Shown here: one piece after another, positions 1-64,000 of the stretch
How the letters are laid out: each line of letters begins with the position of its first letter
Position numbering within the stretch: position 1 is the first letter of the stretch
Assembly: GCA_050575255.1 (NCBI GenBank)
Contig: JBNZDD010013683.1
Coordinates: 124,001 to 188,000 of the forward strand
Direction: 5' to 3'
Length of the DNA stretch: 64,000 nucleotides
DNA from: Harriotta raleighana
Lineage: Eukaryota
Notes under the pieces: model-generated
Seen by the model: only the letters and a program-made list of their open reading frames with translations
What the model was told of the DNA's origin: nothing
Database searches by the model: none
Position numbers and translations under genes: made by a program

Positions 1-80
1 ACAGAACAACTAAAATATAAATGCTTGAGTTATTTTTCAAATTCTGTAATCATTGCTTTTTTCTTCATTTCTAATTGCAG

Positions 81-234
81 GTGTTTAACATGAACGCACC
101 AGTTCCTCCGGCCAGTGATCCCGAAGCTCTCAAGCAGCAAAGTCCATATCAGGCCAGCTACACCCAAGGTTTCAGCAGCCAGCCTCAGCACCAAGTGGAA
201 CAATCTGAACTACAGCAAGAGTCTCTCACAACTG
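81..234 (+). CDS. CAPRIN1: CAPRIN1 coding exon
   Basis: ttgcag|GTG...ACTG|gtaagc; VFNMNAPVPPASDPEALKQQSPYQASYTQGFSSQPQHQVEQSELQQESLTT. Confidence 0.95.
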
Positions 235-3200
235 GTAAGCGGTTCATGTAAATACTTAAACATTTCAGATGAATCTTAACATATACAGCACAACCAACTG
301 TCTACTTACTCATTGGCAATCAATGCAGTGAATTCTGTGAAGCACTTGAGACATTTTCACAATTGCACTATATTAAATGCAAGGATATCATTCACGTTGC
401 TTACATTCTTGCGAGTTTGCATTTTAATTGGAACTTTGGCTTCTTTGTGCTTATTTGCAAAAGTATAATTTTGTTCCAATTAATAAGCTTTGTGTTTCGG
501 TAATGCAAAATCTAGGAGGATGATTATTAATATCAGTTGCCGAGCATTCTACTAAGAAGGTGAAGGGTGTAAGCGGGCATACTTTACATGATACCAATGC
601 TCGCTTTGTTTACATTTGTCCAGTAGTGAGTCCTTACCATACATCTCAAGACCAAACGCATCCTGCGGCAGGTGCTCACCAGCAGTTATCCCAGCAAATC
701 CAGCAGAATGCTGGTTTCCAACGCACAGGCCAGGCCTTCTACAACAGCAGGGGGGTGTCTCGTGGTGGGCCACGCAACTCACGTGGAGCTATAAATGGCT
801 ATCGGGGACCTACCAATGGATTCAGAGGTAGGAGACAGTTTCTCCTTTTCCTCCCTCAAGAGAAAATGTTGGATACTTATAACTGGCTGTAAATATTGAA
901 ACTTGTACAGCTTTTCTCTTGAGTGTAAGGAAATGGTGGTTTTATTAATTGAATACTCTGATCTAGAAGAAGAGGATTTAATGAGTGTTAACTGGAGTCT
1001 TGATGAGGTTTTCCCCCAACAGCTTCATTGATTATAGCATTGCTTGATGTAATTCTAAGCAAAAATAAGAAGGCTTGCAGGTTGTAGCGGATACCCTTCG
1101 ATTGAGGAACTCATCGGGGGCATCACCTAAAAGATTGGCCTCAGTACCCTGTTCCTAGGGAGCATAAACGTAAGCCTGAATTTCTTTCTCTTATTATTTG
1201 GGAACTATAAAACGACTGGAGTTTGAAGAGTGAACGGATTTAGTTGAGATACTCTCTAAGGTTAAATAGCTGGTCACTGTCTTTGCTTACGCATGTATGA
1301 TATTGTAGAGCTGTGAGGGACCATCACACAGCAGCTTCCTTCATTCCTCTACCCTCAGATTCGAGCTGGAACTGGTGCCTTAAGAAAAGAAGGTTGACTA
1401 CAAAAGGAAATTTTGGGTCGCTTTAATTACTGATTAAAAATGAATCCGGTCATTTGCAACTAAACAGTATCTGCTTTGGTTTAATATACTTACTACAGGT
1501 TTTACATTTCAAGTCTCTGGTAATTGCTCCTTATACCTCTTGAGTGTTGTAATTAAAGATATGAATCTGGCTTCTCATCTTAAAAATTATCAAACAACAA
1601 AATTCACGTCAGAACTCGCAACTTTTCTAACTTCTATATGTTTTCCAGGTGGATATGACAGCTACCGCCCTCCATTTTCAAACACTCCAAACAGTGGCTA
1701 TGGACAGTCTCCGTTTTCTTCGGCTCGTGACTACTCCAACTCTAGCTACCAACGTGTAAGTAGACTTCAGCTCACCTTGTCCATGCACATTCCTGAGCAG
1801 GAAGCCGTGGTTAGAAAATTCAGTATTTGGATGCTAGGTTATAAAGACGAAAGGAGAGAACATATTTATTTCCTGACAATCATTACATTCAGTAATCCAT
1901 CAACCTTTCCTACATTGAAGACTCTTGTGGGAGTTATAGATGTACATGATATTTATAATCTCTCATCACAAATCACTTTCAATGCAGGCAGGATGTGCAG
2001 CAAAAAAATTAAAATTTAGCCTACAAAGGATAAGCATTTGATTCTTAATTTTACTAAAGGCACTGAATGTTCTATGTTATCTTCCATTAATAATTAATAA
2101 GAGATTAGTTCAATGCATGATACAGGGATACAGGGATGAAAAAGAACGTCCCAATATCCGATCTTATCATGCCATGAACAGAACAGGATATTTTACTTCT
2201 CTGGGTCTACCTGTCTTGGAAATATTCAAATAAGACTGTTTTTTGAATCCACAACTGAAAATCTACATGGAAGGTGATGTAACATCAAGAATCTTTCAAA
2301 CTCCTCAATGAAATGGGAAGATCCAGATCCTTGAAGGGAATGTGCCCAGTAAACATCCAGAGGAATAAATAGTCTTCAAAGCAAATTCTAGTTTTCATGT
2401 ATTGCCTTGTTAGCACTAACCCTGCAATATGTGTTCTATAAATTTGGTTGAAGAATCAACAGAATGTTTCTACTTTTGGTAATACAGTAAAACCTCATTT
2501 ATCCGGCACCCACGACCTGGCCAGTGGTGGTTAGACGTTTTTTCCAGTTGAACAGATTTTTTTAATTAAACATCATTTTTTCAGAAAAATTAACAATTAT
2601 TTTAACACATACCATATTAATAATGGACTAAATTAAAGCAGAATATTCTATTAGTACATGATTATTTATACTTAAGTTTGCAATTGCAGCACTGATTCGA
2701 CGGGAGGTAAAAAACGCAACTTTAAAAAGCAACAAGTTTAGACCTAACGGCCAGCAAACACACACAGGCAGACACAGATCCTCAAAGATATTCTGTCATC
2801 GTCGTCTCTTCCCCCCCCCCCTCTCTCTCTCCCTTTCCCCATATCTCATTCCCCCCCACCCCCCCNTTCTCTCCATTCCACACCTCTCCCTCTCTCCGTT
2901 TCCTCCCCTCCCTGCCCCACTCTCTCTCTCTCTCTGGCCGCTAAATTTATTATTATATACAGTACTTACCTTCCCAATGACCAGGCACTCATCCATTCGA
3001 ACGAGGTAAAATAAAAACCGCAAGTTTTAAAAAGACCCGGAACAAGTTTAGAATCGACATTCAACGTGTCGCCAGATAACTTCCGGTTAGTCGGACCGGG
3101 ACTTATTTTTTTAGGTGCCGGTTGAACAGGTTTTCCGATTATTCGAGTCACGGATAAACAAGGTTTTACTGTAATACTGTTGTTTCACTGCCAACACAAG

Positions 3201-6200
3201 TACAATTTTGGAGTTTAGTTAAGGTTGGTTTCCTTTAATTGCAGATCGAATTGTATATTGGTGTCTTGGTTGAATTTTGGACACAGTTTGCAAATGCATG
3301 GAATCTGGCAGATTCTTTTGTTGGTTCATTTATTGATATAAAGATGTTTTTTTTTAAACGAGATGTTGTTTCTATAGGACGGATACCAACCAAACTTCAA
3401 ACGTGGCTCTGGACCTGGCGGACCTCGGGGCACCCCTCGAGGTAATGCTCAAGTGATGCGTTCGTAATGAAGGACTGGAGAAACTGAAATATTGGGCAGT
3501 GCTTAACTTTGTTTCACAGCCACAACGCTGCTCCATTCTAGAGGGAGTTGACGAAGTAAACTTTTACTCTTAAAAGTAGGCCACCACGTAAACTCGATTC
3601 AAATGTCCCACCCAGAACATTTTTGTTGAAGCTTTATTCTTTGTTTTTACTCTGTCAGCTTCGAACAAAAAAATAACCCTGCTTTATAATAACCACATTC
3701 AATTCTTAACCTGAGCAGAAACTGTTTCTGGTAGTTCTTGCATCAGCATAGAGAGAAAAAGAGAGGGAGAGATGATGCCTGTGTTAAGAGAGCAAATGGT
3801 ATGTCAGTTTTGTTCCTGAAAACTTGAAAATTCCTTAATTTATTTTTTTGTAAAAAAAAGAATATTTCTTACCATCTTTATGCTGCCACTTCTTGTCCCT
3901 TTCTGGGAGTATTTTGATAAATTTCATTTGCGGTTGTTTGATTCACTGGTTTTTAAAATGAGGCTGTATTTCTTTTTCTTCTCTGCCTTTTAGAGCTCCC
4001 GAGAAGTCTGAGTTTGTAAATTGATGTTGCTGCATCAGAGAAAGTTTCAATAAAGATGTGTTGCACACTTGCAGCTTGTCGCTGATTTCTTTTTGTCTGT
4101 TTGTTCTTGTGGAGTCTGTCTTCCTCTTCTTGTCTGTCTCCCGTTTGCTCACTCTGGCTTGGTGGGGAAATTGGCTGCATTTCCAGCAATGAGCAGTGTT
4201 TTTTTTTTAAGTGAGAATGCAGTAGCCTCAAGGTTACAGAGCGGGCTCGGCTCTTCACTGTATACCAGCAACAGCCACCAACTTGTGCAGAATTGTAATT
4301 TTACACGATTGGAAGGTTGTGTAGGATTTTTCATTTGAGGTGTGAGCATTATTTTATTTCTGTATTATGGAAGGGAAAGGTTAGATGATTGGAAACCAGT
4401 TTATTATAAATAGAGTCCAGTTTAATAATGCATTGGATATGTTATCGCATTGATTTGTGGATATGCTGGATGGAGATGGAATTATTTTCTTCTCTATCCC
4501 TCCCTAATTATCAGTAGTGACGTACACAAATCTGGGTCCAAAGCAACAGATTTATGGATTGCAGCCTGTTAGTAGGATATTGCGTTTTAAACTAAACAGA
4601 GTAGCTAGTTTCCTATTAATCCGCAGTCGATCGCCAGCAATTGATGTTAAATGCTGTGTTTATAACCAGACTTCATGGTTACCACAAACCTGTACCAAAT
4701 TGAAAATTGGGGGAGGCGGGGTGCTGGTCGTCTGGTACATTTAAGGACAATAATTATGTAAGGTAAATGCTGAATCTTTTGTAAAATAACTATTGCCAAA
4801 TCACTTTGGTCAACTGTGGCTCAATACTTAATTTTCATGATAACTCAGCAATGATGGGGTTCATCCCAACCCAAACCTTGAAATAGTGGCAGTTATGGAG
4901 TTTTCATTAATTGTTAATACCTGGGAAGCAAGAGAAATTTACAGATGTCATAAAAATTTCTGAATAATACTGTTAATTAACTAACCATCTACTGTAATTG
5001 AAAGTAGGTGTCAACTCCACTTCTAAAGGAATCCCAAGATCCCTTCACCCAAAATGTAATCTATATAAGGGTGATTTTGAAGGTGCAATATTATGATATT
5101 GTACAGTGATCGGTCAATAATTACCATATACAGTATTCTGAGAAATTGAGAATATTCTCACATCCCTCTATCACGGATATTTAGCATAAGGTGCAGTAAA
5201 AGTGGAGTGAGCAAAAAATTTCTCAACTTTACGTTGATCGCAAATTTTTTTGAGTGTGGTTCCTTGAACAGTAAAAGGGAGGGGAAAAAATTGGGTAGGG
5301 AATTACATCGTTTTTTTGCTAAATTAAATTTACAAAATAAATAGTTTTTCTGGATGTATTATGATTGGTGAAAATTGCTGTTAGCATATTGGCCCCAACC
5401 ATAAATGCCCTCTCCCAACCTGTACCTGCGAGTGGTGTTGTAAAGATAAAAACTGTTGGTAGAAATTAATCTTCTGAGTTTCCTTAATAGAACTGTACAA
5501 AGTTTTGACAAAACTTGATGCATGTCTATTGCAGTCATTTGAGCCCATGATTTTGTTTTCTCCTACCATTTAAATCCTGTTTTGGTTAGAGTAGGTTTTC
5601 TAGGTGTGAGTACAAGTGGTATGGTTATCAAGTTGTAACAAGTTGCAGCAAAAACATTGCAGGATATAATTTTAAATGTACAGGTCTGCTGAGCAAGTTA
5701 AAAGTTATTGTTGTCTTCACCACTTGTAAAGGTCTGAAAATTATACGATTGTTATACTGAAGGTCTGAAGTAGGGAGTGTTGATCTTTCAAACACAGATG
5801 AGATAGTTTTCTTTTAGGAAATAACTTATGGGATATAGCACATAGGTAGTTTGGAATATATGTGCATGCGACTGCCAGGAAGGTGGAAGGCAAACAAGAT
5901 GGACCATGTTATTTTTTGTCTCGCATTTCTTATGTTCCTCTGAGTTAGTAGCTAATGGTTGGGGAGTTTGAAAATACAGGTTAATTTTGTTGTTGGGGTT
6001 CTCCCAATCTTCACAGAACAGGAAATGCAGCTAATTTTTCCCAGTCTGACTGACTTGCATATTTGTGTGCTAACACTTGGGTTTTGCTGTGGCTTCCTTT
6101 GTCCTTATGGGATACACAACTGTATATTCTGGATCTGCCCTATTGCACGCTCTTAGTTTTTTTTTCTCAGGCAGCATAGCTCGACAAGACGTATCCATCT

Positions 6201-9200
6201 GTGCTCACTGATTGCTCCCTGAGAAAAGCAGGATTCTTAACTTCAAATTCAAGATAATTTTCCATTTGCTAATTATTAGCAAATTGTCCCATGTCCTCAT
6301 CTATCCTCTTCTCTCTCTTCCCCTCCCTCCCCCTAGTCCGTTATTGTGAAGAACATCTTTGTGATTAAATAGTTGGCTTAGTTGGGTAGGATATCCTAAG
6401 ATGTTAGCATAAACTACTCTTAATGGAGATAATTTGGATGCAGAATCGGTTTTCAGTTCTGAATTTGGATTAAACATGACCCTGCTTTTGAGAAGTGGGA
6501 CCGATTCTGAATGTTCCAGATTTCTCAGAATTTAATGTTGTGTTTGTGCACTTCCAATTGCAGTATTGGGCAACTTTACAAAGAGGAAATAATATCTCTC
6601 AGAGTGTTTTCAGATTCAAGTGTTTAATACAGTTCTGAAATACATGTCTATGAAGCAAACCGTTAATTAAACTATTGCTGATTTTACAGAATCTGAGAAA
6701 ATCTGGAAGATAAATATAATTCTCAAACAATTGATGTATTTCATAATCTGATAATCTCATGAATGGACAATTGGTGACCTTTGTGCTTTATTCGCCATTC
6801 ATATATGGTTGAGAGAATTGAGCCTTTACAAACTGACCTGGTTAGGAGGGGGATGTCTGTTTTGTACTTTGTCAGTTAACTTAAACCCAATGTGTGGGGG
6901 TGCTAATGGAAGTCTCTGTAAATCACTGCAGCATTGATTCATTTCAAGGATAAACTATCATTAGCTAGCTCCTGATGCAATGAGAGATCGAACCCTGTAC
7001 AACAACTAAATTGATGTCTCTGCTTTTACATGGTAAATTCACTGCCAAATGTGGTGCAGTATCCTGAGGCTTTTAAAACTATTAACCATGGCTCACTGTT
7101 TGGTTGGCACAAGGACATTAGCAAATGGCTCTTAATATTAATTATATGGATCTTTTGGACTAAACGCTTATGTCGCTGCAAGGAAAAGGACTTTTCTCTG
7201 TTTGTGTATGGATTCAGTTTAGTTTTGTCTTCATCCTTTTGTGTAACTCGGTGCTCTAACTAACTTACTCAACTTTAAATATGTGCTTATCCACATTTTT
7301 GCTTACTTTGTGGATCATAACATAATCTGGGGAGTGGCCAGTACTGTTTCTTGGCATAAATATCTGCTCTGTTTAAATAAAAGCTGCACCATCATTGAAC
7401 TTGCATTAGGAGTTTAAAGCAACATTGTACAAAAGTAGACTTAGCCTTTAAAATGTGTGCAGGAAGGTGGAAGTGAAAGTACTGTCTATAACTTGACCTG
7501 GAGATGTTTTTTGCTATGAAAAACAACCCTAATGTTCCTTAAAGATTCTGTTCATTGTGATGCTGATGTCTATAGTACATTGTTAGTGAAGTCTTTAAAT
7601 GGAATGAGTCTGTTTTATATAACTGTTTTCTAAAGTGCGGTTGTTGAATTGGTTAAGCAATGTGTACACAATGACCCATTAGGTCATGGATGAGTTGTGT
7701 TTTTTTTCAATGCTGTTTTTCTGGAATCACTGGGAGTTCAGTAGCTCACTGGTTAGAGCATTTGCTCACAAGTGAGAGGACCTGGGTTTGATTCTTTGGC
7801 AGGGTGAAACGTAGGGCAAGTTTTCTTGCTCTGCATGCCTCTGTTGATCTAGCAGAAGTAGGAAACCAGTTGTTGGTCGATTGGTGGATTGCTTTTCGGG
7901 GACTATTAATCCCATCAAAAATAAATAATAATAGTGAGATTTGATCACTCAATTCATGACCGTTTGTGTGACACTGCTGTGTGTAAATTGGCTGCTGAGT
8001 TTCACAAGAAACTATAGTCAATTCTCTTTACAGTACATTCTATGAAGCACTTTGAAATGTCTCAGGGATGATAAGGTGCTATAACAAATGCAGGGATTAT
8101 TATTAATTGATTGGATTGATTTTAATAATCCTGGAAGCGTAGTTTTGGAATCTCCTGAACTCAGTTGAATATAAATTTTTAATGTTTCCACGTTAATGAT
8201 ATATCTTCCGTATTGTCGCACTACAAAAATAATTTAATTAATTCTCCCCTACTCTGTCTTCTTTGGAGCGAATTGTAATGTAGAGTTGGAACGTTATATT
8301 CCTGGCCGCTTTCAGTTGTGCATAGATGGAAGGAAGTATTGCAGGTAGCGAAAAAGGAGCTATATTTCTTTTAAACAAAGGAATGGTGTATACTTGCCAG
8401 GAAAGAACTACTCTGAAAAGAAAGGCTGGTTCTGTACATTAATGTCACAGACACAAAGTGATTTGTGCAAAGCTTTTGCAGCATTTTCAAAGTTGGAAAT
8501 TTTGAACTTTCAGTTGACATCTTGGAAAGCTTGGAAATTACACTTCGATATTGTAATGCAGTTTAGCCACAATGAAAACATGAGCAACATGTGTGACTTA
8601 TTCACTCTTGAGGTTTGCAGCTTTGCACTTTCCTGCGCTGCAGATTTCCTGCTTTGTTTTGGGCTGGTTAGGAAGCTGACACAACCGTAAACCCTTTGCT
8701 TGAAAATCCATCCAGTTTTGGTTTCTGAGAGCACGTTGAGAAGATGTTACCACTGAAGTTTTAGGATCTCTTCCTTGTTTTTGTGGTCCACTGCAGTAAG
8801 GATATGAGGCGGAATGGGTAACGGGAGTTAAGATACAGATCAGCTATGATCTATTACAATGGCGGAACAGACATGGAAGGGCTGAATGACCTTCTGCTAT
8901 TCTTATATTCTTAACTTGTTTGGGGAGATCAGTTAATCCTATTCCAGTCTTTTACCACCAACCTGTACCAGTGCAAAATAAACCCAATCTTATGTGAATT
9001 GGAGTTGATTTCATCAATCTCATAGTACCACTGTAGCCACAGCAGGGCTGTTGATCCTTTCACCAATTATGGTTACACTGGCCAGGATCTGCAGAAAGAG
9101 CTATCCCAAAAGTTCCAACTTTGAAAATACTGCAAAAGCTGTGTTCATGCACAATGGTGTATTCAGGAACCTACCTGATGTAACTTATTTGACAGCCTAA

Positions 9201-12200
9201 AATCTGCTTGGTGTCCTATCCTGATAGGAATCTTCTGCTTCCCTGTACCAACCAACCAACCCCTGAACCGATTAGTTGTGAGCTTTCGNTGCACTCGCTG
9301 TTTACGCTATCCTGATAGGAATCTTCTGCTTCCCTGTACCAACCAACCAACCCCTGAACCGATTAGTTGTGAGCTTTCGTCAGCCATCCATTTGGAGTAA
9401 ATAACTCAGCTATTTCCAGTTGATTAGTAGCTGAATTGCCCACAACAGAAGTTTCTGTTACTGCAAAATAATTGTTTTACATGGTGGTTTGGAGTCCTGA
9501 TTTTCAGTAATGTTGAGAATTTAAGCAGTGGCTGCTTAGTGTATGATATTTATTTTATGGCCTTTTTTAAATAACATGAAAATTCTCACTATAATTAGCC
9601 CTCAAAAGTTGAGAAACTCATTTTCTTAAATTCTTAGGAAACATCAAAAATGTCAAATGCATTGGTAATTTGAGGGACATTTATTTACAATTGGGGAAAG
9701 TCTGAAGGGACTTGTTACTCCACTTGTTTTATGCTTGCTAGCAGAGACACCATCTGTGTGTTATCTATGGTGAACAAATAAATCAATGAAATATAAAAAT
9801 ATACTTAATTTATTTGGCTGCAGGACTGGTCAAATTGAATCAAACCGGCATACTGCCAATTCAGCACAATTTAACAGCCCAAGCAAGCTCAAAGTGTGGA
9901 TCTTTATAGCCTAATTAGAATGGAATAGTCTTGTTTTGCATCATTACCCTGGCAACAGAATACTTTTACAAGTATTACTTTACTACCCAAATTTCTAGAT
10001 TTCTGTTAAATACTTTTCCTGAAATGATAAAGAAGAGTTACCCCAGTGTTTTAAAGTAATGTTTAATGAAAAGTAAATGCACTCCTATAGGGCACATTAA
10101 AAGTAATGTATGGCTTTATTTTTGTACAAAAACTACTTGGCAATCCATCCCTCAGAAGAAGGTTTGCCAGTGAAAGCCCTTTACATAGGCCTGTGGGAAA
10201 TCTGTGACATGCTTGTTTGCACCACTCCCCAGTGCAATTTTTTCCAACTGCTCCCAGCAACCAGCAAGTCAAATTTGTGAGGTGTCAGCATTGCAATTAT
10301 CTCCACTTTCTCACAAACGTTACATATGCTCGTATGCGCCACTCTGCCCAGAAATTTAACTGGGACTGGAATAAATTATTGAATGTACCCTTTTATGGCA
10401 GTGGCATGCACAGAGAGCCCATCAGAGAGAGAGGTCTGTTGTAACAATCACTTTGTGTATTTGTGGTCTGCCTCTGTTTGGCTTCCTTCAGTCATTTGGG
10501 CAGTTTCTTGCCATTCATTATGTAAGTGAGCAAAACAAATAAGCTGCAAGAGTAAGGATATTACTGACTGCAGGCTGTTTGGTCCTCTCTTGTACTGGAC
10601 TCATTTCACACTTGTCTCCAGCTCATATGAATTGATGTTTTCAGGCTAGTAGCCAGATAGCTCACTTTGCTTGGTGTTAATAAGTTGAATTTCTGCCCCA
10701 TCTAATGAAGATGGAACCAGAATCATGTTATAGATGCAGTATTGTTTCCAGATAGCAGCTGTGACACCCACGGCACTCAGCTTGGTTGAATAGTTTAAGT
10801 TGCCACTTACCCTGTTTTGTAACTTGGAAAACTGCCATGAAATTGAACAAATTGACTTCATTTAACAATAATGGGTTTTGCATTTAATGGGAACACAGTA
10901 GATAATAGTATAATAATGACACATTCCATGATTCAATTTTTTTTGTTGGAAGTTTTTTTTGTACACCGGTTCCATAAAAGTAGCCAATTAGAAAAACGGT
11001 TTGCAGGTCTTTGACAATATACTGTATATATATATATATATAATTTTTCATATATATAATAACTTTTTATATATATAATTTTTTATATATATGTATACAG
11101 ACACGTGAAAAATCACATCTTTTCATAAAAATGACAAGAAGCGCTTGTGTTCTCATTGGAACCTTAAGGCAATCTAATTTCTGTTGAAACCTGCTCTATG
11201 ATGGGTTGCACTTTTGTTCCAAAGCCAGATCAAACCACTGCTGCTCATTCGATTTTGTTTCTCAACCAACCTCTTTTATTATTGTTCTATCCACAAGTAG
11301 CGCCATTGCTGTCTGGAATGGTGATTGCATGTGAATGGCTTAATCTGTTTTTGGCGAGTTGAAGGTTGGCCAGTTTAAATTGATCTCAGCTGAAGATTTC
11401 AGTACGAGTGCACTATGTCACGATCCTCATCCAACTCCAGATTGTCATTAAATCTATACTATAATCCAGAATGCTGCACCATTCTCAAGACTTTTTTCCC
11501 CACCTCCCACTCCCCAATTTTAGTACTTGAGTCTTGCACTGGTAATTTATGTTGAGTTAAGAGCTAGATCTGTGTTTGATACAATTAGAAATTTTTTTTC
11601 CAAGTACATCCCAATTGGAGACTAATGCAGAGTACAACTTATTCTGTCAAATCCAAGTGTTTATTATTTCACCATAACTCATTTAAAAATGATGAGTTCT
11701 GATGACATCAATAGGGGAATCGAGGTGGGAGCAGTTCCTTGGAAATGGAGTAAATTAAGATGCAGTGTTGAAAGACCCAAGTTCACTGAAATTCTGGGTT
11801 AATGACATCAATTTAACACCAATACACAGTCCTTGCCTGATGTCTGCAACGCTTTCCAGCAGCATCCACAAAATGGATGTTCAGGAGCGACAACCCAGTT
11901 TGATTTTTAACTCACAGATGCTGAGATTGTTAATATAATCCATGGACAGAATCTGTTGGCATTTTTCTAATCTGTATGCACCACGTGTTCCATTTACACT
12001 TTTAAGGCACTGAATGTGGTTGAACAAGCTGCTTTTAACACTTGCAATGTTACATTTCTGTCCTTGTGAAGATCTTAATACCAAAGTATATTGAATGTCT
12101 TCTGTGATTTCATTTGGTAACTTAGCCCTGATTCATGCACCGTACTCTAGATCTTTACTTTTGCTAAATATTGCCCGATTTCCTTTTTGTATCAATCCAT

Positions 12201-12463
12201 TTAGTTGCTCACCTACTTAGGCAGGTTGGGCGCATAGCAATTCTTTTTCTTTCAATGAAGATACAAAATCCTGCCCTCATTGTATTCTGGGTGAGTGGTG
12301 TCTCGTCCTGTGAGGCTTTTGTGTTCTGTTCAGCTGGAAGGGGAAGGTAAATTAACTTAAATTTTGTTTCTGTTGTTTTGCAGGCCGGGGACTGATGAGA
12401 CCCAGAGGTATGAATAAAAAGATTGTAGCCATGCCTCAGATGACTGCACAGGAAGTGATTTAA
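81..12463 (+). CDS. CAPRIN1: Caprin-1, 3' part of gene (upstream exons lie outside window); exons 81-234, 624-827, 1649-1755, 3378-3441, 12384-12463
   Basis: Spliced exons with AG/GT boundaries and consistent phases translate to VFNMNAPVPP...YNSRGVSRGG...GGYDSYRP...DGYQPNFKRGSG...GRGLMRPRG...MPQMTAQEVI*. This matches the Caprin-1 C-terminal RGG/low-complexity region. Confidence 0.95.
624..827 (+). CDS. CAPRIN1: CAPRIN1 coding exon (RGG region)
   Basis: tccag|TAGTG...CAGAG|gtagga; VSPYHTSQDQ...YNSRGVSRGGPRNSRGAINGYRGPTNGFR. Confidence 0.95.
1649..1755 (+). CDS. CAPRIN1: CAPRIN1 coding exon
   Basis: ttccag|GT...CGT|gtaagt; GGYDSYRPPFSNTPNSGYGQSPFSSARDYSNSSYQR. Confidence 0.95.
2485..3171. mobile_element. 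Tc1/mariner (Tigger-like) non-autonomous DNA transposon (MITE)
   Basis: TA|CAGTAAAACCTCATTTATCCG ... CGGATAAACAAGGTTTTACTG|TA: terminal inverted repeats with TA target duplication. Confidence 0.85.
3378..3467 (+). CDS. CAPRIN1: CAPRIN1 exon; splices at 3441 or reads through to an alternative stop (GNAQVMRS*)
   Basis: ctatag|GACGGA; DGYQPNFKRGSGPGGPRGTPR; donor G|gtaatg at 3441/3442; in-frame TAA at 3465-3467. Confidence 0.9.
   Translation, partial: DGYQPNFKRGSGPGGPRGTPRGNAQVMRS
4049..4054 (+). terminator. Candidate poly(A) signal for the CAPRIN1 read-through isoform
   Basis: AATAAA about 580 nt after the read-through stop, followed by a U/GU-rich tract (ttttgtctgtttgttcttgt). Confidence 0.55.
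7732..8105 (+). mobile_element. Full-length tRNA-derived SINE (DeuSINE-like family)
   Basis: tRNA-like head with A box GTAGCTCACTGG and B box GGTTTGATTC; body ...AATTGGCTGC...; tail AAATGCAGGGATTATTATTA shared with many copies in the window. Confidence 0.85.
8806..8912 (+). mobile_element. CR1-type LINE/SINE 3' end remnant
   Basis: GATCAGCTATGATCT...AATGGCGGAACAGAC...AAGGGCTGAATGACCT...TTCTTATATTCTTA resembles CR1-type 3' tails; related remnant near 61.9 kb. Confidence 0.6.
11018..11098. repeat. (TA)n-rich microsatellite
   Basis: Interrupted TATATA runs. Confidence 0.8.
12384..12463 (+). CDS. CAPRIN1: CAPRIN1 distal last coding exon
   Basis: Polypyrimidine tract ttttgtttctgttgttttgcag|GC; phase 1 matches donor 3441; GRGLMRPRGMNKKIVAMPQMTAQEVI* resembles human GRGGPPRPNRGMPQMNTQQVN*. 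Confidence 0.85.
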
Positions 12464-12714
12464 ACTGAACCACCTTACCCACCCGCATTTCGAATGGAAG
12501 GGATTTTTATGCAACTGTGAAATATTTTAGACCGTAACCCTAAACAAACAACAATAAGAATTCTTGGATTCCTGTAGTCTCTGCAATCCAGCTGGTCCCA
12601 GGAAGTGAAACAGACCCTCCTTTGTTGCAGTGACTGCATATCGTGATCCTTTTTATATACATGAAAAAAATCCCCCTGAAATTAAAACACACACTGATGT
12701 AACAAGAAAATCGA

Positions 12715-12720
12715 AATAAA
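12715..12720 (+). terminator. Candidate poly(A) signal for the CAPRIN1 distal isoform
   Basis: AATAAA followed by U-rich sequence; further AATAAA at 12990 and 13067. Confidence 0.5.
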
Positions 12721-14376
12721 ATGTTTTACAAAAATTGAAACGGTGAATTTTGTTCACTTCTTTAATTTTACACCACTTCACTTGTAGCTTGAAGCTACTT
12801 TATGTTATTCTCCCCGGTTCTGCACTCTCCCAGAATAGCTATTGGAATGCACTGTTTGCAACTGAGTTCATGCACTGGTTGTTTTCCAGAAAATACTGGA
12901 TCAGGATTGCTGTCATCTGCAGCTCAACAACTGTTTGATTTGCAGTACTTGTTAGTTAGATTTGCATTCTATGATTGAATAATGAAATGAATAAAATGGT
13001 TGTGTCCAAACAGCATTCACAAACAACACGAATCGCAAACTCATTATTTTCACAAATCTCGTGCAGAATAAAACATTCGGGCAATTCCTGACTGTAGGTA
13101 TGTTTACCGAACTTGGTGTACAAACTTATTTACTGTAGGTCGCTAAATTTACTGAGTCTGGTGGAGGGCTATAGGAGTCCCAAGTTTATAATGGGGGAAG
13201 ACTCCTATTAGCAAAATGGTACATTTCCTACCCAGTGAAGAATCACCTCCACAGGGAGCTGCTTTTCTTTAAAGAAAGTAATACAAAAATCTTGGAGCTT
13301 TGCTGGATCAGAAATCCTATATAACTAGGGCAAGGTGGGAATTAGTTGGGTGGTTTGAAGTTGTTGATTTGAATTTGACTTAATTAGTCATGAATGTAAT
13401 CTTCCATCAGTTCTACATCTATTTTCCAGGAACTACATGAGTGAACAGATTGGAGAATATTAAAATTATTTTACATGTGGTTTATTTTTACCTGTTTAAT
13501 ATGGATTTAACTTTAGTATTTAGTGCAGAGCTAGATGACAGGTTGATTTTCATACAACAACAAAATTACATTTATAGAGGGCCTTTCACGTTGGGAGGAC
13601 GTAAAAGGATTAAATTGAAAAAAGATGAAAGCAATGACTGGTGCAAAGAATACTTGCAGCTGTCTGAAACGATCTGTGTTGCTGTCTCAGTTAAGATGAG
13701 CCACAAACCAGTGATCAAATCTGCCACTAACTTTTTCTGCTGTTACACCAGAGGTACGCAAATCAAATCTTAATTTGATTTACTTAAGAATTGGAACTGG
13801 TTGATTGTGAACCAGGGTCCATTATCAAAGGTAGATACTGTGATGGACCCAGAGCCTTATGAAGAATAGTTTAAACTGAAACAAACACATTTCTATCAGT
13901 TTGTTTCTATTAAACCTCGACCCATCGGGTCAATGTCTACTGACTGAGTCAATCACTTGAATTCAGGAAATGATACTTCACTTGTCTAAATGAGACTGGA
14001 GCAAGAAGAAGGATCAATTCAATTCAAAAACTACTAAACACTTCAAAAATAACCACAAACATAACTCCCACCATGTTCTCAAGGAATAAAACTGGATGGT
14101 TGAAAAGCACATCCGTTAGATTGTTCCAAGGATAAATCGAGCAAATAATTGGACTTGGTGAAATTTAGTAATTTAAATGTCTTTATAAGGGAAAGAGCGG
14201 AAATTAGATTACTGGACCAGGAACTTACAGTGCCAAAATGAAACAATTCAGTATTTTACATGGCCTAGCCTGATTTCCTAATGCAGTCCTGGATTGCTGC
14301 CACTAAAAGCTCAGAAACAAATGTACAGTATTGTAGATAGATCCCCCTCTCGTGACAAAGTACATGTACTGCAACA

Positions 14377-14930
14377 CGGTAAAATCTCGATAATCCAGCA
14401 CGGTTGGGCCCACACACCTCCTGGATTTTGGAGTTTGCCAGTATTTTCTTTATTCCACACGCCTAATAATAATTCCCTCAAAAAAACAGCACAATAATAA
14501 AATTGGTCATTTCAATCCGCGACTGTTTGTGGGGCACTGCTGTGCACAATTGACTGCTGCATTTTGCCCACAAATATACAGTACAGTCGATTCACTTTCC
14601 GGTACATCCTGTGAAGCGATTTGAGACGTCTAGAAGACGTGAAAGTGCTATATCACATGCACGGATTATTATTTAGAAATTTACCATAGAAATGGCTGCG
14701 GAAGCTCTGCTGCATAATCCACCCGTGCTTTAAACACAGCAAACAATGCCCAAGTGCAACCAAAGCGGCGGATGACAGAGCAGCGATGCCAGGAACTGCA
14801 GGCGGCTGTTCCCAACTTTGGGAGGTTTGCTGACATTGGAAAGTTATCTCGTACCGTATGTATTTTGAAATCTTGCCAGTTTTAAGGAGTTGCTGGCTTT
14901 TGCAATGTCGGATTATCGAGGTTTTTACTG
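14377..14930. mobile_element. Older Tigger-like MITE with a nested SINE (~14460-14672)
   Basis: CGGTAAAATCTCGATAATCCAGCAC ... CGGATTATCGAGGTTTTTACTG termini related to the 2485-3171 element; internal SINE body and tail. Confidence 0.65.
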
Positions 14931-15353
14931 GGTATGAGTTTTACTTAAAAATTCGCAGGAACACAAAAGTGATGGGGTGGATGGCACAACAACTCACAGA
15001 TCAACTTGGGTTCCTGCTTCCAATTGCTAGCTCATGCCTCCAGCCCCAGCAAGAAAATAAATAATAATAATAATCCTTGCATTTGTAGCACCTTATCATG
15101 TCTTGAGACAACCCTTTAGCACTTTACAACGATATACTATAAAATAGAGGGGAAGGAAATGACCAGCATCTTTTGCAGTCTCATGTTGACATAAATATGA
15201 ACTGCTCTCGATTCCAACCCCCAATCCAAAATCCTTAACTATCCAGTGCTTTGAAGTGTCCTTCCTGCATGAAATCTAATTTGTTACATTATTGTTTGTC
15301 TTCCCGTCCTTCAGAAGAGATGTTAAACCGAGGGCCTGTTCAGGTGGATGTTA

Positions 15354-15418
15354 ACAACAACAACAACAAAATTACATTTATAGAGCGCGTTTCACATCAG
15401 GAGGATGTCCCAAGGCGT
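15354..15418 (-). mobile_element. Short LINE (L2-like) 3' tail fragment with (TTG)n end; recurrent family
   Basis: (AAC)n AAAATTACATTTATAGAGCGCGTTTCACATCAGGAGGATGTCCCAAGGCG; similar copies near 13555, 21380, 35309, 41239, 42600 and 54692. Confidence 0.65.
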
Positions 15419-15657
15419 TAAAGATTGCGTGGCACTATTTAAAAGAAAGAGAGTTCTGTTCCCTCCTTCCCGTTCCCTCCTTCCCTGTGTTTCGACCCCA
15501 CACCCCCACCCAAAATAAAATTGGGCCACTCGCTCCATGCCAGATTACTGACAGTGTTGAGTGCTATCTTTGCGGTTGCTTTGCAAGCGAGAGGACTTGG
15601 GTTTGATTCCTGGGATGGGCGAATCGTTGGCCAAGTGTCCTGACCCCGCACGCCTCC

Positions 15658-16158
15658 NNNNNNNNNNNNNNNNNNNNNNNNNNNNNNNNNNNNNNNNNNN
15701 NNNNNNNNNNNNNNNNNNNNNNNNNNNNNNNNNNNNNNNNNNNNNNNNNNNNNNNNNNNNNNNNNNNNNNNNNNNNNNNNNNNNNNNNNNNNNNNNNNNN
15801 NNNNNNNNNNNNNNNNNNNNNNNNNNNNNNNNNNNNNNNNNNNNNNNNNNNNNNNNNNNNNNNNNNNNNNNNNNNNNNNNNNNNNNNNNNNNNNNNNNNN
15901 NNNNNNNNNNNNNNNNNNNNNNNNNNNNNNNNNNNNNNNNNNNNNNNNNNNNNNNNNNNNNNNNNNNNNNNNNNNNNNNNNNNNNNNNNNNNNNNNNNNN
16001 NNNNNNNNNNNNNNNNNNNNNNNNNNNNNNNNNNNNNNNNNNNNNNNNNNNNNNNNNNNNNNNNNNNNNNNNNNNNNNNNNNNNNNNNNNNNNNNNNNNN
16101 NNNNNNNNNNNNNNNNNNNNNNNNNNNNNNNNNNNNNNNNNNNNNNNNNNNNNNNNNN
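15658..16158. other. Assembly gap
   Basis: Run of N. Confidence 1.
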
Positions 16159-18454
16159 GAGGTGTGTGTGTGAGTGTGTGTGTGTGAGTGAGTGAGTGTG
16201 AGTAAGTGAGTGAGTGAGTTGCCTGGGTTTGGCAGAGAGAAGAATTTCAATCCACGACTGTTTGTGGGCTCTCTGCTGTACCGCAATTGGCTGCCACGTT
16301 TCGCCCTCAACGGTACGGTCAATTCGCTTTACAGTACATTCTGTGAAGCGCTTTGAGACGTCTAGAAGATGTGAAAAGCCGCTATGTCAAATGCCAGAAT
16401 GATTATTATTATTTGTTATAAATAGGGTAAGATAATGGGGGGAACCCACCCTCACAAGGGTCTGTACTCTAGTGCAGCGGTTCTCAACCAGGGGTCCAGG
16501 GGACCCCAGGGGACACAAAATTACTTCCAGGGGGTACAGTTGGCGGTACATTAATTTATTTAACTCACTTATTTGGTGTTTTATAGCCTTCAAAATTGTA
16601 TATTTAATTGTTATTCCCCTCGTTTTGTATGTGCTAGTTATTTTGTTATGTAAGAAAAGCTTGGTCATAAAATGCAAGTGGAATGAACCGGTGGTGTGTG
16701 TGTGTGTGGATGTGTGTTTGTATGTTGTATGTGGTTGGCAAATGTTGAAAACTAACAAAGAGGTACATCACTGAAAAAGGTTGAGAACCGCTGATCTAGT
16801 TGAAAGAAACCCATAGCCAAATGCTTTTACTGTGAGAGATAGAGAGAGAGCGAAAGGGGGTGGGGGTAATTAATGAGGAATAAAAAGGATGGTTTCAAAT
16901 AATAATCATTGCGTTTGGTCCAATGTGAAAAACATTTCCAAGCACTTGTCGAAGTGTCTGCAAATAGCAGTGATTGCGTATCGGTAGGTGAACATCAATG
17001 TCGGTTTCAGACCGTTGTTTAGGAAGCGTTGTGTAACACACTCTATTCGTTGATCATTTTGCTGCAGAACCTGTGGCGGTATTTTTGTCTGTGCTGCAAA
17101 AGTCACCATGTTCAGAAAGAAAATAGACAACCGTATCCGGGTCCTCATTGACAACGGCGTGGTGCAGAAGCAAAGGACCATGGTTGTCATTGTGGGAGAT
17201 CACGGCAGAGATCAGGTAAGGACAAGAACTGATTGTGCTGGCACAACATTACAGTGCTGGGAGAGATTAAAAGTGAGGTCCCTTCTGCCCGTTAACTGGA
17301 TGTTAAAGATCCCGTGGTACTATTGAAAAAGCAAAGGGTTTCTCCCAGTGTCCAGAGTCAACAATCTTCCAGATATAACTTGCCTTTTGTTTCATTGGTT
17401 GTATGTCGGACATTGCTGTGCGCAAATCGGCTGCACCATTCGTCTACAAATACACATTAGCGTAAAATCCTGTGAGCTCACTTTGTTACCTTCAAATATT
17501 GTTTGAAAAATGATTCAAATTCACTTTCCTGTGTTCTTTCACGTCTTGTGTTCATGCTTGAATCCAGTACATTGTTTTTAATGTTGTTGTTGTTAGTGGG
17601 ATGACCTCCCAATGTGAAAGGTGCTCTATAAATGTAATTTTGTTGTTGTGAATCTGGGCCAACAGCACTAAAAAGTCCATAACCTATTGCTAACATCAGA
17701 ACTTTTTGACTCTTGAGGCAAGAGCAGGTACCAACTGAGCCAGTCTGAGACCTTTGTATTGCAAAATCTTGGAATTTGTTCCAATACAATTTTATTGGTA
17801 CAATAATAAATGCCAATTGTGTGGATGTGGGAAGTAATAACAAACATACATTTTTCTCAAACATTCTTTAAGGCTGCTTATTGGAAGTCAGGGTGAAGTC
17901 AAAGGAAGAGAAGATTTACTTTGCGTGACTTTTGTTGTACCAAATAGTTGGTGTACAAATGTTCTTTTCTCTAGGCGAAGAAGAAAGTAAAATAACTTGT
18001 ATGAAGTAATTTGGTGTTTTCCTTTCCTGTTTCTGTAGGTGGTTATACTTCATCACATGCTGTCCAAAGCTGCAGTGAAGGCCAGGCCAACTGTGCTGTG
18101 GTGTTACAAGAAGGAGCTTGGCTTCAGCAGGTAATCAGTGAGGTGCTTCATAATGTCAGCACAAATAGGGGAAAACATATGTGGAGTGTTTTATGAATCT
18201 ATGATAATATACCAACTACTATATTGTTAATAAGCAGGAAGAGGAGGTAGCGTTATAAAACTTGCAATGCTCTAGTGGGTAGTTTGGAAAGTGGTGGGGA
18301 TCATAAACCTTGAATCTGATAGAGAAAAGAGAGGAGTGCTTGGGAAAGCATGGAAGTGGAAAAGACCATTGTGGCGAATCCTATTAGCCCCCTCAAAAAA
18401 CAGACATAATTGTACTTGATTGTATCTCTATTTCTTCACCAAATAGCCATCCAT
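16159..18454 (+). repeat. Near-identical duplicate of 19949-22244, including NAT10 exon 2 (CDS 17108-17215) and exon 3 (18039-18130); probable assembly or haplotype artefact
   Basis: Offset 3790; only isolated SNPs seen; bounded by a gap and a single n at 18455. The adjacent 15298-15657 is likewise repeated at 18456 (offset 3158). Confidence 0.85.
16475..16793. mobile_element. hAT (Charlie/MER5-like) MITE, in the duplicated block
   Basis: TIR CAGCGGTTCTCAACC / GGTTGAGAACCGCTG; 8-bp TSD-like CTCTAGTG / ATCTAGTT. Confidence 0.85.
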
Positions 18455-18737
18455 NGTCTTCCCGTCCTTCAGAAGAGATGTTAAACCGAGGGCCTGTTCA
18501 GGTGGATGTTAACAACAACAACAACAAAATTACATTTATAGAGCGCGTTTCACATCAGGAGGATGTCCCAAGGCGTTAAAGATTGCGTGGCACTATTTAA
18601 AAGAAAGAGAGTTCTGTTCCCTCCTTCCCGTTCCCTCCTTCCCCGTGTTTCGACCCCACACCCCCACCCAAAATAAAATTGGGCCACTCGCTCCATGCCA
18701 GATTACTGACAGTGTTGAGTGCTATCTTTGCGGTTGC

Positions 18738-18812
18738 TTTGCAAGCGAGAGGACTTGGGTTTGATTCCTGGGATGGGCGAATCGTTGGCCAAGTGTCCTG
18801 ACCCCGCACGCC

Positions 18813-18875
<63 letters not shown>

Positions 18876-19087
18876 NTTTGTCTAACAGTCGGAACCCCGT
18901 GGCTAGTCAATGGCGGATGGCTTTTCTGGGGATGGTGGTTCCTTGAAGGGCAATAAATTGGTCACTTCAACCCACGGCTGTTTGTGGGGACACAACCGGG
19001 CGCAAGCGGCTGCCGCGTTTTGCCCCCCAAATACGCAGTGAGGTCCATTCACTTCAATGACTAACCAAACGCAAGGATTATTATTAC
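18738..19087 (+). mobile_element. tRNA-derived SINE copy with an internal poly-C expansion
   Basis: Collinear with 7732-8105 (GAGAGGACTTGGGTTTGATTCC head; CAAGGATTATTATTA tail); about 60 C at 18814-18875. Confidence 0.75.
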
Positions 19088-19099
19088 GAGTTAATTTAT

Positions 19100-19470
19100 C
19101 ATTGGTACAGGTGCAGGTACTCGCCCACACTGCTGTGGAGCCCCTGCTCCCGTTGCCATGGCGACGGCGTCCCTGACGCTCGCCTCGCGTTGCGTCACTC
19201 ACGGGGCGACGGCTGCCTCGCCAGGACCCCCGAACAGCTGCCCTGGCCGAACGCCTGATTGTCACGACTGTTTAAGGCCCTTGACTTCCTACCCGACCCG
19301 CAGCGGTCTTGACATCTCCAGAGGGAAAGGAAGCGGCAAGAGGAGGCCCGGCCGGGAACTCGCTGCGGTTGGCGCTCCGGCGGATTTGGAAAGCGACGTG
19401 AGTGATCAGGCAAGTGGCGAGGAACGTCCACGTGAGGGTCCTAGAGTGCGAGGCTCCATGTGCGATAGAG
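19100..19470 (+). promoter_or_regulatory. NAT10: NAT10 CpG-island promoter and non-coding exon 1 (donor GAC|gtgagt at 19397/19398)
   Basis: Highest CpG density in the window; X-box-like GTTGCCATGGCGAC at 19152-19165; TGACG half-sites at 19174 and 19193; E-box CACGTG at 19429-19434; next acceptor at 20857/20858, upstream of ATG 20898. Confidence 0.75.
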
Positions 19471-19499
19471 AGGGTGAGTGTGGAAGGAGGAGGGCGGGA

Positions 19500-19800
19500 G
19501 AAAGGGAAGGGGTGAGAAAGAGGGGTGGGGGGGGGGTGAGAAAGAGGGGTGGGGGGGGTGAGAAAGAGGGGTGGGGGGGTGAGAAAGAGGGGTGAGAAAG
19601 AGGGGTAGGGGGGGTGAGAAAGAGGGGTGAGAAAGAGGGGTGGGGGGGTGAGAAAGAGGGGTGAGAAAGAGGGGTAGGGGGTGAGAAAGTGGGGTGGGGG
19701 GTGTGAGAAAGAGGGGTAGGGGGGTGTGAGAAAGAGGGGTGGGGGGGGTGTGAGAAAGAGGGGTGGGGGGGTGAGAAACAGAGTGGGGGAGAAAGGGAGT
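19500..19800 (+). repeat. G-rich minisatellite (GGGGTGAGAAAGAGGGGT...)n
   Basis: About 14 imperfect tandem units containing GTGAGAAAGAGGGG. Confidence 0.9.
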
Positions 19801-19887
19801 GGGGGTTAGAGAGGAAGAGAAGGGATGATAGGGAGAGAAGGTGAGGGAGAGGGTGTGTGATTATGGCTCAGCTTCCACAGGGGATGA

Positions 19888-20008
19888 GAGTGAGTGTGTG
19901 TGTGTGTGTGAGAGTGGTGTGTGTGTGTGTGAATGAATGTGTGTGAGTGAGGTGTGTGTGTGAGTGTGTGTGTGTGAGTGAGTGAGTGTGAGTAAGTGAG
20001 TGAGTGAG
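19888..20008. repeat. (GT)n/(GAGT)n microsatellite
   Basis: Directly visible in the sequence. Confidence 0.85.
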
Positions 20009-20264
20009 TTGCCTGGGTTTGGCAGAGAGAAGAATTTCAATCCACGACTGTTTGTGGGCTCTCTGCTGTACCGCAATTGGCTGCCACGTTTCGCCCTCAA
20101 CGGTACGGTCAATTCGCTTTACAGTACATTCTGTGAAGCGCTTTGAGACGTCTAGAAGATGTGAAAAGCCGCTATGTCAAATGCCAGAATGATTATTATT
20201 ATTTGTTATAAATAGGGTAAGATAATGGGGGGAACCCACCCTCACAAGGGTCTGTACTCTAGTG

Positions 20265-20583
20265 CAGCGGTTCTCAACCAGGGGTCCAGGGGACCCCAGG
20301 GGACACAAAATTACTTCCAGGGGGTACAGTTGGCGGTACATTAATTTATTTAACTCACTTATTTGGTGTTTTATAACCTTCAAAATTGTATATTTAATTG
20401 TTATTCCCCTCGTTTTGTATGTGCTAGTTATTTTGTTATGTAAGAAAAGCTTGGTCATAAAATGCAAGTGGAATGAACCGGTGGTGTGTGTGTGTGTGGA
20501 TGTGTGTTTGTATGTTGTATGTGGTTGGCAAATGTTGAAAACTAACAAAGAGGTACATCACTGAAAAAGGTTGAGAACCGCTG
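20265..20583. mobile_element. hAT (Charlie/MER5-like) MITE in NAT10 intron 1
   Basis: 15-bp perfect TIRs CAGCGGTTCTCAACC; NTCTAGNN target site. Confidence 0.85.
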
Positions 20584-20897
20584 ATCTAGTTGAAAGAAAC
20601 CCATAGCCAAATGCTTTTACTGTGAGAGATAGAGAGAGAGCGAAAGGGGGTGGGGGTAATTAATGAGGAATAAAAAGGATGGTTTCAAATAATAATCATT
20701 GCGTTTGGTCCAATGTGAAAAACATTTCCAAGCACTTGTCGAAGTGTCTGCAAATAGCAGTGATTGCGTATCGGTAGGTGAACATCAATGTCGGTTTCAG
20801 ACCGTTGTTTAGGAAGCGTTGTGTAACACACTCTATTCGTTGATCATTTTGCTGCAGAACCTGTGGCGGTATTTTTGTCTGTGCTGCAAAAGTCACC

Positions 20898-21005
20898 ATG
20901 TTCAGAAAGAAAATAGACAACCGTATCCGGGTCCTCATTGACAACGGCGTGGTGCAGAAGCAAAGGACCATGGTTGTCATTGTGGGAGATCACGGCAGAG
21001 ATCAG
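20898..21005 (+). CDS. NAT10: NAT10 exon 2 (start codon)
   Basis: Kozak GTCACCATG; [36 protein letters not shown]|gtaagg. Confidence 0.95.
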
Positions 21006-24000
21006 GTAAGGACAAGAACTGATTGTGCTGGCACAACATTACAGTGCTGGGAGAGATTAAAAGTGAGGTCCCTTCTGCCCGTTAACTGGATGTTAAAGAT
21101 CCCGTGGTACTATTGAAAAAGCAAAGGGTTTCTCCCAGTGTCCAGAGTCAACAATCTTCCAGATATAACTTGCCTTTTGTTTCATTGGTTGTATGTCGGA
21201 CATTGCTGTGCGCAAATCGGCTGCACCATTCGTCTACAAATACACATTAGCGTAAAATCCTGTGAGCTCACTTTGTTACCTTCAAATATTGTTTGAAAAA
21301 TGATTCAAATTCACTTTCCTGTGTTCTTTCACGTCTTGTGTTCATGCTTGAATCCAGTACATTGTTTTTAATGTTGTTGTTGTTAGTGGGATGACCTCCC
21401 AATGTGAAAGGTGCTCTATAAATGTAATTTTGTTGTTGTGAATCTGGGCCAACAGCACTAAAAAGTCCATAACCTATTGCTAACATCAGAACTTTTTGAC
21501 TCTTGAGGCAAGAGCAGGTACCAACTGAGCCAGTCTGAGACCTTTGTATTGCAAAATCTTGGAATTTGTTCCAATACAATTTTATTGGTACAATAATAAA
21601 TGACAATTGTGTGGATGTGGGAAGTAATAACAAACATACATTTTTCTCAAACATTCTTTAAGGCTGCTTATTGGAAGTCAGGGTGAAGTCAAAGGAAGAG
21701 AAGATTTACTTTGCGTGACTTTTGTTGTACCAAATAGTTGGTGTACAAATGTTCTTTTCTCTAGGCGAAGAAGAAAGTAAAATAACTTGTATGAAGTAAT
21801 TTGGTGTTTTCCTTTCCTGTTTCTGTAGGTGGTTATACTTCATCACATGCTGTCCAAAGCTGCAGTGAAGGCCAGGCCAACTGTGCTGTGGTGTTACAAG
21901 AAGGAGCTTGGCTTCAGCAGGTAATCAGTGAGGTGCTTCATAATGTCAGCACAAATAGGGGAAAACATATGTGGAGTGTTTTATGAATCTATGATAATAT
22001 ACCAACTACTATATTGTTAATAAGCAGGAAGAGGAGGTAGCGTTATAAAACTTGCAATGCTCTAGTGGGTAGTTTGGAAAGTGGTGGGGATCATAAACCT
22101 TGAATCTGATAGAGAAAAGAGAGGAGTGCTTGGGAAAGCATGGAAGTGGAAAAGACCATTGTGGCGAATCCTATTAGCCCCCTCAAAAAACAGACATAAT
22201 TGTACTTGATTGTATCTCTATTTCTTCACCAAATAGCCATCCATTTCCTCCTTGAATTTGTTGATACAATCTGAATCTTTGCGTGATACACAATTCACTC
22301 TTGGATAGTTCATATATTGAGCGATGCCTGTGTAATGGAGTGTAGTTTAAGTGAGAAGCAGATGAGAAAGAACAGGAGAAATGCTACGTTGATAACACTT
22401 ATATTTGTGAACATTCCAATATAATTTGGCTGATAGAAAAGTTACTGAATGTAGCACAAGAATGAAGGCAGCCGTTCTAGAAATGGCATGTATCTGTTTC
22501 TCTTACAGTCACAGGAAGAAGCGAATGAGGCAGTTGCAGAAGAAGATTAAAAGTGGCACGCTTGATCTGAAGCAAGATGATCCCTTTGAGCTGTTTGTCG
22601 CTGCAACTACCATTCGATATTGCTATTACAATGAAACACACAAAATCCTGGGCAACACATTCGGGATGTGTGTCTTGCAGGTGAGATTATAGCAGTTACT
22701 GTTTTCATTGTGCTTCAAATTCTTTCACTCGTTTAAAAATGTAGACATAAAGAATGTAGTCATAAAGAACTGTGACAAAATATCAATGTAGTTGATTGAA
22801 TGTAACAATGAAAATATTGCTCCTAAGTTAAATAGCCTGATGCTGTCCCCCTCTTGGTTAGTGTTTAAAGAATAGCCCCTAAGCTGGGGCACCATATGCA
22901 TCTGTTGTACTGTACCTGAACATTTCAATATTAGCAAATGTGGTGGGTGGAGGGAAAGATGGTTACCCTTTGGGTTATTGGCAATATTGATGTCTCTAAT
23001 GCCTGCTGTGGAGGTTGGAAGTGATACAAAGTCTGATTTTAGTTTGTGCTGCATTTCTAGAATGAATTATCAATTAGTTTGAATTCTTAGGTTACAGCAT
23101 CTAATTCTTTGGCTTCAACCATTGAATGTAATGGATTTCTAGTAGATCAGCAGCAATCATTTCTCCAGTTTTAAACTGTCGTACAACAAAATAATTTTAT
23201 CAAGTATTATTCATTTACAATGTGTATAAAGTAGCCTGTAAACGTATTTACCTGTGTTTCATTCAATCCTCTTTATCTTCTAGGATTTTGAGGCTCTTAC
23301 ACCAAATCTCTTGGCCCGAACTGTTGAGACAGTCGAAGGAGGTGGAATTATTGTAATTCTACTGAGAACAGTAAACTCATTGAAACAGCTCTACACAATG
23401 ACAATGGTACGTGTTGGTTTATTGGAGGTTATTCATTTTCGTTCAAAACACTCTCCACCCCTACCATTGGAGGGCAAGCTTTTATTCACTTGGTACATGG
23501 TGGCAAGCAGTGCTCAAGTTTCTTGCCTCACCAAAATCCCAACAGTCTTTAGTGTATATATACATTTTTTTTAATGATTTATTTTCTCTTTAACTCCTTT
23601 TCTAGGATGTACATGCCCGCTATAGAACAGAGGCACATCAGGATGTTGTTGGGCGTTTCAATGAAAGGTAGGAGTTCTGCCTTCTCAACATGGAATGTAC
23701 ATAAAAAGCACAAAGCTGGTATGAATAAAGATTTTATTTTCTTATCTCTTTCCAGGTTTATCCTCTCTTTGTCATCCTGTAAGAACTGTATTGTTATAAA
23801 TGATCTCCTGGATATTCTACCACTTTCCAGCCACATTCTCAACATCCAGTCTGTGCCTCCTAAATCCATGGTGAGTTCTGGAGTTTGCACATCCAGGTTG
23901 GATGTGGGGAAGGTGAGGGGGAAGGTGACTAGAAGAGCAACCTCAAGATGGGGAAGAAAGGGTGGGGAGGCAACAGGGTTGGGGGAGGGAGTTCCAAAGT

Positions 24001-27000
24001 TTTGGGGCGTAGTGGCTGAAAGTTTTGATGGCCGCCGATAGTGGAGTGGTAGTTTCCGAGGACAAGGAGGAGACCGAACACAGTAGAGTTAGATTTCCTT
24101 AATGCTGATGTACCTGTCTGTACAATTTTATGTCTTTAAGGATGAAAGCCAATCACCTCAAGAGATTGAATTGAAGGAACTTAAAGAATCTCTGCGTGAC
24201 ACACAGCCAGTTGGAGTCCTGGTGGACAGCTGCAAAACTCTTGATCAGGTTATGAGTGTGTGCGCTCGTAGACCTTCCGAATACAGCTGCAGTGTATTCC
24301 TTTTAAGTTGTAGTTTTCCTGCAAGTTTTTAATCGTGTTTTGGTTATATTTACTAGGCCAAAGCAGTTCTAAAATTCATTGAAGCTATTTCTGAGAAGAC
24401 ACTGAGAAGCACAGTTGCTTTAACTGCTGCAAGAGGACGGGGTAAATCTGCTGCCCTGGGCCTGGCTATTGCAGGAGCTGTGGCTTTTGGGTAAGGGCAC
24501 TTGCTATCATTTGCTCAGTTATTGATCTTCTTTCTTTATTTCTCATTACTCTGATGTTTCTGCTATGATTTGATGTAAGAGAGGGCAAACACTACCATGC
24601 AATTTTTGGATTTATAAATATTTAGTAAACTGATGCTTATTCACAGGCTCAGTTCCTGGTTTGTGCTTTACATCTGTAGAATATAGATGATTTTAGTGTT
24701 TCCAAAATGTTCTAATATGCTTAACAATTGTTAACCCCAAATTTTCCCGAGCTTTTTCTCTTTTCGAGTTTGCTCTTGTCACTCAATGACTTTGTGTTTT
24801 AAACTGGATTGATGTCAAATTTGGTAATATAGGGCCTGAATCTTTGCTTCATCTGTCATTTTTAGATATTCTAATATCTTTGTTACATCACCAAGTCCAG
24901 ACAATCTGCACACTCTGTTTGAATTTATCTTCAAGGGTTTTGACGCACTGCAATACCAGGTGAGAACGGGTCCATCAGTGTAAGGATCAGTAACTTATCA
25001 TTGAAAAGACAAGTTCTTGTCACTCATGTTCATTTTCAGAACTTGAGTTTGGTGTTAACTCTTGTACAAGTATGACACACATACGTGACGTTTAAATTGA
25101 CAGTAGGCAGTTCCTGTGAGTTACCTACTTGAAGCGCTTGGAAATTTTAAGATATTTAAATTGGATTAGTTAAATAGTTGAAACAGTTAGAAGATTTGAA
25201 GGAGCATGGAGGGAAGCAGGAAATGGGCTTTTGCTCTGGTGCGGAGTTAGCACAGCACAGTTATGATGGGGCAACATTTCTAATGTGCTAAAAGTTCTCT
25301 TGATTGTACAAACTGATTTTCTTTTTTCACAGGAACACTTGGACTATGAAATAATCCAATCCTTGAATCCAGAGTTCAACAAAGCTGTGGTCCGAGTTAA
25401 TGTCTATAAAGAGCATCGGCAGACCATCCAGGTAAGGCCATATTCTGCGCCTTCTTTCAATGGAAAGTTAATTAAGTGTCGGAGTTGTTTGTATTGATGA
25501 GCTTCCCCCCTCCCCACCATCACCACACTAAGTACGTATAGTAAAATCACATAATTACAATATTTTCGACTTCTCTTTTTTTTCGTTAGTACATCCACCC
25601 CGCAGATGCTGTAAAACTGGGTCAGGCTGAGCTGGTGGTGATTGATGAGGCAGCTGCCATCCCACTGCCACTGGTGAAGAATCTGTTGGGACCCTACCTT
25701 GTCTTTATGTCGTCCACTATAAATGGGTATGTTACCCTGATGATAGCCTAGAGCAGCACTACAAAGTAGGAACAGACTACAAAATAACTCTTAATTGGAT
25801 TCCCTGCTATCACTGATCTTTATTTCTATCAGGATTGGAAATTGCTTTGACTTGCTTATCAATAGACCACATGGCTTTCTTTGCCTCTACTCTTTAATAT
25901 AAAAATTGATGGGAACAAAAAGTTTGATTTATCTTGCCTAAAACATCTTTTGCGGTTTATTATTCATGTTTTAACTTCTTTCTCGATCATAATGTGATTT
26001 ATTTAGTGAGAGCGTGATGCCTTTAGGATCGTTTTACTCATTCTTGAAGCTTTAAGACTTCATTAAACCAAGAATATTTCATTTCTGATGCTAAAATTCT
26101 AGAAAGAATATTAAAAGTTATGGAGAATGAGCAGGAGAGACAAATGGAGGAAAACAGTGCAAACTTGATGGTCTAAAAAATAATAATTAATAATCCTTGC
26201 ATTTGATATAGCGCTTTTCACATCTTCTAGATGTCTCAAAGCACTTCACAGAATATACTGTACGGTGAATTGACAATATATGTGGGAAAAACACGGTAGC
26301 CAATTGCACACAGCAGTGTTCCACAAACGGTCTTGAATTGAAATGACTAATTTCTTTTGAGGGATTATTATTAGGCACGTGGATTAAGGAAATTTGCCCA
26401 ACGTTTTGCCCTGACTGGAATCGAACCCAGGACTCTCATTTGTAATATGAGTGCTGTCATCACTGAGCTACAGGACTAAATGGCCTGTTTTTGGAACCTT
26501 CTATAATTTGATTTATTAAATTGAAAATGTATATTTGTGAGGCATTTGAAAGCTTGTGCAGGACTCTGGTTATAAGTGAGCTGCCTTTGGCATCTTCAAA
26601 TCTTACAATTCTTCTTCTTTTCCAGATATGAAGGAACAGGGCGTTCTCTCTCTTTGAAACTAATTCAACAGCTAAGGCAGCAAAGTGCTCAAAGCCAGAG
26701 CAACGTGATTGCAGAGAATAAAACTACTTCCACTGCCAGACTGACCACTGGTAAGACACTGGCTTTCCTCATTCCTCAACCTGTTCAATAGTTTACCGAT
26801 CATGCTGTTTTATTGAAAAGAAACTTCTAACCATTTAAGATTGCTTGAATAGATTTTTTTTTCGTCCTACGGCTGTCTGACCACATCAAAACCAGACTGA
26901 GAGTTTCACATATGTGTGCTATTTACACGTAGGCATATTCTTGTGTCTGAAATGGAATGCACGCTCTCCTCGAAGGGAAGGATCCTGCTTGCCTAATTCC

Positions 27001-30000
27001 ACAAAGTATTCAGAGCTAAAGCTTGGAGACCCCAGAGTGTGAATTAGGGTACTGATGTAATTTAACTAGCTAAGACTGCATAGCTTTCTATTGTGTGCAT
27101 TGTCTGGCAAACTTTCCACTGCTTGTCCACCTAGCACAACCTTCCTATTAGGGATCTGCAGGGTTAAAAAAAATTGTTTGGCGAAAAAAGGTTTTTATTT
27201 TTCCTGCTTAATCACCTTATCTAAATTTGCCTCTACTTGCATATCAAGATCCTCCATAATATTGTCAATGGTTGCAAGTCATGGGAGATCTGTGAGCACT
27301 TTTTGTGTGTGGAATATGATTACCTGGTGTATTTGTAAAAGAGTAACAGAAAGGGTGTCAACTGCTCCTGTCCTATTACAGTTCATGTGACCGGGCTGGA
27401 GATTTGGATTGACAGAACGGAAATTGGAGGTGCTATTCGTGCAGCTGCATCCTGTCTTTTAAAGTTGTCTTAAAAGAAAGAGTCTGTGTGTGTGTGTGGG
27501 TGGGGTATTAATGTCACTCCTGACTTGCTTTAAATGTAATTTTTTGGCAGTGCGGACGTTGCACGAGGTGACGTTACATGAGTCTATCCGCTATGCTCCT
27601 GGGGACCCGGTGGAGAAGTGGCTGAATGAGCTGCTCTGTTTAAACTGTCTGAACATCCCCAGAATCATCTCGGGCTGCCCAGTCCCGGAGACCTGTGACC
27701 TGTATCCATCAGTCAGTTTCAATGAATATCCGAAATGTGTTTCCGCGCCTAGAATGTACTGAGGGAGGAAGCTCCTGTAATAAGATCTCTTTGACTCCTT
27801 AACGGTTGTTAAGCTTCATGTAACCAGGGCACTTTAATTCACTTTTGTTCAAGATTTTCCCTGAGATTTGAACTGGGCTTAAATAAGGAATTTCAATATG
27901 GCATTCGGTTCTTGCATATTGCATTACACTGCCCTGGTTTTAACATTGTTTTTCTCTCCATCCCTATTCCTTTGAAGGAAACACCGTGCTTTGTGTGCTC
28001 TGTCTCCACTCTAAATCTGTCCACTCTAAATCTGATTTCTCTTAATAAGGAAGACATAAGAAGAAGCTTTACTTAATAACTGTTGTGTGCAGTTGGCTGC
28101 CTTGTTTGGCCCACAAAATATCCAGTCAATCCACTTTACAGTATATTCTATGAAGTGGTTTGAGACGTCTCGAAAACATGATCAGGTGTTATATCGTCCA
28201 CAAATATACAGTCAATTCACTTCACAGTATATTCCGTAATGCCCTTTTGAGATGCCCAGAAGACGTGAAAAGCGCTGTATCAAATTAGGATTATTATTAT
28301 TATATCAAATTCAAGTATTATTATTACAACATGATTTGTTGAAGATGGTTGATATCTTCAGCCTGGTTTCTTTTCCTCAACTGCTGTTACAGTTATTATG
28401 TCAAAAGGGACACGCTGTTCTGTTACCACAAAGCGTCTGAGGCTTTCCTGCAGAGAATGATGGCTTTGTACGTAGCATCGCATTACAAGGTAAACCATTG
28501 AATTATGTCAATCTAAAATGCCTTTCAACCTCATTCTGATGTAATTTTCATTTTTACAGGAGATTATAAAACCACTTTTGTTTTTTTTACCCCTGGAGAA
28601 TCAATTGTGGATTATATTCTGAATCTTTGATTTTTTTCAATTGGATCTTCAGTGGCAAGGTTGAAACCTACATTCCGAATTTAGAATTTTCCTCATTCGG
28701 TATTTACAGTTCTTTTTTAAAAAATCATTCAATGCATTCACAGTAAGTGATGTTTTTTACTGTAAATGCCAAACGAGGAGAATTATGAGTTTCAATTCAA
28801 CATTTCAGTGCATGTAGTAGGTGTGTGGAAAGTTGAAAGGGAAAGCATTACTTGACAGCTAAGGGGATGCCTTGCATTTCAGCCAATTGTTTTGAGATTT
28901 ACTTTGCGTTTGTTAATTAAACCTTTACCAACACCTCCACAGAACACTCCTAACGACCTTCAGTTACTGTCGGACGCTCCTGCTCACCATCTCTTCTGCC
29001 TGCTGCCCCCAGTGACGTCCACTCAGAATTCTTTGCCAGAAGTGCTGGCCGTCATTCAGGTAATGTACAAACAGCACCGCGTAGAAGCCTGATTTAATTA
29101 AGTACGGCAGCCGGTTTGTGGACAGCAATATCACAGCAATGGAATGAATGACCAATTTATTTGGGGATTGTTGGCTAAACTATCGGGAGGAACACCCTTC
29201 TCTTCACATGTGTTTTACTTTTCCCTTTTCCAGGTGTGTCTCGAGGGAGAAATATCTCGTCAGTCGGTGATCAACAGTCTCTCTCGAGGGAAGAAAGCAT
29301 TTGGAGATCTCATTCCCTGGACTGTGTCGGAACAGGTATGGTGATGGTCTTGTTCCTTGCGCTCTCCAGCTGGGGACATACTTTCAGTCACTGTGCCCCG
29401 ATACACTGGAACACTGTTCCAGTATCCCTTCACCTTGCCCCTTCCTTCCCTGTAAGGAATGAAAAAAACCTACAGTTCCTCCAGAATATGTACAGATTCT
29501 CAATACTGCAATCGTATGTTTTGATTGCTACCACTAGAGGCTGTTAACTGTAAATACTTCAAACCCGTAAATGCAGAAACTGTTGTGTTATTCTGCTGGT
29601 TCATCCTACTGTAAAGTTGATCGTTTCTGTAGGTTTCTCCAGGAAGAGCAATCCCTGGAATGTTGCCCATTTAATTGCTGTTTGATTTCATGGAGCCTTC
29701 TTTGTTACAGTTTCAGGATCCTGATTTCGGAAGTCTGTCTGGAGCACGTATAGTCCGTATTGCAGTGCACCCAGATTACCAAGGGGTAATGTAATCCCTT
29801 TTCCTCGGAAGAAGAATGTTACGGTCTTTCTATCCATTTGATGTTTTGCTGAGTGTTTTCATTGTCTCCAATGGCGTAGGGTGAAGGAGCTCAACCACAC
29901 CTTTTACAAGCTGTTTGGTCAACATATTGTTGGGTGGTATTGTGTCTTGTGTTCCAAAGAAGGAAGGGTATTTGCTATACCACAATTTTTTTGTGTATGG

Positions 30001-33000
30001 TTTAGCAACTGGAACCTTGGGTCTAGGAATCTCCAGAAGAGTTCCTGCACCAGATTAATTCTGTTTGCATCTGACATATCCATTTGTTGCTGCAATGGAT
30101 CAGGTCAATGCTCCTGATGTTAATTGATTACCAGCCAATTAAGAAACAATTTAAGTGTTAGACTATTCAACTCCAGTATCTAGAGAGGAAAGAAAATCAA
30201 GTGTGTAAAACTATAAATTCCACAATTGGTCTTAAATAAGGAATTTCAAAATAATAATAATAAAATCCTTGCATTTGATATAGCGCTTTTTACGTCTTCT
30301 AGACATATCAAAGATCTTCACAGAAGATACTGTAAAGTGAATTGACTATATATGTGGGTGAAACGCGGCAGCTAATTTTATTTTTGAGTTTTTTTGGAGG
30401 GATTATTATTAGGCATGTGGAATAAGGAAACTTACCCAAGGTTTCGGCCTGATCTGTAAACACTTGGCATTGTGGTCTTCAATATTGTATTATACTGCTC
30501 TGGTTTTAACATGGTTTTCCTCTCCATCCTTGTTCCTTGCTTATGTGACTAGATGGGATATGGAAGTCGGGCTGTGGAGTTATTAAAGATGTACTATGAG
30601 GGGAAGTTTCCTGGTCTGGAGGAGAGAGAGAGCCAGAAATCCAGTGAAATAGCCACTGTCAGCAGTGAGGTAAGGATAGGGACAGTATAAAGGAGAAACG
30701 ATTTAGGAGTTTCTTTTTAAGTTCATGTAAAGACTAGAGCATACGTTTGTGTGTGTCTTAGGAATTTGAATAATAGTTCAAACTTGGATTGTTGTTCAAA
30801 AAGTGTTTTACAACAATATTATTAAGTGCACTAGACTTCATGCCTGTTAATCTTGGAAGGTGGTGGGGGTTTCTGTGTAAGGTGTGTGGGAGGAAATATG
30901 CAGCTACGTTTCTAAGGTCAGTTTCTGTTTTTCGGTTTCTATAAATCAACAATTGTAGGATTGAGCTAATTCACCCCTGCTGCGATGCTCCTCCATTGGC
31001 GAAGGTTTGAATTGAACACTGGTCCACTGTACGGAGCCCAGTATATTTTGATGTGATGGAGTGTGACTTGTTTGGCACACCCAGCAAGCACATTCCAGCA
31101 ACCGAGTGCTGGGTAGCTTCTGGCACAGGAAACTGCATTTTATACAGGCCAGCCCAGTAAAAATGTTTCTGTGGGATTGAGAGCCTTTTGTCTACTGGTT
31201 CTGCTGCCTTCAATTTCAGCTCTGTTTCAGGCAATAGTTGAAGTATGAGACCCTGCTGTTCCTGAATATTAATAAACATTTGATACTTCAAGCTGATCCT
31301 AAAACATTTTAATTTTTTTTGTCTGGATTTTTTTCCCCCCTCCGTTTAGCAACTTTCGCCCCTCTCCTGATAGCATTTCACTCCTTTTCCCTTCTTCATT
31401 AGTGGGAATCCATGGCATCGGACACCCTTTGGTCTCAACCAAGGGGCCACTGTCGGCAGACGATTTGATTGTGAAGGGAATTGCAGCCAAGTGCAGTCCT
31501 ATCCTCGCCCAATACTCACCAGCAGAGGTCTCTTGTTAACAACCTTGAGTGGGAAGCAAGGCTGGTTTCCCTCTTCCTAACTAACCCAGTGAGCTGATGC
31601 CAAATTTTGTGCCATAACTCCTTCCCTAACTGAGTCCCAGTTTTCAGTCACAGGCTTTCTGGTTAGCATGGCTTAGTGATGCCAATTATTAGACCACCAG
31701 TGGCACTATTTACAGCTTTATTTATACAAATGTTTTTACAATACATTGTGCGTGTCCAATTCTGAAACTTAGCTTCTTGCATCACCTAAAACAGGATTCT
31801 GTTGGAGTTTTTGCACCCTCTATTTTGAAATCTAATGATTCTGTTCTCCCAAGTATGAAAATAACTTGGTTTCCTCCCCCACCTCGGCCTTCTGTTTGGG
31901 CGTAGGCCTTTTCTTGGATAAAATCTTTGAAGGAATTCGGCCAAGTGAAATCATACTGCAAAGCAGTACAACTTGTTGCAACTCCAGTACTTTTCCATAT
32001 CATCTGCAGGGGGAAAGTCTGGAACCAACCACTGAGTAACGCTTGGTCCTCAGTGCGAGATTTTGTCATTCTAGTGTGTGCGCTTTTTAAAAAATATCAA
32101 AACAATGGTTTGCTTTAGGACAAAGATGTATATTATTGTAAAAAATTATTTGTCCTCAGGCTGTAGGTTTACTAGAAGAGATGCTGTCACCACGTAGAGA
32201 TCTACCACCATTATTGTTAAAGCTGTGCGAGCGCCCAGCAGAGAAACTTGACTACCTCGGAGTATCTTATGGACTTACGCCACAGCTGTTAAAGTATGTC
32301 ACCGTGCTCGTTTCAATTTCAACACAGGCATTTTTAACATTTTATCTTACCTATCCCCCAGCTCTTTCTCTCTCTATATGTATATATATATATATATACA
32401 CACACACATATATCTCTGCTCCAAAACAATGGTTACCGCTTTGATGTTCAGATTTGATTTCCAAACATTTTAAAAATTAGTTTGAGAAATTCTGTTCCAA
32501 GAATGTTTTCCGTTTGACCCTGATACGTCTCACTGGGGAAATGCGAGTATCAGGGTACAAAAATAGATAGCCCTATAAAACTGAAATATCTGTGCTAGAG
32601 TCTGAGATTGTTTCGCAGCAAATTGCTTTCCATTTTGGGGGACAGCACTGCGTTGCTTGGGACATTTGGCAGAGAAATTGATTGATGAGTGTGCGAGAGA
32701 GATTAGTGTATTTTTTTTTAAAACTGAAGATCAGCCAGATTGATCATAATAGTCTTTGCTGGTCCAGTACATAACCTTTAGTTCTTTTTCCACAAGTGCA
32801 AAATGTACCCATGAGCATGGAAATATAGGTTATCTATGCATCCAGCATTTAATAAAGATTTTTAATGAAGGTATATGCATGACCATGGAGATGCATGATT
32901 TAATAAATGCAATAACTCTAAAACTCAATTCTTTCAAAAATGACCGGTCATACATTCACCCAAAAGCTCAAGGCTTTTTTCCTTGAATTGTTCTTAAGTT

Positions 33001-36000
33001 TTTTGGGGGGAGGGACAAAATTGAGATGCATCTAAAAGCTGCACATTTTTATGTTCCTGTTCCCGGGGGAAACTCCTTGTGCTTTGAAAACAGTCCAGGC
33101 CATTCAGCGGAGAAGTGGTTAATATGCAGCCTGGGATTGCTTTAGACCAGTAACATAATATCCAGTCTAACTGCCAAGGTTTCCAGATGGGACCTATTTC
33201 TGTGCTGACTCCAAATTGTTGGAGAGGTGGTATATGTCTACACACAGAGCCATGCTTCCAGCCATTGAAAACCTGTCACTTGTGTAACAGAAACATCATA
33301 AGCCGGGCAGTGATTTTGTTGGCTGCACCAATGAATAGAACTCTCCATCTGCTCTTCATATGTCCTGTGAACTTTAAATACAGGAACTGCAGACTCTTCC
33401 ATAATGATCAAATTGGTGGTACGCAGGCCAAACCTTTTAGTACTGCCAATCATTCCTATCTCATGGACTCCTTGAAGAAGTCTTATTAGTAGTGTGTGTG
33501 AAAGGAGAGTTGCATAGGGTAACCAACAACTTGTGATACCAATATTTTATAAGTCTTAAAGAAATGATTACATATTTTTTACATAACAGGGGTAGTTATC
33601 ACAACTTTTTGGTCACCCTGTAGAAAGCTGAATAGTTTTCTCACTAAACAAAATTGGCTTCTGTTTTATGAAGACAACAAAATTTGCTCCCTGCTCTACC
33701 AAGGACTTGCAGCTGCAGGATTGGTACAGGGATGTGCAAGGAAACCAGCAAACCAGGGACATTGCTGGACCTGCTCTATGTGCCATTTTGATGCTACCTC
33801 TATTTACCAATGGTGCACAGTTGCATTCAGTTTTCCCTGCTGCCCTTCCCGAAAGCCTAAATACTCCATTGTTTCAGTCCAGGTTCATGGATTTCAATAA
33901 ATGTTACCCCGAGTTCTAAAAATCGCTCTATAATGCACGTACAAATTGTGTCCTTCTGAATGACTGCCCAGCAAGAGTATTCAGGTGAACTCGGAGAATC
34001 ACGTGAATGTAACGGCAGAACGTTAAAACTTAGCGTATTAGCAGCACTGGACAAGCCCGAAGCTCATAAAACCTGATGGGTAAATTGGACGAATATGAAT
34101 GGCCACAGAATATAGGATTCCATCTCAGCCCATCTGGATCATGAATAAGTTTACGGGTCTAAAATCTTTTCACTGTAGCATAAAATGCTACAAGGATTAA
34201 ACCTTCATCTAGTTCACTTTATTAGTGAGTGATTTAATGTTTCATTTGTGCCCCAGAAACGAGGCTCTTGGCAGATGTTTCATTAGCAAATATGGGCCAC
34301 AACACTGATGCCACAGGATCTTTAACCCAGCACGGCACAAAGTGAGAGTTTAATGTCCCAAGTGACTGATTGCCTCTAGCATTGAAGAGTTCTTACTTAC
34401 TCATAAATACTTCATGTCAGGCTGCCGGAGCTAAAGCATTTAAATTTTTGTTATTGAGGAGTCATGAATTGGGAGCTATTTATAAACGTATGGTTTTTAA
34501 AACATTTCTCCCCTACATTAGATCGGATTCTCTGTCAGTGAACCATGAATACCATTGTAGCAGACATTTAATAATGTTGAAGTGAAGGAATGATTGCACT
34601 GTAATCTAATACCAGTGATATATTTAAAGAGCCGCACTTATCTGTTTGAACACTCGTTTCTCATGTCAAACTGAAATCCATGTCATTTAACCTTATTGAG
34701 TTCTGACGCAACTTTTTGACTGGGTCCTTTCATTAACAAACCTGTCTGTTCTTTTCCTGGAGTGAGACGTTCCTGGAGGTAATCAGTAATGCACAGTATC
34801 TACCAGAATTCCAAAAACTCTTGATTGTTATTGTTTGAATCTGAGAGCGTTAGTCCCTTTCAGTTTTGTACTGCCCCTAATCTGTCTCTTTACCGGTGCC
34901 TTATTAGTGATAATTTATTCCCGACAACTGTGTGCAAGTAATTCAAAACTTTCCGCCTTGTTATAGAGAATATGTTGGGGTCAGCATTGTGGAGTATGCA
35001 ACCTATACGGAGCATGGGCAGCACTGTTTCATGCAATGCTTCTCATAGCTACTGCGGGGCACCAGTTACTTGTAACTGTCTTTCCGGAACTCCATGATAA
35101 ATCCAGCTCTTTTCCCTCAGAATTTCCCTGTGAGAAACTTTCATTTAACTTTAAAACTATTTCATACTTTTTTTTTTCAAATACTCAATTGCGTGTTTTT
35201 GTTTTTAAGGTTCTGGAAGCGAAGCGGATATGTTCCCGTGTATCTGAGACAGACGCCTGTAAGTCGCTTGTATTCATGTGAATGTGAACATGCTTGGGAA
35301 CCGATATAACAACAGCAAAATTACATTATAGAGAGCCTTTCATGTTGGGAGGACGTCCCAAGGTGCTGAAATAGTGAGATAGAGTGCCGCCATCTGGTAA
35401 AGTTAGTTAGTGCGCACAAAATAAAAGGGATGGGTATTTCTCAGTTGCAAAAAAGAGAAGAGTAATCACTGGAAAGACCAAAGATGATCGCTGAATATAA
35501 TACTGATTAAAACTATTTCATGCTTTTTTTGTCCCAAATACAAGTCCTTGTCCTTTGCAAACACTCAGAGAATTTTTAACAAAGAAAAAAAAATTAGGCC
35601 GTTTCCTCAACTGTGCTTCAGGATACTTAGTATGAGAAGCGTACAGCAAATCACCTCAGCTGCTATCAACACCTCGACACCTGCCATTCTGCACTTGAGT
35701 GTACTTTTTGCACTAGAGGTTGGCTTTTAATAAAGGTTTTGTTAATTTCAGAATGATTTGACAGGTGAACACTCTTGCATCATGTTGAAGACACTGAATG
35801 AAGACGAGGAGGAACCTGGGCAACAGAACTGGCTCCATGCCTTCTGGAAAGGTACAGACACAAAACTAGCCCTTCAGTAAAATATAATATGCTGATCCAG
35901 TTGTTGCACAACTGAAGTTAACCAGTTGTGTTTTGCACCTTATTTGTGCTCTTGGTATTTGTGACTAGAAATTATGCTGTTGGTGAGAAGAGATGGAAAG

Positions 36001-39000
36001 TGTCTTCTGATACCAAATGCCATTATATAGGCTTATATGTATTTTGTACGTGATCACCCATACAATGTGTTCCATGTCTGCAGATTTTAGGAAGCGATTT
36101 CTCTGCCTGCTGTCATACCAGTTCAGCAGTTTCCCTCCCCATTTGGCACTGAATATTCTTCAGAATAAAAACATGAAACAGGAACCAAAGCCACGTGAGT
36201 ACTCATACCATTTGTTGGATGATTTTTTGTTAAAAAGGCATGGAATGGATGCATGTGTTCGTAAGGAAACCTTATCCAAGGACTTGGAAATTCAGTCCCA
36301 TGTTGGTTATGTAACATGAACAAGCTTTCATCTTATTGTGTTAGAAAATCTCAAAGTGTTTCACAGTGTTTACTACTGCNAGCGAAGCGGATATGTTCCC
36401 GTGTATCTGAGACAGACGCCTGTAAGTCGCTTGTATTCATGTGAATGTGAACATGCTTGGGAACCGATATAACAACAGCAAAATTACATTATAGAGAGCC
36501 TTTCATGTTGGGAGGACGTCCCAAGGTGCTGAAATAGTGAGATAGAGTGCCGCCATCTGGTAAAGTTAGTTAGTGCGCACAAAATAAAAGGGATGGGTAT
36601 TTCTCAGTTGCAAAAAAGAGAAGAGTAATCACTGGAAAGACCAAAGATGATCGCTGAATATAATACTGATTAAAACTATTTCATGCTTTTTTTGTCCCAA
36701 ATACAAGTCCTTGTCCTTTGCAAACACTCAGAGAATTTTTAACAAAGAAAAAAAAATTAGGCCGTTTCCTCAACTGTGCTTCAGGATACTTAGTATGAGA
36801 AGCGTACAGCAAATCACCTCAGCTGCTATCAACACCTCGACACCTGCCATTCTGCACTTGAGTGTACTTTTTGCACTAGAGGTTGGCTTTTAATAAAGGT
36901 TTTGTTAATTTCAGAATGATTTGACAGGTGAACACTCTTGCATCATGTTGAAGACACTGAATGAAGACGAGGAGGAACCTGGGCAACAGAACTGGCTCCA
37001 TGCCTTCTGGAAAGGTACAGACACAAAACTAGCCCTTCAGTAAAATATAATATGCTGATCCAGTTGTTGCACAACTGAAGTTAACCAGTTGTGTTTTGCA
37101 CCTTATTTGTGCTCTTGGTATTTGTGACTAGAAATTATGCTGTTGGTGAGAAGAGATGGAAAGTGTCTTCTGATACCAAATGCCATTATATAGGCTTATA
37201 TGTATTTTGTACGTGATCACCCATACAATGTGTTCCATGTCTGCAGATTTTAGGAAGCGATTTCTCTGCCTGCTGTCATACCAGTTCAGCAGTTTCCCTC
37301 CCCATTTGGCACTGAATATTCTTCAGAATAAAAACATGAAACAGGAACCAAAGCCACGTGAGTACTCATACCATTTGTTGGATGATTTTTTGTTAAAAAG
37401 GCATGGAATGGATGCATGTGTTCGTAAGGAAACCTTATCCAAGGACTTGGAAATTCAGTCCCATGTTGGTTATGTAACGTGAACAAGCTTTCATCTTATT
37501 GTGTTAGAAAATCTCAAAGTGTTTCACAGTGTTTACTACTGCATGTATTTGTAGGGGAATGTGACAGCCAATTTGTGGACAGCAATGTCCCACAAATAGC
37601 CAGGAAATTGTTGGCCAGGACTCTGTGAGAAACTCCCCTTTCACATAGTGACACAAATTCATTAACGTCCACTTGACCAGGCAGATGGTCCCCGAGTTTA
37701 CTATTTCTTCCTGAAGATGGCACCTCTGACAATGCAATTCCAACATTGCACTGAAATGTCAGCCTAGATAATGTGCTCAAAGCATCAACATAGGAAGTGA
37801 ATCCACAATCTGGTTTGGGAGACAAAAGTGCAACTAAACAAGCCACGCCATGCTGACGCATTTAAACGCAGTTCCTTTTTTTTTGATCTGAAGACGAAAC
37901 CAAATTTGACCTAAATGGAATGATGCATGTAGGAGGAGAGCCTTTCCTGTGGATATAAAATTAAAATTTTGAAAGTTTATTAAAGTACAACATTGCCGTA
38001 TATAATGTACACCAGATGTGGAGGCTTCAAATCTTAGGCTGGAGATTGGAAAGGAGGCAATTTGTAAGCTTGGTCTTAATTAAAGTTGACACCATACCCT
38101 TTTGTTGGTGAAACAAAGCCACGCAGTATCTCTGGCTCAGCTAACTCTAAATCTTTTGTTTTTCTAACAAAAGTATTGCTGCTTTTCTCTTCCCTACTTT
38201 ACTTGACTGTCAGACTGAGTTGTGTTGCATTCGTTCCCCAGGAGTTTATCCATGAGGCCACATTCCGTATGTGAGCCAAAAAAGTGGGTGTGGGATCTAG
38301 TGCAGGTGGTTTGATGGAGGGAGGCAGAGAGACAGCCAGCCCCATAGCCAGGCTCTGATACCTCGCCTGATGTAATAACGGAGAGATGCATTGCAAGACG
38401 CAGGAGTGCCAAGCTTGTGACTGTCTCGCTATACTGCAGGAACATCTGGTTTGATCCAATCTTGGTTTGGTGTTATGCAAGGCAGAGAATGATTATTGGA
38501 TGTGCATTGTTGCTTAATTATATCTGCTGCAGCATGCGTATCCTCAATAATAATATAATAATAATAATCCTTGCATTTGATATAGCGCTTTTCACATCTT
38601 ATCGACGTCTCAAAGCACTTCACAGAATATACTGTAAAGTGAATTGACTGTATATTTGTGGGTGAAACGACAACTCAAGGATGCAAAGATCAGTGATAGT
38701 TAGCATTCCGCACTGGCAGCTGCTAATGAGAGAAAAAAAATGTAAAACAAAATTAAACCACAATTAAGAGTTTTCAAAGCTGTAATCTGACCACAAGGTT
38801 CCAATGATACTTTTAAACTTGTCTGTGCTGCCTCATGAGCAAACAATTAATTAGACTTGTAATTAATCCAAGGTACCCATTATTTCAGCTTTAATTACAA
38901 GGCGGGCAATGGTGATACAGTATTGACTAAATTCAGATGGTTCAAAAACATATTTTAAATGCTTCCTCTTTCTACTGTAGCAGTGAGCAGGTCCGAGCTG

Positions 39001-42000
39001 GAAGCCTTATTTACACCGTATGATCTGAAGCGATTGGAGATGTACTCGCGAAATATGGTGGACTACCACCTGATCATGGACATGATTCCTTGCATTTCTC
39101 AGCTGTTCTTCCTGAAACAGCTTGGTGAAGTCTCTCTGTCTGCTGCACAGTCGGTAGGTATTGTGGTCTCTGGTCTCCGTGGGCCTTTCCATGGTCTACA
39201 AAGTATTGAATCAAATGATTGAGTTTGTGCATTGTCTCATAGTAATAAATCTGCTGTACACTCTTGTCATGTTAGTGTGTTTTAAATTAATCTTAGAAAC
39301 TAAGACTTTATATTAGTCCAGATTGAACTGAGGGACATTATGTGCTTCAATCTGGGAAAACTAATAATAAACTAACAACAATTATTTCAATTGATATAAA
39401 GATTTCCATGTTGGGAGGTGGTCTCAGAAGTGCTTTGCAGTGTTTACAGTAGTAACTTTTTTTTAGGAGTGGTCAAATTGCTGGTAACGTCGCAACCTCA
39501 CTATGTTCTCAATCCCAGGTGTATTCTTTTCCTCAACCTTCCTGATTCTGACTCGGTGACTCCCCTTTGCCATCTCCTTTCTGTACCTCTGGATCCACTC
39601 TTTTGGAGCTTTTATCTCTGCTTTGCGTTTCTTCCACCCTCTTCTCCATTCATCTTTGTACTATCTTATCCTTTTGATGCAGTATGTCAATTGCAATTTC
39701 TGTACTATGACTCTGATGTATGTTCAAATGTCAATGACATTTCCAGCAGACTAGCTTTCACTGTCAGTATTTATCAAGTCTGTAATCAGTTGTTGATTGC
39801 CAGTCCTGAAATTCAGACAACAGCAATCATCAACACTGGCTGTTGTGAGCGTTTGACACATGCCAGTATTTAAGACTAGAACTGTTGTAAGGTGTGAAGC
39901 AGCTGAAAACTCCGAAACCTCAATAGACTGATTTGTTTGCTTCACCAATAATCGCTGTTTGTTTATAACAAGACTATTGCATTGAAACCATATGTTTTTT
40001 GTGGGGGCTTGAATGGTCAAAAGAATCCTGGTAAATTGTCACTCTGTCTAGTGTAACATTGGTAGTGAAATTGATGGAGCCTGTACGTTATTTAGTAATG
40101 GGCTTTTTGATATCTGCTGGCAGGAGCCTGACTGTAGCCTGGGGTGGGAACAACTGATTTAGAGATACACAGAGCAGCATATTCATTTTATAATTGCAAT
40201 GTTGGACTCTCGGCATAAGTTTCAGGGACTCAAGTCTAATGTCTCCACATTTCATGTCTGTGGCCAAATTTATATTTAATAGAACCAAGATTCTTTAGAT
40301 CAGCCAGTTAGCTGGGTGCATTTTTTTCCTCTACTCCAGTATTCCCCTTCCTCCTCGTGGTAATGCTTTATGCTGTAGCTTTGCTGCACAGATAGAGAGC
40401 CTTCTGCGACTGCATCCAAGGAGCCTTTATGTTTTTCGCTTTTCTGAGGGTAATAATTCCTTCAAAATGGTAATAACAGTAATAATTTGGTCACTCCATC
40501 CATGACTGTTTGTGTAACACTGCTGTGGTCAATTGGCTGCCGCGTTTCACCCACAAAATATATAGTCAATTCACTTTATTGCATATTCTGCAAAGCGCTT
40601 TGAGACATCTCAACAACATATATAGTGCTACATCAAATGCAAGGATTATTATTTTATCTGATATGTGGTACGAATTTCAACAACAACAACTTGCATTTGT
40701 AAAGTCCCCTCCACATCAGGCGCCCTCTCGGAGTGCATGACAGCATGTGGGCATTTTAAACTTTTAATTAGATTTTTTTTTAATTTTGCTGACTTTTACA
40801 ACAAGAATTAACAGTAGGCCACCTCTGATTTTCTGAATGTATTTAACTCAACATATTAAACTGCAATGTTCCCCAAAGTCCCATACAAAAGACTGTCTAA
40901 TAGCGGAGAGTATAATTCGGCAATTTTACAAAGAGCTTGAGCCACAAGCTTGAGATATCATAACAGTAGGCAAAAGTCAATGTGAGTTGGAGTTTGTACC
41001 TTGCTGCAGTTTGACCAGTGTTTTTGTTTCCTCTGTTTGCAGGCAATGCTGTTAGGTATTGGACTTCAGCACAAGTCTGTCGACCAGCTGGAGAAGGAGA
41101 TTGAGCTTCCAGGTAGCCAACTGATGGGCCTTTTCAATCGATTGATCCGCAAAGTTGTCCAGGTAACTGAATCATACAGTAACATGGAGCTCAAGCCGTA
41201 GGTACACATCATTTAGGAGTTAATCTCAGTTTCACGTAACAACAACAACAAAGTTAATTTATGTAGCGCCTTTCACATCGGGAGAACGGCCCAATCACTT
41301 GAAAATAACAGCAAAATTAAAGTACCATTTGTCTGTAGAGTTTGCTTTGATCTGGAAGTGTTGATGTATAATAATTCATTTATTTAATTCTGATTATTTT
41401 AGGCTGTGCCTCTCCAAAATGTTAAGATCATATCATTCCTAGAATTCTATGGGACGGCAACAGAGGAGTTGAGGACAATCATGACATGTGTGTGCGCTAT
41501 CTAAACAGCTGTTTATTTTTTCCTCAGCTGCTGACTTAGCTGACGTGATTAAGTGGGTATTGAGCAAAGTGTCATTTATGAGGAACTTGGTATTTTAAGA
41601 AAAATCTGTTTTTATTTATCTCTCCTCCCTCTCTCTCTCTCTCTCTCTGTGTCCTGCAGCTCTTTAATACTATCCAAGAGAGAGCGGTGGAGGAACAAAT
41701 GGTTACCACAAAAGCTGTTGTCATGGAGCCAACAATTAAATCTCTTTCTGAAGACTTGGTATGATTAAAATCTTTAGTTAAATTCGTTTTCTGGTGGTAT
41801 TTATATCTAAGATTTCCAGCGCGTTCTGATGTTATCATGTATTAGGGGCGCTATTATAAATGCCAGTTGTATGGGACAGAGTTGAACCCTTTTTACTAGT
41901 GACTTTCCTGTGTCCCAGATGGAAGAGATTTCAGTTCATTCTGATTTCACTTTAATGTTTAAGTTACGTTTTTCTATCTTGTGCAGGAGGAAGCAGCGAA

Positions 42001-43583
42001 GGAATTCCAGGAGAAACACAAACAGGAGGTGGAGAAGCTGAAAGGAATGGATCTAACTCAGTAAGTTAATGAGCTCTGGAGGGTGGGAGTTATGGAATAG
42101 ATTTAAGAGACCATCTCTGAGATATTAGATCCATTACTGATCAGTATAAAGAGCCCAGTTTACCCTTACGTACATTTGGTTTTTTGGTCTAATATCCTAG
42201 TCCCCTAAATAGTTAGACCTTCTAGTTTGCTGGAATTGTGCTTTCCCATTTTGGGCTGTGGTTTGGAATCCACTTCAGTCAGATTGGTCGGGTGAATGTG
42301 TTCTTTTTATCTGATTATAAGAATCCTGAATTTGGTGAGTCTCAACCTGGGTCCAAATTACAGTGAAAACAAGCCACAACTTGGCCAAAAAACCCACAGA
42401 GAATGCCTGATGTGAGAAATCGTTCACTTTTTGTAGAAAATTGAGAAATTTTGAGGTTGGGATTAATGCATGTTTTGGAAAAAGAGTGGAATTGTTAGTA
42501 GGTGGAGATTATATTTTCATTTTAAAGAGACATTCTCATGAATTGGGAGAAATTGCTTTTCATCCACTACTACATTATTCAACGGCCTATCAGTATCAAA
42601 CAAACAAAATTAAATTTTTGGAGCTCCTTTCACGTCGGGAGGACGTCCCAAGTCGCTGAAAGATTCAGTAAGACGCTGAAGGCACCGGGCAAATTGGATG
42701 CCTTACGTTTCATTCAAGAATTGAGCTGTTTGTAACTTCTCCTTGTTTAGGTATGCAATCCGCGGGAATGATGATGAGTGGAATGAAGTGCTGAAGACAG
42801 CAGGACACAATGCCACCGTCATCAGCATTAAGAGGTAAGGTAGAGACCTGTTCCTGCAATCGTATGAAATGCCAGTCCCATATTCTGACCTTTCACTTCA
42901 GTATAATCGATCTGTTGACTGGCTTTGCTGAGGAATCGCTATGTTCAGAGTGGTGATGTTGCCACCACACATTACACCGCAGTACAGTAAAACCTCGTTT
43001 ATCCGGCACGCTCGGGGGGGGGGGGGGGGCGACTAATTGACTCTGCCGGATAAACGGTGGACAAGTCGCCGAAAACCCAACATAAAAAATTAACTTATTT
43101 TAAAACTTACCATGTTAATAATAGACTACTTAGTAACAGAATATTGTGTGAATACTTACCAATAAAGCATTCTAGCAGAGTCGGGGGGAAAAAATCGGTA
43201 AAACAGCATTTTTTACCAATCGGTAAAAAACCCAAGTGCGTAAGTTTACTAAGTGCGCATGTGCACTCATGCGCAAAGTAAGCCAACTCGCGATTCTGGA
43301 ATGGGGATTTGCCCCGGGAGGGGGTCGAGCAATTGAATCGGGTTACGGTTGATCGGGTCGCGGATGGACATGGTTTTACTGTATTTGGGAGATGGCTTCA
43401 GCTCAAGTTCCTGATTCTGGCTGTATGTCTTTGAGAAAGTGGCCAAATGTAAAGCAACAAAACTTTTTTTTTTCAAATTCTTCCAGTGACAAAAGGAAAT
43501 CAGATTCTACAGAGAAAGAGGCTCCACTGCCACCCAAGAAACAGAAGAAAATGAAAGGAAGGAAACCAAAGTGGGCAAAATAA
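20898..43583 (+). CDS. NAT10: RNA cytidine acetyltransferase NAT10 (Kre33/TmcA family), complete; 28 coding exons, 3069 nt, about 1022 aa
   Basis: Exon phases sum to an open frame from [14 protein letters not shown] to [12 protein letters not shown]; helicase Walker A GRGKS; [10 protein letters not shown]; GNAT motif [16 protein letters not shown]; basic C-terminal NLS/NoLS. Confidence 0.98.
21829..21920 (+). CDS. NAT10: NAT10 exon 3
   Basis: [30 protein letters not shown]; AG/GT. Confidence 0.95.
22509..22680 (+). CDS. NAT10: NAT10 exon 4
   Basis: [16 protein letters not shown]...[10 protein letters not shown]; AG/GT. Confidence 0.95.
23284..23406 (+). CDS. NAT10: NAT10 exon 5
   Basis: [21 protein letters not shown]...LYTMTM. 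Confidence 0.95.
23606..23667 (+). CDS. NAT10: NAT10 exon 6
   Basis: [20 protein letters not shown]. Confidence 0.95.
23756..23870 (+). CDS. NAT10: NAT10 exon 7
   Basis: [26 protein letters not shown]...PPKSM. Confidence 0.95.
24141..24248 (+). CDS. NAT10: NAT10 exon 8
   Basis: [36 protein letters not shown]. Confidence 0.95.
24357..24490 (+). CDS. NAT10: NAT10 exon 9 (Walker A)
   Basis: [44 protein letters not shown]. Confidence 0.95.
24866..24959 (+). CDS. NAT10: NAT10 exon 10
   Basis: [31 protein letters not shown]. Confidence 0.95.
25333..25431 (+). CDS. NAT10: NAT10 exon 11
   Basis: [33 protein letters not shown]. Confidence 0.95.
25590..25726 (+). CDS. NAT10: NAT10 exon 12
   Basis: [45 protein letters not shown]. 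Confidence 0.95.
26181..26478 (-). mobile_element. Full-length tRNA-derived SINE
   Basis: Reverse complement has TAGCTCAGTG (A box) and GGTTCGATTCC (B box), plus the family tail. Confidence 0.85.
26626..26750 (+). CDS. NAT10: NAT10 exon 13
   Basis: [20 protein letters not shown]...ARLTT. Confidence 0.95.
27551..27701 (+). CDS. NAT10: NAT10 exon 14
   Basis: [30 protein letters not shown]...PETCD; followed by U12-type donor gtatccat. Confidence 0.93.
27702..28392 (+). other. NAT10: U12-type (minor spliceosome) GT-AG intron of NAT10
   Basis: 5'ss GTATCCAT (consensus RTATCCTT); branch TTTTCCTCAAC at 28371-28381, 11 nt before AG; no polypyrimidine tract between branch and AG; junction CT|T gives [12 protein letters not shown]. 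Confidence 0.8.
28075..28325 (+). mobile_element. Tandem SINE 3' halves inside the NAT10 U12 intron
   Basis: Two successive AATATACAGTCAATTCACTT...GAGACGTC units ending in (ATT)n. Confidence 0.75.
28393..28489 (+). CDS. NAT10: NAT10 exon 15
   Basis: [32 protein letters not shown]. Confidence 0.95.
28943..29059 (+). CDS. NAT10: NAT10 exon 16
   Basis: [23 protein letters not shown]...LAVIQ. Confidence 0.95.
29234..29335 (+). CDS. NAT10: NAT10 exon 17
   Basis: [34 protein letters not shown]. Confidence 0.95.
29711..29785 (+). CDS. NAT10: NAT10 exon 18 (GNAT)
   Basis: [25 protein letters not shown]. Confidence 0.95.
30250..30455 (-). mobile_element. SINE inserted into NAT10 intron 18
   Basis: (AAT)n ATCCTTGCATTTGATATAGCGC... 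family tail; interrupts a segment homologous to 27871-27973. Confidence 0.8.
30553..30669 (+). CDS. NAT10: NAT10 exon 19 (GNAT acetyl-CoA motif)
   Basis: [20 protein letters not shown]...VSSE. Confidence 0.95.
32160..32293 (+). CDS. NAT10: NAT10 exon 20
   Basis: [44 protein letters not shown]. Confidence 0.95.
35210..35258 (+). CDS. NAT10: NAT10 exon 21
   Basis: [16 protein letters not shown]. Confidence 0.95.
35752..35851 (+). CDS. NAT10: NAT10 exon 22 (artefactual copy at 36915-37014)
   Basis: [33 protein letters not shown]. Confidence 0.93.
36084..36194 (+). CDS. NAT10: NAT10 exon 23 (artefactual copy at 37247-37357)
   Basis: [37 protein letters not shown]. Confidence 0.93.
36381..37542 (+). 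repeat. Tandem near-identical copy of 35218-36379; probable contig-overlap artefact
   Basis: Offset 1163; junction is a single n at 36380; begins mid-exon 21; one SNP seen (GTAACATG vs GTAACGTG). Confidence 0.85.
37500..37855 (-). mobile_element. Older DeuSINE (SacSINE1-like) copy
   Basis: GAAGATGGCACCTCTGACAATGCA...TGCACTGAAATGTCAGCCTAGATAATGTGCTCAA resembles chondrichthyan DeuSINE sequence (recalled, not searched). Confidence 0.6.
38547..38670 (-). mobile_element. SINE 3' fragment
   Basis: (AAT)n CCTTGCATTTGATATAGCGCTTTTCACATC... Confidence 0.8.
38981..39153 (+). CDS. NAT10: NAT10 exon 24 (NAGNAG acceptor: 38981 or 38984)
   Basis: [35 protein letters not shown]...LSAAQS. Confidence 0.95.
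40450..40652 (+). mobile_element. SINE 3' half
   Basis: AATTGGCTGCCGCGTTTCACCCAC...AAATGCAAGGATTATTATT. Confidence 0.8.
41043..41162 (+). CDS. NAT10: NAT10 exon 25
   Basis: [40 protein letters not shown]. Confidence 0.95.
41660..41758 (+). CDS. NAT10: NAT10 exon 26
   Basis: [33 protein letters not shown]. Confidence 0.93.
41987..42060 (+). CDS. NAT10: NAT10 exon 27
   Basis: [24 protein letters not shown]. Confidence 0.93.
42751..42834 (+). CDS. NAT10: NAT10 exon 28
   Basis: [27 protein letters not shown]. Confidence 0.93.
42985..43381. mobile_element. Tigger-like MITE (same family as 2485-3171) in the last NAT10 intron
   Basis: TA|CAGTAAAACCTCGTTTATCCGGCAC ... GGTTTTACTG|TA. Confidence 0.85.
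43487..43583 (+). CDS. NAT10: NAT10 last coding exon
   Basis: [31 protein letters not shown]; lysine-rich tail. Confidence 0.9.
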
Positions 43584-43644
43584 TGAGTCTTCTGGACAGT
43601 GACATCTGGAATTGTAATTTATTTTTAATCCAGTACGTATATAA

Positions 43645-43650
43645 AATAAA
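43645..43650 (+). terminator. Candidate proximal NAT10 poly(A) signal
   Basis: AATAAA about 60 nt after the stop codon. Confidence 0.45.
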
Positions 43651-45316
43651 AGGTAGTGAGGCAGAGCACCTCACAATATCATGATGTGAAGATTTGATCA
43701 TCATTTGGTTGCCACGTGAGTGCCATGACAAAGCCTCACTTGGAGTTTCAGGCTTTGCTGCACTTGCAAGAATCGCTGGAGACGCTGCGGGTAACTAGAC
43801 TGTTAAATCTTCTCTTCCAAACCCAGGAAAGCAGTGCCATTGATCACCACCAGCAGTGTCCTTGTAAACCACATTCGATGGATTCTGTATTTTATTACAG
43901 TGCCCCCCCTCCCCCCCCAAAACCACCTTTCGCCCTTAGGTAAATGTATTCTATCAAATTTGAAGGGTGAGCATCCTTTATATATACATTAAAAAATTGT
44001 GAATAAGTCAAATAACGCCTCTTTGCACCACAATTGTGCCAAATGTTTTCAAGATGGATTTTAAAAATATATATTTTATATATAGGCTTACTTACTCCCA
44101 AAAATGTTGTTAATTCGCTCCTTTCGTGTGGATAATTAAAAATCTGGAGTATATATGGTGTACTATCCCTGGTAATTGTAGTGCAGAATGGTGGAGTACA
44201 ATCGAAGGTTGAGGCAGAGGAAGATGTTTAAACCTTGCTTCCAGTTAATACTTGTGCATTAATGTACAACTGTAACTGTAACACAGCTGTCATTGTTGAC
44301 CTTTCCTGATCTCAGCACTCACTTGATATTCGACAAAATATTCTTTGGAACGGTCTGAATCAGCAATTGAAATGCATCGATGAGACAATGATGGAAGTGA
44401 TTCACATGACGTGCAGCAATGTTTTATAATTTGTACATTTCATTTAGGTTGTTCTAACCGATCTGAATCCAAACATTCCACTGCCAATTTATTTACTGTT
44501 CACGCATGAAAGTTTAATGAGATTGATGTGATGAATAATACAACCGTAATTTTTTTCATTGTAGAGTTCAAATCCTGACATCTACCTGGGGGTTTAATTT
44601 GGTGGGGAAAGGAAGGAGATCTAGATTTATAACTATAGAGTTCTAAATCAGTGAATTGAAACTCGTATCAGGTTTCCTGGATTTGTGTCAGGGGGTGGCG
44701 ATTGCAATCTAATTGGTTAAAATAAGCAAATAGCAGTATTCATGAAACAAGAAAGGTGTGGTGTGGTCAAAAGCAGAGGCTGAAGATGGCAGAAAGGTAT
44801 TGTGAGGTTTTAAATGCTTAAAGATACAGAAACATTGCCTTGTGAAAGAGGTTTTTACCTGTGACTGCTGTTTTTAAAAAATATTGTTGCTAATTTGCGA
44901 CGTCAGGTAAATGGCTGATAAAAGGAGCGGTTGCTTCTACCTGGTCATTCCTTCTGCCCTGTGTCTCCAGTTGTTAGTATTGGTGCCTGGTGTCTCACAG
45001 GTCTGTCGTGTTGTACTGTTCCTAGCTGCTGTCTTCATAACTAATGTCAGCTCAGGAGGCCAGAAACTTCATTGTTTAGTTGTTTTATAGCGGAGGCCAC
45101 TGTTTACAGCTGAGTTTTCTATTGGCCCGGCTTATCACTATATCAATTTATTGGAAGCGTCTCAAAGTAATTTACAGAATATACTTCTGCAAAGTGATTT
45201 AACTATATTTTGTGGACAAAATAAAAATGTCATAATTAGCACATTCAATGTCGCAGATTATAATTCAGGATTATTGATATTACCATCACACCATGTCACA
45301 TAGAAGCAATAAACCT

Positions 45317-45322
45317 TTTATT
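45317..45322 (-). terminator. Candidate distal ABTB2 poly(A) signal
   Basis: AATAAA on the minus strand with a GU-rich downstream element (ATGTGACATGGTGTGATGGT). Confidence 0.4.
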
Positions 45323-45743
45323 AGAAAGGCGATGTTACCAAAGAAAGTAGAACATTAGTTTAATAGGAGTAAGTATGTGTATACATACAGGGTGATTAAA
45401 AAGCATAACAACACTTACAGACATGATTATCATGGGATGTGTCAAAGCTTCAGGTCAGATTGATAAATCAATTGCAGCTGCATTGAAAGATTTGCAAACT
45501 GCAAACCTCAAAGGCCTGTTCCCCCTGTTGATGGCTGTTGCTTTCAATGTTGATTGGCAGTATTGGAGGTTCAGTCTTTTTGGTCAGGCTCACATTAATG
45601 ATCATGTAGAAAGTGGCAGCTTTCAGAAAACGCTAGTTTAGTCATTTTACAGATATCACAAATCTTCAAAATGGACCTTTTAAGGCTTCCAACCTTATTT
45701 GGCAATATCACAAACTAGACACATCATCTATGATGCACTCTCC

Positions 45744-45790
<47 letters not shown>

Positions 45791-48700
45791 NNNNCCCCCC
45801 CCCCCCCACCCAAACACACATTCGGAGCGGTTCTGACAATCCCTGAATGTGTCACAAAATTATGGCAATGAGCTGAAGTTTGAGATATGGAATTTGATAC
45901 CCATTGAATCCTGAATTTAGAAACTGAAGTTTGAAGCTGCTGAACCAAACAAACGCAAATTACGTTGGTTTTTTCTTTTTAAATGGATGGATACATCAAA
46001 TCAAATGCTTTTTTAAAAAAATGATAAAAACCATACTGGAACCTTGCCCTAAATGAGACTTCGTGGTGCCCTCCCTGCCTTCTATTTTGGTCAGATGGCC
46101 CTTTTGAATGTAATTGCATTGCCACTTAGGAATGACATAGTGTTAACGCCTATTTTGGGAGCATATGTCATGTTTTTATATTTAATTACAGATTGTTATT
46201 TGCAACCAAATCATTTTCAGTGCAGTAAGTTTCAGCCTTTGGTTAGAGTGTGTGTGAAGCAGATGCTTAGAGCAATACATTGAAAAACACAAACCAGAAT
46301 GTCTTACAGTGGAGCCAGACATTTATAGTTTGGTGATTTATTACTGGGGAGGAACATTAAGGATTCTCAGCAAGGAGGAAATCTGACTTTACAGTGGAAG
46401 GGAAGTTTATTTGAAGGAATGGAAAGTAAAATGTAGGATAAATTTAATGCCACTCCACATTCCATTAAAAATGGGTCTGCAGGCTTTCTCGGTATAGCAA
46501 CCACACCCTTCTGGAGAGTAGTTCACTGGGGAATATTAAAACCACATGTGTGTATGTGGACAGTGGTAAGTGGGTTTGCTGGTACAATGATAAAGCTTCA
46601 TGAGTTCTGCCCCCATCTCCTGCATGGTTTGCCTCATAACTTGCTGGGTGGAGAGGGGGGGAAAGAGAGAAGGCTGAAAAAATCCAAAACTGCCCTGCTA
46701 CAACCAACACAGAAACATTACGAAGTAGACATTTTTGTATTTTAAAAAGCTTATAAGTACTTGCGCTTGTGTAATTTACAGAACACCTTAAAAGTACTTA
46801 ATAGGTTAAATGGCAAATTTATTACAATTGTGTGGGTCATTCATAACTTTATTTCACAAATAATTCCGATATAGTGCTGCTGCCAGTAAGTGTCCTCTGG
46901 TCTATACAAACAGCAGCCGCTTCATGTATGTTCAAACATATTTGTTGGATTGAATTTGTGGGCAACTTTAGAGCTTTTTACTCCGCTTTCTGCATATGAA
47001 CATTTATGCAGCTTTTATTTTGATATTGAGATGGAGTTGTTATTGTTGTTTTGTTTGATCTAACCAGGCTGTGTACACATTCCAAACAATCAAATCATTT
47101 TCCACAATTAAACTAATTACATGCATGAAAATAAATTCAGATCCCACTACCAAATCTCTACACAATAGAACTGAACTAGAACTATTTCATATCCGTTATT
47201 GTTCATTATTTACAAACTGCACAGCTCTATCCAACACATTTGTTTTGCTGTAGGCATACTCAAATCAGGAGGGTGGGAGGGGAACGAGGGAAAAAACAGC
47301 AAAATGCCTGCAATAATTTACAGAAGTAAATAGTAATGGACCTCCTACAGAAAATGAACTGCCAACAATAGAATGTCTGGAAGGAGGGAAGTGGCTTTTC
47401 TTGAGCAAGTGAGCGCGGAGCGATGGCTATACCGTGACAGACGACAGGGTTACAGACAGACCGGTTTCCAAAAGAAAGGACACCTTCTGTAAAAGCTCTT
47501 CACTCATCGGATTCACTGACTATTTTGGGAGGAATTGTTTTTTTTCCCATAATGCTAAAAAGTTTATAATGATGTAGAGTTACCTTATTCTGTATCCCCT
47601 CCCCCCTGTGCTGCTAATGAACTGAGCTGAAGTGGGACAGATAGACTCAGTCACTCCTCAATTTGGCTCCATTCCTTGAAATTAAACTCGCTTCAACTCT
47701 GTGCATCCCCCGTTCTGTTTTGCTTGACATTTCAGTAACTTTTTGATTTGTCCAAGACATTCCTAGAAAAGAAACTCGAAGGTCCACTCCATCTACAAAT
47801 CTAAGTGAACATCATTGCGAATCCAGTAATCCCCTAATTAAAATTGATGTGCATTTGAAAACATTGGTTTGTGCTGAAATAAGCCCAAATAACAGTACAC
47901 TTTATAAAGTGGGGCACTTGTACCAGGCAACATAAATATATCTCGAGACCTAGTTGTGAACTTGTGTTTCCTGGGTACCATCTTGACAACACAATACAAA
48001 ACTGGAACTAATTAGCTTCCAGCACCCAGCTTCCATTACAGCATCTGTTTGTACTCGCACTTCGCAGTATAGCTCTCTTATAGGATAACATACCGCACAC
48101 ACTTGCCCCTACTCGCATTCTTGACACTTACTGAAACTAACCCAATGTGCCTCAACTACGATCTCCAGACAACAGGCCCGCATTGCTCAATCACAATCCA
48201 TCTAAAACTAAACTGGAGGATTACCAGTGGTTCTCTATCCCATAGAGACTCCATGGGCTTGACAATTATCTTCCTCTGATGCATATCCAAAACTATCTCT
48301 GCAACCCTGCCTCTTTCTGTGCCCGGAATTCCCACATCTCTGTTTCCGTTAGCTGTGCTTGACCCCTGCAATGCTGGTATACGGTATGAACGGCAGACCT
48401 AATGAGGTAGTTATTGTACCAGTTACTGTCTTCGCTTGATGGTAAATGTATCGTGATCGGCAGTTCATAAAGGAAAATCTCATTCCAATTGCACCCAGAG
48501 ACTGGGAAATTTACAGACTAGCAGAGAATATAGCCCCAAATGTTTCCAATTTCAGATTGTTGACAATGCTGTGCCAATCCTGCATCCTTCAAGAGTCAGA
48601 TTGTGACAATGGCATTCTTTGACAGGTTACTTACAAAAATACTGTAGTCTGAGCTGCTCCAAACACCAAAAGCCACTGCTTTCTGACTTCCACCAGTGAA

Positions 48701-49625
48701 AATGAATGAACCAAAGCTAAGAGAGGGTGATTTACTGCTTTTTTTTAAAATATAAGATTTTGAGCTTGCAACCATGGAACTGTACCTTGGCTGAGTCTCG
48801 GATGCTTCCCTGCGTGAGAGGCACTATATAAATGCAAGATGTTGTTGTTGGGAGTTTGGGAGGTAGTTTGATGGAAAGATTTGCAGTTGTATAAACTAAA
48901 ATGAGTTATTTTGTTTAAAAAAAGGCGCACTCTCACCATCCTCCGGAAGTAGGAATCACAGTGAAAATATATACGTTTTCATTCCACTTTTCCTATTCAG
49001 TTATTTGGCAACAGAGCACTTTATCTGTGGCATGTCGTTTGTGACGTTTTCCTTGTGATAATTAATGTCAGGAATTCCACATAATGTCTTAGATTCTGAC
49101 ATCAGCAGAAAAACTCCTGAATTGAACAATCTAAAAGAGGTTGTTTTAGTGCTTTTTTTTTTTTTCAGTGTCCTGGATCTGATATTCTGGTGGATGGACT
49201 TAATTATGATGTNTTTTGCAGTGTCCTGGATCTGATATTCTGGTGGATGGACTTAATTATGATGTGCTCGGAGCCAGCAGCAAGTTCAGTTTTGAAGTGG
49301 CCCCCTCATACTGAACTCCAGGGTTTGTCTGATTCCTGAAAATATAAAGTGGTCCCAGCGCTCTTCCTTCAAACAAAGGAATCCCACTGTTGGAGCCCAG
49401 AAACATAAGGTCACCTCAGGGGTGCATTAAGTTGTCTTAAAGGGGAAATCCCAGCTTGTCAATGCACTTGCCACAGAAATACCTCACTCTGCCTCCCATC
49501 AAAGTCGTTTTCAAATCAATCTTCCAGAACATTGCCATCCCCTGCATTAAATTGGCAGCCTTAACAAAACATGTTTTTTTTTTAAAAAAACTTGGCTGCT
49601 TTTAACTACTGTTTCTACACATCCT

Positions 49626-49657
<32 letters not shown>

Positions 49658-51094
49658 CACACATACATATACACACACACATACTGAAGGCGCTTCACAT
49701 AAATTACTGACTTTTTTAAAAAAACAACAATATATTTGTGTCGTTTCGCATTGAGATAACGCGAGTGTGCCTGGTATGTGCTGAGCTGTTGTCACCTCCT
49801 CCTCACTGCAAACTGACCAACACCCAAAGATTTTCTTGGGAAGGGCAGGATATCACTGCCATCACATTGGGCCACATGATTTCCAGTTTGCGATCGTTCT
49901 TGTTTTTGTTCATTGAACAAACGCACCCTCCTCCTCTCCACACCTCGAGTTATCAGTTGGCTGTGCCCATCCACACAATTCTCAATCCCTTGAGTGGCGA
50001 TTGTCAGTTGCGGGGAATGCTTTGCAATGCACTGAATCAAAGCAGCCAGCTTCCACCACCATCATCCCTTATCATTATGTACTTACTAATATCGTCACTG
50101 TGGGCGAAAAACAACAATTAATCTAAGTGCAGTCAAATGCCTTTGATCCAGCCTAAATCTTACCTGTGTGTTGAGAGTTATTACATTTGACCCTTTTTTT
50201 TAACATTGATTATTGCATGTTTGTGATGTGAGGGCGAGGAGTGGTAAGGAGAGAGGGGGGGTGATCTTACAGGCTACATGTATCTCTGTACATCAGTACA
50301 ATTTTAACTTCCTAAAAAGTTCTACTGAAACAGTTTCATTTTACGTCACTAATAATGGGTTTGCACCTTTTTTTTTTAAAAACCCCTTCCCGCCCCCACC
50401 CAACAAAACAATGAATTGATTTATCTGCGAGGCTATTGACACCTGTGCGTTCTATCTGTCAGTTCAAGTGGAGGATAAAGATCCCAGGACACTATTTGCA
50501 CTCCTGGTGCTCTGGCCAGTAGTCATCAAGATAAACTGGTCGTTCAACTCGTGACTGTGTGTGGGACCCTTTCAGTGCAAAATAGCTGCCACGTTTGTCT
50601 TCAAAATAAACATCTCCTTGTCTCCTTTATGCAACACGTACGTACAGCTTTACGAACACCACAATGTAGGTATGAAAACGTTACACCTTTGGGAGCCCCG
50701 GAAAGCCTGTAAATATATAGAGGAAGATTTCATCTAATTTCAGTCGCCAGGGAGTTTGCATTGCTCCTGTCCTTTGTCAGCAGCACTTTAGGTAAGAAGG
50801 GAAATGGCCCCTGCCATCAAACGCATCAACACTCAATGTGGGGGAGGGAGCGAAGGGGAAAGCAAATTCATCAAGTGCGCATTTCTGATAGCCTCCCGAG
50901 TTGTCTAACCTCAAGTTCCATTCCGGCCATGATTCCCAGGCTAGATATTTACCACGGATACCATAGTCACCTCCGTCTCGGTTAAAGTTACCAACAGCAT
51001 CAAACAACAACCAGATAGGAAATGTAATGGGGAGAAGTGGGTGTTCGTTAGCACTGTACACAAAGCTGGCCCCACTTCGGTTTGTGCTCTGCTT

Positions 51095-63830
<12,736 letters not shown>

Positions 63831-64000
63831 CTGCGCAGGCAACAAAACCAAACCACTGCAGGACAATTCACATCCATTTGATTTGCAGCAAATATGGAAT
63901 TTATTTTGCCCGCAGAACTCAAAACTTTACAGTCTATTCTGTGCGGCACTTTGAGGCGTCTCAAGTACGTGATAAGGCCGCTATATCAAATGCAAGGATT

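What the first reader, a model, noticed from the sequence alone, without database searches (positions are those of the whole stretch)
27796..27823. Second, consensus-perfect U12 branch point and AG inside the NAT10 minor intron, leading directly to a stop: candidate minor-spliceosome poison acceptor
Seen: TCCTTAAC (27796-27803) followed by GGTTGTTAAG (AG at 27812-27813). The spacing matches the productive site TCCTCAAC-TGCTGTTACAG (28374-28392), but the branch is a better match to the U12 consensus TCCTTAAC. Splicing the GTATCCAT donor (27702) here removes a 112-nt intron and reads CT|C TTC ATG TAA. That is a premature stop before the GNAT domain with many downstream junctions. Established: U12 3' splice site choice is driven by the branch sequence about 10-20 nt upstream of the AG, and minor introns can be rate-limiting. 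Inference: two competing U12 acceptors could set the ratio of productive to NMD-targeted NAT10 mRNA, and so ac4C writer dosage. It may instead be neutral debris.
Basis: partly seen in the sequence, partly recalled or inferred. Interest (0 to 1): 0.72.

Follow-up and report, generated by a model that had tools for sequence, protein, structure and literature searches.

The report
Weaker decoy acceptor in NAT10 intron
A rare "minor-type" intron of the NAT10 gene holds a second splice-site look-alike that scores lower than the real one and is likely harmless debris, possibly a decayed copy of the real site; whether cells ever splice to it is untested.

Summary
The motif, the spacing and the stop are there as described, inside the known NAT10 minor intron (27702-28392). 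The main argument fails. The decoy is the better branch only if 8 letters are compared. Both exact 12-mers stand in a published U12 matrix table: decoy 78.0, productive site 82.9. The stop carries no information, because 33 of 34 other AGs in this intron also lead to one. The pattern occurs about 10,000 times in the genome (about 0.3% per intron of this size), so a few such cases per genome are expected. New here: the decoy and the next 30 nt resemble the real acceptor and exon start (29 of 40 columns; p 0.003-0.05), and 40 nt further on a 102-nt piece is clearly a copy from a later NAT10 intron. A decayed local copy is slightly favoured over chance. Use and conservation could not be tested: the one related transcript contig shows the normal junction and does not cover the intron. 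The scan noted copied U12 acceptors before, in two other genomes. Regulated poison acceptor: about 8%.

The parts
27551..27701 (+). NAT10 exon upstream of the minor intron (human residues about 458-507)
   Evidence: phmmer of 49 aa to human NAT10 458-506, E 2.8e-22; AG at 27549-27550
27702..27710 (+). U12-type GT donor
   Evidence: Its 12-mer differs only in the last letter from the PTEN minor donor scored 96.5/98.7; NAT10 is listed as a minor-intron gene in human and mouse
27793..27804 (+). Decoy U12 branch 12-mer (octamer core 27796-27803)
   Evidence: identical 12-mer scored 78.0 in PMC6717393 supplement file 1
27812..27813 (+). Decoy AG, 11 nt after the branch A, in an AAG|C context
27798..27813 (+). 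Predicted 6-bp hairpin that pairs the decoy branch with its own AG
   Evidence: the accessibility difference to the true site is not robust
27821..27823 (+). TAA reached if the decoy is used
27796..27832 (+). Stretch resembling the true acceptor plus exon start (28374-28413); possible decayed copy
   Evidence: 29 identities, 8 mismatches, 3 gaps in 40 columns; anchored p 0.003-0.05
27871..27972 (+). Old local duplicate shared with the 3' end of a later NAT10 intron, pyrimidine tract included; an AG follows at 27976-27977
   Evidence: 87 of 102 identical; E 6.8e-14, only two copies found in the genome
28079..28326 (.). Pieces of an abundant interspersed repeat inside the intron
   Evidence: many matches across the window
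28371..28382 (+). Productive U12 branch 12-mer
   Evidence: identical 12-mer scored 82.9; best 11-mer of the intron
28391..28392 (+). Productive AG, 12 nt after the branch A, in a CAG|T context
   Evidence: keeps the frame open over six exons; a relative's contig joins here
28393..28489 (+). Downstream 97-nt exon with the best U2-like donor of the region
30224..30538 (+). Other copy of the 102-nt piece (30224-30252 and 30465-30538), split by a repeat insertion and ending 14 nt before the exon at 30553

Best explanation
The site is a second U12-type branch-plus-AG look-alike inside the NAT10 minor intron that scores below the real branch, and it is likely neutral debris, most likely the decayed remnant of an old local copy of the real acceptor. 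Shown: the motif, its lower score, a 102-nt local duplicate beside it, and the normal junction in a relative's transcript contig. Inferred: the U11/U12 particle pairs the 27702 donor with the stronger branch at 28371, helped by exon definition across the 97-nt exon. Any leak to 27814 would give a premature stop and probably NMD, the same loss-of-function outcome as intron retention (stop at 27760), so selection tolerates the site rather than uses it.
For: Identical 12-mers score 78.0 (decoy) against 82.9 (true) in one matrix: a shared 12-mer scores 91.27 in both the mouse and human columns. Hydrogen-bond score 17 against 21 over 11 nt. The true exon is 97 nt and ends in the best U2-like donor (7 of 9); a decoy exon would run 676 nt to it. 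33 of 34 other AGs also give a stop. Origin as a copy: 29 of 40 columns identical to the true acceptor and exon start. Anchored extension after the octamer was reached by 16, 63, 108 and 299 of 6000 AG-matched controls under four scorings. Pair-HMM Bayes factors were 1.5-11.3, with 4-11 of 400 controls as high. An unambiguous local duplicate lies 40 nt downstream, in the same order as the presumed sources. Human and mouse NAT10 branches read CTTAAC like the decoy, as a copy of the ancestral acceptor would.
Against: The copy signal is weak. There is no similarity upstream of the branch (score 0; Bayes factor 0.08-0.11). Exon alone against the decoy flank: 139 of 1000 shuffles as high. Unanchored, the true acceptor unit scores 14 at the decoy and 14-16 at unrelated window places. 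Divergence is about 27% against 15% for the neighbouring duplicate, so the two probably are not one event. Against neutrality: the decoy 12-mer is a listed branch in mouse Efl1, the spacing is in the optimal range, it is transcribed about 580 nt before the true site, and a simple duplex model gave it similar pairing energy (-6.7 against -6.2 kcal/mol, bulge not modelled).
Confidence: 0.5

Rival explanations
1. Chance motif, also neutral: point mutations in AT-rich intron DNA produced the octamer near an AG, and the likeness to the real acceptor is coincidence.
For: 10,271 genome rows of the pattern. With about 700 minor-intron genes (human figure, PMC8329584) and an assumed 1-3 kb per intron, 3-10 such cases are expected per genome. 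20 window sites are as good on the 9-mer rule. No upstream similarity, and copy tests are borderline.
Against: Only about 0.3% prior in this intron, times p 0.003-0.05 for the downstream likeness, beside a proven local duplicate.
Confidence: 0.37
2. One reading: two U12 acceptors compete for one donor, and regulated use of the proximal one sends NAT10 mRNA to NMD and sets enzyme dosage.
For: Usable branch score and spacing. The stop lies 666 nt before the next junction, with at least five more junctions after it. Cryptic 3' sites are among the commonest events across minor introns and mostly predict NMD (PMC6717393, passages).
Against: Weaker branch on the full motif. The stop is uninformative. 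NAT10 is absent from the human and mouse table of alternatively spliced minor introns (supplement file 6 has no hit), and such events were mostly not conserved between mouse and human. A review notes that alternative U12 3' sites may be splicing errors (PMC3584512, passages).
Confidence: 0.08
3. The decoy AG and the GTAA six bases later define a 6-nt microexon (27814-27819) that adds Phe-Ile in frame and removes the stop; or the copied pyrimidine tract and AG at 27976 act as a U2 acceptor nested in the U12 intron, as in MAPK8/9 and TMEM87.
For: The in-silico join reads through in frame. The donor-like site scores 6 of 9. Nested U2 acceptors in U12 introns are described (PMC8329584).
Against: The donor lacks G at -1 and +5. 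No reads support it. The AG at 27976 reaches a stop after 12 codons from the U12 donor frame, and no duplicate coding exon was found behind it.
Confidence: 0.03

Closest known systems
NAT10 minor (U12, GT-AG) intron of human and mouse (PMC6717393; supplement rows and passages seen)
   Same: Same gene and same kind of donor; a short intron (593 and 534 nt against 691 nt here); imperfect branch (84.6 human, 65.1 mouse). That it is the same intron position is inferred from the gene and the donor context, not from a fetched alignment.
   Different: Not listed as alternatively spliced there. The mammalian intron interiors were not available, so an internal decoy in them was not tested.
Cryptic or alternative 3' splice sites inside minor introns (CAT7/CAT8 of PMC6717393; PMC3584512, passages)
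   Same: An intronic acceptor paired with the U12 donor, predicted to give a premature stop.
   Different: Those were seen in reads; this one has no read support.
Regulated unproductive splicing at minor introns: SRSF10, SNRNP48 and RNPC3 (USSE), CENATAC, MAPK8/9, TMEM87 (PMC8329584, parts 1-3 of 6 read)
   Same: A splice choice at a minor intron leading to NMD or a truncated product.
   Different: All of those involve U2 against U12 sites or U11 as an enhancer; SNRNP48, RNPC3 and CENATAC are described as highly conserved, several are autoregulatory. Two U12 branches competing for one donor is not described in the parts read, and neither conservation nor feedback is shown here.
Copied U12 acceptors noted earlier by this scan (e1-7931703, elephant shark DOCK2; e1-9866790) - AI notes, unchecked
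   Same: A decoy U12 branch plus acceptor upstream of the real one, read as a local copy.
   Different: The DOCK2 copy is described as exact over 67 nt; here identity is 29 of 40 columns and the copy origin is only probable.

Membership tests
U12-type GT-AG intron (host intron 27702-28392) | U12 5' splice site | tested here: met
   11 of 12 letters equal to the PTEN minor donor scored 96.5/98.7
U12-type GT-AG intron (host intron 27702-28392) | U12 branch sequence 11-13 nt from the 3' site | tested here: met
   12-mer scored 82.9; 12 nt; optimum from PMC3584512
U12-type GT-AG intron (host intron 27702-28392) | Spliced at these ends | tested here: met
   Frame open over six exons; one contig of a related organism runs from the upstream exon into 28397 onward (the run is only guessed to be RNA)
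Functional U12 acceptor (decoy) | Branch within the range of real U12 introns | tested here: met
   Identical 12-mer listed for mouse Efl1, score 78.0
Functional U12 acceptor (decoy) | Branch-to-AG distance 11-13 nt | tested here: met
   11 nt
   78.0 against 82.9; 17 against 21 over 11 nt
Functional U12 acceptor (decoy) | Junction 27701^27814 occurs in RNA | not testable with these tools
   No RNA run of this species was listed
Regulated AS-NMD (poison) event | Premature stop more than 50 nt before a junction | tested here: met
   666 nt before 28489, more exons follow; equally true of most other AGs
Regulated AS-NMD (poison) event | Conservation above flanking intron | not testable with these tools
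   No relatives' genomes held (header)
Regulated AS-NMD (poison) event | NMD-sensitive isoform and a regulator or feedback | not testable with these tools
   Needs NMD-inhibited RNA-seq or a minigene
Decayed local duplicate of the real acceptor | Similarity beyond the selected motif | tested here: inconclusive
   p 0.003-0.05 anchored; 33, 44, 139 and 457 of 1000 in four shuffle tests; Bayes factor 1.5-11
Decayed local duplicate of the real acceptor | Similarity also upstream of the branch | tested here: not met
   a copy may have begun at the branch, so this lowers but does not exclude it
Decayed local duplicate of the real acceptor | Independent sign of local copying in the same intron | tested here: met
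   87 of 102 identical, two copies found in the genome

The most novel reading that the evidence does not exclude
An old duplication left a second U12 acceptor that selection has kept while its exon decayed, so that two minor-spliceosome branch sites compete for one donor and proximal use sends NAT10 mRNA to NMD: a U12-against-U12 poison switch on the ac4C writer.
Probability: 0.08. Interest if true: 0.7.

Novelty: new member of a known kind. Interest (0 to 1): 0.2.

Why it matters
As it stands it is minor: a cryptic site in a known minor intron. It could serve as a natural test of how U11/U12 chooses between a near, weaker branch and a far, stronger one with exon-definition support. If the poison model held, it would be a U12-against-U12 regulatory switch, a kind that I did not find in the review parts read or in the listing of one search, acting on an essential ribosome-biogenesis enzyme.

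Tried and rejected
Expression: no RNA holder listed; the one run X1 is a related organism (12 differences in 158 exon bases) and only guessed to be RNA. Laid on 27500-28070 it gave 2 contigs, no joint at 27814 and no cover of the intron after 27705. Contigs drop rare variants, so this is no evidence for or against use or conservation. The first laying (16 kb) was swamped by repeats. U12 snRNA search in the own genome found nothing, with 43 of about 64,000 candidates scored and no control ringing: uninformative; the complement of the consensus stood in for it. Hairpin masking as an explanation: the stem is predicted, but opening energies were 3.5-5.0 (decoy) against 1.7-4.5 kcal/mol (true), the order reversed in 1 of 4 flank sizes, and random 11-mers averaged 4.4; not relied on. 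A second NAT10 copy as an internal control: none found. Decoy as part of a transposon: no other copy of 27702-27870 in the genome search, which skips very common words. One single duplication covering both copied pieces: disfavoured by unequal divergence. intronIC and MaxEnt were not available. Three papers on U12 branch and 3' site rules were not held; the distance rule comes from a review. Searches for NAT10 with 'U12-type intron' or 'minor intron' listed only unrelated reviews; searches listed no title on this site. The preference for a pyrimidine before the AG is recalled, not tested.

Full report
Setting. The window is G000:C13683:124001-188000 of a 1.10-Gb genome. Earlier notes on this genome call it a chimaera (not tested here). 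The exon before the intron matches human NAT10 residues 458-506 (E 2.8e-22). Pfam GNAT_acetyltr_2 matches start at window 28940 and tRNA_bind_2 matches lie further on; no second NAT10 locus was found. Six exons from 27552 to 30669 join into 219 codons without a stop (a first try with mis-set boundaries was corrected). NAT10 is a listed minor-intron gene in human and mouse, with introns of 593 and 534 nt (PMC6717393, supplement rows). The donor here differs by one letter from the PTEN minor donor. One contig of a related organism runs from the upstream exon into sequence that matches 28397-28426 at 29 of 30 letters (compared by eye), which supports the productive junction 27701^28393.

Observation. 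The branch A lies 11 nt from the decoy AG and 12 nt from the true AG; the optimum is 11-13 nt (PMC3584512, passages).

Is the decoy the better branch? Only over 8 letters. The consensus used in PMC8848931 (section 7 read) has 9 letters and a hydrogen-bond maximum of 19; on it both sites score 17. Over 10 and 11 letters the true site leads 19 to 17 and 21 to 17 (the 11-letter consensus is recalled). Both exact 12-mers stand in supplement file 1 of PMC6717393: the productive one as human POLE2 with 82.9, the decoy as mouse Efl1 with 78.0. The matrix is shared between species, since one 12-mer scores 91.27 in both columns. So the decoy is usable in principle but weaker. A crude duplex fold gave near-equal energies (-6.7 decoy, -6.2 true; the bulge was not modelled), which does not support the ranking. 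On the 11-letter rule three more sites in the same intron tie or beat the decoy (28036, 28067, 28230).

Is it more than chance? The window holds 2 octamers against 2.24 expected. The genome holds 1,136 rows at the exact spacing and 10,271 at spacings of 6-13 (12 of the 100 listed rows repeat a branch with another AG). That is about 0.3% per 640 nt. With about 700 minor-intron genes (human figure) and an assumed 1-3 kb each, 3-10 such cases are expected per genome. On the 9-letter rule the window has 20 sites, 0.10 per 640 nt. The stop adds nothing: 33 of 34 other AGs in the intron reach a stop before the next donor, 6 of 34 within four codons, and plain retention stops at 27760.

Origin. The decoy and the bases after it resemble the true acceptor and exon start: 29 identities, 8 mismatches and 3 gaps in 40 columns. 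With the octamer left out and controls matched for the AG, 16, 63, 108 and 299 of 6000 controls scored as high under four scorings. A pair-HMM gave Bayes factors of 1.5, 6.5, 10.7 and 11.3, with 11, 6, 5 and 4 of 400 controls as high. Shuffle tests gave 33, 457, 139 and 44 of 1000, and 27 of 902 window pieces scored as high. Against: nothing upstream, and unanchored scores no better than unrelated places. Independently, 27871-27972 is 87 of 102 identical to 30224-30252 plus 30465-30538, the 3' end of a later NAT10 intron split by a repeat; only these two copies were found in the genome. Local copying has therefore certainly touched this intron. The two pieces lie in the order of their presumed sources, as a collapsed tandem duplication would leave them, but their divergence differs (about 27% against 15%), so separate events are more likely. 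Human and mouse NAT10 branches carry CTTAAC, like the decoy and unlike the present true site, which fits a copy of an ancestral acceptor but does not prove it. I put the copy origin slightly ahead of chance. I had this idea before the look-up (note); two earlier scan notes describe copied U12 acceptors in other genomes and are leads only.

How it likely works. U11/U12 recognises donor and branch together, and exon definition with flanking U2 sites supports minor introns (PMC3584512 passages; PMC8329584 parts 1-3). The true site has the stronger branch, a CAG|T context and a 97-nt exon closed by the best U2-like donor nearby. The decoy has AAG|C, would need a 676-nt exon, and is predicted to sit in a 6-bp hairpin, though that accessibility difference is not robust. 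Inference: the decoy is ignored or used at error level, and any product is degraded like the retained-intron product. In its favour, it is transcribed first and would form a short 112-nt intron, so some leak is plausible.

Comparison. Cryptic 3' sites across minor introns are common, mostly predict NMD and are poorly conserved between mouse and human. NAT10 has no row in that paper's alternative-splicing table (file 6) and appears in file 5 with two values whose meaning I did not read. The regulated cases in the review parts read (SRSF10, SNRNP48, RNPC3, CENATAC, MAPK8/9, TMEM87) involve U2 against U12 sites. Other papers were seen only as search listings, except PMC2831892 (passages). The PDF supplements of PMC6717393 were not among the 8 files held.

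Verdict. The feature is real and the poison reading is unsupported but not excluded, since use and conservation could not be tested. Decayed copy 0.50, chance 0.37, regulated poison acceptor 0.08, microexon or nested U2 use 0.03. Interest 0.2.

Noticed in passing
window 35213-36379 and 36376-37542: A 1167-bp tandem repeat at 99.7% identity with a single N at the joint; it doubles at least one NAT10 exon (identical tRNA_bind_2 matches at 36077 and 37240). Probably an assembly artefact.
   Followed up: partly
window 16159-18454 = 19949-22244 and 15298-15657 = 18456-18815: Near-identical repeats (99.7-99.9%) around the N gap near 15.7-16.2 kb; probably overlapping contig ends.
   Followed up: no
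window 27940-27977: The copied intron piece brings a pyrimidine tract and an AG into the U12 intron: a U2-type acceptor look-alike nested in a minor intron.
   Followed up: partly
window 27814-27825: The TAA reached from the decoy lies inside a GTAA donor-like site six bases after the decoy AG; using both would add Phe-Ile in frame.
   Followed up: partly
window 30253-30464: A repeat insertion splits the downstream copy of the duplicated piece and is absent from the upstream copy, so it likely came after the duplication.
   Followed up: partly
window 524-2019 (+) and about 53800-58900 (-): Exon-like ORF pieces that I recognise from memory as CAPRIN1 and ABTB2, the neighbours of NAT10 in other vertebrates; not tested.
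   Followed up: no
window 15232-15239: The only other TCCTTAAC in the window; context not examined.
   Followed up: no
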